Shown here: positions 1 to 64,000 of the stretch, one piece after another
How the letters are laid out: each line of letters opens with the position of its first letter
Numbering within the stretch: position 1 is the stretch's first letter
Assembly (NCBI GenBank): GCA_963803305.1
Contig: CAWDLT010000009.1
Span: 333,347-397,346, forward strand
Direction of reading: 5' to 3'
DNA: 64,000 bases
Origin: an uncultured bacterium
Lineage (GTDB): Bacteria > Actinomycetota > Thermoleophilia > Solirubrobacterales > 70-9
Translations under genes and position numbers: made by a program
Notes under the pieces: generated by a model
Seen by the model: the letters and a program-made list of their open reading frames with translations, nothing else
Database searches by the model: none
What the model was told of the DNA's origin: nothing

Positions 1-292
1 CGGGCGGGACCCGCTCGTCTTCGACGCGGGTCCGCGGACCGTCCGATCGATCGGCATCGTGACCGGGGCGGGCGCATCGGCGATCCACGCCGCGGTCGAG
101 CTCGGCCTCGACGCGTTCTTGACCGGGGAACCGGCCGAGCATGCGATGGGCGACGCGCGGGAGGGCGCGATCCACTTCATCGCGGCCGGCCACTACGCGA
201 CCGAGAGGCTCGGCATCAGGCGCCTCGGCGACCTGGTCGCGGAGCGGTTCGGGATCGCGCACGACTTCATCGAGGTGCCCAATCCCGTCTGA
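1..292 (+). CDS. Nif3-like dinuclear metal center protein, C-terminal part (5-prime end lies outside the window)
   Basis: The frame is open from the window edge. The C-terminus FIAAGHYATERLGIRRLGDLVAERFGI...EVPNPV resembles NIF3/YbgI family ends. Confidence 0.6.
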   Translation, partial: GRDPLVFDAGPRTVRSIGIVTGAGASAIHAAVELGLDAFLTGEPAEHAMGDAREGAIHFIAAGHYATERLGIRRLGDLVAERFGIAHDFIEVPNPV

Positions 293-317
293 ACCCCGGA
301 AATTGCGAGCGAAATAA

Positions 318-345
318 TTGACATGTCCGTCTGGAGCGATAAAAC
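318..345 (+). promoter_or_regulatory. Candidate sigma-70-type promoter (TTGACA-16 nt-TAAAAC)
   Basis: TTGACA at 318-323 and TAAAAC at 340-345 lie in a locally AT-rich spacer. It is ~37 nt upstream of the GTG at 382, which has an AGGAGGAG Shine-Dalgarno. Confidence 0.35.
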
Positions 346-381
346 TCGTCGGGCAGGCAAGCAACAGGAGGAGATTTCCGC

Positions 382-564
382 GTGGCCATTCACCTGACGC
401 CCACCGAGCTCGCCGACGAAGTCAACATGAAGCGGCGTGAGGTGATCTCCAAGTGCATGGAGATGGGCGTCCCGATCTTCAACGGCCGGATCGACAAGAC
501 CCTGTTCCTCTCCTCGATGCGCCGGGTCACCCGGGGCCCGAGCCGGGCCCAGACGGCAGCCTGA
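382..564 (+). CDS. Small hypothetical protein (60 aa), possible helix-turn-helix / IF2-N-like fold
   Basis: GTG start with a strong SD (aggaggag at 365-372). The protein LTPTELADEVNMKRREVISKCMEMGVPIF looks like a small DNA/RNA-binding module. The family was not recognised with certainty. Confidence 0.4.
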   Translation: MAIHLTPTELADEVNMKRREVISKCMEMGVPIFNGRIDKTLFLSSMRRVTRGPSRAQTAA

Positions 565-639
565 TCGGCGTCGCTGAGATAGCCTTCTGAGCGGAGCGGC
601 GCCGAGGCCGCTCGGTACGTCGTAGGGCGAAGGAGGAGA

Positions 640-2457
640 TTGATGGAGACTGCGACCGTCGGCGCTGACGTCGCGGACGCACTCGCGCCGGGGGCCGTCG
701 CCGACCTGCTTCCGCTCGCCGCGCGCCGCCACGCGAACCTCAATGCGGTCCTCTACAAGGAGGAGGGCGCGCAGGGCTGGACCTCGAGGACCTTCGCCGA
801 GGTCGGCGAGACAGTCGAGCGGCTGTCGCTGGGCCTGATGGCACTCGGGATCGAGAAGGGCGACAAGGTCTCGATCCTCTCCAACACCCGACCCGAATGG
901 ACCTACTACGACTTCGCCGCGCTTTCGGCTGGCGCGACGGTGGTCCCGATCTATCAGACGAACTCGCCCGAGGAGTGCCAGTACGTGCTCGAGAACTCCG
1001 ACGCGAAGGCGGTGATCGTCGAGGACGCGGCGCAGCTCGAGAAGATCCGCCAGGTCCGCGATGATTGCCCGAAGCTCGAGCACGTGATCATGATCAGCGG
1101 CTCGGGGGAGGGCGTCATCACGACCGAGGATCTGGTCGAGCGCGGCTCCAGCCTCAGCTCGACCGACTGGGAGGAGCGCTGGAGCTCGGTGACGCCGGAA
1201 GACATCTGCACCTTCATCTACACGTCGGGCACCACGGGCCCACCCAAGGGGTGCGTGATCTCGCACGGCAACTACCGCGCGATGATCGACATGGCGTTGC
1301 GCCAGAGCGTCCTCGAGCCCAGTCGCGTCACCTATCTGTACCTGCCGCTTGCCCACTCGTTCGCCCTCCTGATCCAGCTCTTGAGCTTCGAGGTGGGCGG
1401 CGAGCTCGCCTACTGGGAGCGCGACCCGACGAAGATCCTCCCCAACCTCGCGGAGGTCAAGCCCCACTACTTCCCCTCGGTGCCGAGGATCTTCGAGAAG
1501 ATCTACACCGCGGCGACCTCCAAGGCCGAGCAGGCCGGCGGCCCGCAGAAGCTGGTCTTCGATTGGGCGATCGGGGTCGGTCGCAGGATGCGCGAGGCCC
1601 AGCGCGAGGGCCGGGCCGCGTGGCCGCCGCTCCGGGTCCAGCACGAGATCGCAGATCGCTTGGTGCTCGCTCACATTCGCAACCTGTTCGGCGGCCGGAT
1701 CGTCGAGGCCGTCACCGGCGCGGCGCCGATCAACCCCGACATCCTCCGGTTCTTCGACGCGGCCGGGGTCCTCGTGGTCGAGGGATGGGGGATGACGGAG
1801 ACCTCAACCGCGGCGACGATCTCGACCGCGGAGACGTTCAAGTTCGGGACGATCGGCAAGCCGTTTCCCGGCTGCGAGGTCAAGGTCGCCGAGGACGGCG
1901 AGATCCTGGTCCGCGGCCCGAACGTGTTCCAGGGCTACTACAAGAACGAGGAGGCGACCCGCGAGACACTGGTCGACGGGTGGCTGCACACGGGCGACCT
2001 CGGCGAGGTCGACTCGGACGGATTCATCAAGATCACCGGGCGCAAGAAGGACATCATCATCACGGCGGGCGGCAAGAACATCACGCCCGCCAACATCGAG
2101 GCCGAGATCAAGCAGCACCCGCTGGTCTCCCAGTGTGTCCTGATCGGGGACCGCAGGCCATACCTGACCGGGCTGGTGACCCTCGATCCCGAGGAAGCCG
2201 TCAAGTGGGCAGCCGACCACGGGCTCGCCGAGGACCCCGAGGCGCTGGCGTCGGACCCACAGGTCCGCGCGTCGATCTCAGAGCGCGTGGACGCGATCAA
2301 CGAGAAGTTCGCCCGCGTCGAGCAGGTGAAGAAGTTCGCCATCCTGCCCCGCGACCTCTCACAGGAGGGCGGCGAGCTGACTCCGACGCTGAAGGTCAAG
2401 AGGGCTGTCGTGGCCGACAAGTACGCGGCCGAGATCGAGTCCCTGTACTCGGACTAG
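640..2457 (+). CDS. Long-chain fatty-acid-CoA ligase (AMP-dependent synthetase/ligase)
   Basis: 605 aa with the AMP-binding signature IYTSGTTGPPKGCVISHGNY, a TGDLG motif and a C-terminal KVKR lysine loop. Confidence 0.9.
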   Translation: MMETATVGADVADALAPGAVADLLPLAARRHANLNAVLYKEEGAQGWTSRTFAEVGETVERLSLGLMALGIEKGDKVSILSNTRPEWTYYDFAALSAGATVVPIYQTNSPEECQYVLENSDAKAVIVEDAAQLEKIRQVRDDCPKLEHVIMISGSGEGVITTEDLVERGSSLSSTDWEERWSSVTPEDICTFIYTSGTTGPPKGCVISHGNYRAMIDMALRQSVLEPSRVTYLYLPLAHSFALLIQLLSFEVGGELAYWERDPTKILPNLAEVKPHYFPSVPRIFEKIYTAATSKAEQAGGPQKLVFDWAIGVGRRMREAQREGRAAWPPLRVQHEIADRLVLAHIRNLFGGRIVEAVTGAAPINPDILRFFDAAGVLVVEGWGMTETSTAATISTAETFKFGTIGKPFPGCEVKVAEDGEILVRGPNVFQGYYKNEEATRETLVDGWLHTGDLGEVDSDGFIKITGRKKDIIITAGGKNITPANIEAEIKQHPLVSQCVLIGDRRPYLTGLVTLDPEEAVKWAADHGLAEDPEALASDPQVRASISERVDAINEKFARVEQVKKFAILPRDLSQEGGELTPTLKVKRAVVADKYAAEIESLYSD

Positions 2458-2463
2458 GCCCGG

Positions 2464-3747
2464 CTACTCGGCCGACGAGGAGGAAGCAGGGCCCGGTTGC
2501 TGGCGCAGAAGCGCCGCGGTGGTCTGCTCGAGGACCCTGCGCCAGGCCGACAGCCGCTCCTCCTCGCGCTCAACCTGATCGAGCACATGGCGGACGCGGC
2601 GGGCCGAGATCTCGATTCCGTGGCGCTCGGCGATCGACTTGTAGCGCTCGTAGTCGCGCGCCAGCTTCAGCGTGACCGACTCGAACCCGTGCTTGGCGAT
2701 CTCGAGCCGGCCGCTGTAATCGAGGATCGAGGTCCCGAACATGACCTCGTCGTCGAGCTCGGGCTCGATCAGGATGATGTCGACGCCGGGGTAGCGCTGC
2801 TCCCAGTACTCGACCGCCAGGTGGAGGCGCTCGTGTGAGAGGAGCCGGAACGCCTGGTTGCCGATCGCGGTGAAGCCCATGTCGGATACGCGCCGGGCGC
2901 GGTTGCCGGTGATCGTCGGGATGCGCTTCCGGAAGTCGTTCACGTACGGGACCATGGGATTGATCACGACGATGAACTTGGCGCCGTGCTCGACGGCGAC
3001 GTCAACGTTGGTGGTCGAGCGGATGCCCCCGTCGATGTACTCACGGTCATCGATCTGCACCGGCTCGTAGACCATCGGCAGGGCGCCCGACGCTGCGACC
3101 GCGGTCGAGATCGGCACGTCGGCCCACTCCTCCTCGCCGAGCACGACCCGCTCCGTCGTGTCGAGGTCGGTGGCGGTCAGGTAGAGCTCGTGCTCGAGCA
3201 GCCGGAAGTCGTTCGTGCGATCGGGATCGGACAGCACCTCGGCCACGTACCGCTCGATCCCGGCGCCCGTGTAGATCCCGGCCGGAAGCCCGGTTGCGAG
3301 GCCCGTCGCGATGTCGACCGCCGAGAGCTCCCCGAGATGGCTGACCACTTCCCGCGCCACCCCGGCGACCCGGAGGGGGAAGGTGACCGACTTTCGAAGA
3401 AAACCTCGGTAGTTGGGTCGCAGCAGGGTGCCGAGCGAGATGTCGGAGAGGGGCGACGGGAGGTCGTTGTTGATCACCCGCATCATCTCCTCGGGGGTGA
3501 TGCCGTTCGAGACCATCCCGGCGACGAACGCGCCGGCGCTCGTGCCCACGTAGACGTCGAACTCGTTGATCGTGCTGTTGACGGCGAGCAGGTCGAGCGC
3601 CCGAAGCGCCCCGATCTCGTAAACGCCGCCGGTGAACCCTCCGCCGCCCAGAACGAGCGCGGTCTTGGAAATGCGCTTACGACCTCTTCGGCTCCGAGAT
3701 CCGCGCGACTGGGTGCGCGGGGTCTCGAGCTCGACGACCTTCCCCAT
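2464..3747 (-). CDS. Patatin-like phospholipase family protein
   Basis: Oxyanion GGGGFTGG, nucleophile elbow GTSAG and the catalytic Asp in the YIDGG motif. Confidence 0.85.
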   Translation of the reverse strand: MGKVVELETPRTQSRGSRSRRGRKRISKTALVLGGGGFTGGVYEIGALRALDLLAVNSTINEFDVYVGTSAGAFVAGMVSNGITPEEMMRVINNDLPSPLSDISLGTLLRPNYRGFLRKSVTFPLRVAGVAREVVSHLGELSAVDIATGLATGLPAGIYTGAGIERYVAEVLSDPDRTNDFRLLEHELYLTATDLDTTERVVLGEEEWADVPISTAVAASGALPMVYEPVQIDDREYIDGGIRSTTNVDVAVEHGAKFIVVINPMVPYVNDFRKRIPTITGNRARRVSDMGFTAIGNQAFRLLSHERLHLAVEYWEQRYPGVDIILIEPELDDEVMFGTSILDYSGRLEIAKHGFESVTLKLARDYERYKSIAERHGIEISARRVRHVLDQVEREEERLSAWRRVLEQTTAALLRQQPGPASSSSAE

Positions 3748-5056
3748 GGCTGTGGGGCATTATGACCGGATCCAAGCTCGATCTGATCCCTCACGGCGTC
3801 GAAGATGGCTGGCGACAGGCCTGGCCGCCGTTGCCGGCCTGCTGGCGGCAGCGCCGGCGCCGGCCGGCGCATCGGTCTCCCGGGGTCACCTGGAGCGGAG
3901 CCTGGCCAAGCAAATGCGCCACGTGGGCGGCGCCAGCGGCGCCTTCGTCACCGACCTCGATGCCCGACGCCACCGGACGCTGTTCAGCCGGTCATCGCGC
4001 CGCCACCGCCCGCTTGCCTCCAACACGAAGCTGTTCACGATGGCGGCGCTTCTCGACCGGTTCGGCCCCCGAGCCACCTTCAAGACGAGGCTCTACGCGC
4101 GGCCGACGCGCCGCGCCGGGCGGCACACGCTGCGAGCGAGCGTGGTGGTGGTCGGGGCCGGCGACCCGGCGCTCGGCAGGCGGTCCTTCGCGCAGCGCTT
4201 CGGAGTGCCCCTGACGCCGTTGGGCAGGCTCGCCGGCGACGTTCGAAGGTCCGGAATCAAGCGGATCACGGGCAAGGTCCGCGTCGACGACTCGATCTTC
4301 GACCGCCGACGCGGCATCCCGACCAGCGGGGTCGACGCCTCGGGCGAGCTCGGGCCGCTGTCGGGGCTCTCCTATGACTCCGGGATCGTCCACGGCCACT
4401 ATGCGGGGAACCCGGAGCTCGTCGCCGCCCGGGCCCTGAAGAACAAGCTGCGAAGAGCCGGAGTCAGGGTCGAGGGAGGGATCGGCCGGGCCGAACTCCC
4501 GGCGCGGGTGCTCCGCAAGCGCGCGCTGGCAAGCGTCAGCTCACCCTCGGTGGCGAGCTTGATGGCGGCGACGCTCAGGCCATCGAACAACTTCTTCGCC
4601 GAGATGCTCCTGAAGCGGCTGGCGGCCGGCCGCACCGGTCCCAGGGGCACGACCCGACGCGGCGCGGCCAAGGTCAGGAAGTTCGCCCGTCACGTCGGCA
4701 CCAGCGTCAAGCTGGAGAATGGCTCCGGGCTCTCGCGCGCCGACCGGGCCTCCCCGCGCCAGGTCGTCCGGCTCCTCGCCGCGATGAGCCGGCGACGGGG
4801 AGCCGGCGCCTACCGCCGGGGGCTCCCACTGGCCGGGGAGCAGGGAACCGTCGCCGACCGCATGAACGGCACGGCGGCCGACGGACGCTGCCGCACCAAG
4901 ACCGGCACCCTGACCGCGGTCAGCGCCCTTTCCGGCTACTGCCACGCGGGACACGGCACGGTCGCCTTCTCGATCCTGATGGGCACCCCGAACCTCGACG
5001 CCGCCCGAAACGCCCAGGACAGGATGGCCGCCCTGATCGCCCGCTACCGAAGATGA
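3746..5056 (+). CDS. dacB: D-alanyl-D-alanine carboxypeptidase/endopeptidase (PBP4, peptidase S13 family)
   Basis: SNTK (SxxK), ENGSGLS and KTGTL motifs, with the N-terminal signal-like segment RRRRWLATGLAAVAGLLAAAPAPAGA. The start is uncertain: the ATG at 3746 overlaps the divergent patatin start. Confidence 0.8.
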   Translation: MAVGHYDRIQARSDPSRRRRWLATGLAAVAGLLAAAPAPAGASVSRGHLERSLAKQMRHVGGASGAFVTDLDARRHRTLFSRSSRRHRPLASNTKLFTMAALLDRFGPRATFKTRLYARPTRRAGRHTLRASVVVVGAGDPALGRRSFAQRFGVPLTPLGRLAGDVRRSGIKRITGKVRVDDSIFDRRRGIPTSGVDASGELGPLSGLSYDSGIVHGHYAGNPELVAARALKNKLRRAGVRVEGGIGRAELPARVLRKRALASVSSPSVASLMAATLRPSNNFFAEMLLKRLAAGRTGPRGTTRRGAAKVRKFARHVGTSVKLENGSGLSRADRASPRQVVRLLAAMSRRRGAGAYRRGLPLAGEQGTVADRMNGTAADGRCRTKTGTLTAVSALSGYCHAGHGTVAFSILMGTPNLDAARNAQDRMAALIARYRR

Positions 5057-5217
5057 CTCCGCCGAAAGCGTCGCCTCCGGCTCCGGAATGACGCCGCCGG
5101 CTGCTCGCCGGAACAACTCCGCCGGAAGCCTCGCCTACGGCTACGTTTCCGGCGGGTTGCAACGCGTTACCGACCGGCAGGACGTAGCCGCCTGCACCGC
5201 GACTTCGTCGCTAGCCC
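5057..5217. repeat. Non-coding copy (1.5 units) of the family-D ~100-nt repeat
   Basis: 5117-5217 aligns end to end with the copy inside rpsQ (24578-24677). It shares the first ~41 nt with 5 mismatches and an identical last 20 nt, cgcgacttcgtcgctagccc. It lies between the convergent dacB and ligA genes. Confidence 0.7.
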
Positions 5218-5370
5218 GGACGTGGGTCGTCTGGTGAATGCATGCCATTGACTAATCGACCCACGCCGTTACGACGGCATGCCTTACTCCCTACCCAGCC
5301 CCACCACCACCGTCGCGAGCCACCGACACCACGATGTCGGCGATTCGCGATGGCGCCGCTCCTCGGGTCG

Positions 5371-8235
<2,865 letters not shown>

Positions 8236-8303
8236 CTAGGGTGGCTCGGCGGCACGATCAGTGCGTGGAAGCGCAACCCGAGACCCTCACGGTCGGCCAT
8301 TCC

Positions 8304-8326
8304 GCCCACGACGCTGGGCTTTTTTT
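8304..8326 (+). terminator. Orphan intrinsic-terminator-like hairpin plus T7 run on the plus strand
   Basis: GCCCA-cgacgc-TGGGC is followed by TTTTTTT (8320-8326). No plus-strand CDS lies upstream. A T7 run is conspicuous in this GC-rich DNA. Confidence 0.45.
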
Positions 8327-8470
8327 GTGGAGCTCCTGAGCGCCCGTCGGGTCGAGGTGCCTACGTGCGCGGAGAGGGAGTGGCGCCGATGTCACCGCCG
8401 GCTGATCTCCGACGCGCTCGTCGAGCGGGGCTGGCGGGTGCTTCACATTCGCCGCGGCGGCGGGATTTAG
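8321..8470 (+). pseudogene. Internally deleted DUF488-like remnant
   Basis: FFVELLSARRVEV (N-terminal DUF488-like motif) is joined directly to CAEREWRRCHRRLISDALVERGWRVLHI (the C-terminal CHR motif). The ~90 aa normally between them are missing. Confidence 0.4.
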
Positions 8471-8557
8471 GAACATCCGCCGACGATCGAGGCGACGGGG
8501 CGCCGGCCCTGACGGTCCGCCGTGAAGGTCTGACGCGGTTTCAGCTAGGTTCGCGCC

Positions 8558-9658
8558 GTGAGCGAGCCGCCGGATGCCGAGGTGAACCAGAGACCCGTGT
8601 GGTCCGAGCCGGTCAGGGGCGGCTACCCCGACCCGGCGGTGGTCGCCCTCCCTGGGAGAGATCGCCTCAAGGGCTGGAGGGAGCGCACCTGGCCGCCACC
8701 CCCGCTGTCTCATCTGACCGGCGCGGTGCCGACCGGGTTCGGCGACGGGACGGCCGAGGCGGAGATGCCCGCTTCGGGGTGGCTCTCTTCGTCGACCGGC
8801 GTGATCTCGGGTGGGGCGCTGGCGATCGTCGCCGACATCGCGTTCGGGTGCTCCATCGAGAGCCAGCTGCCGGCGGCGACGACCTATACGACCGCCGAGC
8901 TCTCGATGTCCTTCCTGCGGCCCGCCAGGCCTGGGACCGACCTCAGCGCCCACGGCCAGGCGATCCACGTCGGCCGCTCGGTGGCCCTCTCGGAGGTGTT
9001 CGTGCTCGACCGGGACACCGAGCGCCTCATCGCTCATGGGACATCGCGGCTGTCGGTGTTCCCGCCCCTCGAGGATCCTCCCGAGCCCCAGGGCCATCCG
9101 CGGATTGTCGAGACCACCGACTACGGCTCACCGGACCCGTTCGAGCGGCCACCGCCCGACGCCGTGATCCCTCAGACGGTCTGGTCGGAGCTATCGGGCG
9201 CGGAGATCCTTCGCCGCCAGCTCGCGGGCGAGCTTCCCGCGCCGCCGCTTCATCATCTGACCGGGCTGCGGCTCACCGAGGTCGGGGATGGGACGGCCAC
9301 GTTTGTGCTGCCGGCTACGGAGTGGCTGGCGAGCCCCGCCCGCCGACTCCAGGGTGGGGTGATCGCCATGCAGGCCGATTTCGCGATGCTCGCCGCCGCC
9401 GAGACGAAGGCGGCGGCCGGGGTGGCGATCGCCGGCCTCGATCTGAAGGCGAACTTCCTTCGCCCGGTGAATTACGACGGAGCCGATCTGACGGCGCGCG
9501 CCGAGGTCATCCACAGCGGGCGGACCATCGCGATCACCCGCGCCGAGGTCACGAACGCCGAGGGCAAGCCGGTCCTGCTCGCCACCGGCTCGTCGATGTA
9601 CCTGCCGGGACGCCCCGCGAGCCTCGGGGAGGTGGAGCTGAGCCCCGGGGAGGACTGA
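8558..9658 (+). CDS. Double hotdog-fold (PaaI-type) thioesterase
   Basis: Two tandem homologous halves: LTGAVPTGFGDGTAEAEMPASGWL...HVGRSVALSEVFV and LTGLRLTEVGDGTATFVLPATEWL...IHSGRTIAITRAEV. Confidence 0.75.
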   Translation: MSEPPDAEVNQRPVWSEPVRGGYPDPAVVALPGRDRLKGWRERTWPPPPLSHLTGAVPTGFGDGTAEAEMPASGWLSSSTGVISGGALAIVADIAFGCSIESQLPAATTYTTAELSMSFLRPARPGTDLSAHGQAIHVGRSVALSEVFVLDRDTERLIAHGTSRLSVFPPLEDPPEPQGHPRIVETTDYGSPDPFERPPPDAVIPQTVWSELSGAEILRRQLAGELPAPPLHHLTGLRLTEVGDGTATFVLPATEWLASPARRLQGGVIAMQADFAMLAAAETKAAAGVAIAGLDLKANFLRPVNYDGADLTARAEVIHSGRTIAITRAEVTNAEGKPVLLATGSSMYLPGRPASLGEVELSPGED

Positions 9659-9665
9659 GGCTGAG

Positions 9666-11043
9666 CTACGGAGCCGTCTTCCACAGCTTCTCGCCGTGGG
9701 TCTGATCCTGGTCGGTGAAGAAGAACACCGAGCGGCCGATCCTGGTCAGGTTGTAGGGAGACGAACCAACCGTGCCGGGCTTGACGTCGTCGACGAGCTT
9801 CGTTCCCGCGCCGGTGCCGTTCGAGATCCAAGGCTCATTGCCGTGTTCGCCGTCATTCGCCGTGAAGACGACCCTGCGACCGACCGCCGTCAGATTCCAC
9901 GGGTCGGAGCTGACCCCGCGGCGGATGTTCCTGACGCGTTTCGTTCCCCTGCGGGTTCCATCGGACACCCAGAGCTCGCGATCCCTGGCGCGGTCACGCG
10001 CGGTGAAGAAGAGCCGATCACCCGCTTCGGTGAGGTTGAAGGGCTTCGAGCTCCCCTCCCCGGGAACGATGTCCCTGACGACCTTCGTTCCGGCGCTGGT
10101 GCCGTCGGACTTCCAGAGCTCGCGACCGCGGGGTCCGGTATACGCGCTGAAGAACAGGGCGTGGCCGACGGTCGTGAGGTCGTACGGATCGGAGCTCTTG
10201 ACGCCCGGCTTGACGTCCTTGACGACCTTCGTTCCCGCCGCCGTCCCGTTGGTCTTCCAGAGCTCGACGCCATGCGCATCGTCTCTGGCAGTGAAGAAGA
10301 AGGTGCCGGCGACGTCGGTCCACCAGCCGCCCCTGAAGTGGTCCACGACCTTGGTCGTCCCCTGCTCCGTGCCGTCGCTCCTCCACAGCTGGCGTCCGGG
10401 AGCGTCACCGATCGTGAAGAAGAGCGTGCCGCCGATGTTGCGCATTCCGATCAGATACGAGGACGCGGCGCCAGGCGTGATGTCCTTGACGAGCTTCGTC
10501 CCCTGCTCGGTGCCGTCCGATCTCCAGAGCTCGGCGCCATGAACGGGGTCGTAGGCATCGAAATACACCCTCTGGCCGACCCGCTCCATCGGATCACAGC
10601 AGCTGCTTTGGGGACCCGGGTTGATGTCCTTGACGAGCCGCGTGCCCGCCCGCGTGCCGTCCGACCTCCAGAGCTCGCGGCCATGGACGCCGTCGTCGGC
10701 GGAGAACGAGAGCGAGCCCCCTGGCCTCGACGAGACTGTCGGGGTCGGAGCCCTCGGGCCCGGGGCGGATGTCCTTGAGCAGCTTCGTGCCCGGGGCGGT
10801 GCCGTCCGACCTCCAGAGCTCCGAACCGTGGTCCGGATCCCAGACCCGGAAGAGAAGGGTCCCGTCGACATCGGTCAAGTAGTCCGCGGGTCCGCCCTGT
10901 GGCCCCCAGGTGAAGTCCTTGACCAGCTTTGCCGTGATCGCGGCGGACGCTGAGGGGACGAGCAGGAGCGAGGCGACCAGGACCAGGAAAGGACCGAGCC
11001 AACGAACCACACTGCTCGTCTGCGTTGCAGCAAGACCCTTCAC
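9666..11043 (-). pseudogene. Secreted ELWxxDGT-repeat protein interrupted by a single frameshift
   Basis: ORF 10594-11043 supplies the signal peptide and first repeat. ORF 9666-10871 supplies 7 further [EQ]LWxS[DN]GTxxGT-type repeats and a partial one. The frames switch at the C5 run 10717-10721, and removing one base restores ...DSLVEARGSLSFSADDGVHGRELW... Confidence 0.7.
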
Positions 11044-11086
11044 CCCGCAAGTAGGTTAAACCGGCGAGGCACCGGTTCGGCCGATC

Positions 11087-11839
11087 TCAGTACCTCACGG
11101 ACGCCAGGTAGAGGCCGTGGGGCGGTGCCGTCTCTCCGGCGCGCTCGCGTGGGGCGCCCTGAAGAAGAGCCCGGAAGTCCTCGAGCGTGCGCCGACTCCC
11201 CGCCACCTCGAGCATCGTCCCGACGAGCACCCGGACCATGCGACGCATGAACGCGTCGGCCTCGATCCAGAGCTCGAGCAGGTCGCCGGCGAAGGGCTCG
11301 GCGAGGCTCTCGCTCCGCCACTCGGCGCCCAGGACCTCGCGCTCGAAGCGCACGTGCTCGGTCTCCGCGGGCGTGAACGCGGTGAAGTCGTGCGACCCCA
11401 CCAGGATCGCGGCGCAGCGATCGAGCACCTCTCGATCGATCGGGCGCGGCCACCAAAGCGCCCTTCCTCGCTCGAACGGGTGGCGCACGGGCGACGCCAG
11501 GAGCCGGTAGCAGTACGTTCGCGAGCGGGCGTCGCGTCGGGCGTCGAAGCCGTCCGGCGCCCGCCGCGACTCGATCACGGAGATCTCAGAGGGGAGCAGG
11601 GCGCTGATCCGGTTCGCAAGCTGATCAGGCGGGGGATCTGGGAGGTCGAGGCTCGACACCTGACCCCAGGCGTGTACGCCCGCGTCGGTGCGCCCGGCGA
11701 CGGTGAGCGCCACCCGCCGGCCGAGTATCCGTTCGAGCGCCGCCTCGAGCTCGCCCTGCACGGTGCGCAGGCCCGGCTGCACAGCCCAGCCCGCGAACGG
11801 CGTCCCGTCGTAGGTGATCGTCAGCCGGTAGGTGCCCAC
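11087..11839 (-). CDS. truA: tRNA pseudouridine(38-40) synthase
   Basis: The YDGTPFAGWAVQPG..RTVQGELEAAL N-terminus is typical of TruA. Its position after rplQ is as in many bacteria. Confidence 0.9.
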   Translation of the reverse strand: MGTYRLTITYDGTPFAGWAVQPGLRTVQGELEAALERILGRRVALTVAGRTDAGVHAWGQVSSLDLPDPPPDQLANRISALLPSEISVIESRRAPDGFDARRDARSRTYCYRLLASPVRHPFERGRALWWPRPIDREVLDRCAAILVGSHDFTAFTPAETEHVRFEREVLGAEWRSESLAEPFAGDLLELWIEADAFMRRMVRVLVGTMLEVAGSRRTLEDFRALLQGAPRERAGETAPPHGLYLASVRY

Positions 11840-11860
11840 GACCGGAGGCTGGTCCCGCGG

Positions 11861-12214
11861 CTAGACCAGCTCGATGAAGACCATCTCGGTCGAGTCCGAG
11901 CGCCGCGGGCCGAGCTTGATGATCCGCGTGTAGCCGCCGGGGCGCTCCGAGTATCTCGGGGCGACCTCCTCGAACAGCTTGTGGACGACGAATCGATCCT
12001 GGCCGAGCGACGACAGCGCCCGGCGCCGGGCGTGGAGGTCCCCCCGCTTGGCGAGCGTGATCAGCTTCTCGACCTCGGGCTTGACCGCCTTGGCCTTGGC
12101 CTGGCTGGTCTTGATCCGCTCGTGCTCGATCAGCTCGCGCGACAGGTTTCGCAGCAGGGACCTGCGATGCGCCGAATCGCGGCTGAGCTTGTTTCGTTGC
12201 TTTGCGTGGCGCAT
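11861..12214 (-). CDS. rplQ: 50S ribosomal protein L17
   Basis: The protein starts MRHAKQRNKLSRDSAHRRSLLRNL, and the gene sits in the alpha-operon position. Confidence 0.95.
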   Translation of the reverse strand: MRHAKQRNKLSRDSAHRRSLLRNLSRELIEHERIKTSQAKAKAVKPEVEKLITLAKRGDLHARRRALSSLGQDRFVVHKLFEEVAPRYSERPGGYTRIIKLGPRRSDSTEMVFIELV

Positions 12215-12280
12215 CTCAAGGTCCGGGGCGCGGCGGGCGGGCGGCCAGGGGACGAGATCGTAGTCTCTATCGTTGGCCGG

Positions 12281-13246
12281 TCACTCGTCGCGCAGCGAGA
12301 GGCCGAGGGCGGTGAGGGCGTCCTTGACCTCGTCGGTCGAGCGCTTGCCGAAGTTGGGGATCGCGTTCAGCTCCGACTCGGAGCGCTGGACGAGGTCGCC
12401 AACCGTCTGGATCCCGGCGCGCTTGAGGCAGTTGTACGCCCTGACGCCGACCTCGAGCTCTTCGATCAGGCGGTCGTCGCCGTCCGCCGCGCCGACGCTC
12501 GCGAAGCCGGGATCCATCGCGACGTCGCCGTCCCGGCTGGTCAGCTCCTCTACCCGGTCGGCGTCGGTGAAAATCGCCAGGCTCTTGATCAGGATCTCCG
12601 CCGCCTCGCGAAGCGCGGTGGCGGGCTCGATCGAGCCGTCGGTCTCGACCTCGAGCGACAGCTTGTCGAAGTCGGTGCGCTGACCGACCCGGGACGTGTC
12701 GACCGCGTAGGAGGCCCGCCGGATCGGGGAGAAGATCGAGTCGATCGGGATCACGCCGAGGGGTTGATCCTCCGTCTTGTTGTCCTCGGCCGGGGAATAG
12801 CCGCGGCCGCGGCCGATCGTCAGGTATATCTCGAGCTTGGTCCGCTTCTCGAGGGTCGCGATCGGGGCGTCCGGGTTGAGGATCTCGACGCCCGCGGGCA
12901 GATCGATGTCCTTTGCCTTCACGTCGCCGGGTCCCGTGGCGACCAGCGGCGCCTCGACCTCGTCGGCATCGGTGTGCATGCGCACCACGATGTCCTTGAG
13001 GTTGAGGACGATGTCGGTGACGTCCTCCTTGACCCCGGAGACGGTCGAGAACTCGTGGGCCACGCCTTCGACTCGGACGCTCTTGATCGCGGCTCCGCCC
13101 AACGAGGAGAGAAGCACGCGGCGCAGGCTGTTGCCGAACGTGTAGCCGAAGCCCTTGTCGAGGGGCTCGATCGTGAAGGTGCCATGGGTGTCGGCGACCT
13201 TCTCGCTTGAGATCTTCGGGATCTGGAATTCGGGCAGGGTGGTCAT
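12281..13246 (-). CDS. rpoA: DNA-directed RNA polymerase subunit alpha
   Basis: 321 aa with FTIEPLDKGFGYTFGNSLRRVLLSS in the N-terminal domain and NCLKRAGIQTVGDL in the C-terminal domain. Confidence 0.95.
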   Translation of the reverse strand: MTTLPEFQIPKISSEKVADTHGTFTIEPLDKGFGYTFGNSLRRVLLSSLGGAAIKSVRVEGVAHEFSTVSGVKEDVTDIVLNLKDIVVRMHTDADEVEAPLVATGPGDVKAKDIDLPAGVEILNPDAPIATLEKRTKLEIYLTIGRGRGYSPAEDNKTEDQPLGVIPIDSIFSPIRRASYAVDTSRVGQRTDFDKLSLEVETDGSIEPATALREAAEILIKSLAIFTDADRVEELTSRDGDVAMDPGFASVGAADGDDRLIEELEVGVRAYNCLKRAGIQTVGDLVQRSESELNAIPNFGKRSTDEVKDALTALGLSLRDE

Positions 13247-13285
13247 CGCTTCCTTCAGGGTCGTTTCTTTGCGGGGGTCTCGGCC

Positions 13286-13906
13286 CTACTTGGAGTAGAG
13301 CTCGACGATCAGCTGCTCGGCGACCGGCGTCGTGATCTCGCTTCGGTCGGGCAGGCGAAGAACCTTGGCGGTCAGCGAGTCGTGGTCTGCCTGAAGCCAG
13401 GCGGGCACCGCGGCGGTCAGCTCGGTTGCCGAGCGGACGACATCCGCGGCCTTGGAGTCGGGGCGGATCGAGATCACGTCATCCGGGCGCACCTGGTAGG
13501 AGGGGATGTTGACCCGCCTGCCGTTGACGAGCCAGTGGCCGTGGTCGATCAGCTGCCGGGACTGGCGCCGCGACGCGGCGAAACCGAGCCGGACCAGAAC
13601 GTTGTCCAGCCGGCGCTCGAGCAGCCGTAGCAGGTTCTCGCCGGTGACGCCGTCCTGCCGTGACGCCTTCTGGTAGTAGCCGCGGAACTGCTTCTCGAGC
13701 ACCTGGTAGTAGCGCCGCGCCTTCTGCTTCTCGCGCAGCTGCTGGCGGTACTCGGACTGGCGCATCCTGCCGCGCCCGTGCTCGCCGGGCGGGTAGGAGC
13801 GCCGCTCGACGCCGCACTTCTCGGTCAGGCAGCGAGCGCCCTTGAGGAACAGCTTCTGCCCTTCCCGGCGACATTGCTTGCACTGCGGTCCGGTGTCTCG
13901 AGCCAT
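13286..13906 (-). CDS. rpsD: 30S ribosomal protein S4
   Basis: [19 protein letters not shown] zinc-knuckle-like N-terminus and an S4 RNA-binding domain. Confidence 0.95.
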
Positions 13907-13909
13907 CGC

Positions 13910-14320
13910 CTAGACCCTCCGTCGCTTCCGAGGCCGGCAGCCGTTGTGCGCCTGCGGCGTGACGTCCTTGACGGTGGTCACCTGAAGCCCTGCGGCCTGG
14001 AGCGAGCGGATCGCCGTGTCGCGCCCCGAGCCAGCGCCCTTTGCATGCACCTCGACCCGCTCGAGCCCATGCTCCATCCCCTTTCGGGCCGCGGAATCGG
14101 CGGTCACCTGAGCGGCAAACGGGGTCGACTTTCGGGACCCCTTGAATCCGGCCGAGCCGGCGGACTCCCAGCAGACGACCGCGCCGTCCGTGTCGGTGAT
14201 GGTCACGATCGTGTTGTTGAAGCTGGTCTTGATGTGGGCGATCCCATAGGTGATGTTCTTCTTCACCCGACGGCGAGTGCGGCCGGCGCCTCGAGCCGAT
14301 CCCTTCTTGGGCTGGGGCAT
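13910..14320 (-). CDS. rpsK: 30S ribosomal protein S11
   Basis: Contains [18 protein letters not shown]...[14 protein letters not shown]. Confidence 0.95.
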
Positions 14321-14416
14321 CAGTGAATCACCGACTGCACACGCTGCTCGCGGCGCCGTCGTGTAGGCCTGGTGAATGCGAAAAGCTTTTGGTTGCGGCG
14401 CCGCTCCATCACGTTT
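14321..14416 (-). repeat. Family-B intergenic hairpin element (copy 1, rpsM-rpsK spacer)
   Basis: The plus strand reads atcaccgactgcacacgctgctcgcggcgccg...cggcgccgc. The motifs are shared with 14801-14901 and 22193-22369. GCGGCGCCG/CGGCGCCGC form a 9-bp stem. Confidence 0.7.
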
Positions 14417-14800
14417 CTACTTCGGCGCCGGCGCCTTGCGCCGACCGGCGACGCTCATCCGGCTCGGGCCCTTGCGGGTTCTCGCGTTCGTCTTCGTGCG
14501 CTGGCCTCGAACCGGCAGGCCGCGGCGGTGACGGTGCCCTCTATAGGCCCCGATCTCGGAGAGCCGCTTGATGTTCTGGGAGCGTTCGCGGCGAAGGTCG
14601 CCCTCGACCTCGCGGGACTCGACCGCCTCCCGCAGCTTGACGACCTCGTCGTCGGTCAGATCCTTGACGTAGGTGTTCGGGTCGACGCCCACGTCGGTGA
14701 CGATCTTGCGGGCGGTCGAGTCGCCGATCCCGTGGACGTACGTCAGCCCCACCTCGATGCGCTTGTTGACCGGGATGTTGACCCCCGCTATGCGTGCCAC
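14417..14800 (-). CDS. rpsM: 30S ribosomal protein S13
   Basis: [25 protein letters not shown], with a GTG start preceded by GGTGAT. Confidence 0.95.
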
Positions 14801-14901
14801 CTAGATCACCACCAGCACATGCTGCTCGCGGCGCCGTTGTATGCGCGCCCGATCGATTCGAAAAGTCCCTGTTTGCGGCACCGCGCCAAACATCATCCGC
14901 C
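14801..14901 (-). repeat. Family-B intergenic hairpin element (copy 2, rpmJ-rpsM spacer)
   Basis: The plus strand reads atcaccaccagcacatgctgctcgcggcgccg...cggcaccgcg. The 10-bp stem contains a G-U pair only when read as minus-strand RNA. Confidence 0.7.
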
Positions 14902-15015
14902 CTAACCCTGCCGTTGCTTGTGTCGCGGGTTCGAGCAGATGACCAGCACGACGCCGCGCCGCCGGATTATCCGGCAGCGCTCACACATCGGCTTTACGGA
15001 CGCTCGAACCTTCAC
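14902..15015 (-). CDS. rpmJ: 50S ribosomal protein L36 (zinc-ribbon form); too short for the ORF track
   Basis: Manual translation of the minus strand gives (M)[36 protein letters not shown]-stop. The GTG start has an AGGAG 7 nt upstream. Confidence 0.9.
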
Positions 15016-15025
15016 CAAAATCTCC

Positions 15026-15145
15026 TGCGGCTGCTTCGCCGCCTTGACTGCTGCTGCCGAGACACTTGTGTCTCGGCCCAAACAAACTCTTGCGGCCGCT
15101 TCGCGGCCTTACCTGCTGCTGCCGAGACACTTGTGTCTCGGCCCA
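15026..15145 (-). repeat. Family-E tandem repeat (2 x 55 nt, period 65), each unit with two GC hairpins
   Basis: Units 15026-15080 and 15091-15145 differ at ~4 positions. Each contains ccgagacacttgtgtctcgg (9-bp stem) and a ggccgc..gcggcc-type hairpin. Confidence 0.75.
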
Positions 15146-15215
15146 ACATATGTGGGTCGTATCCAATCAGTTGCCGAGAAGGCCCGCCGGCCCCAGGAAT
15201 CGGGCCCACAGGCAC

Positions 15216-15234
15216 AAAAACAGGCCTTGCGGCC
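15216..15234 (-). terminator. Weak intrinsic-terminator candidate downstream of the VIT1-like gene
   Basis: The minus strand reads GGCC-gcaa-GGCC followed by TGTTTTTG, ~40 nt after the stop at 15272. The stem is short. Confidence 0.3.
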
Positions 15235-15271
15235 GATCGAGAATGGTAGCAGGCGCCTGGTGCCTCGACGC

Positions 15272-15772
15272 CTACGCCTGGCCCACCACGACGCCGACCG
15301 CGGCGACCGTCGCGCCGGCCAGCGTCACCTGGACGAGCGACTGGGTGAGCGGAACGTGCAGGAAGCGCCGGCGGATCCAGGCGATCGCCAGCAGCTCGCA
15401 TGCGACCAGCGGGTAGGCGACCGCCAGGGCGGTGCCGACGTCGTGGATCAGGAACGGCAGCGCGTGGATCGTGCCGCCGACGAAGGTCGCAAACCCGGTG
15501 ATCACGCCCCGGCGGGCCGAGTCGCCCCGGCCCGTCAGAGTCCCGTCGTCGGACAGCGCCTCGGAGATGCCCATGCTGATCGCCGCCCCGAGCGCAGCGG
15601 CGAGCCCGACCAGGAGCGCGGCCCGCGAGCCCGCCAGGTAGGCCGAGGCGAAGATCGGGGCCAGCGTCGAGACGGTCCCGTCGATCAGCCCGATCAGGCC
15701 GGGCTGCACGACCTGAAGAAGGCGCTGCTTGTCGCTCGCCCCGCGCCAGCTCTCGAGCACGGAATCGACCAT
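15272..15772 (-). CDS. VIT1/CCC1-family (iron/manganese transporter-like) membrane protein
   Basis: 166 aa and hydrophobic. GLIDGTVSTLAPIFA and MGISEALSDDG resemble VIT-family helices. Confidence 0.6.
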   Translation of the reverse strand: MVDSVLESWRGASDKQRLLQVVQPGLIGLIDGTVSTLAPIFASAYLAGSRAALLVGLAAALGAAISMGISEALSDDGTLTGRGDSARRGVITGFATFVGGTIHALPFLIHDVGTALAVAYPLVACELLAIAWIRRRFLHVPLTQSLVQVTLAGATVAAVGVVVGQA

Positions 15773-15838
15773 CCGTCACTTATAGCAAATAGTTTAAGAT
15801 TAGGATGGCCTTAGAAGAATTAGGCTACCCTGATCGCG
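15773..15838. promoter_or_regulatory. AT-rich divergent promoter/operator region between the VIT1-like and Fur-family genes
   Basis: cttatagcaaatagtttaagattaggatggccttagaagaattagg contrasts strongly with the surrounding GC-rich DNA and has repeated AGA(A)TTAGG half-sites. No perfect Fur-box palindrome was seen. Confidence 0.45.
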
Positions 15839-16291
15839 ATGGAGACGAGCCGAGCCAAGGACACCGACACGACGTCCAGGACCTCCGAGGCGCTTCGGGC
15901 GGCGGGCTATCGGGTCACCTCGCAGCGGCTTTTGATCCATCAGACGCTGGTCGAGCTCGATCGGCACGTTGGCGCCGAGGAGCTCCTCGAAGCGGTGGGC
16001 GAGCGATTGCCGAACGTCTCCCTTCCGACCGTCTATGCGAGCCTCGACGCTCTCGAGGAGGCGGGGCTCGTCCGCCGGGTGGCGGCGGGACGGGGCCGGG
16101 CCCTCTACGACTCCCGCCCGGTCGACCACCACCACATCGTCTGCAGGCGCTGTGGCGCCGTGCGCGACCTCGATGCCCGGGTGTCGCTCGACCGCGCCAT
16201 GCATCTGGCCGCCGGGCAGGGCTTCGAAGTCGACGGCGCCGAGATCGTGGTCCACGGCCTGTGCGCCGGGTGCCGCGCCAAGAGCGGCTGA
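15839..16291 (+). CDS. Fur-family metalloregulator
   Basis: Winged-helix segment RVTSQRLLIHQTL...LPTVYASLDALEEAGLV, with metal sites HHHIVCRRCG and GLCAGC. Confidence 0.85.
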   Translation: METSRAKDTDTTSRTSEALRAAGYRVTSQRLLIHQTLVELDRHVGAEELLEAVGERLPNVSLPTVYASLDALEEAGLVRRVAAGRGRALYDSRPVDHHHIVCRRCGAVRDLDARVSLDRAMHLAAGQGFEVDGAEIVVHGLCAGCRAKSG

Positions 16292-16313
16292 CCCGGATCG
16301 GCGCCCGCGCTAC

Positions 16314-17069
16314 TCAGTCTTCGTGCCAGGGGGTGAGCACGCGAGGCCCGTCCTTGGTCACCGCGACCGTGAACTCGAAGTGCGCCGCGAGAGTTCCGTC
16401 CGCGGAGTAGACGGCCCAATTGTCGTCCCCGACCCGGACCTCGGGCTCGCCCGCGTTGACCATCGGCTCGATCGCCAGGACCATCCCGGGCGCCAGCTCC
16501 GGGCCCTTGCCCGGCTCGCCGTAGTTGGGGATCTGCGGGTCCTCGTGCATGTCGCGGCCAATCCCGTGGCCCACCAGGGAGCGGATTATCGAGAAGCCGC
16601 GCGACTCGACGTGGCGCTGGATCGCGCCTGACACGTCGCCGAGGTGGTTGCCCGGACGAGCCTCGGCGACCCCGGCCAGGAGCGCCTCCCGGGTCGCATC
16701 GAGGAGCTCTCTGGCCCCGGGATCGACTGGTCCGACCGGGACGGTCATCGCGGCGTCGGCCACCCAACCGTCCTTGGTGACCCCGACATCGAGCGAGATC
16801 ACATCGCCTCGTTGGAGCTCGTAGGCCCCGGGGATCCCGTGCACGACCATCGAGTTTGGAGAAGCGCAGATCGAGCCGGGAAATCCGCGGTAACCCTTGA
16901 ACGAGGCCTCGGCGTCCTGGGCGAGGATGAAGCGCTCGGCGGCCTCGTCGAGCTCGGCGGTCGTCACACCAGCGTGGCAATTGGAGCTGAGCATGCGAAG
17001 GCAGCGGGCCTGGATCGCTCCCGAGGCGGCCATCCGCTCGATCTGCTCGGGCGTCTTCTTGATGATCAA
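16314..17069 (-). CDS. map: Type I methionine aminopeptidase
   Basis: Contains VVHGIP, DVGVTKDGW, VGHGIGRDMHE and LAIEPM metal-ligand motifs. Confidence 0.95.
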   Translation of the reverse strand: MIIKKTPEQIERMAASGAIQARCLRMLSSNCHAGVTTAELDEAAERFILAQDAEASFKGYRGFPGSICASPNSMVVHGIPGAYELQRGDVISLDVGVTKDGWVADAAMTVPVGPVDPGARELLDATREALLAGVAEARPGNHLGDVSGAIQRHVESRGFSIIRSLVGHGIGRDMHEDPQIPNYGEPGKGPELAPGMVLAIEPMVNAGEPEVRVGDDNWAVYSADGTLAAHFEFTVAVTKDGPRVLTPWHED

Positions 17070-17740
17070 AGCTCCTCCTCCATGCGGAGGGTCGCGAGCA
17101 TCGCCCGGATCCGGTCGGTCACCTCGTCGGGGTCGAGTGAGCCGTCCACGCGGCGCAGGATCCCGCGCTCCTCGTAGTAGGAGACCAGGGGCTCGGTCTT
17201 GTCGTGGTATGTCCGCAGCCGGTTGCGGATCACGTCGGGCTTGTCGTCATCACGTATCTCGAGGCGCGCGCCGCAGATGTCGCAGATGCCGTCGTGCTTG
17301 GGCGGGTCCGACTCGACGTGGAAGATGTGGCCCTCCTTGACGCACGTCCGGCGCCCGCTGAGGCGGCGGACGACCTCGTCGTTGGCGACCTCGATCAGCA
17401 CCGCGACCGTGAGACTGCGCTCCAACTCCTGCATGCTGGAGTCGAGCGCCTCCGCCTGCGCCGTGGTCCGCGGAAAGCCGTCGAGGATGAACCCGTCGGA
17501 GGCCTCCTCGCGCGAGACTCGCTCGGCGATCAGACCGACCATCACCTCGTCGGGCACCAGGTCTCCTCGATCCATGTAGCCCTTTGCCTCGGCACCGAGC
17601 TCGGTGCCCTCGCGGACCGCCGTCCGCAGGATGTCCCCGGTCGCGTAGTAGGGGAGCCGGAAGTCCTCTTGGAGCCGCTCCCCCTGGGTTCCCTTGCCGG
17701 ACCCCGGCGGGCCGAGCAGGACGAGGTTCAGCTCAGGCAT
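17066..17740 (-). CDS. adk: Adenylate kinase
   Basis: P-loop GPPGSGKGTQ, and a LID segment with C..H...CDIC. Confidence 0.95.
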   Translation of the reverse strand: MPELNLVLLGPPGSGKGTQGERLQEDFRLPYYATGDILRTAVREGTELGAEAKGYMDRGDLVPDEVMVGLIAERVSREEASDGFILDGFPRTTAQAEALDSSMQELERSLTVAVLIEVANDEVVRRLSGRRTCVKEGHIFHVESDPPKHDGICDICGARLEIRDDDKPDVIRNRLRTYHDKTEPLVSYYEERGILRRVDGSLDPDEVTDRIRAMLATLRMEEEL

Positions 17741-18007
17741 CGGCAGAGCGCGTGGTCAAAGATCGAGCGGGACGAGGACATCAAACGACGGGGACATCGA
17801 GCGGGATGAGGACATCAAGCGGACGCGGAACACCGAACGGACGCGAGGGTCGGCACGCCGAATCGAAAGGACCCGCAAACGGGCCCAAAAACCAAACAGG
17901 TCGGTGGACGCAGGCCAATCGGCGAAGCGAGCTTAGTTTAAATCTAAGTGAGCGAGGCGATTGGCCGAGGACGCCGAGATGCGCCGGTTTGCAGGGCCCG
18001 CGCCCGT
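17741..18007 (-). repeat. Repeat-rich 267-nt secY-adk spacer (family-A-related element plus a 26-nt direct repeat)
   Basis: 17918-18005 carries ggacgcagg...gaggacgccg...cggtttgcag, the same flanks as 35521-35611. 17759-17790 and 17796-17827 repeat atcgagcggga(c/t)gaggacatcaa. Confidence 0.6.
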
Positions 18008-19279
18008 TTACTTCAGGAAGCCCTCGTAGTTGCGCATCATCAGCTGGGCCTCCAGCTGCTTCACCGTATCGAGCGCCACGCCGATCACGATCAGGATGGA
18101 GGTGCCGCCGAAGAAGAAGTTGGCCGATGTCTGGCTGATCAGGATGGTCGGCAGCGCCGCGACCGCGCCCAGATAGAGCGCCCCCGGGAACGTGAGCCTG
18201 GAGAGGATCCGATCCAGGTATTCGGCGGTAGGTCGTCCCGGTCTCACCCCAGGTATGAACCCCCCGTACTTCTTGAGGTTGTCGGCCTGGTCGACCGGGT
18301 TGAAGGTCACCGCCGTGTAGAAGTAGGTGAAGATGATGATGAAGAAGACCTCGCCCACCACGTAGGCCCACCCGTTCGGGCTGAAGAAGGCCGCGAAGTC
18401 AAGTGCCGCGGGCGTGTTCAGGAGTTGACCTATGGTCGGCGGGAAGGCCATGATCGAAGCGGCGAAGATGACGGGGATCACGCCGGCCATGTTGACCCTG
18501 AGCGGGAGGTAGGTGGACCCTCCGGTGGTCATCCGGCGACCGACGACGCGTTTCGCGTACTGGACGGGAATCCGCCGCTGGCCCTCTTGGACGAAGACGA
18601 TTCCTACGATCACGGCCAGCGCGATGAAGGGCATCATCACGACGAAGACCTGATCGGGGTTGGTCCACCACGCCTGAATGCCGTTCGGGATCCGCGACGC
18701 GATCGAGGCGAAGATCAGAAGCGAGATCCCGTTGCCGATCCCCCGCTGGGTGATCAGCTCGCCGAGCCACATCAGGAGCGTCGTGCCGGCGGTAAGCGAG
18801 ATCACGATCAAGAACAGCTTCGGGGCGGTCAGCGTCCCCACCACGCTGGTCCCGGCGGCGTTCTGGAACGACTGGAACAGGAACACGTAGCCGAGCGACT
18901 GGGCGAGCGCCAGCGCGACGGTCAGGTAGCGCGTGTACTGGGTGATCTTCTGCTGCCCGACCTCGCCCTCCTTCTGGAGCCGCTCCAGCGAGGGCACCAC
19001 CACGGTCAGCAGCTGGAGGATGATCGAGGCGGTGATGTAGGGCATGATCCCGAGCGCGAACAGGGACAGACGCGAGAGGCTTCCGCCGCTGAACAGGTTG
19101 AGGAAGCCGAGGATCGAGTTGCCCGAGAAGTTCTGCTCGATCTCCTTGACGGTGTTGATGTCGACGCCGGGTGAGGGGATGTACGCCCCGAGCCGGTAGA
19201 GCAGGAGCATCGCCGCCGTGAAGGCCAGCTTCTTTCGGATCTCGCCGACCCGGAAGGAGTTGAGGATCGTCTGGAGCAC
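18008..19279 (-). CDS. secY: Preprotein translocase subunit SecY
   Basis: 423 aa and polytopic. It starts MLQTILNSFRVGEIRKKLAFT and contains GIMPYITASII. Confidence 0.95.
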   Translation of the reverse strand: MLQTILNSFRVGEIRKKLAFTAAMLLLYRLGAYIPSPGVDINTVKEIEQNFSGNSILGFLNLFSGGSLSRLSLFALGIMPYITASIILQLLTVVVPSLERLQKEGEVGQQKITQYTRYLTVALALAQSLGYVFLFQSFQNAAGTSVVGTLTAPKLFLIVISLTAGTTLLMWLGELITQRGIGNGISLLIFASIASRIPNGIQAWWTNPDQVFVVMMPFIALAVIVGIVFVQEGQRRIPVQYAKRVVGRRMTTGGSTYLPLRVNMAGVIPVIFAASIMAFPPTIGQLLNTPAALDFAAFFSPNGWAYVVGEVFFIIIFTYFYTAVTFNPVDQADNLKKYGGFIPGVRPGRPTAEYLDRILSRLTFPGALYLGAVAALPTILISQTSANFFFGGTSILIVIGVALDTVKQLEAQLMMRNYEGFLK

Positions 19280-19926
19280 TAGGAAACACCTCCGCCGGAG
19301 GCCTCGCCTTCGGCTGCGTCTCCGGCGGGTTCGGGCTCCGGCGTGGCGGCAGGCACCTCCGCATCTACCGCGGCTTTGCCGCTAGCGCCATCGCGTCCAC
19401 CTTGGGCCGTCTTGGCAGCGGGCTCGCTGCTCTGATCGATGAGCTCGCAGCTGCCGCCGGCTTTTTCGATCTTGTCCTTGGCGGTGGCGCTGAAGGCATG
19501 GGCCTTGACGGTCAGCTTCTTGGTCAGGTCGCCCCTGGCCAGGATCTTGACCGGATGGCGGCGCTTGGCGAGCCCGGCCGCGCGCAGCGTCTCAAGGGTC
19601 ACCTCATCGCCGGCGGAGAACCGCTCCTCGAGGTCGGAGACATTGACCGGCTGGGTGTGGGTCCGGAAGGGCTCGAACGGCATCGACATCTTCTTGTGCG
19701 GGCCGCGAAGCTTCCTGGTCCGCATGTGGATCGGGTTCTGGCCGCCCTCGTAGCCGGGCTTTCTCTTGTTGCCCGACCGGGCGCCGGCGCCCTTGTGCCC
19801 GCGGCCGGAGGTCTTTCCGAGCCCGGATCCGCCGCCGCGGCCGCGGCGCCTTCGGGGATGCCGCGAGCCCGGCTTGGGGCGGATCGTGTGGAGCCCGACC
19901 TCTTCGGGATCGAGGCGGGGAGTCAT
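19279..19926 (-). CDS. rplO: 50S ribosomal protein L15 with a ~65-aa acidic C-terminal extension
   Basis: The L15 core is GRGHKGAGARSGNKRKPGYEGGQNP. The tail ends [30 protein letters not shown] and is encoded by the family-D repeat. Confidence 0.9.
   Translation of the reverse strand: MTPRLDPEEVGLHTIRPKPGSRHPRRRRGRGGGSGLGKTSGRGHKGAGARSGNKRKPGYEGGQNPIHMRTRKLRGPHKKMSMPFEPFRTHTQPVNVSDLEERFSAGDEVTLETLRAAGLAKRRHPVKILARGDLTKKLTVKAHAFSATAKDKIEKAGGSCELIDQSSEPAAKTAQGGRDGASGKAAVDAEVPAATPEPEPAGDAAEGEASGGGVS
19290..19389 (-). repeat. Family-D ~100-nt repeat, copy inside the rplO 3-prime end
   Basis: The 60-nt core 19300-19359 is identical to 20134-20193 and 24588-24647. It contains the inverted repeat CCGCCGGAG-N19-CTCCGGCGG. 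Confidence 0.85.
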
Positions 19927-20102
19927 TCGGAGCCCTCCTCGGTGACCTCGACGAGGTGACCCACGACCTTCAGCATTCCGCGCAGCTCCGGCCCGTCGGC
20001 GCGCGTGGAGGCACTGCCGATCCGGCCGAGCCTCAGGGAGCGGAGCGTCTCGCGCTGCCTGGGACTGGTTCCGTTGCTTGAGCGCACTTGTTTCACCGTC
20101 AC
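19923..20102 (-). CDS. rpmD: 50S ribosomal protein L30
   Basis: (M)TVKQVRSSNGTSPRQRETLRSLRLGRIGSASTRADGPELRGMLKVVGHLVEV. The GTG start at 20102 lies just after the rpsE stop. The upstream part of ORF 19923-20198 is the alternative frame of the repeat. Confidence 0.85.
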   Translation of the reverse strand: MTVKQVRSSNGTSPRQRETLRSLRLGRIGSASTRADGPELRGMLKVVGHLVEVTEEGSE

Positions 20103-20103
20103 G

Positions 20104-20772
20104 CTAGGCAACGGAACCCACATCTCCGCCGGAGGCCTCGCCTTCGGCTGCGTCTCCGGCGGGTTCGGGCTCCGGCGTGGCGGCAGGCACCTCGGCATCT
20201 ACCGCGGCTTCGCCGCTAGCGCCGGCGGCATTACCTTCGGTGGCCTTGTCGTTCTTCTCCAGGCCTAGGACCTGGGCGACGCTCAGGCCGCGGAGCTTGG
20301 CGACCTGCTCGGGGCGGCGCAGGCTGGTCAGGCCCTCCATCGTGGCCTTCACGAGGTTGATCGGATTCTGGGTTCCGATGCTCTTCGTGAGGACGTCTCG
20401 GATCCCGGCCAGCTCGAGCACGGCGCGAACGCCGCCGCCGGCGATCACGCCGGTTCCCGGACTGGCCGGCCGAAGGACCACGTGGCCGGCGCCGAAGCGC
20501 CCGATGATCCGGTGCGGGATCGTCTGGCCGTACATGGGAACGCGAACCAGGCTCTTGCGGGCGTTCTCGACCGCCTTCTGGATTGCCAGGGGGACCTCGC
20601 GCGCCTTGCCGTAGCCAATTCCGACCACGGAGCTCTCATCGCCGACCGCGACCAGGGCGGTGAAGGAGAAGCGCCTGCCTCCCTTGACGACCTTGGCCAC
20701 GCGGTTGATCTCGATCACTCGCTCCTGGAGGTCGAGTCCCTGCGGGCTGACTGTCTCGATGTCGTGGTTCAT
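20104..20772 (-). CDS. rpsE: 30S ribosomal protein S5 with a ~55-aa C-terminal extension
   Basis: The S5 core is [24 protein letters not shown]. The tail is [34 protein letters not shown]. Confidence 0.9.
20124..20223 (-). repeat. Family-D ~100-nt repeat, copy inside the rpsE 3-prime end
   Basis: It differs from the rplO copy at about 2 of 100 positions by eye. Confidence 0.85.
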
Positions 20773-20796
20773 GCGCGGTCGGGTGACGTTAGCGAC

Positions 20797-21150
20797 TCAG
20801 AATGAAAGCCCGCCCTCGCGGGCGCTGTCGGCGAGCGCCTTGATGCGACCGTGGTACTGATAGCCACCGCGGTCGAAGACGCACGCCTCGATCCCCGCCT
20901 CCTTGGCGCGCGCGGCGATCAGCTCGCCGGCTCGCTTCGCCTGTTCGGTGGCCTTCAGCTTCCGCATCTCGGGCTCGGTCCAGGAGACCGCGGCCAGGGT
21001 GCGCGCCGCATCGTCGTCGATCAGCTGCACGAACAGGCCCCTGTTGGATCGGAAGACGGAGAGGCGGGGACGGGCCGCGCTGCCGCGCACCTTCGCCCGT
21101 ACACGGCGACGGCGGCGGAGTCGACGCTCCTGTCTGGTCATCACGGTCAT
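20797..21150 (-). CDS. rplR: 50S ribosomal protein L18
   Basis: [46 protein letters not shown]. The longer ORF to 21843 is a read-through artefact overlapping rplF. Confidence 0.9.
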
Positions 21151-21200
21151 CGGGGATCCTCGCCGGCGGGTCGAGGCGGGTTGGGGGCGGATCGGCTCAC

Positions 21201-21734
21201 CTAGGCCCTCTTTCCGACCTTGCGCCGCACGTGCTCGCCCTCGTAGCGGACTCCCTTGCCCTTGTAGGGCTCCGGCGGCCTGGTTCGGCGAATCCTGGCG
21301 GCGATCTCGCCGACCAGTTGCTTGTCGATGCCCCGCACGATGACCTGGGTCGGCGCCGGCACCTCGAACTCGATTCCTTCCGGGGCGGCGACCGCGATGG
21401 GGTGCGAGTAGCCGACCGCAAGCTCCAGCACCCTGCCCTGCAGGCGCGCCCTGTAACCCACTCCCTGGATCTCGAGCCGCTTCTCGTATCCCTGGGTGAC
21501 GCCCTCGACCATGTTCGCGATCAGGCTGCGCGTGAGCCCGTGGAGCGCTCGATGCTCGCCACGATCGCTCGGGCGCTCCACGGTGAGGACGCCGTCCGAC
21601 TCGACCACCTTCATGTCGCGACTCACCGACTGGCTCAGCTCGCCCCGGGGTCCCTTGACCGAGACGAGCGCGGGCTCGACGTCGACGGTGACCCCGTCGG
21701 GGATCGTGATTGGCTTTCGTCCGATTCGGCTCAT
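21201..21734 (-). CDS. rplF: 50S ribosomal protein L6
   Basis: Starts [19 protein letters not shown] and contains GYSHPI. Confidence 0.95.
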
Positions 21735-21790
21735 CTCTTCTCAGTGGCCTGCGCCTCGGGTCGGGGTGGCCCGATCCGAGCGTGGCCCGG

Positions 21791-22186
21791 TCACCATACG
21801 TAGGCGACCACCTCGCCTCCCACTCCCTGCCGTCGAGCGTCATGCCCGGTCATCACCCCGGTCGAGGTGCTCAGGATCGCGGTCCCCATGCCGCCCATCA
21901 CGCGGGGGATCTCCCCGTGAGCCGCGTAGCGGCGGCGACCCGGACGCGAGATCCGCTCCAGGCCACTGATCACCGATCGGCGGCCGTCGGTGTACTTGAG
22001 CTTGATCTGGATCACCTCGCCGACCGCGCCAGGCTCGATCGCGAAGCCGCTGATGTAGCCCTGCTGATCGAGGATGCGGGTGATCTCCTTTTTGAGGCGA
22101 GAGGCGGGGATCTCCACATCGGAGTGCTGCGCGGCGATCGCGTTTCGAACCCGCGTCAGGTAGTCAGAGATTGGATCGGTGAGCAT
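21791..22186 (-). CDS. rpsH: 30S ribosomal protein S8
   Basis: Starts [16 protein letters not shown]. The ATG at 22186 lies 6 nt after GGTGAT, whereas the TTG at 22192 used by the ORF track has no spacing to the SD. Confidence 0.9.
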
Positions 22187-22192
22187 CGTCAA

Positions 22193-22369
22193 ATCACCAA
22201 CTGCACATGCTGGTCGCGGCGCCGTTGCGTACGCACATCGCCTCTTTCATAGTCTCTGGTTTCGGCACCGCGCAACATCTCCAGCTACACATGCTGCTCG
22301 CGGCGCCGTTGCGTACGCATGTCGCCTCTATCGTGGTTTCTGGTTGCGGCACCGCGCATCAATCCTTGT
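22193..22369 (-). repeat. Family-B intergenic hairpin element, two tandem copies (rpsN-rpsH spacer)
   Basis: Each of 22193-22280 and 22281-22369 contains cacatgctg(g/c)tcgcggcgccgttgcgtacgca...ggtt(t/g)cggcaccgcgca. Confidence 0.75.
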
Positions 22370-22555
22370 TTACCAGCTCGACTTGGTCATTCCGGGGATG
22401 TAGCCCTTGTGGGCCAGCTCGCGCAGGCACAGCCGGCAGAGGCCGAACTTTCGGTAGTAGGCGCGAGGCCGCCCGCAGCGACGGCAGCGGTTGTACCCGC
22501 GGCTCCGGTACTTCGGCTTTCGCCGCTGTCGAACTACTTGTGAAGTCTTCGCCAT
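22370..22555 (-). CDS. rpsN: 30S ribosomal protein S14, type Z (zinc-binding)
   Basis: 61 aa with [20 protein letters not shown]. Confidence 0.95.
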
Positions 22556-22598
22556 GTAGGTCCTCGGTCCCAGTCCTCGATCGGGTGCGGGGACGGGG

Positions 22599-23411
22599 TC
22601 ATCCTTCCTCTTCGGTTGCTTGGTCGTCCTCGGCTTCGTCGGACGCCTCGGCGCCCTCGTCGCCCTCGGCGCCCTCGCCCTCCTCGTCGGGCCGCACGGG
22701 CTTGGCGTAGGCGTCCGGGTTCTCCTCCTTGAGCTGCTCGAGCGCCGCGGCCTCGGCCTCAGCCCGCTGCCGAGCCTCCTCGCGCCGGCGCTCCTCCTCC
22801 TCCGTCTCGTGATCGACCTGCCCCGGCCGGCCCTCCTGTGAGAACGGGAAGCCGAGCCCGAGCAGCAGCTCGAAGGCCTCGGGGTCGGTCGCTGCGCTGG
22901 TCGTGATCGTGACGTTCAGCCCGCGGACCTCGTCGATCGAGTCGTAGTCGATCTCGGGAAAGATGAGCTGCTCGCGGATCCCGAGCGAGTAGTTCCCGCG
23001 CCCGTCGAACGAGCGGGGATTGAGCCCTCGGAAGTCGCGGATGCGCGGAATCGCAATGGAGATCAGCCGGTCGACGAACTCCCACATCCGGGCGCCGCGC
23101 AGGGTGACCGCGATCCCGACCGGCATTCCCTCGCGCACCTTGAAGTTGGCGATCGACCTACGCGAGCGGCGCACGTTCGGATGCTGCCCCGAGATCACGC
23201 CGAGCTGCTCGGTGGCGGCCTCGAGGACTGAGGTCGTCTGCTTGGCCTCGCCGACCCCCATGTTCAGCGTGACCTTCTCGAGCCGCGGAACCTGCATCGG
23301 GTTGCCGTAGCCGAACCGGCTGGTGAGCTTGCCGACGACCTCGTCGCGGTAGCGATCCTTGAGCCGGGGCGGCGGAGCGGCACGCTGCGCATCTGTGGCG
23401 GTGGCTTCCAT
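22599..23411 (-). CDS. rplE: 50S ribosomal protein L5 with a ~85-aa acidic C-terminal extension
   Basis: An L5 core followed by ...[33 protein letters not shown]...[27 protein letters not shown]. Confidence 0.9.
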
Positions 23412-23416
23412 CGACC

Positions 23417-23755
23417 TCAGTCGATCGCGTTTCCGGTCCGCTTCGCGTAGCGCTCGCGCTTGCCCTCGGCGATCCGCACCCCGACCCGCGTTGGCTTGTT
23501 GTCGGTCGGGTCGAGCACCATCACCTTGGAGACGTGGATCGGTCCCTCCTTCTCGATGATTCCGCCCGCCTCAGCGCCCTTCTGGGTGTCCTTGACCGAG
23601 CGCGGGCGCTGGTGTCGCTTGATGATGTTGAGGCCCTCGACATAGACGCGCCGCTTCGCGGGCTCGGTGCGAAGCACCCGCCCGGTCTTGCCGCGGTCCT
23701 TGCCGCCGGTGACGATCACCGTGTCGTCCTTTCGGACCCTCATCGCCCTCGGCAC
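23417..23755 (-). CDS. rplX: 50S ribosomal protein L24
   Basis: A KOW motif ([22 protein letters not shown]). Confidence 0.95.
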
Positions 23756-23757
23756 GC

Positions 23758-24126
23758 CTACAACACCTCCGGGGCCAGGGAGACGATCTTCATGAAGTTG
23801 CGATCTCGAAGCTCGCGCGCGACCGGGCCGAAGATCCGGGTGCCGCGCGGGTTGAGCTGGGGATCGATCAGGACCGCCGCGTTCTCGTCGAAGGCGATGT
23901 AGGTGCCGTCGGGGCGCCCGAGCTGCTTCTTGGTCCGAACGACCACGGCCTGGACGACCTCGCCCTTTCGCACCCCGGCGTGCGGCGTCGCCTGCTTGAC
24001 GGTCGCGGTGATCACGTCGCCGACGCTCGCGTAGCGGCGGTGGTGGCCGCCCTTGACCCGGATGCAGAGGATCTCGCGGGCCCCTGAGTTGTCGGCCACC
24101 CTGAGCCTGGTCTCCTGCTGGATCAT
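23758..24126 (-). CDS. rplN: 50S ribosomal protein L14
   Basis: Starts [24 protein letters not shown]. The ATG at 24126 overlaps the rpsQ stop (ATGA). Confidence 0.95.
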
Positions 24127-24911
24127 CGGGGCGCTCGCTCCAGGATCTCGACCAGCCGCCAGCGCTTGGTGCGCGAGATCGGCCGGCACTCGATCACTCG
24201 GACGACATCGCCCTCGCCCGCCTCGTTGCCCTCGTCGTGGGCACGCAGCCGGCTCGTACGTCGGACCACCTTCTCGTAAGTCGGGTGACGCCTGACGATC
24301 GCGATCTCGACCGTGATCGTCTTGTCGCCTCCGGTCGAGACGACGCTGCCCTGCCGGACCTTGCGCGCTCCCGCCTCCCGCTCGGCGGGCGCCGTTCCGG
24401 TACCCGGCTCGCCACGCTTTGAGCGCTTGGCTGCGCGATGGCGCCTGCGGCCCTCGGCCGCCACCCCCCGGCGCTCGATCCGCTCCGCCGCCCGCTCCTC
24501 GGAGGAGCGGGATGGGCGTGCGGGACCGGACGCGCGCGATCGGCGGCGCTTTCGAAGCTCCTTCGGGGAGAGCACAACTCCGCCCGAGGCCTCGCCTTCG
24601 GCTGCGTCTCCGGCGGGTTCGGGCTCCGGCGTGGCGGCAGGCACCTCCGCAGCTTCCGCGACTTCGTCGCTAGCCCCATCGGCTTCACCTGCGGCCGCCT
24701 CTTCCGCGGCGGGCACCTCCGAAGCTACTGCGGCTTCGTCGCTGGCCTCGGCGGGTTCACCTTCGGCCGCCTCGTCTGCGGCGGGCTCCTCGGCCTCTGA
24801 CTCGGAGACGGGGCTGTCCTCCGGGGTCTCGTCGGCCTTCGGGGCGTCCTCCTCGGTGGCCTCTGGCTCCACGGTCTCTTCCTGTCCCTGCTTCTCTTCC
24901 TCAGCCATCAC
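24123..24911 (-). CDS. rpsQ: 30S ribosomal protein S17 with a ~180-aa N-terminal low-complexity extension
   Basis: The C-terminal 80 aa ([31 protein letters not shown]...RWRLVEILE) are S17. The upstream frame is open back to GTG 24911 / ATG 24908, which overlaps the rpmC stop (TGATG). Confidence 0.85.
24578..24677 (-). repeat. Family-D ~100-nt repeat, copy inside the rpsQ N-terminal extension
   Basis: It has the same 60-nt core and encodes [23 protein letters not shown]. Flanking sequence to ~24800 holds further partial D-like units. Confidence 0.85.
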
Positions 24912-25117
24912 CGCAGCTCCTTCTGGAGGTCGATTCCGCGCTGGCGCGCCACCGTGAGAAGGCGCGCGACGTCGCGCCGGGCGTCGCCCAGCGCGGCGCT
25001 GTTCTCGAGCTCGCCGGTGGCGTTTCTGAAGCGGAGGTTGAATGCCTCCTCGCGGGCCACCTTGAGGCGCTCGACCAGGTCGTGGTCATCGAGCGCGTGG
25101 ACTTCGGTGCCCTTCAC
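24908..25117 (-). CDS. rpmC: 50S ribosomal protein L29
   Basis: (M)[38 protein letters not shown]. The GTG at 25117 overlaps the rplP stop (GTGA). Confidence 0.85.
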
Positions 25118-25533
25118 TCCGAGACCCCCTCGCGGCTGACGAACTTCGTCTTGATCGGAAGCTTGTGCCCTGCCAGCCGAATCGCCTCGCGCGCCAGGTC
25201 TTCGGGGACCCCGGCCAGCTCGAACATCACCCGGCCCGGCTTGATCACCGCGACCCAGCCCTCCGGGTTGCCCTTGCCGGAGCCCATCCGGGTCTCGGCG
25301 GGCTTCTTGGTGAACGGCTTGTCCGGGAAGACGTTGATCCACACCTTGCCGCCTCGCTTGATCTTTCGGGTCATCGCGACCCGGGCCGCCTCGATCTGGC
25401 GGTTGGTGATCCAGCCGCGCTCGAGCGCCTTGAGGCCGTACTCGCCGAAAGCGACCTGGTGACCGCCCTTGGAGTTGCCGCGCATCCGGCCTCGCTGGAC
25501 CTTGCGATGCTTGACCCGCTTCGGCATCAGCAT
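25114..25533 (-). CDS. rplP: 50S ribosomal protein L16
   Basis: Starts [19 protein letters not shown]. Confidence 0.95.
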
Positions 25534-26531
25534 CAGGTGGCCCCCTCCTCGGACGGAGCCGCGGCCCCGGGGACGGGGGTGGCATCGGGCGTCGGCTTCG
25601 GGGGCTCGGCGGGCTCCGTGGCGGCCGGCTCCTGCGGGACCGACTCCGGGCCCGGCGGCGGGGACGACTCCGGCGCCGCGGACTTGCCCTCCGCGCCTGC
25701 CGGTGCGGCTGCCGGGGGCGGTGCAGGCGACGTCGCGGGGGCCGCCGGGGGCTTCGCGGCGGGCGGCGACGCGCTCGCCCTTCCCGGGCCCTGGGCTGAC
25801 GGGCGCTTGTCGCGATCAGAGGCGGTGCGGGCGCCCGGTCGGCCCCGAGGCGTGCGACGGGCGATCCCGTCCGCCTCCTCGTCGGGCTGGCCGGTGCGGT
25901 AGCCCTCGGGCATCACCTCGCCCTTGTTGATCCAGCACTTGACGCCGATCCGCCCCGTCGTCGTCTTGGCCTCGACGAACCCGTAATCGATGTCGGCGCG
26001 GAGCGTGTGCAACGGGACGCGGCCGTCCGAATAACCCTCGGTGCGAGCCATCTCCGCCCCGCCCAGTCTGCCGGACACCTGGACCTTGACCCCCTTTGCG
26101 CCGGAGCGCATGGCGGAGGTCAGGGCCCGCTTCATGGCTCGGCGGAACGCGACCCGGTTCTGGAGCTGCTCGGCGATCGACTGCGCGACGAGCTTGGCGT
26201 CGAGCTCGGGGCGCTTGATCTCGCGGATGTTCACCTTCACGGGCTTGTCGGTCAGCTTGTGGAGGTCGCGCCGAAGGGCGTCCACCTCCGAGCCGGACTT
26301 GCCGATCACGATTCCGGGCCGCGCCGTGTGGATGTCGACGGTGACCTCGCCGCGCTGCTTGACGATCTGGATGTCGGAGAGGCCCGCATGGGCGAGCTTG
26401 CCCTGAATGTGGTCGCGGATCGCGATGTCCTCGAACAAGTAGTCGGCGAACTCGCGCTCGTTGAACCAGTTCGACTTCCAGTCGTGGATATAGCCGACTC
26501 GGAATCCCTCCGGATGGATCTTCTGTCCCAT
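25533..26531 (-). CDS. rpsC: 30S ribosomal protein S3 with a ~115-aa Pro/Ala-rich C-terminal extension
   Basis: The KH domain starts [23 protein letters not shown]. The tail is ...[30 protein letters not shown]...[24 protein letters not shown]. Confidence 0.9.
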
Positions 26532-26700
26532 CGCTAGCGGTACCTCCTTCTGCGGCAGTGCGACTCAGCCGGCGAAAACCGAGCCGGCCAAGGACGCAGC
26601 CACGTTGGCGTGCTTGAAGAGCACGCGAGGGCGCGAGGACGCCGGCCGGCAACGGTTTGCGGCCAGGTGAGGCGTGCTGTCGTGGGAGGAGTCACCGCTT
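26532..26700 (-). repeat. Family-A ~165-nt structured spacer (rplV-rpsC)
   Basis: About 90 percent identical by eye over its whole length to 29856-30021. It contains the gcgtgct-tgaag-agcacgc hairpin and the motifs aaggacgcagc, gaggacgccggccggcaacggtttgc and gtcgtgggaggagtcaccgc. Confidence 0.8.
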
Positions 26701-27072
26701 CTAGTCCTCGGTAGGCGTCAGGGCGACGCTGACGTGGGTGGTTCGCTTGTCGATCCGGGTCGCTCGCCCGCGAGCGCGGGCCCGCCAGCGCTTCAGGGTG
26801 GGGCCCTCGTCGACGCTGATCTCCGCAACCTGGAGCTCGTCGGCCACCAGCTCGTGGTTGGCCTCGGCGTTGGCGGCGGCCGAAGCGAGCAGCTTGCCGA
26901 TGTCTCGTGCGGCGCCGCGAGACGAGAAGTCGAGCAAGGTACGAGCTTCGGGCACCGGGAGGCCCCGCACCTGGTCGGCGACCAGGCGCGCCTTGCGCGG
27001 AGCGATCCGCGCGTAGCGGGCGCTCGCCCTCACGACGGGCGCCTTTGGTTCGCTGTCGGACTTGCCCGCCAC
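26701..27072 (-). CDS. rplV: 50S ribosomal protein L22
   Basis: Contains ARYARIAPRKARLVADQVRG. Confidence 0.95.
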   Translation of the reverse strand: MAGKSDSEPKAPVVRASARYARIAPRKARLVADQVRGLPVPEARTLLDFSSRGAARDIGKLLASAAANAEANHELVADELQVAEISVDEGPTLKRWRARARGRATRIDKRTTHVSVALTPTED

Positions 27073-27075
27073 CGT

Positions 27076-27348
27076 CTAGCGCTCCGACTTCGTTCCGGAG
27101 TGGGCCCTGAAGGTTCGCGTCGGGGCGAACTCGCCGAGCTTGTGGCCCACCATCGACTCCGAGATGAACACCGGCACGTGCTTTCGCCCGTCGTGGACGG
27201 CGATCGTGTGGCCGACCATCTCCGGGAAGACGGTCGACTTTCGAGACCAGGTCTTGATCATCTGCTTGTCGCCGCTCTCGTTCATCTTCTCGATCCGTGA
27301 CAGGAGCCGGTCCTCGACGAACGGGCCCTTCTTCGTTGAGCGTCCCAT
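27076..27348 (-). CDS. rpsS: 30S ribosomal protein S19
   Basis: Starts [16 protein letters not shown] and contains [11 protein letters not shown]. Confidence 0.95.
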
Positions 27349-27406
27349 CAGCCGCGGTGCCTCCTTGTGCGGCTGAGGCGCACGGTCGTGTAAGGAGTCA
27401 CCGCGG
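27349..27406 (-). repeat. Short family-A-type spacer (rplB-rpsS) lacking the ~108-nt internal block
   Basis: ggtgcctccttgtgcggc joined directly to tgaggcgcacggtcgtgtaaggagtcaccgc matches the two ends of 26532-26700. Confidence 0.6.
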
Positions 27407-28249
27407 TCACCTCTTCTTCTTTCCGCGTCGGCGCCCGCGGACGATCAGCGCGTCGGATCGCTTGCCCTTCTTGCGGGTCCGGTAGCCGAGCGTCGGCTTG
27501 CCCCAAGGCGTCTCCGGATGGCCTCCCGGCGTGTGATGCGCCTCGCCGCCGCCGTGCGGATGGTCGACCGGGTTCATCGCCACGCCACGGCTCTGGGGGC
27601 GGCGCCCCTTGTGGCGCGCCCGCCCGGCCTTGCCGAGCTTCACGTTCTGGTGCTCGGCGTTCGACAGGGTGCCGACGGTGGCGCGACACTCGGCCCGGAC
27701 CATCCGGGTCTCGGACGAGGGAAGCCTCAGGGTGACCATCGGTCCCTCCTTGGCCGCGACCTGGATCCCGGCGCCCGCCGCCCTGCCCAGCCGGCCGCCC
27801 TGGCCGGGCGTCAGCTCGACGTTATGGACCATCGTCCCGGTCGGGATCGAGCGAAGCGGCAGTGCGTTGCCCGGGCGGATGTCGACGCGCTCGCCGGACT
27901 CGACCTGCTCGCCCGGGCGCATGCCCTGGGGCGCCAGGATGTAGCTCTTGCGGCCGTCCGCGTAGTGGAGGAGCGCGATGTAGCAGGTGCGGTTCGGGTC
28001 GTACTCGATCGCGGCGACCTTGGCGGGAACACCGTCCTTGAGACGCTTGAAGTCGATCTGGCGATAGCGGCGCTTGGCGCCGCCGCCCCGGTGCCGCGAG
28101 GTGACCCGGCCGTGCGCGTTTCTCCCGCCGGACTTCGACTTGCCCCAGGTAAGCGCCTTCTCTGCCGGCTTGGCGGTCAGCTCCTCGCGCAGCTGGAAGG
28201 TCGCGAAGCGGCTCCCGGGCGAGGTCGGCTTTGACTTTCGAATCGGCAT
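27407..28249 (-). CDS. rplB: 50S ribosomal protein L2
   Basis: 280 aa, containing [22 protein letters not shown] and [11 protein letters not shown]. Confidence 0.95.
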
Positions 28250-28258
28250 CAGCTCGTC

Positions 28259-28552
28259 CTACTCGACCGCCGCGCCCTCGAACAGCTCGATCCGGTCGCC
28301 GGCGGCGAGCTGGACCACCGCCTTCTTCCACGACCGCGTGCGACCGCCGTGGACGCCCCGGCGCTTCGGCTTGGCGCGAACCTTGGATGTCCGCACCGCG
28401 GCGACCCGGACGCCGAAGACCTCCTCGACCGCGCGCGCGATCTGCGTCTTGTGGGCTCGGTCGTTGACCCTGAAGGTGTACTTGCCGTCCGTCATCAGGG
28501 CATAGCTCTTCTCCGAGACGACGGGCTCGATGATCACCTGACGAGCGTCCAT
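28259..28552 (-). CDS. rplW: 50S ribosomal protein L23
   Basis: Starts MDARQVIIEPVVSEKSYALMTDGKYTFRV. The longer ORF to 29053 is read-through over rplD. Confidence 0.9.
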   Translation of the reverse strand: MDARQVIIEPVVSEKSYALMTDGKYTFRVNDRAHKTQIARAVEEVFGVRVAAVRTSKVRAKPKRRGVHGGRTRSWKKAVVQLAAGDRIELFEGAAVE

Positions 28553-28554
28553 CG

Positions 28555-29244
28555 CTACTTCGACTCCTCGCCCGGCTTTGAGCCGGCGGCCGGATCGTCC
28601 GCGGCGCGACCGCGGTTCACCTCGGCGGCCCGGCCCGAGAGGACCTCGATCGCGCTCTGGGAGATCACGAGGGAGGCGTGGCCGATCAGGTCGGCCACCG
28701 TGACCTCGCCCGCCTGCATCACGGTGACCTCGGGAATATTGCGAAAGCTCTTCATCGCGTCGACCTCCTCGGGGTGGAGCACCACCAGGGTCGGCTCGCT
28801 GGCTCCCCACTTCGAGAGCGCTTCGGCCGCCCGCTTGGTCGCGGGCTTGTCGAAGCCCGCCCCGTCGAGCACGGCGAGGCTGTCCCGCGCGGCGTGCACC
28901 GAGAGCGCCGTCCGAAGCGCGCGCCGGCGCGCCTTGCGGTTCACCTTCACCGTGTAGCCGCGAGGCTTCGGTCCGAAGGCCGCGCCGCCGCCTCGGCGGT
29001 GCGGGACGCTCAGGGCGCCCGCCCGCGCCCGCCCGGTGCCCTTCTGGCGCCACGCCTTGGCGGTGGTCATCGCGACCTCGCCGCGCCCCAGCGTGGACGC
29101 GGTGCCGCGGCGGCGAGCCGCGAGGTCGGCGCGTGCCGTCTCGTAGACGAGAGACTCGTGGAACTCCTCCCCGAACACCGCCGAGGGAAGGTCGGCCTTG
29201 CCCTGCTTGCCCAGCATCGGCGCCTTGGTCGCGGCGGCGGCCAT
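28555..29244 (-). CDS. rplD: 50S ribosomal protein L4
   Basis: Contains [22 protein letters not shown], with a short charged C-terminal tail. Confidence 0.95.
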
Positions 29245-29855
29245 CAGTCCGTCCTCACCTCGACCGTGCCGCCCCGCGGCCCCGGAACCGCGCCCCTGAC
29301 CATCAGCAGGTTGCGGCCGGAGTCGATCTCGACCACCTCGAGGCGCCGCTGCGTGATCCGCTTGCCACCCATCCGGCCCGGCATCCGGATTCCCTTGAAC
29401 ACCCGCGCCGGATCGGCGCTGGCGCCGATCGAGCCCGGGGCGCGGACGTTGTGCGAGCCGTGCGAGACCGGGCCACGGGCGAAGTTGTGGCGGCGCACGG
29501 TGCCCTGAAAGCCCTTGCCGATCGCCGTCCCGGACACCTTGACGCGCTGGCCCGGCTCGAACTGCTCGACCGTGAGGAGCTCGCCGACCTCGTGCTCACC
29601 CTGGTCGCGGAACTCGACCAGGGTGCGCGAGGGATCGGCACCGGCCTTCTTCAGGTGCCCGAGCTCGGCCTTGGTCAGCTTTCGCTCCGCGACCCGTTCG
29701 AACGCAAGCTGCACGGCGGCGTAGCCGTCCTTCTCGGAGTCGCGGACGGCGGTCACCGGGCATGGACCTGCCTCGATCACGGTCACGGGGACGCGGGAGC
29801 CGTCGTCGGTGAACAGCTGGGTCATGCCGAGCTTCTTGCCGATCAGCGCGGCCAT
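29244..29855 (-). CDS. rplC: 50S ribosomal protein L3
   Basis: Starts MAALIGKKLGMTQLFTDDGSRVPVTVIEAGPC. The ATG at 29855 follows GGAAGGAGG. Confidence 0.95.
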   Translation of the reverse strand: MAALIGKKLGMTQLFTDDGSRVPVTVIEAGPCPVTAVRDSEKDGYAAVQLAFERVAERKLTKAELGHLKKAGADPSRTLVEFRDQGEHEVGELLTVEQFEPGQRVKVSGTAIGKGFQGTVRRHNFARGPVSHGSHNVRAPGSIGASADPARVFKGIRMPGRMGGKRITQRRLEVVEIDSGRNLLMVRGAVPGPRGGTVEVRTD

Positions 29856-30021
29856 CTCAGCGCTGCCTCCTTCCGCGCCAGTGCGACTCACCCGGCGAAA
29901 AACCGAGCCGGCCAAGGACGCAGCGACGGTGGCGTGCTCGAAGAGCACGCGAGGGCGCGAGGACGCCGGCCGGCAACGGTTTGCAGCCGGGTGAGACGTG
30001 CTGTCGTGGGAGGAGTCACCG
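29856..30021 (-). repeat. Family-A ~165-nt structured spacer (rpsJ-rplC)
   Basis: A near-duplicate of 26532-26700, including the SD-proximal and stop-proximal ends. Confidence 0.8.
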
Positions 30022-30342
30022 CTAAGTCTTGATCTCGATGTCGACCCCGGCGGGCAAAGCGTCCAGACGCTGAAGGGAGTCGATCGTCTTCGGGGTCGGC
30101 TGGTGGATGTCGATCAGCCGCTTGTGCGTTCGGATCTCGAAGTGCTCGCGCGAGTCCTTGTCCTTGAACGGGGAGCGGATCACGCAGTAGACGTTCTTGT
30201 CGGTGGGCAGCGGCACCGGGCCGGCCACACGGGCGCCGGTTCGCTGGGCCGTCTCGACGATCTCGCGGGCAGCCCTGTCTATGGCGTCGTGGTCGTACGC
30301 CTTGAGGCGGATCCGGATCTTGTTTGCGGTGATCGTTGACAT
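30022..30342 (-). CDS. rpsJ: 30S ribosomal protein S10
   Basis: Contains [25 protein letters not shown]. Confidence 0.95.
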
Positions 30343-30442
30343 CGGGTCCTATCGCGCAGATGGGGCGTCGCCCCTGTCGTGGGGCGCCGCCCCGGTCGTA
30401 TGTCCTTCCACTTTTCCCCCGCGGGGTGAGCCGCGGGCCTTG

Positions 30443-30467
30443 AAAGGGCCGGCGTTGGGGCCGGCCC
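30443..30467 (-). terminator. Hairpin plus short U tract just after tuf (terminator/attenuator ahead of the S10 leader)
   Basis: The minus strand reads GGGCCGGC-cccaac-GCCGGCCC followed by TTTC, 8 nt after the tuf stop. Confidence 0.5.
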
Positions 30468-30474
30468 TGAGCTG

Positions 30475-31662
<1,188 letters not shown>

Positions 31663-31777
31663 CTCGCTCCTTTTATTCCTTTACGTGACGGTTTTCTCGA
31701 AGTCTTTTCGTTCGGTCTGGCGCGTCGCGAAGCGGGCACCGGCTTCTCCGCGGGCGAACCCCGGAAATATAGGCAAC

Positions 31778-33889
<2,112 letters not shown>

Positions 33890-33974
33890 CTTTGCGTGAA
33901 GTGTTGAGGTGCTTTCCGCGATCCGCCACGGAGGCGCCACCGGCAAAGACGACCGAGCGGCTCCGAATCCGCGC

Positions 33975-33996
33975 AAAAAAAAGGCCCGCACGGGCC
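33975..33996 (-). terminator. Canonical-looking intrinsic terminator on the minus strand, ~90 nt upstream of fusA
   Basis: The minus strand reads GGCCCG-tg-CGGGCC followed by T8 (plus-strand A8 at 33975-33982). No minus-strand CDS ends nearby. Confidence 0.55.
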
Positions 33997-34112
33997 CCGT
34001 CGCGAATCTCGGCTCAGCCCAAAACGCCTATATCGTGCGGCTCTCCATGAATGGAATTTACGACTCGTGCGCCGAAGATCGTCGGCGCGCGGGCGACGGC
34101 TGAATATAGCAG

Positions 34113-34826
34113 GTGAAAGCCCCTCTCAAGCGCCGCCGGCGGCGCTCCGCAGGCGGGAAATCGGCCCCCGTTCGGGGCTTCGCCGAGGCGACCCTTGAGC
34201 GCCTGGACCGCCGGCGCTCGGACGTCCTCGGGGCGGTCGCGGTGGCCGCTCGCAAGGCCGGGCGCGTCATCACCCCGGCGAGGGCGCTCGTGGTGGTGGC
34301 GCTCGTGGCGACGATCTGCCTCGGGGCCTCCCAGCTCGGCGACTATCGGGCGGTCGAGGTTGGCGCGCCCCAGTACAGGGGGGTGGACACGATCGCCCCG
34401 GCTCCCGAGCTTCAGCGTCGTACGCCGCGGGCGGCGCACGGGCTCGCTGTCGTCCTGATCGCCGTCGGCTCGGGCCTGGTCCTGGCCCTGGCGGTGGCGA
34501 GGAACCGGCGGCTGGCCCGCCTGCTGGTCTTCTCGGGAGCCGCGGTGATCGCGATCAGCCTCCTGGTCGATGCGCCGAAGGGGCTCCGCGAGGGATCGGT
34601 CGGGATCGCCTATCAGGGAGCCAACGCGGTGCTGCTCGGCCCCTTCTGGGTCCAGCTCGCCTCCGCGGTCACCCTGATGGTCGTCGGTCCCCTGCTCGCG
34701 GCGGGGCTCGGTGAGCGGGGAGCTCGCCGCAGCCGGCGGACCAGGCGCCGCTCGCGTGGCGCCGGCCGGGCGGGGACGCCCGGCCCGGCCGCGGAGGTCG
34801 CCGAGGCCAAGGGAGCGGCGACGTGA
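34113..34826 (+). CDS. Hypothetical integral membrane protein (4 predicted TM segments), paralogue 1
   Basis: Basic N-terminus, hydrophobic helices, motifs LLVDAPKG and GPFWVQL, and high third-position GC. It is encoded opposite to the flanking ribosomal genes. Confidence 0.6.
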   Translation: MKAPLKRRRRRSAGGKSAPVRGFAEATLERLDRRRSDVLGAVAVAARKAGRVITPARALVVVALVATICLGASQLGDYRAVEVGAPQYRGVDTIAPAPELQRRTPRAAHGLAVVLIAVGSGLVLALAVARNRRLARLLVFSGAAVIAISLLVDAPKGLREGSVGIAYQGANAVLLGPFWVQLASAVTLMVVGPLLAAGLGERGARRSRRTRRRSRGAGRAGTPGPAAEVAEAKGAAT

Positions 34827-35371
34827 GCTTGCGGCGCGGGCGGGCGAGGCGAGGTGGAGTGCCGGAACGGATTCTGCCGTTCGCGTGCATCGTCTCGGCG
34901 CTGGTGCTGCTGGCCTCGGAGTTCATGACCACCTTCCAGCTCGTCTCACTGCCCGCGCCCGGGGGAGCCCCCCTTTGCGGCATCGAGGCGGCCGACCGCC
35001 ACCACGACGCGGTAGCCGTGATCGCGATCTTCGCCATCGTTGCGGTCCTGGTGGCCGTGTTGGCCGGATCCAGGCCGGCCGCCGTGGCGGTCGCGGTGGC
35101 GGGAGTGCTGGCGCTGTTGCTGTTCGCGATCGTCGACCTACCCAAGGCGAACGACGTCGGGACCATCTCCAGCGCCTGCAATGCCGCCAGCCAGGGCTTC
35201 GACGCCAAGGCCCTCCCCCAGGCCGGCTTCTGGCTCGAGCTGGTGGGAGGCCTCGCCCTCGCCCTTAGCGGGGTCGCCCTCGCGACCCTGAGCTCAGAGC
35301 AGCTCAGGGCCCTGCGGCCGGGCCGAAAGCCAAACACGCCGGCCGCGAAAACCGAGCAGACACCCAGGTAG
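34823..35371 (+). CDS. Hypothetical integral membrane protein, paralogue 2
   Basis: Same topology and equivalent motifs (AIVDLPKAN, GFWLEL). Its GTG start overlaps the stop of paralogue 1. The last ~10 codons run into the repeat array. Confidence 0.6.
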   Translation: MSLRRGRARRGGVPERILPFACIVSALVLLASEFMTTFQLVSLPAPGGAPLCGIEAADRHHDAVAVIAIFAIVAVLVAVLAGSRPAAVAVAVAGVLALLLFAIVDLPKANDVGTISSACNAASQGFDAKALPQAGFWLELVGGLALALSGVALATLSSEQLRALRPGRKPNTPAAKTEQTPR

Positions 35372-35620
35372 GGCGAGCTCAGGGACTCCAGCCCCGGCGC
35401 GCGCGCCCAACGCGGCCGGGCGCGAAAACCGAGCAGGGTCGCCCGGTAGGGCCAGCTCAGGGAATGCAACCCTCCAACCCGGGCGCGCGCCCAACGCGGC
35501 CAGGCGCGAAAACCGAGCAGGTCAAGGACGCAGGCTGAGTGGCGAAGCGAGCGTGCTCAGGCACGTGAGCGAGGCGCGAAGCCGAGGACGCCGGCATGCG
35601 GCGGTTTGCAGCGGCCGGGG
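35337..35620 (-). repeat. Composite repeat downstream of rpsG: three tandem ~77-84-nt units, the last extending into a family-A-type element
   Basis: gcgaaaaccgagcag occurs at 35345, 35422 and 35506. 35521-35611 carries aaggacgcagg...gaggacgccgg...cggtttgcag. Confidence 0.75.
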
Positions 35621-36091
35621 CTACCAGCGGTAGTGGGCGAACGCCTTGTTCGCCTGCGCCATGCGGTAGATGTCGTCCTTGCGCTTCCAGGCCCCACCCT
35701 GCTGGCGGGTCGAGTCCATGATCTCGTTCGCGAGCCGCTCGGCCATCGACTTCTCGCGACGAGCCCGAGCGAACTGGACGAGCCAGCGAACGGCAAGGGT
35801 GCGGGCCCTCCGCGCGGGAACCTCGACGGGCACCTGGTAGGTGGCACCACCGACCCGCCGCGAGCGCACCTCCAGCACTGGGGTCAGCTCCTTGATCGAC
35901 TCCTCGAGTACCTCGACCGGGGGGCGGTTGGTGCGCTCGGCGACCACGGCGAGCGCGTCGTAGACGATCTGCTCGGCGATCGACTTCTTGCCGGCGCTCA
36001 TCACCTTGTTGATGACCTGCTGGACGAGCCGGCTTCGATGCATTGCATCCGGCTCGACCGGCCGGATGGGCGCGCGCGCTCGGCGCGGCAT
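35621..36091 (-). CDS. rpsG: 30S ribosomal protein S7
   Basis: Contains [26 protein letters not shown] and ends FAHYRW. Confidence 0.95.
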
Positions 36092-36128
36092 CAGCTGAGC
36101 GCCCCGCGAGCGGGAACGCGACGGAGCG

Positions 36129-36521
36129 TCAACGCTTCACCCCGTACTGGGAACGCGACTGCCTGCGATCGGAGACGCCGGACGCATCGAGGGTGCCGCG
36201 CACGACCTTGTAGCGGACCCCCGGCAGGTCCTTGACCCGGCCACCGCGGACGAGCACGACCGAGTGCTCCTGGAGGTTGTGTCCCTCCCCCGGGATGTAG
36301 CAGGTGACCTCCATCCCATTGGTGAGCCGGACGCGCGCCACCTTGCGAAGCGCCGAGTTCGGCTTCTTCGGTGTTGCCGTGTAAACCCGCGTGCAGACTC
36401 CGCGTCGCTGCGGCGCCGAGGAACGGCGCTTGCGGCCGTGGCCCGACTTCAAGCCTGGGGTCGCGACCTTCTTCGTCGGGCGCTTGCGGCCCCTTCTGAT
36501 CAGTTGGCTCGTGGTCGGCAC
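36129..36521 (-). CDS. rpsL: 30S ribosomal protein S12
   Basis: Starts [13 protein letters not shown] and contains [20 protein letters not shown]. Confidence 0.95.
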
Positions 36522-36562
36522 CGACGCGGGATCTTAGCGATCGCCCTCGCTAGGCTGGAGGC

Positions 36563-37060
36563 ATCGCAGACAGCGAACGCCCGATACTCGCCCTGGACGT
36601 CGACGGTGTGATCAGCCTGTTCGGGTTCGACGGCCCCCTCGAAAAGGTCCCCGGCCGGTTCCACCTGATCGACGGGATGGCCCACTGCATACCGGACGAG
36701 GTCGGCGGCCGCCTGCGCTCGCTGGCCGAAGCCTACGAGATCGTCTGGGCGACCGGTTGGGAGGACCGGGCCAACGATCGGCTGCCGGACATCCTCGGCC
36801 TCCCTGACCGCTTCCCGGTCCTCGACTTCGACGGCAGCGCCACCTTCGGTTCCGCACATTGGAAGATCGGGCCGATCGAGGCTTACGCCGGCGATCGACC
36901 CCTGGCTTGGGTGGACGACTGCCTCGATGAGAGCTGCGAGGACTGGGCGGCGATGCGCGCGGCGCCCACCCTGCTGGTTCCCACCGAGCCCCACCTCGGC
37001 CTTACCGATGCCCAAGTCGAAGCCCTGCTCAGCTGGGCACGCGCGGGATACACTGCCTGA
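36563..37060 (+). CDS. HAD-superfamily phosphatase-like protein (start codon unresolved)
   Basis: Motifs LALDVDGV (I), WATGW (II) and WVDDC (IV). Motif I lies upstream of the first canonical start (GTG 36608). The frame is open back to the TAG at 36551, and the ATC at 36563 would give MADSERPILALDVDGV. Confidence 0.55.
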   Translation: MADSERPILALDVDGVISLFGFDGPLEKVPGRFHLIDGMAHCIPDEVGGRLRSLAEAYEIVWATGWEDRANDRLPDILGLPDRFPVLDFDGSATFGSAHWKIGPIEAYAGDRPLAWVDDCLDESCEDWAAMRAAPTLLVPTEPHLGLTDAQVEALLSWARAGYTA

Positions 37061-37119
37061 AGCGCGGCGCCGCGAACTGGAGATCGAGATCTTGCCGAGC
37101 GCGAACTAGGTTCTAAATC

Positions 37120-37446
37120 GTGGAGGGGTTCTGGCCAATCTTCTTCTTGGCGGTGATCCTGAAGATCCCGATCGCCGGGCTGCTCTACCTCGTCTGGTGG
37201 GCGATTCACCAGACTCCTGAGACCGAGGACGCGCCGCCAGGGGCCGAGGACCGGGACATCCGGCGCCGTCCCAAGCCCCGCCGCCCGCGCGGTCCGCGAC
37301 GCGGACCCCATGCCCCGGACGCGCTACCGCTACCGGGCTGCCCGCCGGGTGGGCGCCTTCGCGTTCTGAAGCCTCCGGCGCCGGCCCGGGCCGCGTCCGC
37401 ACATGCGCGGGGCTCCGTGGAGCCGAGCGAGACCGAGCCCGTCTAG
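37120..37446 (+). CDS. Small hypothetical membrane-anchored protein
   Basis: An N-terminal TM segment (FWPIFFLAVILKIPIAGLLYLVWWAI) is followed by an Arg/Pro-rich tail. GC3 is high. Confidence 0.45.
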   Translation: MEGFWPIFFLAVILKIPIAGLLYLVWWAIHQTPETEDAPPGAEDRDIRRRPKPRRPRGPRRGPHAPDALPLPGCPPGGRLRVLKPPAPARAASAHARGSVEPSETEPV

Positions 37447-38366
37447 GCAAGCCCGTCGGACAGGCGCGCCAGCGCTTGCCCGATCCGGACGAGCGTCGCC
37501 TTTGGCTCGTCGACGAGCTGCCGCCAGGTGACCCTGATCACGTTGAAGCCGCGGGCAGCGAGCTCCGCGTCGCGCCGGCGGTCCGCCTCGAACGCGGCGC
37601 GGTCGCCGTGGAAGGCGAACCCGTCGACCTCGACGGCGAGCCCCGCCTCGCGCCACACGAAGTCGACCTCATACGGCCCAAGGCGCACATTGACGTCCGG
37701 AGCGGGGAGCTGGGCCTTCCGAAGCAGGGCGAGCAGCCGCTCCTCGGCCTGCGAGCGGGTCAGCGCGGGGCCCTCGTTGTCCTCCAGCAACGTCCTCAGC
37801 ACTCGCGTTCCCGCGCGGCCGCGATGACGGGCGATCAGGGAGAGCAGGGCGCCGCGGTTGGCGAGGCGCCGGCGCTGCGCCTCCGCCACCGCCTGCTCGA
37901 GCTCGCGCGGGGACACCGCGAGCCCGATGTCGAGAATCGTCCGGTCCGGAGTGGTGATCGGGATGCCCTTGAGGCTCGTGGTCTCGCCTCTTTGGAGGGC
38001 AGGGGGCCTATGGACGTGGACGCCCGGCCTTCGGATTCGACGGCCCGCCGGAACCGTAACGTCGACGGTGCTTTGATTGGCTGGGTGAGGAAGCAGGCCC
38101 CAGAGCTGCGCCGCGGTCCGGTGGCTCAAGACGGCTCCCTCGCCACAAGCGAGGACGGCTGCCATCTCGCCTGCGTGGGGCCCAGCGATCGGCCCGATCG
38201 CATAGACGCCGCGCTGCATCGGCCGAAGCCACCGCGACCTCACGCGGCTATCGACGGCGTCGGGGCGGATCCCGACCCCGCGCAACTGCGCACGGGTGAC
38301 GACACCCTGCTGCTCGGCCGCGAGCGCGTTGATCGCCGCCCACGAGCCGCCGTCAACCGTCCACAC
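37443..38366 (-). CDS. AbiEi-like N-terminal domain / DUF559 (Vsr-like endonuclease fold) protein
   Basis: The N-terminus QQGVVTRAQLRGVGIRPDAVDSRVRSRWLRPMQRGVY resembles AbiEi_4-type HTH domains. The C-terminus YEVDFVWREAGLAVEVDGFAFHGDRAAFEADRRRDAELAARGFNVIRVTW is DUF559-like. Confidence 0.7.
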   Translation of the reverse strand: MWTVDGGSWAAINALAAEQQGVVTRAQLRGVGIRPDAVDSRVRSRWLRPMQRGVYAIGPIAGPHAGEMAAVLACGEGAVLSHRTAAQLWGLLPHPANQSTVDVTVPAGRRIRRPGVHVHRPPALQRGETTSLKGIPITTPDRTILDIGLAVSPRELEQAVAEAQRRRLANRGALLSLIARHRGRAGTRVLRTLLEDNEGPALTRSQAEERLLALLRKAQLPAPDVNVRLGPYEVDFVWREAGLAVEVDGFAFHGDRAAFEADRRRDAELAARGFNVIRVTWRQLVDEPKATLVRIGQALARLSDGLA

Positions 38367-38572
38367 GCCCCCACCTCACTCGCCTTTGGAGCATTGACCG
38401 CCCATACGACGGTCAACCCTCCACACACCACCCCCGCCCCCACGTGTGGAGGGTTGACGTCGGGAAGGGGGTGAACTGGAGGGGTCGCCGAGGCCGGCGT
38501 GACGGCTGGCGGGGTACGGGTGTCGCGCTCCCCAGCCCTCGAACATCGAAGAAAGCGCAGGGCACGGACCTG

Positions 38573-38726
38573 CCCTACCCAGCCGCCGAGCGCGGGCGCG
38601 ACGCCAACGCGTGGCGCCCCCTACCCAGCCGCCGAGCGCGGGCGCGACGCCAACGCGTGGCGCCCCCTACCCAGCCGCCGAGCGCGGGGGCGACGCCAAC
38701 GCGTGGCGCCCCCTACCCAGCCGCCG
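38573..38726. repeat. 46-nt tandem repeat, 3 full copies plus a 16-nt partial copy
   Basis: The unit ccctacccagccgccgagcgcgggcgcgacgccaacgcgtggcgcc occurs at 38573, 38619 and 38665 (one mismatch) and partially at 38711. It lies 75 nt beyond the rpoC stop. Confidence 0.85.
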
Positions 38727-38800
38727 TACGTCCCGCGCCGCCGATCGCGACTGGATCGGCGTCCCTGCCGCGGGCGCGCGGAACCGCGCCCGCGTAGCGA

Positions 38801-42814
<4,014 letters not shown>

Positions 42815-42896
42815 CAGTCCTTTGGCTCTTGGCTAGTCGGTGGCTTGGTCTGGTCGGCCCTCGTCGGTGCGCCGAGGGTCATCGGGGCCCGCGCCC

Positions 42897-46463
<3,567 letters not shown>

Positions 46464-46587
46464 CTGGGCGACTCCTCAGCAGGTCGGGGGGAGCGAGTAT
46501 CCCCGCGAGTAAATTCGGGCAGCAAGGGCTCAACGGCGCGCGACCCTGCAAAATACCATAGTCACGCACGCTCAAGCAAGCCTAGCA

Positions 46588-46609
46588 GGCCGGGCAACGA
46601 TACCCGGCC
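46588..46609 (-). terminator. rplL-rpoB intergenic hairpin (attenuator candidate)
   Basis: The minus strand reads GGCCGGG-tatcgttg-CCCGGCC, 7 nt after the rplL stop, with a weak U tract. Confidence 0.4.
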
Positions 46610-46615
46610 CACCGG

Positions 46616-47005
46616 CTACTTGAGCTCGACTTCGCCGCCGGCTTCCTCGAGATCGCCCTTGAGCTTCTCGGCCTCCTCGCGCTCCAGGCCCTCCTTGACG
46701 GCCTTCGGGGCGCTGTCGACCAGCGACTTCGCCTCCTTGAGGCCGAGGCCGGTGGCCGCGCGGACTGCCTTGATCACCTGGATCTTCTTGTCGCCGGGAG
46801 CCGTGAGCACGACGTCGACGGTGCTCGACTCCTCCTCGCCTCCGCCATCGCCGCCGTCGCCGGCGGCCGCGGGAGCGGCGGCGGCAACCGCGGTCGCGGA
46901 GACGCCGAACTCCTCCTCGAGCGCCTTGATGCGCTCCGACAGCTCCAGGACCGAGATGCCCTTGAGCTCCTCGATCCAATCGGCCGTGCTGATCTTCGTG
47001 GCCAC
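46616..47005 (-). CDS. rplL: 50S ribosomal protein L7/L12
   Basis: Contains [14 protein letters not shown] and ends [40 protein letters not shown]. Confidence 0.95.
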
Positions 47006-47008
47006 TCT

Positions 47009-47800
47009 TTACTCCTCGCTCTTCGTTTCCTCTTGGACATCTTCGCCGGGGGCTTCGTTCTCGGCGGGTTCGGCCTCCGACGCGGCGGCAGGCTGGGCCT
47101 CCTGCTCCGCCTCATCGTCGTCAGCCTCAGCGGACTCTTCATCGGGCTCACCGTCGGCCGGCCCCTCCGTGGTTGCCGGCGACTCATCGGCCGACGCGGC
47201 GGCCGCGCCGTCTTCGGCCCCGGCGGGCTCCTCCTCGGCGGCGGGCTCTTCCGCGGCGGGCTCTTCCTCGGCGACCCCGCCCCCGACCAGACCCTTCTCC
47301 TGGATCTGGCCCAGCGCGACCGCCAACCCGGAGACCATCGACGCGAGGCCCCGCACGAGCCCGGTGATCGGGCTCGCCGCGATCCCGACGAGCTGGCCGC
47401 GCAGAACGTCGAGGCCGGGGAGGCGGGCGATCGCCAGGAACTCGTCGGGCCCCAGCGGAGCTCCGTCCATGATCCCGCCCTTGTACTCGAGGATCTCGTG
47501 CTGCCTGCCGAAGGTCGAGATCGCCTTCGCCGCGGTCACGGCGTCGCCCTTGACGAAGGTCAGCGCCGTGGGGCCCTCCAGCAGCGGATCGAGCTCGGCG
47601 GTGCCGACCCGCTCGACGGCGCGCTTGGCGAGCCGGTTCTTGACTACTCGGAAGGTCGCGTCGGCCTCGGAGAGCTGAGCCCGAAGCTCGGCGGCCTGGG
47701 GAACGCTGATGCCCCGATAGTCGACCGCGAAGATCGCGCTCGCCTCACCGAGGCGATCGGCGATCTCGTCGACGAGGACTGATTTCTGCTCTTTGTCCAT
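47009..47800 (-). CDS. rplJ: 50S ribosomal protein L10 with a ~85-aa acidic C-terminal extension
   Basis: An L10 core (MDKEQKSVLVDEIADRL...) followed by ...EEPAAEEPAAEEEPAGAEDG...AEADDDEAEQEAQPAAASEAEPAENEAPGEDVQEETKSEE. Confidence 0.9.
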   Translation of the reverse strand: MDKEQKSVLVDEIADRLGEASAIFAVDYRGISVPQAAELRAQLSEADATFRVVKNRLAKRAVERVGTAELDPLLEGPTALTFVKGDAVTAAKAISTFGRQHEILEYKGGIMDGAPLGPDEFLAIARLPGLDVLRGQLVGIAASPITGLVRGLASMVSGLAVALGQIQEKGLVGGGVAEEEPAAEEPAAEEEPAGAEDGAAAASADESPATTEGPADGEPDEESAEADDDEAEQEAQPAAASEAEPAENEAPGEDVQEETKSEE

Positions 47801-47951
47801 GTGTCTCGTTCCGTTCCGGTCACCGCGACGAAAGAGCCCGCACGCAGGCGGGCTCTGAGCAGCGACTCAGCACCTCGCCTGCGTCGGTCTTCCGGGCTCA
47901 CCCCTGGCGAGCTCCGCCGACGGTCTTCGGCAGGTTCGTGTGGCGGGGATT
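47801..47951 (-). promoter_or_regulatory. Putative L10 (rplJL) leader with an attenuator hairpin
   Basis: The minus strand has two GAAGACCG-containing hairpins, then AGAGCCCGC-ctgcgt-GCGGGCTCT followed by TTCG (plus coordinates 47833-47856). This is consistent with L10-L12 autoregulatory leaders; no covariance model was run. Confidence 0.45.
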
Positions 47952-48731
47952 CTACGCAGGCGCCTCCGCCGGCGAGCGCTCGGGCTCCTCGGAGGACGCC
48001 GCTCCGTTTCCGGCGCTCGCGAGGATCTCGCCCTCGCGGATGCGGGATGCGTTGACTCGGATGCCGGGGCCCATCGTGGTCGCCAGGGTGACCGAGAGCA
48101 GGTAGCGGCCCTTGGCGGCGGCGGGGCGAGCGCGGACGATCTCGTCGATGACCGCGGCGTAGTTCTCGAGCAGGGCCCGCTCATCGAAGCTCGCCTTGCC
48201 GATCGTCAGATGGACGACCGCCTGGCGGTCGGTCCGGTACTCAACCTTGCCGGCCTTCGCCTCACCCACCGCCTTCGCGACGTCATTGGTCACCGTCCCG
48301 ACCTTGGGGTTCGGCATCTTTCCCTGCGGACCGAGGATCCGGCCCAGCTTCGAGACGACCGGGCCCATCAGGTCGGGGGTCGTGATCGCGACGTCGAAGT
48401 CGGTCCAGCCCTCGTTGACGCGATCGGCGAGATCCTGGGCACCCACGTGGTCGGCACCCGCCTCGGTCGCGGCCTTTGCGGCGTCGCCCTCGGCGAATGC
48501 CGCGACCACGACCTCCTTGCCGAGCCCGTGCGGCAGGGCGAGCGTGCCCCGGAGCTGCTCCTCGGCGTGGCGGACGTTGACCCCGAGGCGCAGGTGCACC
48601 TCGACCGTCTCGTCGAACTTGGCGCCCGCCGTCTCCTTGACCAGAGCGACCGCTTCGGCCGGCGAGTAACGACGATCGCGGTCGACCTTGTCGTAGGCAT
48701 CACGGAACCTCTTGCCGCGGCGGCCGGCCAT
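47952..48731 (-). CDS. rplA: 50S ribosomal protein L1
   Basis: Contains [27 protein letters not shown] and [13 protein letters not shown]. The ATG at 48731 overlaps the rplK stop. Confidence 0.95.
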
Positions 48732-49162
48732 CACTCGAGACCCTCCACGTCGACCCCCATCGAGCGCGCCGTCCCGGCGATGATCCGGGATGCGGCGTCG
48801 AGGTCGTTCGCATTCAGATCGGGCATCTTGCGCTCCGCGATCTGACGCACCTGGGCGGCGCTGATCGTTCCTACCTTGTTGCGGTTTGGCTCGCCCGAGC
48901 CCTTCTCCAGGCCGATCGCCTCCTTGATCAGGACGGCGGCCGGCGGCGTCTTGGTGATGAACTCGAACGATCGGTCCTCGAATACGGTGATCTCGACCGG
49001 GATGATCGTCCCCGCGTCCTGCTGGGTCTGGGCGTTGAACGCCTTGCAGAACTCCATGATGTTGACTCCGTGCTGACCCAGCGCGGGGCCGACCGGCGGC
49101 GCGGGGTTCGCGGCCCCGGCCGGGATCTGGAGCTTGATCAGTGTGAGGACTTTCTTCGCCAT
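48731..49162 (-). CDS. rplK: 50S ribosomal protein L11
   Basis: Starts [40 protein letters not shown]. Confidence 0.95.
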
Positions 49163-49186
49163 CGGTGGGTGAGCTTAGGGCGTCTT

Positions 49187-49465
49187 CTTACTTCTGAATC
49201 TCTTGCGGATGCCTCCGGCATCCTTACATGCTGCTTTCGGGGCTAAAGCCCCTCATCGGGACCAAGAAGATCTTTCAGATTCTCCTGAATACCTTGCGGA
49301 TGCCTCCGGCATCCTTACATGCTGCTTTCGGGGCTAAAGCCCCTCATCGGGACCAAGAAGATCTTTCAGATTCTCCTGAATACCTTGCGGATGCCTCCGG
49401 CATCCTTACATGCTGCTTTCGGGGCTAAAGCCCCTCATCGGGACCAAGAAGATCTTTCAGATCTT
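49187..49465 (-). repeat. Family-C perfect tandem repeat, ~3 x 91 nt, between nusG and rplK
   Basis: cttgcggatgcc recurs at 49202, 49293 and 49384, and the copies look identical by eye. Each unit has the hairpins ggatgcc-tcc-ggcatcc and ggggct-aa-agcccc. The array abuts the nusG stop. Confidence 0.9.
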
Positions 49466-49978
49466 CTTCACCTGGTCGTACCCCACCTCGACGGGCGTCT
49501 CGCGGCCGAAGATCGAGACGAGCACCTTGAGCTTCGCCGCGTCCTCGTTGATCTCGGCGATCTCCCCGGAGAAGTCCGACAGCGGCCCGGAGATGACCTT
49601 GACCGTCTCCCCCACCGTGAACTGCGCGCGGCTTCGGGGACGCTCGGCGGTCTCGCGGTGAAGCAGCCGGTCCACCTCGGGCTGCGACAGCGGGATCGGC
49701 TTGTTTCGGGAGCCGACGAAGCCGGTGACCCCGGGGGTGTTCTTGACCAGGTTCCAAGCGTCGTCGGTCATCTCCATCTGAACCAGCACATAGCCGGGCA
49801 TGGTCCGCTTCTCGATCTGCACGCGCTGGCCGTCCTTGAGCTCTGACACCTGCTCGGTCGGAACCACGACCTGGCGCACCCTCTGGCGTTCGCCCATCGT
49901 CTCGATCCGGTGCTCGAGGTTGTGCTTGACCTTGTTCTCGTGCCCGGAATAGGTATTGATCACGTACCAGCGGAACAT
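49457..49978 (-). CDS. nusG: Transcription termination/antitermination factor NusG
   Basis: Starts MFRWYVINTYSGHENKVKHNLEHRI (NGN domain). The C-terminal KOW is GETVKVISGPLSDFSGEIAEIN. Confidence 0.95.
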   Translation of the reverse strand: MFRWYVINTYSGHENKVKHNLEHRIETMGERQRVRQVVVPTEQVSELKDGQRVQIEKRTMPGYVLVQMEMTDDAWNLVKNTPGVTGFVGSRNKPIPLSQPEVDRLLHRETAERPRSRAQFTVGETVKVISGPLSDFSGEIAEINEDAAKLKVLVSIFGRETPVEVGYDQVKKI

Positions 49979-50046
49979 TGCCTCTGCTCTCGTTGCTCGG
50001 TTGTGGGTCGGCGTTGGTGGGGTTTGGAGGGCGCTTCAGGGAATGG

Positions 50047-50598
50047 CTAGAGGATTCGCTGGACGAGCCAGTTGAAGGCCGCGTCCAGAGCGCCGAGGTA
50101 GGCCGCCGCGACGGCGATGAACAAGAGCGTTACCGCCGAAGCCTGGATCAGCGTCTCGCGGTCCGGCCATTGGACCCTCTTCAGCTCTGCCCAGCAGGAG
50201 ACCAGGAACCCGATCACCGCGCCGCGCTGTCGCTCCTGCGGCTCGGCGGGGGCGCGGCGGCGCTTCTCGGATTCCTTGCGGCGTCGCTCGCGGTCGCGCT
50301 CCTCGCGTCGCTTCGCCCGCCTGCTGGTGCGGTCGGTCGGCGCCTCGGGCGCAGCCTCGGCCGTCGGCGCGGCGCGCTTCTTCGCGGCAGGCTTCGCGGG
50401 CTCCGGCGACGATTCGGTCAGCGCCTCCAAGTCGGCTCCCTGCTCGGCGAGCTCGGCTTCTATGACGTCCGCGGACTCCGGAACCTGAGTTCGCTCCTGG
50501 GCGCGAACGTCGGCGTCTCGAGAGCGCTCGGCCTCGCGCGAGGCGCGCGCTTCGCGCGCTCGCCGCTCTGCCTTTCGCTGCGCTCTCGTCTTCGCCAC
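50047..50598 (-). CDS. secE: Preprotein translocase subunit SecE with a ~120-aa highly charged N-terminal extension
   Basis: The C-terminal VIGFLVSCWAELKRVQWPDRETLIQASAVTLLFIAVAAAYLGALD is SecE. The N-terminus is Lys/Arg/Glu/Ala-rich. Confidence 0.85.
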   Translation of the reverse strand: MAKTRAQRKAERRAREARASREAERSRDADVRAQERTQVPESADVIEAELAEQGADLEALTESSPEPAKPAAKKRAAPTAEAAPEAPTDRTSRRAKRREERDRERRRKESEKRRRAPAEPQERQRGAVIGFLVSCWAELKRVQWPDRETLIQASAVTLLFIAVAAAYLGALDAAFNWLVQRIL

Positions 50599-50616
50599 GA
50601 CTGATCAAGTCCTCGC

Positions 50617-50781
50617 TCAGCGCGTCTCCTTGTGGGGGGTATGGCGACCACACCAGTGGCAGTACTTGCGCAGCTCGATCCGGTCGGGCGTGTTGCGCCG
50701 CGACTTGTTGGTCTGGTAGTTGCGCCGCCTGCATTCCTCGCAAGCGAGCGTTACGGCGATTCGAACGTCTCCGCGTGCCAT
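50617..50781 (-). CDS. rpmG: 50S ribosomal protein L33 (zinc-ribbon form)
   Basis: [54 protein letters not shown]. The longer ORF upstream is an artefact. Confidence 0.9.
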
Positions 50782-51028
50782 TGGCTGATCGTGATCCCCT
50801 CTTCGCTCCGGGCGGGCGGCCCGACGGCGCGACGCGCACCCCTCAGAAAAAAGACCCGGCCACCTCGCCGTCGGCGAGGGAGCGCGAGGTGCGCGAAGGA
50901 TAGCGTCCCGCAAGCGGTGCGGCGGTGCGGCGCGAATCCCACTCAAGGGACCCGTGGCGCGACGTCGAAGTGGACGGGATCGGTTGCTTCGGCGGCCAAT
51001 TCGGCAACGCGACATGAGGAGATGACGG

Positions 51029-51916
51029 ATGCGAATCGGTGAACGGCGCCATGGACTTCGAGCTCGAGGCTGGATCGCGGCGATCGCCGTGGCCTTGCTG
51101 GTCTCGGCCACCGCGACCGCGCTCGGCGCATCCTCGGTGCGCACGACGGTTTCCGTTCCGCCCCAGTCGGTCGGCAAGGCGATCGCCGAGTGCGGGGCAC
51201 GGCGAACCGCGGTTGCCGGCGGCTTCGCGTCCCCGGGCTTCAGTCCCGGCGACAACGGGGGCGGGGTCGTGCGACTGACCTCGAGGGTGATCGGCAAGCG
51301 CGCCGTCGAGACCAAGGGCTTCAACTTCAGCCGCGATCCCGCCGACCTCGTCTCGTTCGCCTACTGCGTCAAGCATGCGCCCGGGTTCGAGGTCCGGTCC
51401 AACAAGGTGTTCGTACCTCCCAACAGCCCGGCCGCCGCGGTCGCAAGCTGCCGACCGGGGACACGCGTGGTCGGGGGAGGCTTCGCGACTCCCAGCTTCA
51501 GCGGGGAGTCCGGGCCGGGCGTGGTCACCCTGACCTCGAAGCGCGCGAACCTGCACGATTGGCGCGTCGAGGCGCTCAACATCGGTGGAGACGGCTCGGG
51601 CGATTCGCGCCCCGGCACCCTGGTCGCCTACGCGTACTGCCTGGCCAAGGCGCCGAAGCTCGTAACCGTCTCGAAGCGAGCGGAGTTGAGCTCCGGCGTG
51701 GCGCAGACGACACGCATCGGTTGTCCCGGCGGATCGAGCGCCTACTCCGGCGGGTTCGACGGCAACCTGAAGCTGACCTCCGAATCGAGCGCATCGGGCG
51801 CCCTGACGTCGAAGCGGGTCGACGGGGGCCACGCGTGGCGCGTTCGCTCCCTCGACATCTCGGACACCGCGAGCTCGCATGTGACGGTGTACGCGTACTG
51901 TCGCGGGGCGGGCTGA
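51029..51916 (+). CDS. Secreted protein of unknown family with three ~85-95-aa Cys-bracketed repeats (paralogue A)
   Basis: Signal peptide [21 protein letters not shown]. Each repeat fits C-x2-3-G-x3-4-[VAY]-x-GGF ... TS[KR] ... W[RK]V ... [FV]AYC or YAYC. GAGGAG SD. Confidence 0.7.
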
Positions 51917-51953
51917 ACGGCTCGGATCCGCGCGCCGGAGTCCGCGCCTCTGG

Positions 51954-53096
51954 CTACAGGCCGAGGGTCTTGGCGATGATGTTGCGCTGGATTTCCGACG
52001 TCCCGCCGTAGATCGTCGACACCAGCGTCGCTCGGACGAGGCGCTCCATGTCGTACTCGGACGAGTACCCGTACCCGCCCATCATCTGCATGCCCTCGAG
52101 CGCGGCCTTCTGCGCCGTCTCGGTGACCAGGAGCTTCACCATCGATGCCTCCCGGGGGAGCATCGTGTCGGGATCCGAGTCCACCTTGGAGGCGACCCAA
52201 TAGGTCATCAGCCGGGCCGCCTCGAGCTCGGTCGCGAGGTCGGCCAGCCGGTGCTGTAGCGCCTGGAAGGAGCCGATCGGCCGGCCGAACTGCCGGCGCT
52301 CCTTGACGTATGAGAGTGCGTCGTCGAAGGCGCGCTGGCCGATCCCGAGCATCGTCGCGGCGAGGATCAGGCGCTCGACGTTGAGGCCCGCCATCAGCTG
52401 GGTCCAGCCCTGGTCAGCCTCGCCGAGCAGGGCGTCCGCCGGCGCCTCGACCTCGTCGAGATAGAGCTGTGCGGTCTCGCGGCCGCCCATCGTGTCGATC
52501 GGGTCGATCCGCAAATTCGAAGCGTCGGTCGGGATCCAGATCATCGACAGGCCCTGGTGCTTGTCGTCGCCCTTGCCGGTCCGACAGACGACCAGGATGT
52601 GGCGGGCGATCCGCGCGTTGGAGCAGAAGACCTTCTGGCCGCGGATCACGAAGCCGCCGTTCACGCGCTCGGCCGACGTGGTCAGGGAGCCGACATCGGA
52701 GCCGGCCTCGGGCTCGGTCATCGCGATCGCCTCGACCTCACCTCGGGCGATCCCCCCGAGCACGTCGCGCTTCTGTTCCTCGGTGCCGAACCGCTGGGTC
52801 GCGCCGGCGACGATCAGGGTGGTGGCGTAGCCGCCGACCGGCGCCAGGCCCCGTGACGTCTCCTCCATAAACAGACACGCCTCGAGCATCCCGCCGCCCG
52901 AGCCCCCGAGGTCCTCGGGAATCGTCACCCCCAGCCATCCGAGCTCGGCCATCTTGCGGTACAGGCCGTCGTTGTGGGCCTCGCCGTAGCCGTTGGTCAG
53001 CTTCTCGCGCTGCTCCTGCGTGCCGCATTCGCGACGGCAGAAGTTGCGAATCGCATCGACGAAGTCGGACTGGGCGTCGGACAGCGTGAAGTCCAC
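51954..53096 (-). CDS. Acyl-CoA dehydrogenase
   Basis: 380 aa with the C-terminal GGYGYSSEYDMERLVRATLVSTIYGGTSEIQRNIIAKTLGL, typical of ACADs. Confidence 0.9.
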   Translation of the reverse strand: MDFTLSDAQSDFVDAIRNFCRRECGTQEQREKLTNGYGEAHNDGLYRKMAELGWLGVTIPEDLGGSGGGMLEACLFMEETSRGLAPVGGYATTLIVAGATQRFGTEEQKRDVLGGIARGEVEAIAMTEPEAGSDVGSLTTSAERVNGGFVIRGQKVFCSNARIARHILVVCRTGKGDDKHQGLSMIWIPTDASNLRIDPIDTMGGRETAQLYLDEVEAPADALLGEADQGWTQLMAGLNVERLILAATMLGIGQRAFDDALSYVKERRQFGRPIGSFQALQHRLADLATELEAARLMTYWVASKVDSDPDTMLPREASMVKLLVTETAQKAALEGMQMMGGYGYSSEYDMERLVRATLVSTIYGGTSEIQRNIIAKTLGL

Positions 53097-53117
53097 GCGC
53101 GGTAGGCTACCCGCGCC

Positions 53118-54047
53118 ATGTTGAAGGGGCGTCTGCGACAGGGATGTCTCGTGGCGGGGGCCGCGATCGCCGTGCTGCTCGCGAGTTACGCAATTGCGAT
53201 CGCCAAGCTCAGCGTCAGGTCGGACAGCGTCACCGTCGCCCCCGGAAACAAGGGGTCGGCGTCAGCCAGGTGCCCGCGGGGCAGCGAAGCCGTCGCGGGC
53301 GGATTCGCCAGCCCGGCCTTTGACCCGCAATTCGTCGGGGCCTCGATCATTCACTACGACTCTCACCGCACAAGCGATCGCGAGTGGACGACTCAGGCTC
53401 ACAACTTCGGCGGTCGTCCCGCCGCCCACCCGAAGGCGGATGGCGAAGGCGAGCTCGACGCCTACGCCGTTTGCGACTCGAAGTCCCCGCCGATCGTCGT
53501 CAAGTCGAAGACCAAGCGGCTGACGGTTTTTTCACTGATGCGGTCAGATCCGATCGGGGTCGGCACCGCAGTGGCTGAGTGTCCGAAGGGAAGCGAGGCG
53601 GTTTCCGGCGGCTTCTCGTCGCCGGGCAATGCCGACAAGGGCGAGGATGCGACCTATCCGTTCACCTCGAAGCGGGTCGGCAACCGCAAGTGGAAGGTGA
53701 AAGCGATCAACAACGACAGCGCCAAGCGTAGGAAGCTGAAGGCGTTCGCCTACTGCGACAAGAGCGAGCCTCGCCTTTACGCCAAGTCGGATCGAGTCGC
53801 CGTGCCGGACGCGGACAAGAGGACCCTCGACCTGGCCTGCCGTGACGGCGACGCGCCGCTCTCGGGCGGGTATTCGAGCACGCTTCGTGACGCCGGGCGT
53901 AGCGCTGCCTTCGCCTTCACCTCGAGGCCGATCTCGAACGATCGCTGGCGCGTGTCGGCGTTCGGAAACGGAGGCAGCGCCGCGAAGCTGGCCAGCCGAA
54001 GGGCGAGCGCCGGCACCCTGACGGCGTACGTCTACTGCAGGCGCTAG
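53118..54047 (+). CDS. Secreted protein with the same triple Cys-bracketed repeat (paralogue B)
   Basis: Signal-like LVAGAAIAVLLASYAIAIA. The repeats contain CPRGSEAVAGGF...AYAVC, CPKGSEAVSGGF...FAYC and CRDGDAPLSGGY...AYVYC. Confidence 0.7.
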   Translation: MLKGRLRQGCLVAGAAIAVLLASYAIAIAKLSVRSDSVTVAPGNKGSASARCPRGSEAVAGGFASPAFDPQFVGASIIHYDSHRTSDREWTTQAHNFGGRPAAHPKADGEGELDAYAVCDSKSPPIVVKSKTKRLTVFSLMRSDPIGVGTAVAECPKGSEAVSGGFSSPGNADKGEDATYPFTSKRVGNRKWKVKAINNDSAKRRKLKAFAYCDKSEPRLYAKSDRVAVPDADKRTLDLACRDGDAPLSGGYSSTLRDAGRSAAFAFTSRPISNDRWRVSAFGNGGSAAKLASRRASAGTLTAYVYCRR

Positions 54048-54146
54048 CGAGCGATCGGGCCCCAAGTCCTCGGAGCGCCCGGGTTCGGGCGCCGAAGGCG
54101 AGTTGCGATGGGGTGCAGCGCAACCCGATATTCGGTACGGCGGGGG

Positions 54147-55352
54147 TTAGCCCAGATATCGGTAGACGACGAACTTCCCGCGGCCGTCGGCGGCCAGGAT
54201 CCGGTCGCGGGAGTCGATCACGGCTGCCTGGGCGCCGAGATAGCGCGAGAAGGTCCTCACCTTGCCGTTGCGAGAGAAGGATCGATCGGGCCTGCCGTCC
54301 TCCTTGTACCGGGCAAGCGCATAGTGGCTGGCGCAGCACCGGTTGCCGTGGGTGCCGCCGGCGGCGACGATCCGCCCGCGTGAATCGATGGCCACCGCAC
54401 TGGCGCGAGCGCCGTCTTGGCCGAAGGACGTCAGGACCTTGCCGTCGTTGGAGAACGACCGGTTACGGCTGCCGTCCGGCCGGTAGCGCGCCAGCGCGAA
54501 CATGGACCGGCCGTTTCGCTGGCCGAATCCGGCCGCCACGATCCGGTCCCGTGAGTCGATCGCCACAGCGCTGGCCTCGTCGTCGGCGCCGAATGTGGTG
54601 TCGGCCTTCCCGAAGTGGCCGAACGACTGGTCCAGGCGGCCATCTTCGGTGTAGCGGGCGAGCGCGAAGTCGCAGTTGACGAAGTCCTCATCGCACCTGC
54701 TGCCGACAGCGACGATCCGCCCACGGGAGTCGATCGCCACCGAGCTTGCGTAGTCGTTGCGCCCCCCGAAATCGGTCGTGAGCAGACCGGCATGGCCGAA
54801 CGACGGGTCGGGGCTGCCGTCGTCCATGTAGCGGGCGACCGCAAAGTCTTGGTTGGACCCTCCTGCGACGACGATCCTGCCATCGGAGTCAATTGCGAGG
54901 GAGCTGGCGGCGCGCGCGAGGCCGCTCGTCACCATGCCGCCGGTGCCGAACGATGGATCGAGGGCTCCGTTGGGCTCGTAGCGGACGATCCCACCGTTCC
55001 CGCCGACGATGATCCGTCCCTCGGAATCGATCGCAACCGAGCTGGCGCTGTCGCTGCCCCCGAGGTCAGTCGTCGCATAGCCGTCGCCCGAGAACGTGCG
55101 GTCGAGCCGACCATCCGTCTTCAGTCGAGCGAGCGCAAAGTCGCCCCTGAACGGCGAGTTGTCGCCGGCGACGACGATCCGCCCGCGCGAGTCGATCGCG
55201 AGGGCACGGGCCTCACAATGGCAATCGACGCCCGCCCTGACCTTCCCTCTGATGCCGAATGACCGGTCGAGGTCGCCCGGGGCAGCCTGTGTGAGACTCG
55301 GCGCGAGCAAGCAACCGAGAACGATGAGCACAAGAGCGGGAAGCCCCTTCAT
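54147..55352 (-). CDS. Secreted delta-60 repeat (beta-propeller-like) protein
   Basis: Signal MKGLPALVLIVLGCLLAPSLTQAAP and seven repeats of DG.LD.SFG..G-type. The ORF-track N-terminus (to 55526) runs over the tRNA-Thr gene and is rejected. Confidence 0.8.
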   Translation of the reverse strand: MKGLPALVLIVLGCLLAPSLTQAAPGDLDRSFGIRGKVRAGVDCHCEARALAIDSRGRIVVAGDNSPFRGDFALARLKTDGRLDRTFSGDGYATTDLGGSDSASSVAIDSEGRIIVGGNGGIVRYEPNGALDPSFGTGGMVTSGLARAASSLAIDSDGRIVVAGGSNQDFAVARYMDDGSPDPSFGHAGLLTTDFGGRNDYASSVAIDSRGRIVAVGSRCDEDFVNCDFALARYTEDGRLDQSFGHFGKADTTFGADDEASAVAIDSRDRIVAAGFGQRNGRSMFALARYRPDGSRNRSFSNDGKVLTSFGQDGARASAVAIDSRGRIVAAGGTHGNRCCASHYALARYKEDGRPDRSFSRNGKVRTFSRYLGAQAAVIDSRDRILAADGRGKFVVYRYLG

Positions 55353-55468
55353 TGCCCGATTGTCGCCCCCGGTCCATCCGAAGGCAATGACCCTAGGTGG
55401 AGATCGCGACACCGCGCCCACCGTGCAAGGCCGCGCCAACAACTGCCGCCCAATCGCTGATCCAGCCA

Positions 55469-55541
55469 AGCCCGGAGTCGGACTTGAACCGACGACCCCC
55501 TCCTTACCATGGAGGTGCTCTACCAACTGAGCTATCCGGGC
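55469..55541 (-). tRNA. tRNA-Thr (anticodon GGT)
   Basis: A manual cloverleaf fits: GCCCGGA TA GCTC AGTTGGTA GAGC A CCTCC ATGGTAA GGAGG GGGTC GTCGG TTCAAGT CCGAC TCCGGGC T. It is 73 nt and CCA is not encoded. Confidence 0.9.
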
Positions 55542-55548
55542 GGGGGGC

Positions 55549-56208
55549 TCACGATAGCGAGGCGTGGGCGGCGTTCACGGGTCGCTTCCGGGCGGTGACG
55601 ATCGCGTAGCCGCCGCCCAGGAGAAGCAGCGAGCTCCCATGCGACAGCCCCGAACGGGCGATGATCGCCTCCAGCTCTCGAGAGCGATAGAAGTGGACGT
55701 GGCTGCGCTGAAACGTCCGCAGGACGAGGTCGAGCGCCCGTGCCGCGAGGCGGTCGCTGCAGCCGTCGCCGATCACCACGCGGCCCCCCGGCGCCAGGAC
55801 CCGGGCCATCTCGCGGATCGCTCGATCGGGGTCCGGGTAGTGGTGGAACGAGGTCGTGCACAGGATCGCCGTGAAGGCGTCGTCTCCGAACGGCAGAAGT
55901 TCGCTGTCGGCCTCGCGAAAGTCGGCGTTGGGGAGGTCGGCAGCCAACTCGCGGGCCCGCGCCACCATGGCGGGCGAGAGGTCGACGCCGACGGCCCTCT
56001 CGACGGCGGGGGCCGCCTCGCGCACCGCCGCGCCCGTGCCGCAGCCGATGTCGAGCATTCGATCGTCTTTCGCCGGACGGAGCGTCCTCAGCGCCTCGGC
56101 CTGGAGGTCGGCGAGCCACCGCGACGTGCGGTCCTCCTCGTAGCGACCGGCCCAGCGATCGAAGTGCCGGCGGGCGCTCGCCTTCTTGGCGCTCGACGCT
56201 CCGCTCAT
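55549..56208 (-). CDS. Class I SAM-dependent methyltransferase
   Basis: Motif I MLDIGCGTGAA and a Methyltransf_11-like layout. Confidence 0.8.
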   Translation of the reverse strand: MSGASSAKKASARRHFDRWAGRYEEDRTSRWLADLQAEALRTLRPAKDDRMLDIGCGTGAAVREAAPAVERAVGVDLSPAMVARARELAADLPNADFREADSELLPFGDDAFTAILCTTSFHHYPDPDRAIREMARVLAPGGRVVIGDGCSDRLAARALDLVLRTFQRSHVHFYRSRELEAIIARSGLSHGSSLLLLGGGYAIVTARKRPVNAAHASLS

Positions 56209-56215
56209 GGGTACC

Positions 56216-57265
56216 TCAGGCGAGTGCGGTCGTGAGCGCCGCCGCGAGACCGTCTACGTCCTCCTCGGTGGTATCCCACGAGCACATGAGGCGGATCGTG
56301 CCGGCGGCCTCGTCCCAGACGTAGAACGGAAGCGCCACGGGGAGTGCGTCGCGCAGGCGGTCGATTGCGGGTGCCGGGAGAGTCACGAAGGTGCCGTTCG
56401 CCTCGACCGGGAAGGCGAGCTCGGCGCCCTCGATCCCGTTGACAGCGTCGGCGAGCCGTCGCGCCATCGCGTTCGCGTGCGAGGCGTTCGCCAGCCACAG
56501 GTCCCCCTCCAACAGCGCGTCGAACTGGACCGCGAGGAACCGCATCTTCGAGGCGAGCTGGCCGAGCTGCTTGCGGGTGTAGCGGTAGGTCTCCGCGAGC
56601 TCCGGGCGCAGGAACACCACCGCCTCGCCCAGCAGGAGCCCGTTCTTGGTCCCGCCAAACGAGACGACGTCGACGCCGGCGTCGGTGGTCAGGGCGCGGA
56701 GCGCCAGGTCGAGCGACGCCGCCGCGTTCGCGAGACGGGCGCCGTCGACGTGAACGTGCATCCCGAGCTCATGCGCGGCATCGGCAATCGCCCTGGTCTC
56801 CTCGGCCGTGTAGACGGTGCCCACCTCCGTGGCCTGGGTGATCGAGACGACGCGAGGCTGTGCCTGGTGCTCGTCCCCCCGCCGGCTCTCCCAGCGGCGA
56901 ACGTCGGCCGGGCTCAACTTGCCGTTCTCGGTCGGCACGGTGAGAAGCTTGGTGCCGGCGACTCGCTCGGGAGCCCCGCACTCATCCACATGCATGTGGG
57001 CGACCTCGGTGCAGATCACCGCCTCGTGGGACTCGGTGAGAGCGTCGACGGCGGTTAGGTTCGCGCCCGTTCCGTTGAAGAGCATGAACGGCTCGGAGCG
57101 CTCGCCGAAGTGTCGGCGAAAGCGCTCCCGGGTGGCGGCGGTGTAGTCGTCGTCTCCGTATGCGACCACGTGGCCTTGGTTGGCTGCGGCGATCGCCGCC
57201 AGGACGTCGGGGTGGGCGCCCGAGTTGTTGTCGCTGGCGAACCCCCGCGGATGCCGGTCGCTCAC
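56216..57265 (-). CDS. Threonine aldolase family (beta-eliminating lyase fold, PLP-dependent) protein
   Basis: N-terminus GFASDNNSGAHPDVLAAIAAAN and the PLP-lysine region SFGGTKNG. The GTG at 57265 overlaps the SDR stop (GTGA). The longer ORF upstream is an artefact. Confidence 0.75.
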   Translation of the reverse strand: MSDRHPRGFASDNNSGAHPDVLAAIAAANQGHVVAYGDDDYTAATRERFRRHFGERSEPFMLFNGTGANLTAVDALTESHEAVICTEVAHMHVDECGAPERVAGTKLLTVPTENGKLSPADVRRWESRRGDEHQAQPRVVSITQATEVGTVYTAEETRAIADAAHELGMHVHVDGARLANAAASLDLALRALTTDAGVDVVSFGGTKNGLLLGEAVVFLRPELAETYRYTRKQLGQLASKMRFLAVQFDALLEGDLWLANASHANAMARRLADAVNGIEGAELAFPVEANGTFVTLPAPAIDRLRDALPVALPFYVWDEAAGTIRLMCSWDTTEEDVDGLAAALTTALA

Positions 57266-57972
57266 GGGTGAAGTGATAGCCGCTGACCGTTCATCTTCGC
57301 GGCGGCATCGCTGCACACGAAGCAGATCGCGTCGGCGATCTGCTCCACCGTGGTGAAGGTGGGGAACTCCTTTTCCGGGCTCTGCTCGCGCATCTGCGGA
57401 GTGAGAATCGCGTTGACGACGATCACGTTCGCGGTCGCCGCGGAGTCCTTGAAGGAGTCGGCGAGGGCGAGCGTCCAGCTCTCGGCGGCCGCCTTGGCGG
57501 CGCCGTAGGAGGCGTTCGTCGCGTCCGGTCGCTGCGCCTGCGACGAGCTGACCAGGACGAAGCGCCCATGGTCGCTTGCGCTGAGCGCGTTCCAGAAGGC
57601 GCGGGTCGTGTGCTGGACCGTGCGGACGAGCAGGTCGTGGAGCCATTCGTAGTCGGACAGCGGCGCATCCGCCAGCGGCTCGCCGCCGCGCCAGCCTCCG
57701 ACCAGGTGCAGCAGGGCGTCCACGCCGCTGAATCGTTCGCTCAGGTCCTCGGCCCAGCCTCGAGCCGCGTCGGCGTCGAGGAGGTCCACGGCCCGGCCGT
57801 CGTAGCGGCGGTCGGACAGCACCAGGTCGGAGCCGAGCTGGTCGAGCCGCTCCTGCGAGACGTCGGTCGCGGCGATCGTCGCCCCCGCATCCACGAGCCG
57901 CCGGATCACGGCAGGGCCGAGGCCGCCTGCCGCGCCGGCGATCGCGATCACCCGTCCGTCGAGCTCACCCAT
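57262..57972 (-). CDS. SDR-family oxidoreductase
   Basis: Cofactor motif IAGAAGGLG and catalytic YGAAKAA (YxxxK). Confidence 0.85.
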   Translation of the reverse strand: MGELDGRVIAIAGAAGGLGPAVIRRLVDAGATIAATDVSQERLDQLGSDLVLSDRRYDGRAVDLLDADAARGWAEDLSERFSGVDALLHLVGGWRGGEPLADAPLSDYEWLHDLLVRTVQHTTRAFWNALSASDHGRFVLVSSSQAQRPDATNASYGAAKAAAESWTLALADSFKDSAATANVIVVNAILTPQMREQSPEKEFPTFTTVEQIADAICFVCSDAAAKMNGQRLSLHP

Positions 57973-58068
57973 GGTCGGGATTCTCCCCGATCCGGGGCCC
58001 ACCCGGGCCGACGCAGCTCGGCACCCATCCCGAGCTCGATTGCGCCGACCGCCGGCGGGGGTGCGGAC

Positions 58069-60255
58069 TCAAAGCGCGCCGGTCGGCCGGGTGAGGACGG
58101 ACTCGAGCTTGGCGGCGAGCTGGGTGTAGAAGAGGCTGAGCGGGAACTCGTCGTCCTTGACCAGATCGACCAGTTCCTTGGGCTCGGAGACTTCGGGGAG
58201 CGCCCGATGTCCGCGAGCCCACGCCGAGCCGTCCGCGGGCGCGACGTAGGAGGCGACGAGGTCGTGGGCCGCAACCCACTGCCCGAGCTTCGAGCGATCG
58301 ATCCCCGAGTGGTAGAGGTCCTGGACCCTGGCGCGAAGGGCCTCGACCCCGGCAGCGATCCGCTCCCACTCGATCGTGAGGCGATTGTCGGTCCAGTGCA
58401 GGTAGCCCTCCCGGTGGAGGAACGCGAACAGAAGCTGCCCGCCGAGCCCGTCGTAGTTTCGAACGCGATCGCCGGTAACCGGGAAGCGGAACAGGCGGTC
58501 GAAGAGGATCGTGTACTGCACGTATCGGGCGAACGCGAAGCCCTCGCGCTCGAGCTTCACCGACTCGGCGAAGGCGGTCAAATCGCAGCGAAGCTCCTCG
58601 AGTGAGTACATCCAGTAGGGGCTGCGCTGGCGGATCATGAACGGGTCGAACGGCAGATCGCCGTGCATGTGGGTTCGGTCGTGGATCAGGTCCCAGACGA
58701 TGTAGGCGTCCATCGAGAGCTCGGGTGAGGTGAGGAGGCAGGCAGCGTCCGGCGGGAGCCTCAGGTCCAGGAACTCGGCGGCGCCGGCGCAGACACGGCG
58801 GAAGCGCTCAGCCTCGCGATCGCAGAAGATGCCCCCGAAGTAGCTCGGAGGGCGCTCCGCGGTGGAGAAGGTCTCGGGGAAGAGGACCGCACACTCGGAG
58901 TCGTACCCCGAGGTGTAGTCGACGAGGTTGACGGGGACGAACTTCGGGTTGTCATAGCCCGAGCGCTCCAGCTCGGCGACGAACTCAGGCCACGGGACGC
59001 GGACGATCAGCGCCTCGAAACAGGTGTCGCGAGAGGCGTTTTGCTTGTACATGGGAAAGACCGCCAAGTGCTCGATCCCGTCTCGGCGATGGCGCTCGGG
59101 ACGAAACGCCTCGGTCGATCGGTCGAAGGCGGGCTTGCCGTACCCGGACGCGGCCCAGTCGCCGAGGTCGGCGGCGAGCGCCTCGAGGTAGTCCTCCTGG
59201 TGCGGGAAGTGAGCCGCCAGGCCCCGGGCGCTCCGGCTGATCGACTCGACCAGCTCGCCGACCCGGCCTGGGTCGTGGGCGGTGGTGTCGACGGACCCGT
59301 CGGGCTCCTGGATCGCGCGGAGTCCCTCGACCGCCCGCTTCAGCTCCGCCCAGTTGGGGTCCGATCGAGCCCGGGAGTCGGTGACCGTCTGGACGCCGCC
59401 GAAGGCCGGCTGTGCGGCCCAGTAGACGAGGTTCAGCCACAGGGTCTCGTTGTCGAGCTGACCGAGGCAGTCGTCGCCGAACAGGTCGGAGTCGGCCAGG
59501 ACGACGACCCGCCCGGCCCCGTGCTCGACGACGGCCGCGAGGGGCGCGCCCGGCGGCGAGGCGGTCGGATGCGTCCGGGCGATCGCCCGCGCGCCGTTGT
59601 GGAGGGCCAGGGTCCCGGCCCGGTAAAAACAGGCTCGCTCGACCCGGGTAGTGAGATCGACCGTGGTATCCCCATCGGCCGCCGCGCCATCGGTGGGCGC
59701 CATGCCTTCGCGGTTGGAGCGGGAGTCGGGGGGGGACTCGCCGAGCTCGGCCAGGACCCAGGATGGGGCCGAGTGGTGGTGCTCGTAGTCCTGCACGGTC
59801 CGGCTCTCGATCTCGACCCCGAAACGGGCCAGGAGCTCGTTCAGGTTGTTTCCGTACTTAGCCTGCTCGGTCTCGCCGAGGGCGATCAGGCCGCCGCCGC
59901 CGCGCACGAACTCCTCGATCGCGTCGAGCTCCGCCTCGGAGAGGCGGACGGCGCGGTCGCTGACGGTCGCCTCCCACTTCGGATCGGAGGGGTGGGCGAT
60001 CACCAGGACGTCGGCGCTCGCGAGCGTCTCCCGGGTCAGGGGGCGGTCCTCGTTCGGGGCCACCTCGAAGTCCCGCTCGGCCAGCCGCTCCGCGGCTGCC
60101 GCGTAGGAGGAGTCGGCGGGGTGTGCCGGCTGCATCCGTTCGGCGACCGGCCGGCGAATCGTCCACGCCTCGGAGTGGGACTCGTCGAAGAGGATTCGGG
60201 CGACCTTGGGCTGGGTGAGCATCTGCGTTCCCTCCTCCGTGTGGTCGATCTTCAA
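58069..60255 (-). CDS. Large conserved hypothetical protein: N-terminal GldG/DUF4350-like domain plus a C-terminal domain of unknown function (possibly DUF6421-like)
   Basis: The N-terminus has ILFDESHSE...VLVIAHP...FVRGGGGLIALGE...LADSDLFGDD. The C-terminus has WDLIHDRTHMHGDLPFDPFMIRQRSPYWMYSLEELRCD. The family names are recalled, not searched. Confidence 0.6.
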   Translation of the reverse strand: MKIDHTEEGTQMLTQPKVARILFDESHSEAWTIRRPVAERMQPAHPADSSYAAAAERLAERDFEVAPNEDRPLTRETLASADVLVIAHPSDPKWEATVSDRAVRLSEAELDAIEEFVRGGGGLIALGETEQAKYGNNLNELLARFGVEIESRTVQDYEHHHSAPSWVLAELGESPPDSRSNREGMAPTDGAAADGDTTVDLTTRVERACFYRAGTLALHNGARAIARTHPTASPPGAPLAAVVEHGAGRVVVLADSDLFGDDCLGQLDNETLWLNLVYWAAQPAFGGVQTVTDSRARSDPNWAELKRAVEGLRAIQEPDGSVDTTAHDPGRVGELVESISRSARGLAAHFPHQEDYLEALAADLGDWAASGYGKPAFDRSTEAFRPERHRRDGIEHLAVFPMYKQNASRDTCFEALIVRVPWPEFVAELERSGYDNPKFVPVNLVDYTSGYDSECAVLFPETFSTAERPPSYFGGIFCDREAERFRRVCAGAAEFLDLRLPPDAACLLTSPELSMDAYIVWDLIHDRTHMHGDLPFDPFMIRQRSPYWMYSLEELRCDLTAFAESVKLEREGFAFARYVQYTILFDRLFRFPVTGDRVRNYDGLGGQLLFAFLHREGYLHWTDNRLTIEWERIAAGVEALRARVQDLYHSGIDRSKLGQWVAAHDLVASYVAPADGSAWARGHRALPEVSEPKELVDLVKDDEFPLSLFYTQLAAKLESVLTRPTGAL

Positions 60256-60309
60256 CGGTACGGGGCCGAATCGCTCGCGTCAATACCCGATCATCATCGT
60301 ATTTGCGCA

Positions 60310-60765
60310 ATGATTCGCCATATGGATGACGTTGACCGCACGATTCTTTCGCTTCTGGTGGAGGATGGGCGCCGCACCTACGGTGACATCGCGGCTCAGG
60401 TGAGCCTCTCCGCGCCGTCGGTGAAGCGCCGCGTCGACCGGCTGCGAGCGAACGGCGCCCTGGAGGGCTTCACCGCGGTCGTCGACCACGGGGCGATGGG
60501 CTGGAACACCGAGGCGCTGGTGGAGCTCTTCTTTCAGGCGGGCACGACGCTCGACCGGGTGGCGAAGACCCTGCGCGAGCACCCTGAGGTGGTCGAGGCG
60601 TGGAGCGTCACCGGGGAGGCCGACGCGATCGCCCGCGTGCGGACCGACGACAACGGTGCGCTCGAGCGCCTGATCATGGACCTTCAGAAGGACGGTCAGG
60701 TGATCCGCACCCGTTCGCAGGTGGTGATGTCTCGGCTGGTCGGGAGGGCAGGCGAGGGGTCGTAG
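60310..60765 (+). CDS. Lrp/AsnC-family transcriptional regulator
   Basis: MDDVDRTILSLLVEDGRRTYGDIAAQVSLSAPSVKRRVDRLRANGAL plus a C-terminal RAM/AsnC_trans_reg domain. It is divergent from 58069-60255. Confidence 0.9.
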   Translation: MIRHMDDVDRTILSLLVEDGRRTYGDIAAQVSLSAPSVKRRVDRLRANGALEGFTAVVDHGAMGWNTEALVELFFQAGTTLDRVAKTLREHPEVVEAWSVTGEADAIARVRTDDNGALERLIMDLQKDGQVIRTRSQVVMSRLVGRAGEGS

Positions 60766-60929
60766 AGCTACAGCGAAGGCCCCCGCTCCTCGGGTAATTC
60801 TCCCAGGTGTAAGGGATCTGCCACGGGGCAGCGCAGAACTGGATCGAACCCGAGACTGGGGTGCAAATTTGCGCCAGAAAGGGCTTGCCAAAGCCGCTTT
60901 CCCGCCTCGGCCAGCCCTATGGTCGGATC

Positions 60930-61330
60930 ATGGCTTCGGATCTCAAGCCCCGCGAGCAGGGAGACCTCGGCGAACTCTCGGCGATGGAGTGGCTCGCCAG
61001 CCAGGGGGGCCACATCTACTTGCCGGTGGGCCACAGCCCGACGTCGACCTGATCGCCGCCTTGGACGATCGGCTCCTACGGATCGAGGTCAAGACATCGA
61101 GCCGGAACACGCGCGGGCGGTGGGATGTGCACATATCGACTCGCGGCGGGAATCAGAGCTGGACGGGCCTCGTCAAGTATTTCGACCCGACCCGATGCGA
61201 CTACTTGTTCGTCCATGTTGGCGATGGCCGCCGATGGTTCATCCCAACGAAAATGCTCCAGGCGAGATCGGGTCTCACGCTAGGCGGATCGAGATACTCC
61301 GAGTTCGAGATCGAGCCGGGCCGGCCGCTC
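60930..61330 (+). pseudogene. PD-(D/E)xK endonuclease-like gene (PDDEXK_5 / group-I-intron-endonuclease type) split by a frameshift
   Basis: Frame 1 reads MASDLKPREQGDLGELSAMEWLASQGGHIYLPVGHSP-TST-stop. Frame 2 continues DVDLIAALDDRLLRIEVKTSS...YLFVHVGDGRRWFIP. The catalytic D...E-V-K is therefore separated from the N-terminus near 61035-61041. Confidence 0.55.
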
Positions 61331-61371
61331 GCGTCGAATCAAGCGCGACCGCCCCTAGAATCGACGTCCCC

Positions 61372-61453
61372 GGGGGAGTATCCAAGCGGTCAACGGACGG
61401 CGCCTGTAAAGCGTCTGGCCCAGCCTTCGCAGGTTCGAATCCTGCCTCCCCCA
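61372..61453 (+). tRNA. tRNA-Tyr (anticodon GTA), class II with a long variable arm
   Basis: Manual fold: GGGGGAG TA TCC AAGCGGTCAAC GGA C GGCGC CTGTAAA GCGTC TGGCCCAGCCTTC GCAGG TTCGAAT CCTGC CTCCCCC A. It is 82 nt and CCA is not encoded. Confidence 0.9.
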
Positions 61454-61498
61454 TCGGCGGCGGCTGTTCCAGGGAAGGGGACGGATTCGCCCCGGGAA

Positions 61499-61651
61499 GT
61501 GAGGCTCGCCCGGGCGCGGATCTGGGGCAAGGGGCAGATCACGATCCCAGCGGGGCCGCGTAGGGCCGCGGGACTCCAGGTGGGCGACGACCTCTACGTG
61601 GAAGCCCGGGACGACGGAACGCTGTTGGTGACGCGCATCCCGAATCGCTAG
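61499..61651 (+). CDS. Small AbrB/MazE/SpoVT-type DNA-binding protein (orphan, 50 aa)
   Basis: GKGQITIPAGPRRAAGLQVGDDLYVEARDDGTLLVTRIP matches the SpoVT-AbrB swapped-hairpin pattern. The GTG start at 61499 is tentative. No toxin partner is present. Confidence 0.45.
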   Translation: MRLARARIWGKGQITIPAGPRRAAGLQVGDDLYVEARDDGTLLVTRIPNR

Positions 61652-62400
61652 CGCGATCGCCGCTTGCCGCGGCTCCGCTTGCGCGGCTCGCGCATCGCCC
61701 GCTGGAGGTCGCGGGCGGTTGCCTCCTCCACCGCCTCGCTCATCACCTGCTGGAAGATCGCGAGCACCGCCTCGGAGGCAAGCGGGCGCAGCCGCTCAAG
61801 CGCATCGCGAACCTTCGGCCACTCCTCCTCGGGCCGCCCCGCCCGGTTGAACGGCTTCCAGATGCTCTCCAGGAACAGTTCGACGAAGACCCGGGCGATC
61901 GCGCGAGCGCTGCTTCGCACCTTCGCCGCCACCTCGAGCGCCGCCGCCGGGGGAACGCCCAGGGCCGCCAGTTCCGTCCCGGCGCGCTGGAGGCGCGGAC
62001 TGAGGATCTCGATCCGACCGTCGGGGAGCGGGCGCATCAGGCCGAGCTTCTCGGCCCGCGCGATCAGCGGCGCCTCGAGGCGTCCACCCCACCGCTCACC
62101 CATCTCCTCCGCCGCGAGGATTTCGGGCTCCTCGTCCTCGAACGGTGCCCGTAGGGCCCTGGAGAAGTCGAGCACCTCCCGGCTCGATCCCCCGGCGCCC
62201 TCGAGCAGGCGGCGGATCGCCTCGAGGTTGAAGCCATCCGCCTGGAGCTCCTTGATCAGCTCGATCCGATCCAGATGCTGATCGCCGTAGTAGCCCGTCC
62301 GCCCGCGGACCTCCGGAGGAGGGACGAGCCCCCGCGACTGGTGGGCGCGGATGTTGCGAACCGTCATCCCGGTGCGCCGGGCCAGCTCGTCGATCGTCAT
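61648..62400 (-). CDS. MerR-family transcriptional regulator
   Basis: MTIDELARRTGMTVRNIRAHQSRGLVPPPEVRGRTGYYGDQHLDRIELIKELQ. The longer ORF to 63396 is an artefact. Confidence 0.85.
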   Translation of the reverse strand: MTIDELARRTGMTVRNIRAHQSRGLVPPPEVRGRTGYYGDQHLDRIELIKELQADGFNLEAIRRLLEGAGGSSREVLDFSRALRAPFEDEEPEILAAEEMGERWGGRLEAPLIARAEKLGLMRPLPDGRIEILSPRLQRAGTELAALGVPPAAALEVAAKVRSSARAIARVFVELFLESIWKPFNRAGRPEEEWPKVRDALERLRPLASEAVLAIFQQVMSEAVEEATARDLQRAMREPRKRSRGKRRSR

Positions 62401-62474
62401 CGACGCCCGCTCGCCGGCGCCGTTTCGCCGGCTCGGATTCGCCGTGATACCGGTCACGCCCCTCTCCCACGCAT

Positions 62475-62504
62475 CGAATGTTCCATCAAACGATGTTACA
62501 TTCG
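62475..62504. promoter_or_regulatory. 30-bp inverted repeat in the MerR/hydrolase divergent spacer (candidate operator)
   Basis: CGAATGT-N16-ACATTCG with an inner AAC-gat-GTT, locally AT-rich. Confidence 0.45.
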
Positions 62505-62529
62505 TCCGCGGCCGGGGTATCCACCGACG

Positions 62530-63474
62530 ATGAGACGCGACTTCCCGATTCAGCACGTAGACCTTCATGGCAGCGCCGTGGGCTACCGGATGGCGGGGGA
62601 GGGCCCGGTGATCGTCCTCCTTCACGGGATCACCTCCACCTCGCACGTCTGGGTCGACGCGATGGCCCGCCTGTCGGACCGCTTCACGGTGGTCGCCCCC
62701 GACCTGCTCGGCCACGGACGCTCGGCCAAGCCGCGCGGCGACTACTCGCTCGGCGCCTACGCGAGCGGCGCGCGCGACCTCCTGGGGGCACTCGGCCTCG
62801 AGCGTGGGACGGTCGTCGGACACTCGCTCGGCGGTGGGATCGCGCTCCAGTTCGCATACCAGTTCCCCGAGTACTGCGAGCGCCTGGTCCTGGTGGCGAG
62901 CGGGGGTCTCGGCAAGGAGGTGCATCCCCTGCTTCGCGCGGCATCGCTCCCCGGCTCGGAGCTCGTCCTTCCGCTCCTCACCCCCGGCTGGGCCCTGAGC
63001 GCCGGTTCGGCGGCGGCGGCCGCCCTGGAGCGGGTCGGGCTCAAGGCGGGGACCGACCTGGTCGAGGCCGCACGCGGATACGCGTCGCTCGCCGAGCACG
63101 GCGCGCGCGACGCCTTCGTCCAGACGCTGCGCGCCGTGATCGACCTCGCCGGCCAGCGGGTCAGCGCCGCGGACCGCCTGTATCTGGCCGAGAAGGTCCC
63201 GACGCTCTTGATCTGGGGCACCGAGGATCCGATCATTCCCCTGCGCCACGGGCGCGACGCGCGCCGGCTGATCCCGGGGAGCCGCCTGGTCGAGATGCCG
63301 GGCGCCGGGCACTGGCCTCAGCTCGAGGAGCCCGAGTGGTTCGCAGCCGAGCTGTCCGAGTTCGTCGAGACGACCGAGCCGCACACCTTCGACCAAGAGC
63401 GGATGCGAGGCCTGCTGAGAACCGGCCCCCCGGACACCGTTCGCGCCGAGGTGGTCGGCGGGCCGACCGTCTAG
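62530..63474 (+). CDS. Alpha/beta-fold hydrolase
   Basis: VIVLLHGITSTSHVW, nucleophile elbow GHSLGG and a C-terminal GAGHWPQLE. Confidence 0.85.
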   Translation: MRRDFPIQHVDLHGSAVGYRMAGEGPVIVLLHGITSTSHVWVDAMARLSDRFTVVAPDLLGHGRSAKPRGDYSLGAYASGARDLLGALGLERGTVVGHSLGGGIALQFAYQFPEYCERLVLVASGGLGKEVHPLLRAASLPGSELVLPLLTPGWALSAGSAAAAALERVGLKAGTDLVEAARGYASLAEHGARDAFVQTLRAVIDLAGQRVSAADRLYLAEKVPTLLIWGTEDPIIPLRHGRDARRLIPGSRLVEMPGAGHWPQLEEPEWFAAELSEFVETTEPHTFDQERMRGLLRTGPPDTVRAEVVGGPTV

Positions 63475-63475
63475 C

Positions 63476-64000
<525 letters not shown>

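Follow-up and report, generated by a model that had tools for sequence, protein, structure and literature searches.

Palindromic repeats that are translated within housekeeping proteins are best known from Rickettsia, for whose palindromic elements (RPE) Ogata et al. 2000 is reportedly the source; in-frame copies of ERIC and of the Coxiella QMITE have been recorded as well. The RPE are dispersed, hairpin-forming repeats of ~100-150 bp that are found both between genes and in-frame within unrelated housekeeping genes (PMC10969869). The bacterial MITEs (Correia, ERIC, the Coxiella QMITE) are small sequences present in many copies that occasionally fuse in-frame with a host ORF and influence their neighbours (PMC10969869, PMC5896051), and the REP/BIME sequences with their RAYT (Y1 HUH) transposases are GC-rich palindromes at the 3' ends of genes, whose single-stranded DNA hairpins are thought to be recognised (PMC3733652). 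The repeat described here shows the behaviour known from Rickettsia in a free-living, high-G+C soil actinomycete lineage, and with much clearer covariation support. In the window (the whole stretch of 64,000 nt that was analysed), we consider it likely that a dispersed family of structured repeats, selfish and mobile or recently mobile, is represented at positions 5057-5224 by a single full non-coding copy and two end fragments. The element is apparently undescribed and resembles the RPE/REP kind; the literature on repeats in Solirubrobacterales or Thermoleophilia contained no description of it that we could find. It offers a second independent system for asking by what route such elements spread, why the surviving frames are only linker-like ones and how donated stop codons and extended tails reshape gene ends. 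The family has practical consequences as well: at its copies gene callers will extend or truncate genes and metagenome assemblers may break contigs, and a model of the family would improve the annotation of abundant uncultured soil bacteria.

With the RPE the family shares its many dispersed copies, a unit of the 100-150 bp class, conserved hairpins, in-frame occurrence in unrelated conserved genes (as predicted ORFs) and the lack of a recognised transposase, of terminal inverted repeats and of a target duplication. In-frame RPE always use the frame whose peptide is open and tolerated. The present family differs in its host (Actinomycetota rather than Alphaproteobacteria), in having most of its copies at gene ends with stop codons in both termini, and in its two separate GAA-looped hairpins with covariation and its tandem arrays of 3' fragments. 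To our knowledge, the family has no sequence similarity to the RPE; the likeness is one of kind, by description. Like REP/BIME, the copies lie at gene 3' ends, between convergent or tandem genes, and are often clustered. However, REPs are single, extragenic palindromes of 20-40 nt with a terminal GTAG/CGTC, whereas the present element is composite, 110-125 nt long and also intragenic; GTAG occurs in some of its copies, and then only within the hairpin 1 loop or following hairpin 2. Non-autonomous derivatives of IS200/IS605, known as palindrome-associated transposable elements, have subterminal hairpins, neither terminal inverted repeats nor a target duplication, and a conserved tetranucleotide by the left hairpin. 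The hairpins near both ends of our element, the absence of inverted termini or duplication and a CTAG by the left hairpin all recall this arrangement, but the CTAG, which is always 5' of hairpin 2, looks like an internal part of the element and not a flanking target, because the ~11 nt upstream of it are conserved too. In contrast to both of these systems, no partner transposase was matched: a tblastn search of 1.88 Mb with approximate IS608 TnpA and RAYT-like (Y1) probes, a weak test, gave no match. MIRUs are short actinobacterial repeats within operons, with tandem units of 46-101 bp, whose frame overlaps the upstream stop and the downstream start. Similar stop/start overlaps are found here at rplO-secY and rpsE-rpmD, and the tandem copy number varies, but the present element has two covarying hairpins; we know of no report of MIRUs inside the body of conserved proteins. 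Finally, the small size, high copy number and in-frame fusions are those of MITEs, although neither of the features that define MITEs, terminal inverted repeats and target-site duplications (those of a parent IS), was found here.

The full copy (5106-5224, minus strand) lies in the spacer between two convergent genes, a dacB-like D-Ala-D-Ala carboxypeptidase gene (3632-5056, plus strand; Pfam Peptidase_S13, E 3e-62) and ligA, encoding the NAD-dependent DNA ligase (at least positions 5371-7473, minus strand; Pfam DNA_ligase_aden, OB, HHH and BRCT, and the ORF list). A complete non-coding copy at this place had been claimed from the sequence alone, and two search methods agree on it: nhmmer puts it at 5112-5224 (92 bits) and the covariance model at 5106-5218 (104.5 bits, E 3e-20), with all of the modelled pairs standard. 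Its sense strand, as defined by the GAA hairpin loops, is the minus strand of the window, and it lies 147 nt downstream of the ligA stop codon (5371-5373) on the same strand; the interval is filled by a different insert (5225-5370, minus strand) that carries CCCTACCCAGCC at 5289-5300 (plus strand). The closest relative, L136, has this same insert sequence in the same place. Sequence reading, folds and covariation support both hairpins of the copy. Hairpin 1 (5115-5158; covariation in 121 copies) has the arms CCGCCGGAA at 5119-5127 and TTCCGGCGG at 5147-5155, an inner mini-hairpin GCC-TAC-GGC at 5133-5141 and a base extension AAC/GTT. Hairpin 2 (5199-5211) reads GCGAC-TTC-GTCGC on the plus and GCGAC-GAA-GTCGC on the minus strand, and is adjoined by the conserved CTAG at 5211-5214. 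The 106 nt from 5112 to 5217 fold at -46.8 kcal/mol (z -2.7) on the plus and at -51.7 kcal/mol (z -2.0) on the minus strand. Among the Rfam 15 families, only two tRNAs reach threshold over the whole window, and the sole match within 4950-5450 is a chance miRNA (E 3.2).

The last 20 nt of this copy, CGCGACTTCGTCGCTAGCCC, are identical to those of a copy in rpsQ, exactly as first reported: the two exact sites in the window are 5198-5217 and 24657-24676, and a third site at 20203 has three mismatches (sites with at most three mismatches are expected 0.04 times by chance). The further statement that the two copies share their ends and have diverged in the interior is also borne out, since 5112-5217 is 76% identical to the rpsQ copy, with ends alike and indels in the interior. 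In the family reading frame the copy at 5112 is interrupted by stop codons and a frame shift, and by its two extra nucleotides (+1 nt at TACGN and +1 nt at GYAACR) it is assigned to subfamily C. The adjacent stretch at 5057-5116 (minus strand), originally taken for a half copy, is indeed element sequence, but it is made up of two tandem partial units (~5057-5086 and ~5087-5116), as judged from sequence, relatives and alignment. Each corresponds to the 3' part of the element, namely the loop and 3' arm of hairpin 1 and the terminal GGAGTCAT; by reading, the first 30 nt match the element at 25 of 30 positions, and the whole stretch at 62%. Similar fragment arrays are found 3' of copies in the relatives L136, L129, L135, L004 and L008. 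The TGA stop codon of the dacB-like gene (5054-5056) is itself a part of the terminal motif of the outer fragment.

The repeat search of the window located copies at 5112, 19285, 20119 and 24573 and a weak one at 47043, and the covariance model gives four copies at 100-108 bits, beyond which there are only two weak coding matches. The three other strong copies, all on the minus strand and found by nhmmer as well, are in ribosomal protein genes. The first (19279-19407; covariance model 108 bits) constitutes the last ~40 codons of rplO, and its stop codon overlaps the start codon of secY; the second (20113-20240; 100 bits) is inside the C-terminal tail of rpsE and ends just before rpmD; and the third (24567-24694; 103.5 bits) is in-frame in an N-terminal extension of rpsQ, with a partial second copy beside it (24680-24767, minus strand; covariance model 22 bits). 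In the predicted translations these copies encode a 29-letter peptide stretch at the end of L15, in the tail of S5 and in the N-terminal extension of S17. An L10 ORF with an acidic C-terminal tail (47009-47800, minus strand) has a weak, diverged match in that tail (47030-47145, minus strand; nhmmer 33.5 bits, covariance model 31 bits, E 6e-5), which may be an old copy or a mere resemblance in composition. Within the window, the copies in rpsE and rplO share 91-96% identity with the one in rpsQ. With the copies at the same positions in L028, where the flanking genes are ~90% identical, they share only 81% and 74%, respectively. Because the copies within a genome are thus more alike than positional orthologues, their evolution appears to be concerted, which in these sequences points to gene conversion between copies in one genome, the copies overwriting each other. 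Over the two sister genomes L028 and L017, the same-position copies in rpsE and rplO are 74-86% identical.

With an nhmmer profile built from 30 copies, a census of 202 fetched loci plus the window recovered 194 copies (~1.5 Mb from some 20 related metagenome-assembled genomes). A degenerate pattern for hairpin 1 was found in 28 loci of about 15 Solirubrobacterales/Actinomycetota metagenome-assembled genomes, and one for hairpin 2 in more than 112 stretches among the matches listed from such genomes. On the sense strand, the unit of 110-126 nt starts with (AAGGTGG..)CCGYYSGGGCTAG, followed by hairpin 2 (GCGAC-GAA-GTCGC), a variable middle of ~40 nt with an invariant CCTGCC, hairpin 1 (CCCGCCGGAA..GCC-GAA-GGC..TTCCGGCGG) and then AGTTATTC. 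As defined by conservation, the ends are approximately CCGYYSGGGCTAG on the left and GGAGTTATTC on the right, and about a third of the copies have the extra AAGGTGG block on the left. A sub-lineage found in three different genomes shares an insertion of ~40 nt (..CAACCCGAGCAAGCTCGGATCACCGGTCGCCTTCGGCTCCC..) in the loop of hairpin 1 (L009 6101-6250, L039 6173-6318 and L031 2345-2492). The family seems, from the loci compared, to be restricted to one clade of uncultured Solirubrobacterales, because among 52 ligA loci the covariance model finds matches only in genomes whose LigA is at least 78% identical to that of the window, and because none of 76 more distant S5 loci contains the element. The family pattern gave no match in viral contigs. 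Searching proteins with the translated consensus gave no more than three tiny hypothetical ones, and did not reveal how widely the peptide is distributed.

The feature that had first drawn attention to the junction copy was a double change in the stem of hairpin 1, judged against the rpsQ copy. Both arms have changed and pairing is kept, but the perfect G-C stems (CCGCCGGAG/CTCCGGCGG) that make the CCGCCGGAA/TTCCGGCGG stem compensatory are those of the rplO and rpsE copies, the rpsQ stem (CCGCCCGAG) having one mispair. The direction of the change must also be reversed. At this pair 86 of the 121 aligned copies have AU, 10 have GC and 4 have GU, and since A-T is thus the family majority, it is the ribosomal copies that carry a minority, and not an ancestral, variant. 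To evaluate covariation in the family as a whole, 121 sense-strand copies were aligned with MAFFT, independently of any structure, and the 3' partners of 22 proposed pairs were shuffled 500 times. In the real alignment 91.3% of the cells are paired (81.1% in the shuffles) and 235 cells have double changes (76.7 in the shuffles); the covariation score is 0.259 as against 0.091, a value that 0 of the 500 shuffles attained, and sliding the partners by 1-3 columns lowers it to 0.02-0.06. Covariation and further non-coding copies, the two things that the original prediction asked for, are both present in the family. Hairpin 1 has at least six versions of its stem, all of which pair (GGAA/TTCC, GGAG/CTCC, GAAA/TTTC, GACA/TGTC, GGCGGC/GCCGCC and others), and its inner mini-hairpin occurs as GCC-GAA-GGC, GGC-GAA-GCC and CGC-GAA-GCG. 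Hairpin 2 has three variants, again all pairing (GCGAC/GTCGC, GGGAC/GTCCC and GCGGC/GCCGC), and these alter the peptide non-conservatively (SDEVA, RDEVP and SGEAA) while the pairing stays. The covariation is also present within the non-coding subfamily alone (17 copies). A structural constraint is therefore shown for the family, for whichever copies propagate, compensatory changes in the non-coding subfamily included, and not for the junction copy taken singly, which belongs to a different subfamily from the ribosomal copies. A third helix in the middle region was considered too, but it is plausible, by reading, only for subfamily D (CCTG-CCGGGT-CAGG) and has no support in C.

The best-supported account of these patterns places the maintenance of the hairpins with the copies that propagate. 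The structure concerned may be one of DNA or of RNA; a comparison of the strands over the core stems counts 21 G-U and 14 A-C pairs. Such similar counts are what a strand-symmetric process at the DNA level would give, and it is conceivable, though we do not favour it, that the compensatory pattern arose not by structural selection but by template switching in quasi-palindromes together with gene conversion of hairpin modules. The strong homogenisation within genomes would agree with this, as would the independent assortment of hairpin 1 types relative to the middle-region subfamilies. Because hairpin modules seem to recombine between copies in this way, the independent compensatory events must be fewer than the cell counts. 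Against template switching as the whole explanation are the single-step G-U intermediates (4 at the flagged pair and 26 at the stem base), the conservation of pairing in two hairpins of differing sequence, and loops that stay GAA. Template switching and gene conversion could nevertheless lie behind part of the compensatory pattern, and even this would still be a process at the nucleic-acid level that provides no return to a coding origin.

Copies are found in a wide range of places. These were classed by the codon-position G+C of their flanks and by open frames; the relatives are metagenome bins represented by stretches of 2-8 kb each, and since the loci were selected for their element content, the proportions that follow are rough. 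The intergenic copies are mostly at the ends of convergent or tandem genes, and only 8 of about 180 lie between divergent genes. Among genes on the antisense side, 31 of 56 stop between -6 and +5 nt from the element end, by way of the TGA/TAA of TGAATAA or an abutting TAG, and on the sense side the TAG of GCTAGC is the stop codon of 17 of 85 genes. In-frame sense copies inside genes number 16 by context class. For six of them Pfam supports the host gene, with an ORF that in predicted translation runs through the copy: an E1/E2 2-oxoglutarate dehydrogenase (OdhA-like) has its copy between its two lipoyl domains, a UvrD-like helicase between UvrD-helicase and UvrD_C, and EngA between its two GTPase domains; in Lhr the copy is inside Helicase_C, in FO synthase it is in the linker that joins the CofG and CofH halves, and in the sixth case it is ahead of NuoE. 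The subfamilies are unequal in this respect: subfamily C (26 copies in 21 loci) and subfamily D (30 copies) have no in-frame member, 0 of 56 together, as against 14 of 76 in the other subfamilies. That the element exists independently of ribosomal coding sequence, as had been argued from the junction copy, is amply confirmed by 194 copies in many unrelated contexts, 26 of them in a non-coding subfamily of their own. The companion idea, a later exaptation as protein tails, has become doubtful. Long acidic Ala/Glu/Pro tails of S5 are found at nearly all of 80 Solirubrobacterales loci, in only four of which is the element present. Because such tails occur without it, the element would seem, on these comparisons, to have entered pre-existing tails and linkers tolerant of insertion, and not to have created the tails. 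Across the order (rpsE loci L202-L281), the S5 C-terminal tail is 30-200 aa long, acidic, Ala/Glu/Pro-rich and very variable, regardless of the repeat.

The concentration at gene ends raises the question of whether the non-coding copies have a function as 3'-end RNA elements, acting as terminators that lack a U-tract or, in the way proposed for REP, protecting transcripts from 3' exonucleases, with hairpins that the host keeps by selection at each locus; the junction copy would then serve both the ligA and the dacB transcripts. In 31 of 56 cases the hairpin begins 0-6 nt past the upstream stop codon; this position, the paucity of copies between divergent genes and the GC-rich stems (-47 to -52 kcal/mol) would suit such a role. 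So would the lack of any other recognisable terminator at the convergent junction, no terminator-like or promoter-like site having been found at 4700-5700. Yet there is no terminator call for the copy itself and no T/U run 3' of the hairpin, which is followed by GGGTTG on one strand and by AGTTGTT on the other. The orientation relative to the upstream gene is mixed (~30 sense versus ~39 antisense tandem contexts), the same hairpins are found in the middle of essential genes and inside the spc ribosomal operon, where termination would be harmful, and in L140 and L187 the junction works without the element. The stop codons built into the element ends, moreover, explain the proximity to stops without any function. 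We therefore think a 3'-end RNA role rather improbable as the explanation of the non-coding copies; it is possible that such a role coexists with a mobile origin.

For the dispersal of the family, the most instructive locus is the ligA-dacB junction itself, which was compared in 16 relatives. In L140 and L187 it is empty, with one CTAG shared by the two overlapping stop codons. The element directly follows the TAG of ligA in L138, L144, L137, L149 and L145, where it belongs to different subfamilies; L136 has three tandem copies plus fragments 3' of the same 147-nt insert as in the window; and the junctions of the remaining relatives contain unrelated inserts. The filled state is scattered patchily over a LigA neighbour-joining tree, implying at least 4 gains or 6 losses, and gene conversion or loss, rather than new insertions, could account for a part of this; polymorphism within a species was not seen. 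Because of the empty and filled sites, the different subfamilies at one junction and the tandem arrays, a mobile or at least dispersing nucleic-acid element is the best reading of these alignments, and to this extent the preference first expressed has been strengthened. The target-site duplications that were to be sought at the copy ends are not there: no flank is repeated consistently in 111 copies. Terminal inverted repeats are also lacking, the outermost ends (..GGGCTAG and GTTATTC) being unrelated, and the sole inverted repeat is a short subterminal one of 7-9 nt (CCGCCGG with CCGGCGG). A CTAG is found 5-9 nt past the right end in 12 of the 111 copies, ~40 times the background, which is a lead on target choice and not a rule. 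This enrichment, together with the CTAG of the empty site, was the reason for considering a duplication of CTAG or TA (IS5/IS630-type), but it was rejected as a rule, the left CTAG being inside a conserved block and most right flanks having no CTAG. In the whole window CTAG occurs 29 times as compared with 185 expected from base composition, a depletion of about six-fold, and 6 of the 29 are in or abut copies. An autonomous version was sought as 5' and 3' parts separated by 0.15-5 kb, and no such locus was found in the 202 loci plus the window.

Taken as selfish DNA, the family would spread, or would have spread, within one clade, and selection would filter the copies to gene ends and to linker-like in-frame positions. 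Gene 3' ends would accumulate copies that bring ready-made stops, the TAG in GCTAGC on one strand and the TGA/TAA in TGAATAA on the other. Inside genes a copy could survive only in its sole stop-free frame, for which a linker-like peptide rich in Ala, Pro and Glu is predicted; because the surviving frame encodes such a peptide, copies would be restricted to disordered tails and inter-domain linkers. The convergent ligA/dacB junction would be a recurrent landing site, at which the copy provides the stop codon of dacB. The hairpins might be kept because the spreading machinery recognises them, the candidates being a single-strand DNA transposase of the HUH/Y1 type or a step at the RNA level. Apart from the donated stop codon, the junction copy is probably neutral, and its GC-rich hairpins may stabilise or end the two convergent transcripts. 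A bolder version of this scheme, which we regard as a long shot, is an element still active by an unrecognised hairpin-dependent route, homing to stop codons or CTAG at gene ends and writing flexible linkers into essential proteins, S5, L15 and S17 included, with its copies kept alike by gene conversion. The GAA-looped mini-hairpins, which we take to be of the very stable d(GCGAAGC) type, would in that case be a recognition signal in single-stranded DNA.

Two explanations of the junction stretch that involve protein coding fare much worse. It is very improbable that it is a pseudogene fragment, derived by duplication and decay from the coding sequence of a ribosomal-protein tail, as its 76% identity and identical 20-mer with the rpsQ copy and its family frame broken by stops might at first suggest. 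The +1-nt variant recurs in other genomes, in 26 non-coding copies at 21 loci; at the orthologous junction in relatives, the element directly follows ligA; and the majority of the family members are outside ribosomal genes. Because subfamily C is non-coding in all 26 copies, the junction copy is, by its subfamily assignment, a member of a separate non-coding lineage and not a decayed ribosomal copy. A small protein, read from an ATG ORF of 49 codons that spans the copy (5088-5237, plus strand), or an extension of a neighbouring gene, has still less to recommend it: the ORF has no Pfam match, open frames are common in DNA of 68% G+C, the flanks have no codon-position G+C periodicity (0.78/0.62/0.60 on the ligA side and only the dacB antisense pattern on the other), and dacB and ligA end at conserved positions.

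The window contains several other repeats. A second family, marked by CCCTACCCAGCC / GGCTGGGTAGG, fills 5225-5370 and occurs four times in a 46-nt tandem array at 38573-38726. In L139, L141 and L143 this family is found downstream of ligA, at the ligA-dacB junction, as inserts of ~170 nt with inverted GGGCTGGGTAG..CTACCCAGCCC ends, which look MITE-like. At 49191-49463 there are three head-to-tail units of 91 nt, 96-100% identical, with the GC-rich inverted repeats GGATGCCTCCGGCATCC and GGGGCTAAAGCCCC; no Rfam family matched them at threshold in the search of the whole window. A 52-nt repeat (..ATCACC.ACTGCACAYGCTGCTCGCGGCGCCGT..) at 14317-14368, 14795-14846, 22183-22234 and 22267-22318, two copies of which are just upstream of rpsH, could be another dispersed element or a leader motif. 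Finally, diverged tandem repeats at 9773-10863 and 54187-55219, 60-79% identical and with periods of ~144 nt and ~171 nt, resemble repeated protein domains read on the minus strand.

Follow-up and report, generated by a model that had tools for sequence, protein, structure and literature searches.

The question raised by this locus is why four copies of one hairpin repeat, here designated family-B, should stand directly before the start codons of essential ribosomal protein genes, and whether they represent regulatory RNAs of the alpha and spc operons or sequences of another kind. The DNA analyzed, referred to as the window, is a 64,000-nucleotide stretch of a contig from an uncultured member of the Solirubrobacterales. 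On the evidence presented below, the four hairpins are probably dispersed, non-coding intercistronic repeats of one uncultured Solirubrobacterales genus, acting as a MIRU-like translational relay.

Four family-B copies at ribosomal gene junctions

The window harbors four family-B copies of ~88 nt, all located on the minus strand and in the sense orientation relative to rpsM, rpsK, and rpsH, the last of which is preceded by two units in tandem (Table 1); the products of the flanking genes were identified as L36, S13, S11, S14, and S8 using Pfam. The 21-mer CGGCGCCGCGAGCAGCRTGTG occurs four times at no more than one mismatch versus 0.04 expected from shuffles, which, together with the sequence itself, bears out the four minus-strand positions proposed in the first-pass annotation. 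The sense-strand motif described there as shared by all copies is recognizable as a common pattern, although the rpsK-upstream copy has GAGCGG rather than GCGSGG, and the proximal rpsH unit reads GCCGAAA and GCGACCAGC. Similarly, the proposed ending in GGTGAT followed by the start codon applies to the rpsM, rpsK, and proximal rpsH copies, but not to the distal rpsH unit, whose terminal sequence is GGAGAT and beyond which lies the next repeat unit rather than a gene start.

Table 1. Family-B units in the window and their adjoining gene ends
Feature	Position	Strand	Detail
Family-B copy, rpmJ-rpsM spacer	~14801-14901	-	Covariance model, 99.1 bits
rpmJ stop	14902-14904	-	TAG
rpsM start	14798-14800	-	GTG
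5' stem arm, rpsM-upstream copy	14876-14885	-	CGCGGUGCCG
3' stem arm, rpsM-upstream copy	14827-14836	-	CGGCGCCGCG
Shine-Dalgarno (SD), rpsM-upstream copy	14805-14810	-	GGTGAT
Relay mini-ORF, rpsM-upstream copy	14801-14896	-	31 codons, MMFGAVPQTGTFRIDRARIQRRREQHVLVVI then stop; TAG directly adjoins rpsM GTG
Family-B copy, rpsM-rpsK spacer	14320-14416	-	Covariance model, 83 bits
rpsM stop	14417-14419	-	TAG
rpsK start	14318-14320	-	ATG
Stem arms, rpsK-upstream copy	14396-14405 and 14349-14358	-	
SD, rpsK-upstream copy	14327-14332	-	GGTGAT
Relay mini-ORF, rpsK-upstream copy	14320-14412	-	30 codons; TGA overlaps rpsK ATG (TGATG)
Distal tandem unit, rpsN-rpsH spacer	22281-22369	-	Covariance model, 86.6 bits
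S14 gene stop	22370-22372	-	TAA
Stem arms, distal rpsH unit	22347-22356 and 22299-22308	-	
Mini-ORF, distal rpsH unit	22285-22359	-	24 codons; stop TAG
Proximal tandem unit, rpsN-rpsH spacer	22187-22280	-	Covariance model, 92.8 bits
Stem arms, proximal rpsH unit	22263-22272 and 22215-22224	-	
SD, proximal rpsH unit	22193-22198	-	GGTGAT
Mini-ORF, proximal rpsH unit	22189-22278	-	29 codons; TGA 2 nt before rpsH ATG
rpsH start	22184-22186	-	ATG

Unit architecture, stem, and Shine-Dalgarno sequence

Each family-B unit opens with a start codon fused to, or located just past, the stop codon of the upstream gene, continues with a 10-bp stem rich in G+C, the loop of which is variable (~40 nt in the long forms and 2 to 4 nt in the short forms), and closes with a conserved tail of ~22 nt which carries the SD GGUGAU, 7 to 9 nt before the downstream start. 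In the short forms, the tail is kept and the loop is almost gone. A short antisense subfamily of family-B is located at gene 5' ends.

The description of a conserved outer stem with a variable loop was confirmed, as 95.8% of stem cells are paired, compared to 24 to 64% in slid controls. Compensatory change was apparent at five stem pairs once diverged subfamilies were added to the alignment and extends across subfamilies and genera; RNAalifold detected no covariation among the first 14 copies, and single-sequence folding of the copies gave energies no better than those of shuffled sequences (z of -0.01 to +0.85). The U-G pair on which a strand-specific argument had been built is present in three of the four window copies (13 of 14 in the first alignment), yet it does not sustain that argument: 49 of the 58 G-U cells derive from this one inherited pair, while the other nine stem pairs hold G-U and A-C in equal number (nine each). 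GGTGAT, in turn, is a genuine SD; the 3' end of the 16S rRNA, GGAUCACCUCCUU, shows complementarity to GGUGAU(C), which is correctly spaced. The stem is followed by GAGCAGCAUGUGC; scans for promoters and terminators gave no hits, and no copy has a site resembling an intrinsic terminator.

Distribution in the genome and among congeners

The whole genome (G000) contains exactly seven family-B copies: the four at ribosomal genes and three others, at hypD-hypE, at nuoK-nuoL, and upstream of kdpF. Copies in congeners also precede hom, a thrC-like gene, hutU, nuoG, cydB, and ABC genes, and the specificity for ribosomal genes suggested by the window is thus not upheld. The family was found in 25 of 41 congeneric Solirubrobacterales MAGs, with 0 to 13 copies per genome and at least 18 different sites at ordinary operon junctions. 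In an exact-pattern scan of named genomes, true copies (~6 real loci) were confined to Solirubrobacterales/Actinomycetota MAGs; the remaining matches were mostly chance 20-mers in G+C-rich genomes. Covariance-model matches at E > 0.01 in G000, as well as those in families f4 and f5 of the order, lay inside coding sequence and were discarded.

Among 44 long copies, 42 have the stop codon of a sense upstream ORF within -18 to +3 nt of the model start and 40 have the downstream gene in the sense orientation, as called by GC3-GC2 plus a stop penalty; no long copy among those surveyed lies in neutral intergenic DNA or antisense. Unit number varies, the rpsN-rpsH spacer holding two units in G000, one in each of G006, G049, G017, and G023, and none elsewhere, and the rpmJ-rpsM spacer holding two in G046. 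The closely related species G000, G006, and G049 have kept orthologous copies, and presence is nonetheless patchy even between close relatives.

Empty sites and probable insertion target

In most congeners, the orthologous ribosomal spacers are tiny and devoid of the element, which is therefore not a conserved autoregulatory leader. The empty rpmJ-rpsM site reads CTGATGGC in eight congeners, and the hypD-hypE junction is filled in G000 only. At nuoK-nuoL, the empty site reads ...GG(G/A/T)TGAGCGCC... in 27 of 30 congeners, and in G000 and G049 the element occupies exactly this position with TGA on each side. In another genome, G048, the same junction carries an unrelated repeat family with the same architecture.

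Units are thus situated at former stop/start overlaps of co-directional genes (GTGA, ATGA, TGATG), with the junction overlap motif present on either side of the unit. The junctions bear direct repeats of 3 to 8 nt, while the 3' arm is internal, with the conserved 22-nt tail beyond it. It should be noted that this "duplication" spans only 3 to 8 nt and overlaps sequence which selection would in any case need for intact genes. Decay remnants, in which the tail alone is retained, were also found. Placement relative to start codons is non-random; it reflects insertion at the stop/start overlap of any operon rather than ribosomal regulation.

A putative relay mini-ORF joins the flanking genes

In 39 of 42 long copies, a mini-ORF of 25 to 39 codons joins the upstream stop to the downstream start, lying at or beside each. 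The mini-ORF stop overlaps the downstream start in 29 copies (23 with a 4-nt overlap and 6 with TGATG/TAGTG at the 3' end), a count which uses the nearest in-frame start picked by script; in the rpsH copies, a likelier start is the ATG found 5 nt past the mini-ORF stop, which it does not overlap. Shuffling of the loop yielded a mean of 21.7 overlaps (maximum 28 in 300 trials), and loop frameshifts of 1 to 2 nt yielded means of 2.8 to 10.8 (maximum 13). The three frames are open across the span in 39, 3, and 24 of 39 copies, respectively. Open frames are frequent in DNA of 70% G+C, and ~22 of 39 overlaps persist after shuffling of the loop, so that an open frame is weak evidence by itself; furthermore, the copies are not independent, and part of the frame argument comes down to inheritance from a master copy. 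Differences between orthologous copies fall on the three codon positions in the proportions 38, 43, and 31, which argues that the mini-ORF peptide itself is not selected.

Proposed mode of persistence and competing explanations

Judging by its sequence, the element appears to persist between essential genes by virtue of its relay ORF and ribosome-binding site. A ribosome ending translation of the upstream gene would already have melted the 5' stem arm; it could then re-initiate on the relay ORF, read through the hairpin, terminate at or immediately beside the start of the downstream gene, and there initiate once more, while the SD of the tail would also permit direct initiation at the downstream gene. 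Insertion would in this manner leave translational coupling and stoichiometry unbroken, which would explain why the alpha and spc operons, although essential, tolerate it. The family presumably spreads as a non-autonomous mobile element which duplicates 3 to 8 nt of its target; no gene for a transposase or for any other mobility function could be tied to family-B.

The relay model gives no reason for the need of a conserved hairpin. It is conceivable, if unlikely, that the repeats are functional RNA modules of mobile origin whose hairpin has been kept for use in the mRNA, be it to impose strict dependence on upstream translation, as an RNase III/E processing site, or as a stabilizer setting differential segment stability. 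Stem conservation through compensatory changes across subfamilies and genera is consistent with such co-option, as are the retention of orthologous copies in G000, G006, and G049 and the position of the mini-ORF start, which adjoins the stem foot, where de novo initiation should be hindered. Against it stand the patchy presence among close relatives and the decay remnants, and stem conservation would be equally expected if propagation needs a hairpin at the DNA or RNA level. A more far-reaching proposal, which is also doubtful, is that family-B and at least one unrelated family represent a class of non-autonomous mobile elements that specifically targets and duplicates translationally coupled stop/start overlaps (RTGA, TGATG) and carries an obligatory frame-locked relay ORF, hairpin, and SD. 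Such a class would rewire how strongly the cistrons of essential operons are coupled, and thereby their subunit stoichiometry, with the hairpin as a valve by which the downstream cistron is tied strictly to translation of the upstream one.

Considerably less probable is a classical MITE of a DDE insertion sequence, in which the arms would be terminal inverted repeats, the junction a target-site duplication, and the relay ORF a G+C accident filtered by selection. A 10-nt inverted repeat, direct repeats of 3 to 8 nt at the junctions, and copy numbers that differ between species fit this description; however, the 3' arm is not terminal, since the conserved 22-nt tail belongs to the repeat, and the short forms retain this tail with almost no loop. 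Random DDE insertion moreover predicts long copies in neutral intergenic DNA or antisense, of which none were found, and a non-exhaustive search returned no parent IS.

The original suggestion that the hairpin is an mRNA operator for a ribosomal protein, or a tuner of initiation or stability in the alpha and spc operons, must now be considered very improbable. In its favor, four of the seven genome copies immediately precede start codons in ribosomal operons, and a sub-threshold match to the Rfam Alpha_RBS family (RF00140) falls at the right place, the E. coli alpha leader likewise having, by alignment, a ~10-bp stem which closes a ~30-nt loop. That match, however, scores 21.9 bits versus a gathering cut-off of 38, while the empty site of G004 scores 16.9 and a hairpin-free span of G006 scores 20; identity with Alpha_RBS was accordingly rejected, the match being mostly rpsM coding homology. 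At gathering thresholds, Rfam returned no match at the copies, and permissive thresholds gave Alpha_RBS alone. The suggestion is further contradicted by copies at hypE, nuoL, kdpF, and at least 14 other non-ribosomal junctions, by the absence of the element from the orthologous spacers of most congeners, by the limitation of strand-specific pairing to one inherited pair, and by folding z-scores of about 0. What survives of it is the sense orientation, the conserved stem, the genuine SD, and a probable bearing of the element on translation of the downstream cistron.

The least credible reading, that of a REP/RAYT- or IS200/IS605-derived element moved as single-stranded DNA by a Y1 transposase and oriented by replication, is suggested by the imperfect palindrome with its conserved T·G mismatch and adjacent conserved tail and by the strictly biased orientation, but is opposed by the occurrence of Y1_Tnp (PF01797) in 0 of 25 carrier genomes and in 1 of 41 congeners (itself element-free; control genomes were positive), by copies that are single or in direct tandem with no inverted REPIN pairs, and by orientations of +, -, and + within 380 kb of one contig (whose GC skew is too weak to give the replication direction) that always match gene direction.

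Significance

Under the relay explanation preferred here, the MIRU principle, by which a relay reading frame of its own allows a repeat to endure within operons, would reach past the mycobacteria into a deep-branching class of actinobacteria. To this principle the present data would add empty-site comparisons that cleanly point to the overlapping stop/start junction as the target, a hairpin that is conserved here and absent from MIRUs, and several unrelated families of one genus which converge on the same design. Family-B elements may be viewed as natural counterparts of the "bicistronic design" of synthetic biology, and would offer a comparative system for the tolerance of essential operons to spacer, structure, and re-initiation. 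They also carry a warning for annotation, as repeats located before ribosomal genes can pass for ribosomal leaders and sub-threshold Alpha_RBS matches can arise from rpsM coding homology alone.

Comparison with known systems

The E. coli alpha-operon leader (the S4 operator) resembles family-B in its place just upstream of rpsM, where one copy lies, and in its ~10-bp G+C-rich stem, 30- to 40-nt loop, and subsequent SD and GUG start; it differs in that family-B also occurs at non-ribosomal junctions and is missing before rpsM in most congeners.

ERIC/IRU, Correia (NEMIS), RUP/BOX, and REP sequences, which are treated in the reviews of Delihas, are co-transcribed hairpin repeats that can affect mRNA processing or stability. 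Family-B is comparable to them as a small non-coding hairpin repeat in transcribed intergenic regions. To our knowledge, however, these repeats are not characteristically operon-oriented, and we know of none with bridging ORFs fused to flanking stop and start codons. REP is associated with RAYT and Correia with TA; neither association applies to family-B.

In the synthetic "bicistronic design", as cited in PMC12548453, a short leader ORF ending on the start codon delivers ribosomes and melts structure. That arrangement is engineered, whereas the family-B arrangement is natural, repeated, and apparently self-propagating.

The nearest likeness is to the MIRUs. These mycobacterial interspersed repetitive units (Supply et al., 1997, as summarized in PMC12548453 and PMC4473831) are 40- to 100-nt repeats scattered through the spacers between operon genes in an actinobacterium; they insert at start codons with -4-nt coupling (PMC12548453), and the small ORFs within them run in the direction of the contiguous ORFs and overlap these at both ends (PMC4473831). 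As described there, MIRUs share with family-B the orientation of the flanking genes (here 42/44 upstream and 40/44 downstream), an internal small ORF overlapping the neighboring stop and start (39/42 long copies), single or tandem copies that vary between close relatives (as at rpsN-rpsH and rpmJ-rpsM), and a tolerance thought to result from preserved coupling. By definition, MIRUs have no dyad symmetry (PMC4473831), whereas a 10-bp stem with compensatory changes is conserved in family-B, the host of which belongs to the Solirubrobacterales (Thermoleophilia) rather than to Mycobacterium, the comparison being one of described features. Family-B further differs in possessing a short antisense subfamily. 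MIRUs are the closest known kind of element, from which family-B differs by its hairpin and its host.

Distribution of Family B in the genome, genus and order

On the minus strand of the window, Family B is located at rpmJ/rpsM, rpsM/rpsK and rpsN (S14)/rpsH, the last of these sites comprising two head-to-tail units, and the genes flanking the copies were verified using Pfam. The four hairpins reported by the first-pass annotation were thus confirmed in place on this strand. Allowing one mismatch, four occurrences of the conserved sequence formed by the 3′ arm and tail, CGGCGCCGCGAGCAGCRTGTG, were counted, compared to an expectation of 0.04. As defined by an alignment which included copies from relatives, the 10-bp stem, in which CGCGGUGCCG pairs to CGGCGCCGCG and a single U·G pair is included, encloses a variable loop of approximately 40 nt and is followed by a conserved tail of approximately 22 nt with GGTGAT at its end. 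No U run follows the stem, and the folding energies of individual spacers were not better than those of dinucleotide shuffles (z, −0.01 to +0.85).

Profile and covariance-model searches of the whole 2.99-Mb assembly recovered exactly seven copies; weaker model matches were discarded, being located inside coding sequence. The three further copies, all in sense orientation, are found at hypD/hypE, at nuoK/nuoL and between a small ORF and kdpF. The proposal of a ribosomal-specific element was therefore not sustained, while the occurrence of copies before non-ribosomal genes, a possibility raised in the same annotation, was evident both in the source genome, G000 (three of seven), and, more extensively, in congeners. 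These results establish Family B as a repeat family with a defined distribution and orientation. Copies are present in 25 of 41 genomes of the genus (range, 0 to 13 per genome); sister genera harbor few, in short forms only, and true copies in named records all belong to uncultured Solirubrobacterales/Actinomycetota metagenome-assembled genomes. In other species Family B is located at rpsH/rplF rather than before rpsH. Non-ribosomal sites in congeners include squalene synthase/FAD oxidoreductase, lysA-like/hom, hom/PALP enzyme, hutH/hutU, nuoF/nuoG, cydA/cydB and ABC permease/ATPase, and the non-ribosomal settings are ordinary operon junctions.

A frame-locked open reading frame and Shine-Dalgarno sequence

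Long copies carry a frame-locked open reading frame together with a Shine-Dalgarno (SD) sequence. A sense ORF stops −18 to +3 nt from the model start in 42 of 44 long copies, and 39 of these 42 contain a mini-ORF of 25 to 39 codons, which begins at or just past the upstream stop and ends a few nucleotides from the downstream start. With the nearest in-frame start chosen by script, a 4-nt overlap was found in 23 copies and a TGATG or TAGTG overlap in 6; for the rpsH copies this choice is doubtful, an ATG located 5 nt past the mini-ORF stop being the likelier start. Stop/start overlaps were thus observed in 29 of 39 copies and close couplings in all 39, compared to means of 21.7 (maximum, 28 over 300 trials) and 30.5, respectively, after shuffling of the loop, and to means of 2.8 to 10.8 (maximum, 13) and 15 to 17 after a loop frameshift of 1 to 2 nt, the shuffled and frameshifted sequences being scored by the search procedure used on the real copies.

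The three sense frames are open in 39, 3 and 24 of the 39 copies, only the mini-ORF frame being always open. Because differences between orthologous copies are spread evenly over codon positions (38, 43 and 31), the mini-ORF peptide is not conserved, conservation being confined to the frame and its openness. The tail GGUGAU(C) shows complementarity to the 3′ end of 16S rRNA (GGAUCACCUCCUU), and GGUGAU is mostly positioned 7 to 9 nt 5′ of the downstream start, in agreement with the earlier designation of GGTGAT as an SD sequence. It is proposed that the mini-ORF is translated, thereby relaying ribosomes from the upstream stop to the downstream start.

Insertion sites and doubled junction motifs

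Congeners that lack Family B possess minimal ribosomal spacers: the empty rpmJ/rpsM site is CTGATGGC in eight genomes, the stop overlapping the start, and the empty rpsM/rpsK site consists of TAG plus 12 to 20 nt with GGAGG within. When the junctions of the 44 long copies were lined up, the same short motif was apparent at both edges, namely N-TGA-GC (5′) and R-TGA-GC (3′) in most non-ribosomal copies and TGATG at both edges of ribosomal copies. The prediction that empty sites are overlapping stop/start junctions was upheld. The empty nuoK/nuoL site reads ...GG(G/A/T)TGAGCGCC... in 27 of 30 congeners, Family B being located precisely at this overlap in G000 and G049 with TGA flanking each side, and empty hypD/hypE is GTGTGAGCGCC or GTGTGAGGCGTG. 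We infer that Family B is mobile, as well as its means of movement. Retention of the tail alone in G016 and G023, and loss of the 3′ arm in G049, point to decay.

Short and diverged subfamilies and unrelated inserts

Many congeners carry a short subfamily of approximately 52 nt, in which a tight hairpin (GGCCGGTGCCG-TA-CGGCGCCGGC) is joined to the Family B tail. It is mostly antisense to the adjacent gene, and 27 of 38 copies adjoin a long-ORF start. When read in the direction of the adjacent gene, a short copy constitutes a 14-codon uORF (ATG AAC GGC ACA TGC ... GCC TAG), which ends 5 to 8 nt before the gene start in 22 of 38 copies; as no SD sequence is present upstream of its ATG, the uORF may be leaderless. 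A short copy of G169, from a sister genus, has a compensated stem and appears to sit in-frame within an Lhr-like helicase gene (...LRAPLRGIG[ANVRARRSTATRAAGGIGVS]VGLRTGDT...), an apparent insertion reminiscent of Rickettsia palindromic elements. Orthologous short copies in three congeners adjoin a LexA-box-like palindrome (ACGAACACATGTTCGT). A diverged subfamily in G003 forms a tandem array of 51-nt units, whose stem (GCACGATGCC/GGCATCGTG) shows two compensatory pairs relative to the consensus, the U·G pair now being U-A.

At the nuoK/nuoL junction occupied by Family B in G000, G048 harbors an unrelated hairpin insert of approximately 85 nt with ATGAG at each end and a 30-codon bridging ORF which overlaps the nuoK stop and nuoL start; it represents a second sequence family of like relay architecture. 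In different species the rpsH/rplF spacer holds unrelated hairpin inserts, at least four of them, one of approximately 58 nt being common to G000, G006 and G049; in G011, G044 and G008 this spacer is occupied by Family B. The rpmJ/rpsM spacer of G055 and G009 is filled by an insert of approximately 100 nt, unrelated in sequence to Family B. The ribosomal spacers of the genus are hotspots of small inserts.

Locations of subfamilies, inserts and Rfam matches
Feature	Genome(s)	Locus or loci	Coordinates
Short subfamily	Congeners	L034-L039, L162-L184	
Short copy, helicase gene	G169	L296	1501-1552
Short copies, LexA-box-like palindrome	G010, G056, G018	L037, L038, L043	
Diverged tandem array	G003	L040	1450-1551
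nuoK/nuoL insert	G048	L264	
rpsH/rplF spacer inserts	G000 and others	L221, L234, L239, L241-L243	Window 21735-21790
rpmJ/rpsM insert	G055, G009	L189, L191	
Sub-threshold Alpha_RBS at rpsM	G000 and others	L205, L194, L199, L186	Window 14768-14888

Stem conservation and alternative readings

Among 74 copies, short and diverged subfamilies included, 95.8% of stem cells are paired and five stem pairs display changes on both sides, while pairing falls to 24 to 64% once the partner is slid; sister-genus copies contribute more compensatory changes. The stem therefore covaries and the hairpin is maintained, consistent with the earlier description of a conserved stem with a variable loop. The accompanying argument, that G-U pairs occur only in the sense RNA, fails, as 49 of 58 G·U cells represent one inherited pair (13-72), which becomes C-G or U-A in other copies, and G·U and A·C number nine each across the remaining nine pairs. 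The data would fit importance of the hairpin in RNA or in DNA, and its co-option for strict coupling, processing or stability is possible.

That the hairpin is a ribosomal-operon regulator receives its sole Rfam signal from an Alpha_RBS match at the rpsM copy (21.9 bits; cut-off, 38), but the alignment comprises a generic stem plus true homology of the rpsM N-terminal codons, and the model scores 16.9 in the empty-site genome G004 and 20 in G006 over a hairpin-free span. All genomes tested gave sub-threshold matches (17 to 24 bits) at rpsM, irrespective of the presence of a leader. The model takes in the conserved first rpsM codons, and such matches represent a trap when annotating leaders. 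A REP/RAYT or IS200-type element is contradicted by the lack of a Y1 transposase in Family B-bearing genomes and by an orientation which tracks gene direction, flipping +, −, + within 380 kb; GC skew was uninformative in this regard. A classical MITE is at odds with a 3′ arm internal to the repeat rather than terminal, and with the absence of long copies at neutral or antisense positions.

Comparison with MIRUs

Family B resembles MIRUs, which reviews describe as intergenic repeats without dyad symmetry whose small ORFs overlap contiguous ORFs in a shared orientation (PMC4473831), and which are apparently mobile, inserting at start codons with an internal ORF coupled to the gene at −4 nt spacing, thus minimising the impact on expression (PMC12548453). 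Judged on these published descriptions, Family B agrees with MIRUs in every functional criterion, and its tandem copy number varies too; however, it possesses dyad symmetry, which MIRUs by definition lack, and its host belongs to another class of Actinomycetota. Family B would work in the manner of a MIRU without being one.

Follow-up and report, generated by a model that had tools for sequence, protein, structure and literature searches.

Why should three genes for universal ribosomal proteins, rplO, rpsE and rpsQ, carry the same stretch of DNA in the same reading frame? The question is raised by a window of 64,000 nucleotides from an uncultured bacterium of the Solirubrobacterales (contig CAWDLT010000009.1), for which a preliminary description had reported an in-register repeat of about 100 nt and had proposed that it stems either from gene conversion or from an inserted REP/MITE-like element.

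The shared segment and its copies in the window

The repeat is present in all three genes, and on the minus strand it encodes the peptide given in the preliminary description. The longest run identical in all three copies spans 62 nt (19298-19359, 20132-20193 and 24586-24647), and an exact 59-nt core (19301-19359, 20135-20193 and 24589-24647) occurs three times, with none expected from 100 shuffles of the window. Over the 100 nt at 19290-19389, 20124-20223 and 24578-24677, the L15 and S5 copies differ at two positions (19360 and 19377), as had been described, and the S17 copy differs from either at seven. The length of about 100 nt, however, was an underestimate, the true unit being about 131-140 nt long. 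All three copies lie in frame on the minus strand and outside the Pfam cores of their hosts, and the ORF structure together with the conserved frame suggests that the tails of L15, S5 and S17 are translated.

In rplO (19279..19926, minus strand, 215 aa), the Pfam core (PF00828) ends at residue 161 and is followed by a tail of residues ~162-215, which is absent from most L15 homologues (mostly 163-166 aa). The element occupies 19282..19412 on the minus strand (CM R1 match at 19271-19401, 131 bits; also recovered by nhmmer), with hairpin 1 at 19370-19382 and hairpin 2 at 19292-19328, and the L15 stop codon TAG (19279-19281) falls within its 3' end. The GTG start of the following gene, secY (18008..19279, minus strand, assigned from the ORF list and sequence), is located 7 nt downstream of the motif GGAGGTG of the element, which may thus supply a Shine-Dalgarno sequence. 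Similarly, in rpsE (20104..20772, minus strand, 222 aa; PF00333 and PF03719) the core ends at residue 161 and the tail covers residues ~162-222; here the element is found at 20116..20246 on the minus strand (CM match 20105-20235, 128 bits), with hairpin 1 at 20204-20216 and hairpin 2 at 20126-20162. The S5 stop overlaps the TTG start of rpmD (L30; 20111-20109), and the sequence of this junction is kept in relatives. The S17 gene rpsQ (24123..24911, minus strand, 262 aa), the start of which overlaps the stop of rpmC (L29) by 4 nt, encodes an N-terminal extension of 187 aa ahead of the PF00366 domain (residues 188-255); its N-terminus MAEEEK is conserved, and indels relative to related genomes keep the frame. 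The main copy within this extension resides at 24570..24700 on the minus strand (CM match 24559-24689, 125 bits), with hairpin 1 at 24658-24670 and hairpin 2, with one mismatch, at 24580-24616. The 9-bp inverted repeat already noted, CCGCCGGAG-N19-CTCCGGCGG, is present at the hairpin 2 positions of the L15 and S5 copies and, with that one mismatch, in the S17 copy.

Further copies in the window had been overlooked along with the greater unit length. Directly upstream of the main S17 copy lies a decayed, partial copy in degenerate tandem (24691..24761, minus strand; CM 25.9 bits, E = 1.7e-4), a 61%-identical member of the repeat family D1 with a hairpin-1 motif, containing one mismatch, at 24730-24745. 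A decayed copy at 47022..47140 (minus strand; CM 57 bits, E = 9e-12) forms part of the acidic C-terminal extension of L10, encoded by rplJ at 47009-47800, in which the Pfam L10 core comprises residues 1-97 of 263. A non-coding copy (5098..5230, minus strand; CM 97 bits) is located in the spacer where ligA and a Peptidase_S13/PBP4-like gene converge at their 3' ends. Although TAG stops interrupt its usual frame, both hairpins are intact, and one stem is compensated (CCGCCGGAA...TTCCGGCGG). This copy is adjoined on the same strand by an extra 3'-terminal unit, corresponding to the right half of hairpin 2 (5049..5087; nhmmer, HMM positions 82-120, E = 1.8e-6), which extends into the final codons of the PBP4-like gene, encoded on the opposite strand.

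Dispersal of the element and conservation of its hairpins

On its usual coding strand, the element consists, from 5' to 3', of an arm (...AAGGTG...GGNGCTAGC), hairpin 1 with a 5-bp stem and a GAA loop, a near-invariant box, CCTGCCGCCACG, hairpin 2 with a 9-bp outer stem, a 3-bp inner stem and again a GAA loop, and a 3' unit, GGCGGAGTTRTTCCGGAG, which is frequently repeated. The conserved tetranucleotide CTAG adjoins hairpin 1. A degenerate pattern of the core matched 33 stretches in about 15 metagenome-assembled genomes (MAGs) of Solirubrobacterales, on several contigs per genome, and a profile search yielded 77 copies. In-frame hosts, assigned by Pfam, are S3, S5, S17, L15, L10, Der, Lhr, a helicase combining UvrD with PD-(D/E)XK, NuoB, NuoE, NuoF, NuoG, E2 and NusA; in Pfam-confirmed hosts the insertions are without exception terminal or between domains. 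Occupancy, copy number and orientation vary among related genomes: the ligA-dacB spacer of four relatives contains no, a partial, one or three tandem copies, copies are arranged in tandem within S5, S3 and S17, solo hairpin-1 units are found in der linkers and at a der stop codon, and additional non-coding copies are present in L013 and L030. The suggestion of a REP/MITE-like element is supported by the membership of the repeat in a dispersed, hairpin-bearing family, the copies of which lie in either orientation within numerous unrelated genes as well as between genes. No extra copy was detected in ~320 kb of der-flanking DNA from the clade, indicating that the element is sparse outside its known hosts; a very active one should be more frequent. 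Remnants persist even at the nearest 'empty' der sites, and among them no clean junction between a filled and an empty site was found. Searches for a mobilising enzyme, an autonomous partner, terminal inverted repeats or a target-site duplication belonging to the element were likewise negative.

Both hairpins were recovered by RNAalifold. Within the stems, 95.5% of the cells are paired, compared to 84.1% in shuffles (reached in 0 of 500) and to 22-43% when the partners are slid against each other. Cells changed on both sides number 104, compared to 39.5 in shuffles (0 of 500), and comprise many haplotype combinations, although the independent compensatory events behind this number may be few, as the two sides of a stem are close and may have been co-inherited or shuffled by conversion. 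It might be hypothesized that the element is a functional cis-acting RNA structure, similar to a domesticated REP, the translation of which is incidental, and that its hairpins in the mRNA block exonucleases on the upstream message, set processing or couple translation along the S10-spc operon. Covariation of the hairpins fits this idea, as do the positions of the operon copies exactly at the S5/L30, L15/secY, L29/S17 and S3/L16 junctions, with the 3' end of the element, GGCGGAGGTG, preceding the secY GTG by 7 nt and the L30 TTG by 12 nt; one copy is situated between convergent genes, a typical position of REP stabilisers, and the S17 copy is much more conserved than its flanks. However, a role at junctions makes no sense for copies residing deep within open reading frames (Der, Lhr, the UvrD-type helicase, NuoG and E2), the same sites harbor either orientation, occupancy and copy number vary freely between close relatives, and no Rfam family matches the element. 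We therefore regard an RNA function as an unlikely primary explanation; it would be compatible with a mobile origin as a secondary exaptation.

Selection on the protein, by which the acidic, disordered tail would be a peptide module useful on ribosomes and in other contexts and the palindromes in the DNA would be incidental, has been largely refuted and is very improbable. It is supported by the observations that the great majority of the coding copies use one frame, which yields an acidic Ala/Pro/Glu peptide (net charge of about -8 per 33 residues), and that L5 and L10 in the window also have acidic tails. Against this, conservation at codon positions 1, 2 and 3 is 0.86, 0.75 and 0.81, respectively, and is thus higher at the third than at the second position; the codons CCT GCC GCC ACG are 91-100% invariant at each position; and the GC3 of the element (0.66) is foreign to that of neighboring genes (0.87-0.92). 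Reverse-orientation copies, which were identified in the tails of S5 and S3 (MFD05454.bin.2.78), in the tail of NuoF (JBOGZC01) and in the Der linker (L047), share a single reverse frame, through which sites of the same kind receive an unrelated Pro/Ala/Ser peptide. Covariation of the amino-acid pairs D..V/G..A and G..S/D..V follows the requirements of stem complementarity exactly, and non-coding copies with stops preserve the hairpins by compensatory substitutions as well. Codon-position conservation, low GC3 and compensated hairpins together indicate that the constraint acts on the nucleic acid and that the peptide is a passenger. The copies occupy many unrelated sites and are conserved at the level of nucleotides, not of amino acids. 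The prevalence of one orientation and frame among coding copies could nevertheless reflect selection on peptide or mRNA beyond a mere filter for harmlessness.

Age of the insertions and exchange between copies

Ectopic gene conversion, in which one dispersed repeat or paralogue overwrites another, is established in bacteria, for example for tufA/tufB and rRNA operons. As in these cases, the comparison with relatives revealed interiors that are replaced non-reciprocally between orthologous flanks, and identity within the genome that exceeds identity between orthologues of different species. In the related genomes L036, L001, L002 and L003, S5, L15 and S17 each contain the element at the position known from the window, with orthologous flanks and diverged interiors; accordingly, the insertions into rplO, rpsE and rpsQ are old rather than recent. 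Across the operon, the window is ~91% identical to L036. The L15 copy, in contrast, departs from L036 at 22 of 97 positions, compared to 8.8% outside of the copy (p = 1e-4), and 21 of these 22 match the paralogous copies of the window. The same applies to 11 of the 12 differing positions in the S5 copy, which are clustered at 20166-20220. The S17 copy differs from L036 at only one of 100 positions (99% identity), while its flanks are ~90% identical. In their 5' part, the S5 and L15 copies have GGTAGAT where the S17 copy has GGAAGCT, and they keep the ancestral hairpin-1 variant that is common to the relatives. Sequence comparison hence indicates that the interiors of the old S5 and L15 insertions were recently overwritten by gene conversion. 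The identity of the copies within the genome, for which conversion had been proposed, is attributed to this process acting on pre-existing copies, while the 'recent spread' of the preliminary description holds for the homogenisation only and not for the insertions, since relatives are occupied at identical positions. Relatives do have the same tails, as it had considered for the case of ordinary descent, but normal synonymous divergence is not what is observed, the S5 and L15 interiors having been replaced. The tracts are very short (about 40-90 nt) compared to those in tufA/tufB-type conversion, and they affect a segment derived from a mobile element in three different ribosomal protein genes.

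That reads from one copy homogenised the others during assembly or polishing, and that the real copies are as diverged as those of relatives, is a concern as the source is apparently a metagenome-assembled genome, its LigA being 100% identical to a protein of a 692-kb NCBI/ENA contig, and frameshift errors occur in related MAG contigs such as L002. Such an artefact is nonetheless very improbable: the flanks are distinct, copy-specific differences of 2 to 7 per 100 nt stand beside the identical run, the three reading frames are intact, the conversion tracts in S5 and L15 are of unequal length, and a 692-kb contig from soil probably derives from long reads which would span all three copies within 5.4 kb. 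If an active master copy had newly and independently inserted into rplO, rpsE and rpsQ, this might account for identity at synonymous sites and for an encoded peptide variant that recurs widely across further genes and genomes, as expected of a master. Such insertions are, however, refuted by the orthologue comparison, in which the four relatives share the occupied positions, the element ends and the flanks, and the difference is confined to the interiors; this is the least probable of the explanations considered.

Relation to known elements and proposed origin

Of the known systems, the Rickettsia palindromic element (RPE; Ogata et al. 2000 Science 290:347; reviewed in PMC10969869 and PMC3184786) resembles the present element most closely. 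RPEs are described as dispersed repeats of ~100-150 bp with the potential to form palindromic hairpins, which occur in intergenic DNA and in frame in many unrelated, often essential genes, where they add peptide segments at seemingly tolerated positions. There is no sequence relationship, and whereas RPEs are described from a reduced intracellular alphaproteobacterium, the host here belongs to a free-living, high-GC soil lineage of actinobacteria. The present element further differs in residing in the universal ribosomal proteins S3, S5, S17, L15 and L10 and in subunits of complex I, in being inserted in both orientations at the same kinds of site with two unrelated peptides as the result, in its two short GAA-capped hairpins and conserved box, and in the documented gene conversion between copies. 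The mycobacterial interspersed repetitive units (MIRUs; Supply et al. 1997, as summarised in PMC3184786) are likewise actinobacterial, G+C-rich repeats, of 40-100 bp, at gene junctions in polycistronic operons, with open reading frames that overlap neighboring genes at their ends and with variable tandem copy number. In that summary, they appear as intergenic mini-ORFs and not as in-frame extensions or internal insertions of flanking proteins, and sequence similarity to the present element is absent. To our knowledge, neither covariation of hairpins nor translation in two orientations has been described for MIRUs.

With REPs and REPINs, which are mobilised by RAYTs (IS200/IS605-like Y1 transposases), and with palindrome-associated elements derived from IS200/IS605, the element shares short, G+C-rich, imperfect and conserved hairpins and the absence of obvious long terminal inverted repeats; the CTAG beside hairpin 1 and the copy between convergent genes may be added to this comparison. 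REPs are, however, extragenic and only 20-40 bp in length, whereas the present element is ~140 nt long, mostly intragenic, and has neither a linked RAYT or TnpA gene nor an established target tetranucleotide. C:G-closed hairpins with a GAA loop, d(GCGAAGC), as studied by Hirao et al., are reportedly very stable in single-stranded DNA, and such stability would fit recognition by a single-strand transposase. Fusions involving QMITE1/2 of Coxiella and the pneumococcal or Bordetella BOX, RUP and BRE elements (PMC5896051, PMC3184786) similarly extend genes at the 3' or 5' end or lie in frame within them, sometimes supplying a stop codon. Their terminal inverted repeats and target duplications are clear, whereas neither feature was found here, and they mostly hit hypothetical genes, in contrast to the core informational and respiratory proteins affected in the Solirubrobacterales.

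We consider it probable that the shared segment is a non-autonomous, hairpin-bearing interspersed element of ~140 nt, specific to a lineage of the Solirubrobacterales, with old insertions in rplO, rpsE and rpsQ that recently underwent conversion. From the distribution of the copies we infer that the element was mobile. It would have spread as DNA through a process akin to transposition or copy-insertion, in which the hairpins are recognised, and would have persisted only where it did no harm, in intergenic spacers, at gene junctions of operons, at protein termini and in linkers between domains. Copies within genes would survive only in frames free of stops and be translated as low-complexity segments. 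Once inserted, individual copies have undergone tandem duplication and decay through internal deletion. Comparison with orthologues indicates that ectopic conversion recently placed a variant also present in S17 into the S5 and L15 interiors, resulting in the 62-nt identity of all three. Hence, gene conversion and insertion of a REP/MITE-like element, which had been proposed as alternatives, both contributed, at different times.

Copies of the element in the window and in related genomes

The preliminary description had proposed that a repeat of about 100 nt is shared by rplO, rpsE and rpsQ, and the three copies proved to be real, as an exact 59-nt core occurs three times in the window compared to zero times expected from 100 shuffles. 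The three copies agree without interruption over at most 62 nt (19298-19359, 20132-20193 and 24586-24647); over the 100 nt originally delimited, the L15 and S5 copies differ from each other at 2 positions and each of them from the S17 copy at 7. All are read in frame on the minus strand within ORFs assigned by Pfam to L15, S5 and S17, and the previous description of the encoded peptide and of the 9-bp inverted repeat was confirmed. All three also reside outside the conserved core of the protein, which, according to Pfam, ends at position 161 of 215 in L15 and at 161 of 222 in S5 and starts at position 188 of 262 in S17. The element is, however, longer than the 100 nt initially recognised and is conserved over about 131-140 nt, with a G+C content of 72-74%. 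The conserved stretch begins some 33 nt ahead of hairpin 1 (...GCGGCC[C/G]AAGGTG...GGNGCTAGC), includes hairpin 1 with a 5-bp stem and hairpin 2 with a 9-bp outer and a 3-bp inner stem, both with a GAA loop, and extends to GGCGGAGTTRTTCCGGAG. A profile search revealed two previously unseen copies in the window. In total, five strong copies and a partial one were identified in the 64 kb with a covariance model, searched without filters. Besides the three ribosomal copies, these comprise a non-coding copy (5098-5230) in the spacer where the 3' ends of ligA and the Peptidase_S13 gene converge, a copy in decay within the acidic L10 tail (47022-47140) and the partial copy at 24691-24761. The DNA identity among the window copies is 90-94%, compared to 72-81% with the orthologous copies of the related locus L001.

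Most L15 homologues have 163-166 amino acids and lack a tail, and a recognisably related tail is present in a subset. Three fetched loci of the same gene order possess homologous modules in S5, L15 and S17, one of them (L003) also in S3, and the S5 of L001 has two tandem copies. The element forms a dispersed family: a degenerate core pattern matched 33 stretches in about 15 metagenome-assembled genomes (MAGs; one genome per species), often on several contigs per genome and all labelled Solirubrobacterales or Actinomycetota, and 77 copies were found by profile search in the sequences collected for comparison, the window included. In Der/EngA the element lies in frame between the two G domains, and in the E2 acyltransferase it resides in a linker between lipoyl domains. 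It is likewise in frame in the Lhr helicase, in NuoG and in a UvrD-type helicase with a PD-(D/E)XK nuclease domain, and it forms a terminal extension in NuoB, NuoE, NusA, S3, S5, S17 and L15. At least 13 host sites in forward and 4 in reverse orientation have intact ORFs with Pfam domains on both sides or the element at the terminus, and the coding copies are without exception located between Pfam domains or terminally. ORF continuity, frame-preserving indels and this inter-domain location suggest that the tails are translated and that the inserted segments occupy tolerated positions, at the surface or in disordered parts. The density of the element is modest. A high copy density was expected and had to be dropped, since about 320 kb of clade DNA around der had no copies outside this gene; in 377 kb of clade DNA, selected by der and independently of the element, copies were restricted to der. 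None were present in 321 kb of outgroup DNA, and a scan of viral contigs for the element core yielded no match.

The ribosomal operon has further peculiarities. Long, lineage-specific low-complexity extensions which are not recognised by the element model occur in L5 (acidic C-terminal tail, 22599-22840), S3 (Pro/Ala-rich C-terminal tail, 25533-25900) and S17 (basic segment of about 100 amino acids in the N-terminal extension, 24123-24560); it is possible that these have no relation to the element, or that they represent fully decayed copies. In addition, the minus-strand spacer between rpsN (22370-22555) and rpsH (21791-22192) contains an 84-nt unit in tandem duplicate (22193-22360; 86% identity), which is present as a single copy in L001, L003 and L036. 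Its fold contains a 10-bp stem that is conserved, GCGCGGTGCC...GGCGCCGCGC, and the unit could be a ribosomal-protein operator or leader.

Conservation at the level of the nucleic acid

The structure of the element was assessed in an alignment of 55 copies by RNAalifold and by an explicit count of the pairs with shuffle and slide controls. RNAalifold recovered the two hairpins, and standard pairs occupied 95.5% of the cells, compared to 84.1% in shuffled alignments (none of 500 reached the observed value) and 22-43% when the partners were slid. The changes within the stems are compensatory, with 104 cells changed on both sides as opposed to 39.5 in the shuffles and with double-sided changes in 8 pairs. 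Stems switch between complementary variants such as GCGAC/GTCGC, GCGGC/GCCGC and GGGAC/GTCCC or CCGCCGGAG/CTCCGGCGG, CCGCCGAC/GTCGGCGG, CCGCCGGAA/TTCCGGCGG and CCGCCGAAA/TTTCGGCGG, which are found in many combinations, and as a consequence the amino-acid pairs D..V/G..A and G..S/D..V co-vary. G·U pairs, at about 16 of 924 cells, are too few to distinguish RNA from DNA hairpins.

Constraint on the element acts at the nucleotide level. Mean conservation at codon positions 1, 2 and 3 is 0.86, 0.75 and 0.81, so that the third position exceeds the second, the reverse of what protein-level selection produces. The box CCT GCC GCC ACG is 91-100% invariant at each position, and GC3 is 0.66 in the element versus 0.87-0.92 in the neighbouring ribosomal genes. 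The element is furthermore used in both orientations. Reverse copies form the S5 and S3 tails of MAG MFD05454.bin.2.78, the NuoF tail of JBOGZC01 and the Der linker of the metagenomic locus L047, and all four share one reverse frame encoding a Pro/Ala/Ser-rich peptide that is unrelated to the acidic Ala/Pro/Glu peptide of the forward frame. Similarly, coding and non-coding contexts are both occupied: in the usual frame the copy at 5098-5230 is interrupted by TAG stops, and both hairpins still fold, and further non-coding copies are located at the pgeF/yggS junction and upstream of E2. A module maintained at the peptide level was rejected in view of the conservation across codon positions, the GC3 values and the reverse-orientation and non-coding copies. 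Five lines of evidence concur that the conserved entity is the nucleic acid and not the protein.

The element does not correspond to a family in Rfam 15, which at the gathering threshold matched only two tRNA genes in the window (55469-55541, minus strand; 61372-61453, plus strand) and at E <= 1 gave nothing credible across 19200-24800. Directly 5' of hairpin 1, the tetranucleotide CTAG is nearly invariant in all copies (columns 17-20 of alignment A2), where it terminates one reading frame in each orientation. In high-GC actinobacteria this tetranucleotide is generally rare, and at hairpin 1 it could be a candidate recognition or cleavage site.

Gene conversion, tandem growth and decay

[quoted passage not shown] This interpretation is supported in part. 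Comparison with the relatives shows that the copies' interiors were replaced, and fresh insertions in this genome are ruled out by the orthologous occupancy of the same sites in the relatives. Over the whole operon, identity of the window to L036 (MAG MFD00392.bin.2.110) is about 91% and that to L001 about 90%. In the S5 and L15 copies the flanks are orthologous and the ancestral hairpin-1 variant has been kept, and the interiors are unlike those of all relatives. The L15 interior differs from L036 at 22 of 97 positions compared to 8.8% outside (Fisher p = 1e-4), and at 21 of these 22 positions it agrees with both paralogues in the window; in S5, 12 of 98 interior positions differ and 11 of the 12 match the paralogues. 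Thus, the identity of the three copies is due to recent short-tract gene conversion, and the pattern of substitutions indicates that ectopic conversion acted on pre-existing insertions. The converted S5 and L15 copies have in common a 5' segment, GGTAGAT, which is absent from S17 and typical of a widespread subfamily of the element in Lhr, Der, NuoG and E2. Therefore, at least two conversion events occurred or the donor lies outside the window.

The S17 copy differs from its orthologue in L036 at 1 of 100 positions, as opposed to 9.7% in the flanks (p = 0.0015), which suggests either that its nucleotide sequence is strongly constrained or that the same master variant has converted both copies in parallel. 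In the corresponding stretches (24578-24677 of the window and 313-417 of L036), the copy is 99% and the flanking coding DNA about 90% identical.

The three copies might also have been rendered identical by consensus polishing. Such an artefact is unlikely, since distinct flanks and copy-specific differences have been retained next to the identical run, and since the likely source contig of 692 kb implies long reads. In L002 (ERZ25039581 contig_66366), frameshifts fuse S5 to L30 and scramble S17 (3083-3889 and 6992-7867), due to which the element is read there in the +1 frame. These frameshifts are probably an assembly error and a warning with regard to the base-level quality of these MAGs.

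Occupancy and copy number of the element vary, and both tandem duplication and deletional decay have occurred. The 3' unit is often repeated, giving (EDVGGVIPE)n, and tandems of whole copies are found in S5, S3, S17 and the ligA spacer. Some copies (L015 ~1560-1610, L025 ~5450-5500, L033, L003 10560-10640 and L047 ~1230-1290) have an additional small palindromic insert within the hairpin-2 loop, which in translation reads RIRASSDHRSPSAPS or GDRSSGEAGRG; the repeat is therefore modular or nested. In four relatives, the ligA-dacB (Peptidase_S13) spacer contains none, a partial, one or three tandem non-coding copies; the three tandem copies were observed in L119 (5180-5560), the partial copy in L118 (5025-5150) and the empty spacer in L120 (5020-5105), which instead bears a terminator-like hairpin with an 11-bp stem. 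The empty spacer could not be aligned with the filled ones, and no duplication was readable there. To delimit the insertion boundaries and a target duplication, 80 metagenomic der loci were fetched. Among the nearest relatives, der linkers of 'empty' length retain a solo hairpin-1 remnant, and no target-site duplication was readable at the 80 loci, where the nearest 'empties' hold remnants and the linkers that are truly empty have diverged too far. A hairpin-1 unit on its own (GGGCTAGCGACGAAGTCGCGGTAG) also occurs at the end of der; read in the element's +1 frame, it supplies the C-terminal GLATKSR together with the TAG stop (L015 2418-2445; L024, reverse strand, ~6440-6470). When compared for terminal inverted repeats, which together with a flanking target-site duplication characterise MITEs, the two ends of the element match each other only in a short CCGCCGG / CCGGCGG motif, which recurs internally as well.

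Relation to known repeats and significance

The closest analogues of the element are the Rickettsia palindromic elements (RPEs), repeats of 105-146 bp which dozens of unrelated genes carry as in-frame insertions (PMC10969869, PMC3184786). As these, the element is a dispersed, palindromic and hairpin-forming unit of about 100-150 bp within unrelated protein genes. However, no sequence relationship exists to RPE families 1-10, and the phylum, the architecture and the use of both orientations are different; the element is not a member of those families. The nearest actinobacterial parallel are the MIRUs, repeats at operon junctions whose ORF ends overlap neighbouring genes (PMC3184786). REP/REPIN-RAYT systems consist of extragenic units of 20-40 bp, in contrast to the about 140 nt and mostly intragenic location of the element, although a conserved tetranucleotide, CTAG, does lie beside hairpin 1. 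A search of the accessible literature retrieved nothing relevant on such repeats in Solirubrobacterales or Thermoleophilia. The element represents a new, apparently undescribed family of a known kind, that of in-frame palindromic repeats.

With regard to mechanism, it might be hypothesized that the element spreads as DNA by a process which recognises its hairpins. GAA loops closed by a C:G pair are unusually stable in single-stranded DNA, and stable GAA hairpins would suit an enzyme of the HUH/Y1 type. Survival of the copies would be filtered to harmless places and to stop-free frames.

The sequence GGCGGAGGTG at the 3' end of the element is located 7 nt upstream of the GTG of secY and 12 nt upstream of the TTG of rpmD (19279-19295 and 20109-20125), and it is similarly placed ahead of rplP in L003 (~4650-4680). 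At these operon junctions it may be the ribosome-binding site for secY, rpmD and rplP. Judging by this position, the downstream gene may owe its Shine-Dalgarno sequence, and the host gene its stop codon, to the element.

A more far-reaching interpretation, which we offer tentatively and consider somewhat short of probable, is that of a previously undescribed family of selfish hairpin DNA in free-living high-GC Actinomycetota, which inserts in frame and in both orientations and has remodelled S3, S5, S17, L15, L10, complex I subunits, Der, NusA and DNA helicases. The hairpins would be the predicted recognition sites of an HUH/Y1 enzyme, the junction copies may have been co-opted for Shine-Dalgarno sequences and stops, and the family would constitute a general mechanism, active to this day, that provides essential proteins with disordered tails and linkers.

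That palindromic repeats colonise essential genes in frame has so far been deemed nearly a peculiarity of Rickettsia, and a 2024 review on MITEs regarded a similar mechanism in other prokaryotes as only 'conceivable' (PMC10969869). The element is an RPE-like phenomenon in an unrelated, free-living, high-GC soil lineage of actinobacteria, in which universal ribosomal as well as respiratory and replication proteins have been colonised. As a practical warning, phylogenomic alignments of ribosomal proteins, domain annotation and the polishing or binning of MAGs can all be led astray by its segments. Short-tract gene conversion operates between different ribosomal protein genes, and sites that are forward-filled, reverse-filled or empty provide natural experiments on the tolerance of essential proteins. 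Lineage-specific tails of ribosomal proteins can derive from repeat DNA, and adaptation of the ribosome is not required to account for them.

Follow-up and report, generated by a model that had tools for sequence, protein, structure and literature searches.

Few known gene arrays are as compact and as conserved as the operons for ribosomal proteins. The S10 operon in the window analysed here (a 64,000-nt stretch of DNA from an uncultured Solirubrobacterales bacterium) raises the question of how two long and nearly identical spacers came to lie between its genes, and how they are tolerated there. Pfam places S10, L3, L2, S19, L22 and S3 where the initial annotation had them, and the host genes of both spacers lie on the - strand of the window. 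The rplV-rpsC spacer (copy 1; 26532-26700, 169 nt) and the rpsJ-rplC spacer (copy 2; 29856-30021, 166 nt) align at 93.7% identity over 158 nt (BLAST, E 7e-62) and, in a second alignment, at 92.7% over 165 nt. The likeness, first estimated by eye at about 90 percent, is thus about 93% by alignment, and on these figures it is far above chance expectation for a 64-kb window. A third spacer, between rplB and rpsS (27349-27406, 58 nt), resembles the long ones at their two ends only, as had also been noted.

The GCGTGCT-loop-AGCACGC hairpin described earlier is present in copy 1 at 26608-26626, and so are the GCGTCCT motifs, two per long copy. Read as AGGACGC on the + strand, these lie at 26591-26597 and 26636-26642 in copy 1 and at 29915-29921 and 29960-29966 in copy 2. 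The imperfect palindrome extends beyond this inner block to the entire spacer: the unit is self-complementary throughout, and terminal inverted repeats (GCGGTGACTCCTCC... and ...GGAGGCACCGC) form its arms. On the mRNA strand, the minimum free energies are -85.9 kcal/mol for copy 1 (z -4.3), -98.9 kcal/mol for copy 2 (z -5.9) and -30.4 kcal/mol for the short spacer (z -4.0). Each spacer is predicted to fold into one end-to-end hairpin in which the downstream Shine-Dalgarno sequence is sequestered by pairing. This sequence is borne by the element itself, as a GGAGG in the right arm about 10 nt upstream of the next gene's start (all - strand): at 26543-26547 for rpsC, with predicted pairing to CUCC of the 5' arm, at 29866-29870 for rplC and at 27360-27364 for rpsS. 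A covariance model (R1) recovers the conserved core and inner arms of copy 1 (26563-26672; 61.4 bits, E 4e-12) and copy 2 (29886-29996; 75.9 bits, E 1e-15), both assigned to the - strand; the strand of the model is the window's + strand, and GGCGUCC is therefore on the mRNA. The model also revealed two diverged - strand copies of the inner block that the initial annotation had not listed. One, at 35508-35609 directly after the rpsG stop, retains a 50-nt central part without the S10-type outer arms (38 bits, E 1e-6; 67-68% to the long copies by BLAST), and the other, at 17879-18001, lies right after secY in the secY-adk spacer (23.8 bits, E 0.003).

Comparison of the same spacers in relatives indicates that they are not ancestral, the element being present or absent among close relatives. 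At rplV-rpsC, the spacer measures only 3-10 nt in the relatives L001-L004 and in relatives with flanking genes about 92% identical; it is 7-8 nt in those with an identical S10 protein and 92% nucleotide identity. The rplB-rpsS junction holds a full 164-nt element in L001, the 58-nt form in the window and no spacer in L002 and L004, the L002 junction being a direct TAGTG overlap. At rpsJ-rplC the states are a full copy, 42 nt, 57 nt or an unrelated 24-25 nt, with deleted forms in L001, L006 and L002 and the unrelated spacers in L003 and L004. The window differs from L001-L006 at all three junctions, the orthologous sites being filled in some genomes and empty in others.

Searching with a left-arm pattern matched 49 metagenome stretches, 45 of which are real elements; they come from soil metagenomes, and full copies of this S10 type are 162 nt long. 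Ribosomal-protein genes flank 33 of the 45, at no fewer than 10 different junctions, and 12 lie elsewhere. Orientation is sense in 33/33 ribosomal-context copies and in all scorable copies among the other 12. Presence and absence in close relatives, together with dispersal over many junctions and loci, support the MITE that had been offered as one of several explanations. The nearest neighbour of each window copy is the other (92.6%, versus at most 88.3% to any other copy). Being mutual closest relatives, one would derive from the other or both from a shared in-genome source, through transposition or gene conversion, and the rplV-rpsC copy would be younger than the split from the 92%-identical relatives.

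The element itself, about 162 nt, carries no transposase gene, its sole ORF being a 53-codon low-complexity frame, and the 734 ORFs of 120 element-bearing loci (about 8 kb each) included neither a recurrent transposase-like protein nor any other candidate mobilising gene next to the elements, a negative that carries little weight at 8 kb per locus. Its flanking triplets are TAG...TAG in copy 1, TGA...TGA in the rplB-rpsS copy and TAA...TAA in L165; elsewhere they are non-identical and stop-like. Selection for such flanks could mimic a target duplication, because the frame described below itself needs a right-hand stop. The most probable reading, in which we have good though not full confidence, is that both long spacers represent a non-autonomous, palindromic, MITE-like element of about 162 nt, which inserts at stop codons or directly beside them, that the 58-nt spacer is its internally deleted copy, and that coupling between the flanking genes is kept through the element's ORF.

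The same distribution bears on whether the spacers are instead a conserved cis-regulatory RNA of the S10 operon (for internal attenuation, RNase processing or autoregulatory binding of a ribosomal protein), duplicated as two junctions need the same control. Ribosomal-protein leader RNAs, such as the L4-responsive S10 leader, are position-conserved and single-copy. The spacers share with them a structured RNA within a ribosomal-protein operon and an occluded Shine-Dalgarno sequence; the structure is strong, the core motifs are conserved, and some family members do keep their position, as after rpsG, where the window, L001 and L004 each have a copy, the central hairpin differing in sequence. Unlike such leaders, the spacers vary in presence and are dispersed: the element is missing at the same junctions in relatives that are 83-92% identical and is found instead at other junctions and at non-ribosomal loci. 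Rfam gave nothing at gathering score in the window and no match on 26480-26750 even at E up to 10. The processing, attenuator or protein-binding site first suggested is thus largely refuted already, by the presence/absence pattern, and we now give it very little credence.

The short forms carry information on how the unit changes. It had been suggested that a block of about 108 nt was inserted into a short, "empty" type of spacer, of which rplB-rpsS would be an example. Truly empty sites do not look like this, measuring 0-10 nt or holding an unrelated 24-25 nt. Among the short forms there are 10 or more different internal junctions, several of them at short direct repeats such as GCCG, and all these forms retain the element's reading frame, a pattern to be expected if the unit of roughly 162 nt had repeatedly lost internal stretches. 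The TGCGGC reported on both sides of the block does occur in copy 1 (+ strand 26551-26556 and 26658-26663) and is lacking in copy 2; given repeated deletion, this repeat would be a deletion microhomology, not a target duplication. A nested origin, with the short hairpin ancestral, a short-class member of about 108 nt inserted in its loop and TGCGGC duplicated at the target, would account for the repeat in copy 1. It also agrees with the existence of a class of about 103 nt that stands alone, with CTNAG-type ends resembling those of the inner block, and the 162-nt unit may be such a composite in the deeper past. The size of the empty sites, the many junctions, every one in frame, and the missing direct repeat in copy 2 all speak against it, and what recurs at new loci is the 162-nt unit with its outer arms conserved. 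We therefore regard nesting as improbable and treat the short forms as deletion derivatives.

How the element survives within an operon is suggested by its anatomy. In full copies, a GTG 2-5 nt past the upstream stop opens a 53-codon frame that spans the element, and the stop of this frame overlaps or abuts the downstream start codon (TGATG, TAATG, TAGCGATG); we call it the relay ORF. In copy 1 (26534-26695, - strand) the GTG lies 5 nt past the rplV stop, and the frame runs 53 codons to a TAG 2 nt before the rpsC ATG. In the rplB-rpsS copy (27348-27410, - strand) the GTG overlaps the rplB stop (GTGA), giving 20 codons, or 17 from the element's own GTG, and the TGA overlaps the rpsS ATG (TGATG). 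Copy 2 (29888-30019, - strand) begins with a GTG 2 nt past the rpsJ stop and is truncated to 43 codons by a frameshift at a T5 run, one T longer than the T4 of all other copies; without the extra T its ORF would be 53 codons, ending at the TGA in TGAGATG. Either the genome truly carries this shift or the homopolymer was misassembled.

Across full copies, the GTG frame is open in 22/24, and each of the other two frames in 1-2/24; in one copy ATG replaces GTG. The frame also reaches its terminal stop in variants of 12, 13, 15, 16, 17, 18, 54, 55, 64, 65 and 77 codons. Of 18 length variants, 17 retain it; these represent fewer than 17 independent events, as some indel variants may share ancestry. 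Nucleotide diversity by codon position is 0.151, 0.132 and 0.170 (p = 0.25), without periodicity, which argues that the openness of the frame is kept and not the peptide. The open frame in 22 of the 24 full copies and the conserved start and stop codons are what one would also see if the 53 codons encoded a functional small protein repeated across the genome. That proposal is exceedingly unlikely: the three codon positions are equally diverse, the frame tolerates shortening to 12-18 codons by deletion and lengthening to 77 by insertion, the predicted peptide is of low complexity and rich in Arg, Pro and Ser, and a single homologue was found among 5.8 billion predicted proteins.

Conservation of the frame indicates a relay ORF that preserves translational coupling, its translation being inferred from sequence. 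The S10-operon sub-family appears adapted to sites between translationally coupled genes. A ribosome ending the upstream gene would re-initiate at the element's GTG and melt the hairpin while translating the relay ORF; it would then terminate at the downstream start and re-initiate there. Coupling would thus be kept across a 165-nt insertion, which could be nearly neutral even in an essential operon. With its own ribosome-binding site and a bridging frame, the element appears able to survive between essential genes.

By the sequence comparisons, the S10-type element is part of an old, larger family, mainly of Thermoleophilia (Actinomycetota) genomes. Two invariant direct GCGUCCU motifs surround a variable, covarying hairpin, and this core lies inside variable, covarying arms. 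The core pattern occurs in at least 120 stretches of genome contigs, about 114 of them real and nearly all from Thermoleophilia metagenome-assembled genomes, and as many as 3 copies can occur within 8 kb; the 7 matches in viral contigs were without exception chance matches in coding DNA. Many long-class relatives have CTAG...CTAG ends. Complementarity of the arms holds only within a copy (own arms score 24.9 versus 1.3 with swapped partners). Pairing is found in 82.9% of cells versus 66% in shuffles, with compensatory change in 28/32 pairs, and for 104 model-aligned copies it reaches 90.5%, versus 58.9% when shuffled and about 33% when slid. The core is near-invariant across Solirubrobacterales, Gaiellales and some Acidimicrobiia, which points to a function that serves either mobility or the host. 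We found no description of this element family in the literature.

The two strands of the hairpin are not equivalent. Isolated oppositions on the mRNA-sense strand comprise 124 A.C and 12 G.T, and the antisense strand has a mean folding energy of -84.4 kcal/mol versus -75.0 kcal/mol for the mRNA-sense strand, folding better in 77/102 copies (p = 3e-11). Better folding of the antisense strand is not predicted by the relay-ORF model. The functional form may instead be the opposite strand, as a single-stranded DNA substrate (HUH/RAYT-like, compare REP/REPIN) or as an antisense or independent structured RNA with a dedicated protein, the intercistronic features being secondary. On that strand G.U-compatible oppositions are about ten times as frequent as A.C, including where a copy lies antisense to its neighbours, a tandem G.A/A.G adjoins the central hairpin, and the core is invariant while the helices covary, all of which, with the better fold, would suit such a role. 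However, it is the other strand that is sense in all scorable S10-type copies of the set of 45 and in 42/47 short-class copies, neither a RAYT nor a Y1 transposase gene turned up in the 8-kb neighbourhoods of the elements, and the asymmetry could reflect selection for a weakened mRNA hairpin. We consider this alternative possible but rather unlikely. Similarly tentative is the idea that the core (the two direct GCGUCCU/AGGACGC motifs, the covarying hairpin with its tandem G.A and the covarying arms) serves for recognition in a mobilisation or RNA-protein system that is as yet undescribed, whose active strand, as single-stranded DNA or RNA, would be the one opposite the mRNA. If true, the family would form a new class of strand-specific hairpin element, distinct from MITEs of the usual transposase-driven kind, and in the relay-ORF sub-family the fit to operons would have come second.

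Returning to the MITE-like element with a relay ORF, the closest parallel in strategy is found in the MIRUs, which have an internal ORF coupled to the flanking genes and whose insertion little affects expression (PMC12548453; PMC3184786). These are likewise dispersed actinobacterial intergenic repeats that lie inside operons in gene orientation, and we propose that the relay strategy of the Thermoleophilia element would be the same as that proposed for them. MIRUs are 40-100 bp long (units 46-101 bp) and often arranged in tandem, and their dyad symmetry is weak at best (PMC3184786). Their published description sets them apart from the single, near-perfect hairpin of about 162 nt found here in Thermoleophilia, with its conserved core and its own GGAGG. 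Correia/CREE elements of Neisseria and ERIC/IRU of Enterobacteriaceae are co-transcribed MITEs with long RNA hairpins and with long and internally deleted classes (PMC3184786). They share with our element the imperfect palindrome of 100-170 bp, terminal inverted repeats, dispersal, variable presence and size classes, but in Correia and ERIC it is the ends that are conserved, TA is duplicated and the interior varies freely. The element here is most conserved in its interior core, across orders, with arms that differ between sub-families, inserts at stop codons and has a relay ORF.

REPs are 20-40 nt long, with stems of 8-13 bp and an unpaired GTAG or CGTC tag at one end, the tags being inverted in head-to-head dimers, and CGTC REPs are without report from Actinobacteria (PMC3733652). 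REPs, REPINs and our element are all extragenic palindromes with strand-specific features, often just past stop codons or between convergent genes, and the core motif here has a CGTC adjoining its palindrome, as in CGTC REPs. Unlike REPs, the element is 100-170 nt long and has two direct-repeat motifs around one hairpin, with no RAYT gene in the neighbourhoods covered. Rickettsia palindromic elements insert in frame in protein-coding genes and become part of the protein. They too are palindromic mobile elements tolerated in translated sequence by keeping the frame; in our case a separate short ORF bridges two genes. PMC3733652 also mentions the Rickettsia elements.

These observations indicate that some of the most compact operons have been repeatedly invaded by a 165-nt hairpin element. 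Its anatomy, with a start past the upstream stop, an open frame, a stop on the next start and a Shine-Dalgarno sequence, is that of a self-contained coupling adapter, which suggests why it is tolerated. The MIRU-type principle now appears in an apparently unrelated palindromic element, suggesting that relay ORFs may be a general route for selfish DNA into operons, and nature here provides a system in which the models of translational coupling, by re-initiation and by RNA unfolding, could be tested. Annotation of Thermoleophilia-type genomes, whether by gene callers or by RNA-motif screens, should mask or model the family. For these poorly studied but ubiquitous soil actinobacteria, it adds an uncatalogued, abundant family of structured repeats with strong covariation and strand asymmetry.

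The window carries a ribosomal super-operon of 68% GC on the minus strand, in which Pfam places S10 at 30022-30342 and finds L3, L2, S19, L22, S3, S7, SecY and Adk where they are expected. Two of its intercistronic spacers, rplV|rpsC (26532-26700; copy 1) and rpsJ|rplC (29856-30021; copy 2), were described as near-duplicates in the initial annotation, and they share 93% identity over 158-165 nt (BLAST E 7e-62). The other details recorded there were also recovered: the 58-nt rplB|rpsS spacer (27349-27406) resembles the long spacers only at their ends, TGCGGC lies on both sides of the inner block in copy 1, and the GCGTGCT/AGCACGC hairpin and two GCGTCCT motifs are present. Over its whole length each spacer forms an imperfect palindrome, matching its own reverse complement at E 1e-15 to 1e-18. 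The predicted fold on the mRNA (minus) strand is a single hairpin in which the downstream GGAGG pairs with the CUCC directly after the upstream stop (copy 1, -85.9 kcal/mol, z -4.3; copy 2, -98.9 kcal/mol, z -5.9; rplB|rpsS spacer, -30.4 kcal/mol, z -4.0). Rfam searches returned only two tRNAs, located elsewhere, for the whole window at gathering scores, and no match for one copy at E up to 10. These spacers belong to a family of palindromic, MITE/REP-like elements with their own Shine-Dalgarno sequence and a MIRU-like relay ORF, a short GTG frame that crosses the element and bridges two genes. The MITE option raised in the initial annotation is correct; its model of a block inserted into a short spacer, with the 58-nt form as the empty site, is contradicted by presence and absence among relatives, by dispersal and by deletion junctions.

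Relatives were sought by exact-protein look-up with the window's S10, which gave six metagenome contigs (L001-L006); look-ups with L22, S19 and EF-Tu yielded no closer relatives. Identity to the window across tuf-rpsC is 92% for L001, L002 and L006, 88.6% for L003 and 82.8% for L004. The rplV|rpsC junction measures 3-10 nt in all relatives, and only the window has the element there. At rplB|rpsS, L001 carries a full 164-nt element and the window the 58-nt form, while in L002 and L004 the stop is joined directly to the start (TAGTG, TAGATG). At rpsJ|rplC, the full element of the window corresponds to 41-42-nt forms in L001 and L006, a 57-nt form in L002, and unrelated 24-25-nt spacers in L003 and L004. 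This comparison, proposed in the initial annotation, indicates that the spacers are not ancestral: the junctions differ between the window and the six contigs. Since spacer states differ among relatives, the spacers are insertions gained and lost within the time scale of 8% sequence divergence. The 132-nt tuf|rpsJ spacer (30343-30474), conserved in L001 and L002, combines a hairpin resembling a terminator with a second structured segment after it; it has no Rfam match and probably represents the true leader of the S10 operon.

The short forms show at least 10 different internal junctions, several of them at short direct repeats (e.g., GCCG|CGGAAGG), and truly empty sites are 0-10 nt long. For these two reasons we reject the empty-site reading of the 58-nt rplB|rpsS spacer, which is a deleted copy of the element. 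Deletion microhomology is a better explanation of the TGCGGC repeat. The evidence for a target duplication is ambiguous, as the right-hand stop is in any case required by the relay ORF. No transposase was found near the elements, and clustering of 734 neighboring ORFs gave housekeeping families only.

A scan of metagenomes with the left-arm sequence of this S10-type element returned 49 stretches, 45 of which contain real elements. Most of these (33/45) are flanked by ribosomal-protein genes, at junctions including rplN|rplX, rplX|rplE, rpsS|rplV, rplB|rpsS, rplF|rplR, rplD|rplW and rplV|rpsC; the other 12 follow ordinary genes. All scorable copies are sense-oriented, and the full ones measure 162 nt. 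The two window copies are mutual nearest neighbors (92.6% identity vs. at most 88.3% to any other copy), and this closeness points to copying inside the window's genome. Some S10-type copies have an extra 33-36-nt insertion in the core (GCGAGCGAAGCGAGCGGTGCGAGCGCGAAGCGCGAG-like; L142 1247-1450, L146, L168) or a replaced core 5' half (L163, L172), and the relay frame is intact in both kinds (64-65 and 55 codons).

The core of the inner block, GGCGUCCUCGG, a hairpin and CCCUGCGUCCUUG, defines a wider family. When one genome per species was scanned with the two motifs alone (20 fixed bases), at least 120 stretches matched, of which about 114 are real; among the matches listed, the real members come nearly all from Solirubrobacterales, Thermoleophilaceae and Gaiellales, with a few from Acidimicrobiia. 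As a negative control, the core pattern gave 7 matches in 2.9 million viral contigs, all due to chance and in coding DNA. No Rfam family matches, and no description of the wider family was found in the literature by taxon, element type or motif sequence.

Within the core, the two GCGUCCU motifs are invariant, while the central hairpin varies in sequence from copy to copy with its pairing kept. The arms are complementary to their own partner only (score 24.9 vs. 1.3 with swapped partners). On plain MAFFT alignments (A2, A3), in which the variable arms were not aligned, RNAalifold gave a poor consensus and was replaced by a hand-derived structure with pair counts and a model-based alignment; minimum free energy folding with 110-nt flanks over-extended helices in the GC-rich DNA, and anchored arm extension was used instead. 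In the hand-derived structure 82.9% of cells are paired (66% after shuffling, 27-43% after sliding), and compensatory changes occur in 28 of 32 pairs. A covariance model (R1), as suggested in the initial annotation, aligned 104 copies, with 90.5% pairing vs. 58.9% shuffled and about 33% slid, figures that lean towards structure because the alignment was fitted to the model. R1 identified four minus-strand copies in the window, each of which has GGCGUCC in the mRNA: the two long spacers, one after rpsG (35508-35609) and one after secY (17879-18001). The copy after rpsG is positionally conserved in L001 and L004, its hairpin differing in sequence, and the 144 nt after the rpsG stop fold no better than shuffles (z +0.96). 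Downstream of this copy, at 35345-35533, the right-arm segment CTGCTCGGTTTTCGCGCC...GGCCGCGTTGGGCGCGCGC is present in three copies at a spacing of about 77 nt, which looks like a partial tandem duplication of one arm.

Members fall into two size classes of about 103 and 165 nt, many of the long ones with CTAG...CTAG ends. They abut stop codons, mostly in tandem-sense or convergent-gene contexts (short class: +E+ 21, +E- 20, -E- 4, -E+ 1, from crude GC3-based gene calls), and some loci have three copies within 8 kb. Outer arms of the 103-nt class are copy-specific and mirror the end of the upstream gene. At L022 2319-2425 and L031/L041, some copies of this class have a hairpin that reaches into the coding part of the upstream gene, whose last codons recur downstream in inverted form, and orthologous sites in two genomes share the core and have quite different outer arms. 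These observations suggest that the arms are extended from a template or turned over.

The strand opposite the mRNA forms the better helices. On the GGCGUCC strand, isolated oppositions are A.C in 124 cases vs. G.T in 12, an excess also seen in copies antisense to their neighbors (27 vs. 3). Mean folding energy favors the opposite strand by 9.5 kcal/mol, and this strand folds better in 77 of 102 copies (p = 3e-11). Cytosine deamination linked to transcription or replication was rejected as the cause: it predicts the opposite direction, and the bias is not flipped by gene orientation. One possible reason for the asymmetry is that selection has favored a weaker hairpin in the mRNA and every copy has inherited it; the other is that the opposite strand has an active form, as single-stranded DNA or RNA.

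Other repeats occur in the window. A second intercistronic family shares a block of about 52 nt (67-81% identity) in the rpsM|rpsK, rpmJ|rpsM and rpsN|rpsH (two units) spacers (14321-14416, ~14801-14899, 22193-22369); these hold short ORFs that open close to the upstream stop and terminate on or beside the downstream start (one of 30 codons, with TGATG at its end; one of 31 codons, with TAG-GTG). A 136-nt repeat in coding sequence (19286-19421, 20120-20255, 24574-24709; also 5112-5158 and 47043-47093; 85-87% identity, rising to 100% over a 51-nt stretch shared by three copies) gives L15 and S5 their acidic C-terminal tails and also encodes part of an ORF extension in the S17 region, and may be an in-frame mobile or gene-converted segment of ribosomal-protein genes. 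Two tandem arrays of three units are also present: a 91-nt unit (49191-49463; 96-97% identical) between rplK-like and nusG-like genes, with GC below its surroundings and no Rfam match, and a 46-nt GC-rich unit (38573-38726; 98-100% identical) just downstream of rpoC.

The left end of the S10-type element reads stop-(0-3 nt)-GCG GTG ACU CCU CCC, and from this GTG (ATG in one copy) a frame is open for 53 codons across the whole hairpin, its stop overlapping or abutting the downstream start (TGATG, TAATG, TAGATG or TAGCGATG). Many upstream genes end in a Shine-Dalgarno-like run, such as AAGAGG in rplB, now 6-9 nt before the GTG, and the element's own GGAGG lies about 10 nt before the downstream ATG. 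The frame is also intact in variants of 12, 13, 15, 16, 17, 18, 54, 55, 64, 65 and 77 codons. In the window, all on the minus strand, the relay ORF is intact in copy 1 (26534-26695) and has 17-20 codons ending TGATG in the deleted copy (27348-27410). Copy 2 (29888-30019) has the sole broken frame among about 18 variants, truncated to 43 codons by an extra T in a T-run. At ~29898-29902 (AAAAA on the plus strand) it has T5 on the mRNA strand vs. T4 in every other copy, a difference that may be a genuine frameshift or may come from misassembly of the homopolymer. Finding 17 of about 18 variants in frame has p ~1e-7 if they are independent; shared ancestry reduces the number of independent in-frame events, and ten would still give p <2e-5. 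Among full copies the relay frame is open in 22/24, vs. 1-2/24 for the other two frames, and nucleotide diversity is equal across the three codon positions (p = 0.25). Given this openness and the lack of a codon-position difference, selection acts on the open frame and not on the peptide. A relay-peptide search of 5.8 billion proteins gave one match; the relay ORF is therefore not called by gene callers, and peptide searches are of no use for a census.

We propose that a ribosome terminating at the upstream stop would re-initiate at the element's GTG, unwind the hairpin as it translates, terminate on the next start and re-initiate there. Such a relay is compatible with the unfolding model of coupling as well as with the re-initiation model. 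A mechanism of this kind has already been proposed for MIRUs, and the internal-ORF coupling suggested for them is the same as that put forward here (PMC12548453; PMC3184786). With its conserved and structured core, this element family colonizes the ribosomal operons of Thermoleophilia.

Follow-up and report, generated by a model that had tools for sequence, protein, structure and literature searches.

In the 64,000-nt stretch of DNA analysed here (the window), secE, nusG, rplK, rplA, rplJ, rplL and rpoB follow one another in this order on the minus strand, and the spacer that separates nusG from rplK holds a tandem array of three head-to-tail 91-nt units (Table 1). What are these units, where do they come from, and do they matter for the expression of the two genes between which they lie? 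The genome to which the window belongs (G000) is a 12-contig MAG of 2.99 Mb, and the array is situated in the interior of a 692-kb contig.

The nusG-rplK array and its units

The tandem triplet reported in the initial annotation is real, as TRF, a repeat search and BLAST agree. TRF detected a single array at 49194-49462 (period 91, 3.0 copies, 98% matches, zero indels, score 524), and the repeat search delimited three units (49191-49281, 49282-49372 and 49373-49463) that are pairwise 96-97% identical in that phase. When one unit was compared by BLAST with the whole genome, the inner 80-91 nt of the three units turned out to be 100% identical, with mismatches at the unit edges only, and partial matches to the unit were found inside other tandem arrays. 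The copies had been described as apparently perfect; since the mismatches are confined to the edges, this is correct for the 80-nt cores, which are identical in the assembled sequence, and not for the ~12 nt on the rplK side of the last unit, which deviate. The identity of the flanking genes is supported by Pfam matches on a related contig (L195): NusG/KOW on a protein identical to the NusG of the window, and Ribosomal_L11 on the rplK orthologue.

Both hairpins that had been noticed at first are present in each of the three units, GGATGCC-TCC-GGCATCC at 49207, 49298 and 49389, and GGGGC-TAAA-GCCCC at 49239, 49330 and 49421. The array also has the lower GC content that had been remarked upon (53-54% vs 60-77% in the surroundings), and the predicted RNA fold of the spacer exceeds shuffled sequences in stability (z = -3.8). 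The palindrome placed by the initial annotation at the end of nusG was recovered as a perfect 10-bp palindrome (AAGAAGATCT/AGATCTTCTT) spanning the stop codon, with degenerate versions (75%) at the unit junctions. It is a feature of the local flank, and an imperfect version is present in relatives in which the site is empty (G044).

Each unit is composed of a 17-nt linker (AAGATCTTCTTGGTCCC), a 65-nt element and a junction of ~9-12 nt (..AGGAGAATCTGA), the linker and the junction making up the only local flank in the unit (~26 nt). The first 11 nt of the linker are an inverted copy of the last nusG codons. The proposal that the repeats derive from the 3′ end of nusG is therefore valid for this ~26-nt part only (inverted copy AAGATCTTCTT, degenerate ...GAATCTGA); the 65-nt core with its two hairpins is unrelated to nusG and corresponds to an element dispersed throughout the genus. 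In the copy nearest nusG, the element consists of GGGGC-UUUA-GCCCC, the linker GAAAGCAGCAUGUAA, GGAUGCC-GGA-GGCAUCC and the tail GCAAGGUAUUC. The third copy ends with a 3′ tail (GCAAGAGAUUCAGAAGUAAG...) unlike that of the first two.

Table 1. Coordinates of the nusG-rplK locus in the window, and of other repeat families in the genome (contig:position).
Feature	Position	Strand	Basis or remark
secE	50598..50047	minus	
nusG CDS, 173 aa, stop TGA 49459-49457	49457..49978	minus	ORF list; codon-usage gene caller
Palindrome AAGAAGATCT-GAA-AGATCTTCTT enclosing the nusG stop	49446..49468	minus	Repeat search
nusG-rplK spacer, 294 nt	49163..49456	minus	
Tandem array, 3 x 91 nt	49191..49463	minus	TRF; repeat search; sense-strand reading
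Element copy 1, nearest nusG	49375..49439	minus	Covariance model R1, 85.3 bits
Element copy 2, identical to copy 1	49284..49348	minus	Covariance model R1, 85.3 bits
Element copy 3	49193..49257	minus	Covariance model R1, 84.5 bits
TAAGCT hexamer, 9 nt upstream of rplK ATG	49172..49177	minus	Candidate -10 box
rplK (L11) CDS, 143 aa	48731..49162	minus	ORF list
Arrays of period 74-78 nt	C2:423924-424344; C4:7903-8297; C6:277469-277796; C6:636554-636929; C9:404160-404528; C9:602888-603292		C9:404160-404528 lies ~7 kb past the window end
GAATAACTCCGCCGGCTGCTCGCCTTCGGCTCCGCTGCCGGCGGGTT family, examples from many loci	C1:56196; C10:104984; C2:317177; C6:374000; C9:213563		

Sequence and structure of the element

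The shared core, ~65 nt long, reads on the nusG sense strand UGAGG(A/G)GC-UUUA-GC(U/C)CC, followed by GAAA-c-n-GGC-n-UGU-n-A, a GC-rich hairpin of 6-7 bp with a GNA loop, and GCAAG-nn-AUUC; the consensus of the element is UGAGG-a-GC-UUUA-GC-u-CC GAAA cnGGCnUGUnA GGgcGCC-GNA-GGCgcCC GCAAG nnAUUC. Both hairpins covary. In a set of 119 distinct copies taken from many genomes, pairing holds for 98.8% of the stem cells, and double changes, affecting both sides of a pair, are present in 8 of the 12 stem pairs (83 cells), whereas control registers slid by 1-3 columns pair at merely 45-57%. G-U pairs are almost absent (4 of 1386 stem cells), so that nothing marks the structure as specific to RNA rather than formed at the DNA level. 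Palindrome-correcting template switching is an established mechanism, and it could likewise yield such double changes. Conservation across genomes exceeds 90% in the unpaired UGAGG, GAAA and GCAAG and in the loop UUUA.

In some copies, hairpin 1 is directly flanked by GAUGA on its 5′ side and by GAAA on its 3′ side, an arrangement (..GAUGA-stem-GAAA..) resembling the CUGAUGA-stem II-GAAA of hammerhead ribozymes, and the tandem layout recalls that of satellite ribozymes. That each unit is a hammerhead-like self-cleaving ribozyme is nonetheless extremely improbable: no ribozyme family was matched in Rfam at E<=10, the columns equivalent to C3/U4, 5′ of the UGA, are merely 47-57% conserved, and no stems I/III or cleavage-site context can be drawn, RNAalifold giving two independent hairpins and nothing more. 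The array was unmatched by any Rfam family, whether the whole window was searched at gathering thresholds or positions 48900-49700 at E<=10, and scans for canonical sigma-70 promoters and intrinsic terminators found none. We also discarded a coding reading, with an ORF bridging the flanking genes in the manner of MIRU: the AUG-initiated frame in the array stops after 10 codons inside the unit, no ORF is conserved, and the periods of the arrays (91, 89, 68 and 65) are not multiples of three, the 91-nt period shifting the frame.

An intergenic element dispersed in one genus

A genome-wide TRF census indicates that the genome is rich in intergenic tandem repeats. The element is present ~21-25 times at 11 intergenic loci (21 strong copies with nhmmer, 25 matches with the covariance model R1), in arrays of 1-4 units with periods of 62-110 nt. 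These loci are nusG-rplK (three copies), atpH-atpA (one full and one further unit), sucC-sucD, ftsI-murE, an ABC ATPase-permease spacer, the region upstream of lepA (four copies, antisense) and five other spacers. The UGA of the element's UGAGG is the stop codon of sucC, ftsI and the ABC ATPase gene; an AUGA overlap is present in occasional copies only (e.g., C9:77040).

Using a codon-usage gene caller that had been validated on the window, we sorted 93 arrays by their genomic context; they comprise 143 copies, with a few loci represented in duplicate, and come from G000, G023, G006, G010, G004 and other genomes. None of the 89 arrays with two callable flanks is located inside a gene. Between co-directional genes, 42 of them are in the sense and 24 in the antisense orientation, while 12 lie between divergent and 11 between convergent genes, a split that roughly follows the proportions of these spacer types in the genome (68/16/16%). 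The sense bias is 42:20 after removal of duplicates (binomial p = 0.007, orthologous loci not being independent). More than 85 unrelated spacers hold the element, in both orientations; the copies are mostly found within ~10 nt of the upstream stop codon, and the arrays are all head-to-tail on one strand.

Model R1 had 2-82 matches per genome in 21 of the 24 genomes from the same genus, and produced two weak matches only in 16 genomes from other families of the order. A scan for exact motifs in the genomes of 185,579 species retrieved only MAGs labelled Solirubrobacterales, Actinomycetes or Actinomycetota, many of them from the MFD series, and the relatives identified through NusG bear the same labels. 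A literature search on intergenic repeats of Solirubrobacterales found nothing relevant. To all appearances, the element family has not been described before, and it is restricted to a single genus-level group of uncultured Solirubrobacterales from soil.

The element, whose ends have only TGA/TCA in common, showed neither terminal inverted repeats nor target-site duplications; the filled and empty nusG-rplK sites are too diverged to define a duplication. Neither the Y1/RAYT transposase (PF01797) nor TnpB (PF07282) was detected in any of the 25 genus genomes (0/25 for both, with positive controls), and an origin from RAYT or IS200-IS605 elements was rejected on these results. Since such termini and a mobilising enzyme were not found, it is only from its patchy distribution that the element can be called mobile.

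Copy number varies and the copies evolve in concert

The initial annotation had proposed a search for copy-number variation among strains. Across species and samples, 0, 1, 2 or 3 copies are present at nusG-rplK. In the 72 relatives found via NusG, the spacer is typically ~30 nt long and empty, and the closest of these relatives (L021 and L022, with NusG 97-98% identical) carry one copy directly after the stop codon. In a genus-wide DNA search, the spacer was empty (9-39 nt) in ten genomes; it contained a single copy in G049, G019, G016, G053, G002 and G020, two in G056, G023 and G003, and three in G000 and G006, whereas four genomes had unrelated larger inserts. We also examined the contigs coding for an exactly identical NusG protein (L195, L196, L197 and L198). 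The closest nusG found (96.6% nucleotide identity) is that of L197, which has a single copy with the same tail as the last unit of the window. L196 and L198, from two separate metagenomes, exhibit a three-unit array with a different phase and a 71-nt period, and L195 carries an array of the G006 type (3 x 89 nt).

G006 represents a different species (95.0% DNA identity for nusG, 92.8% for rplK and 91.8% over 3 kb, both proteins being identical), and its array of 3 x 89 nt agrees with that of the window in the phase of the units and in the junction (..GAATCTGA/AAGATCTTCT..). The units of the two species differ at 8-9 positions (~9%), and each difference is fixed in all copies of its species. 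Arrays that are self-identical and yet differ between species point to homogenisation or repeated re-amplification, in support of the first interpretation of the lack of divergence (a very recent or actively homogenised amplification), and argue against an assembly artefact.

An artefact of this kind, in which the true locus would have one copy, had been raised as the other possible explanation of the lack of divergence. The identity of the copies would agree with it, and a contig built from short reads (L198) is interrupted within an array of comparable type. We consider it very unlikely, because homologous arrays of two (G023, G003 and G056) and three copies (G006/L195 and L196) are present at nusG-rplK in independent assemblies from other species and samples, the array lies in the interior of a 692-kb contig of a 12-contig MAG, and the last unit bears its own distinct tail. 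Moreover, assemblers are generally prone to collapsing repeats of this sort, not to expanding them.

The array could be older than the split between G000 and G006 and have been continually homogenised since, or it could have been re-amplified independently in the two species; the junction common to both species favours the first scenario. A tree of nusG and rplK (948 nt) groups G000, G006 and G049 (support 100/97), with G049 beside G006 and G000 outside, and it fits a single triplication in the ancestor, followed by collapses, as well as two expansions that took place independently. Copy number varies at other loci too: the locus C9:152560 has three copies in G000 and two in G006, and the lepA locus four and three, respectively. 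The element at atpH-atpA is orthologous in at least six genomes (G000, G003, G006, G010, G014 and G022), its partial units varying in number and period.

Two further observations concern the spacer in relatives. In G056 (contig L171), it contains two elements of different subtypes, which enclose a copy of the original nusG end (AAGAAGGTCTGA), and the UGA of the first element now terminates nusG; clearly, an insertion has hit the last codons of an essential gene here and replaced its stop codon. In L176 (G004), L179 (G013), L182 (G054), L023, L025, L030 and L084, the spacer is 0.8-1.4 kb long, apparently with an inserted gene, so that nusG and rplK are not always adjacent.

The region upstream of rplK

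The nusG-rplK spacer had been pointed out as the usual place of the L11-L1 operon leader, with the site of autoregulation by L1. Its position upstream of rplK is all that would speak for the array being an rplKA leader or holding an L1 binding site, and we attach almost no probability to this reading. In most of the ~90 relatives the spacer is 9-39 nt long and empty, which indicates a lineage devoid of an L1 leader at nusG-rplK, with no room for one. Furthermore, the element is present at dozens of unrelated loci in both orientations, and no ribosomal-protein leader family was matched in Rfam at E<=10.

The sequence that precedes rplK suggests another organization. A TANNNT motif is present at -20 to -5, without a Shine-Dalgarno sequence, before rplK in 65 of 74 relatives. 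Its TANNCT forms (TAAGCT, TACCCT, TACGCT and TAGCCT) are located 9-13 nt before the rplK ATG; the hexamer is always kept, downstream of the insertions, and in the shortest spacers the TAG stop codon of nusG forms part of it. TANNCT may be the -10 box of an rplKA mRNA that is nearly leaderless and starts downstream of the array, which also argues against a leader; if this is correct, the array would sit upstream of the rplK transcript. The AUUCA tail of the element was tried as a -35 box at a constant distance from TANNCT and rejected, the spacing being 17-18 nt in some species and 8 nt in others.

Origin and possible roles of the array

The array is likely to be a variable-number tandem repeat (minisatellite) made of a dispersed two-hairpin intergenic element plus local flank. 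The element settles in short spacers, mostly right at gene ends, where it often provides the TGA stop codon of the upstream gene. At nusG-rplK, one copy of ~65 nt would have been duplicated along with ~26 nt of local flank, presumably by slipped replication or unequal recombination involving short direct repeats at the end of nusG. The copies of an array would stay identical as unequal exchange or gene conversion goes on, and the copy number would drift among lineages, giving the range that is seen at this locus. The element is tolerated between co-transcribed essential genes, suggesting that it probably neither terminates transcription nor blocks translation downstream, and it is presumably neutral for the expression of nusG and rplK.

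Alternatively, the element could be a selected cis-acting RNA module that stabilises 3′ ends, serves as a processing site or insulates cistrons from each other, with a copy number that tunes the nusG:rplK ratio. REP sequences of Escherichia coli play such roles between cistrons. The proximity of most copies to the upstream stop codon, the 2:1 sense bias, the high conservation of the unpaired motifs, the stable predicted fold and the maintenance of a three-copy array in two species are in line with this alternative. We nevertheless consider it unlikely. About a third of the copies between co-directional genes have the antisense orientation, 12 are situated between the starts of divergent genes, the split over spacer types matches their abundance, and the rarity of G-U pairs carries no mark of structure at the RNA over the DNA level. 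In addition, close relatives manage with 0 or 1 copy at nusG-rplK, and the scan for canonical terminators was negative.

A selected function, as an RNA or in protein binding, would likewise agree with the conserved unpaired motifs and the sense bias, and selection on copy number might account for the presence of three copies in two species. In view of these conserved motifs, we leave a slim chance to the hairpins having a selected role in the stability or processing of mRNA 3′ ends. We give an equally small probability to a selected two-hairpin module whose UGAGG, GAAA and GCAAG would be read by a non-HUH factor, either of the host or element-encoded, the copy number representing a heritable rheostat. 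In that case, the homogenised number of copies, three in two species, would set the expression of secE-nusG versus rplKA through 3′-end stability, processing or promoter spacing.

Related and additional repeat families

As stated in the initial annotation, the array shares ACATGCTGCT with the 84-nt repeat at 22193-22358 (family B), the motif being present in the TRF consensus of both units. Family B and a second repeat of the window, at 15015-15142, carry the linker motif of the element ((A)GCAGCAUGU / AGCAGCAGUU). The latter is a tandem of 2 x 65 nt on the minus strand, before rpmJ, with weak matches to model R1 (27.8 and 17.5 bits); it has the linker AGCAGCAGUUAAGG, a second hairpin and GCAGGAG in common with the element and differs in the first hairpin. 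These similarities suggest a modular superfamily that would include the 15015-15142 repeat and to which family B may belong.

Six near-perfect tandem arrays of another type were observed in G000 outside of the window, with a period of 74-78 nt and ~4-5.5 copies each (Table 1). Four of the six start inside the 3′ end of a tRNA gene (T-arm and acceptor strand), namely Arg-CCG, Ala-TGC, Thr-CGT and Phe-GAA. Their unit combines the 3′ segment of the tRNA with a shared module of ~50 nt (..CAGGATCGAACCTGTGACACCGCTCGCCCTCCGGGCTCGCTG) that holds an inverted T-arm-like stretch, and these arrays look like a repeat family associated with tRNA 3′ ends. Another abundant family of tandem and interspersed repeats, with units of 60-98 nt, contains GAATAACTCCGCCGGCTGCTCGCCTTCGGCTCCGCTGCCGGCGGGTT.. 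and is present at many loci.

Implications

Ordinary repeat dynamics thus explain an odd feature beside core translation genes, and the tempting interpretation as an L1 leader is removed. The analysis defines an apparently new, genus-restricted family of structured intergenic repeats, with a covariance model and a consensus, and presents the nusG-rplK spacer as a recurrent landing and expansion site. The array itself is a clean natural case of a very short bacterial tandem repeat evolving in concert, its units being identical within a species and divergent between species. The loci of the element could serve as VNTR markers to track strains of these soil bacteria, which are abundant, and annotation pipelines should beware of them, since the element gives rise to spurious ORF calls such as MRSFSSETR...

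Comparison with known repeat systems

The MIRU and MIRU-VNTR loci of Mycobacterium, reportedly described by Supply et al. in 1997, resemble the element in several respects. In both cases, units of the 40-100-bp type are arranged head-to-tail at many dispersed intergenic sites, often inside actinobacterial operons; the copy number varies between lineages, and the repeats are tolerated beside essential genes. The end of the element also overlaps stop or start codons of its neighbours, as do MIRU (the UGA of sucC, ftsI and the ABC ATPase gene, and one AUGA). However, MIRU are described as being without obvious palindromes and as having a single orientation relative to the transcription of adjacent genes (PMC5056196), and they contain a small internal ORF that is translationally coupled to the flanking gene by a -4 overlap (PMC12548453). 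Unlike MIRU so described, the element has two covarying hairpins, is inserted in both orientations (42 sense vs 24 antisense, or 20 once deduplicated) and lacks a conserved coupled ORF.

Similarities with the REP/BIME sequences of enterobacteria and pseudomonads are of a different nature. Like these, the element consists of short GC-rich imperfect palindromes confined to spacers and reaches a high copy number (up to 82 matches per genome); it is present in both orientations, often clustered and often just after stop codons, and compensatory changes maintain the pairing of its stems. In contrast with REP/BIME, it is not accompanied by a Y1/RAYT gene in the 25 genus genomes, its consensus starts with UGAGG and has no conserved 5′ GTAG, its arrays are strictly head-to-tail rather than alternating in orientation, and its unit combines two different hairpins joined by a conserved linker. 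The best reading of these comparisons is that the element behaves like an interspersed repeat of the MIRU/REP type while being a member of neither family.
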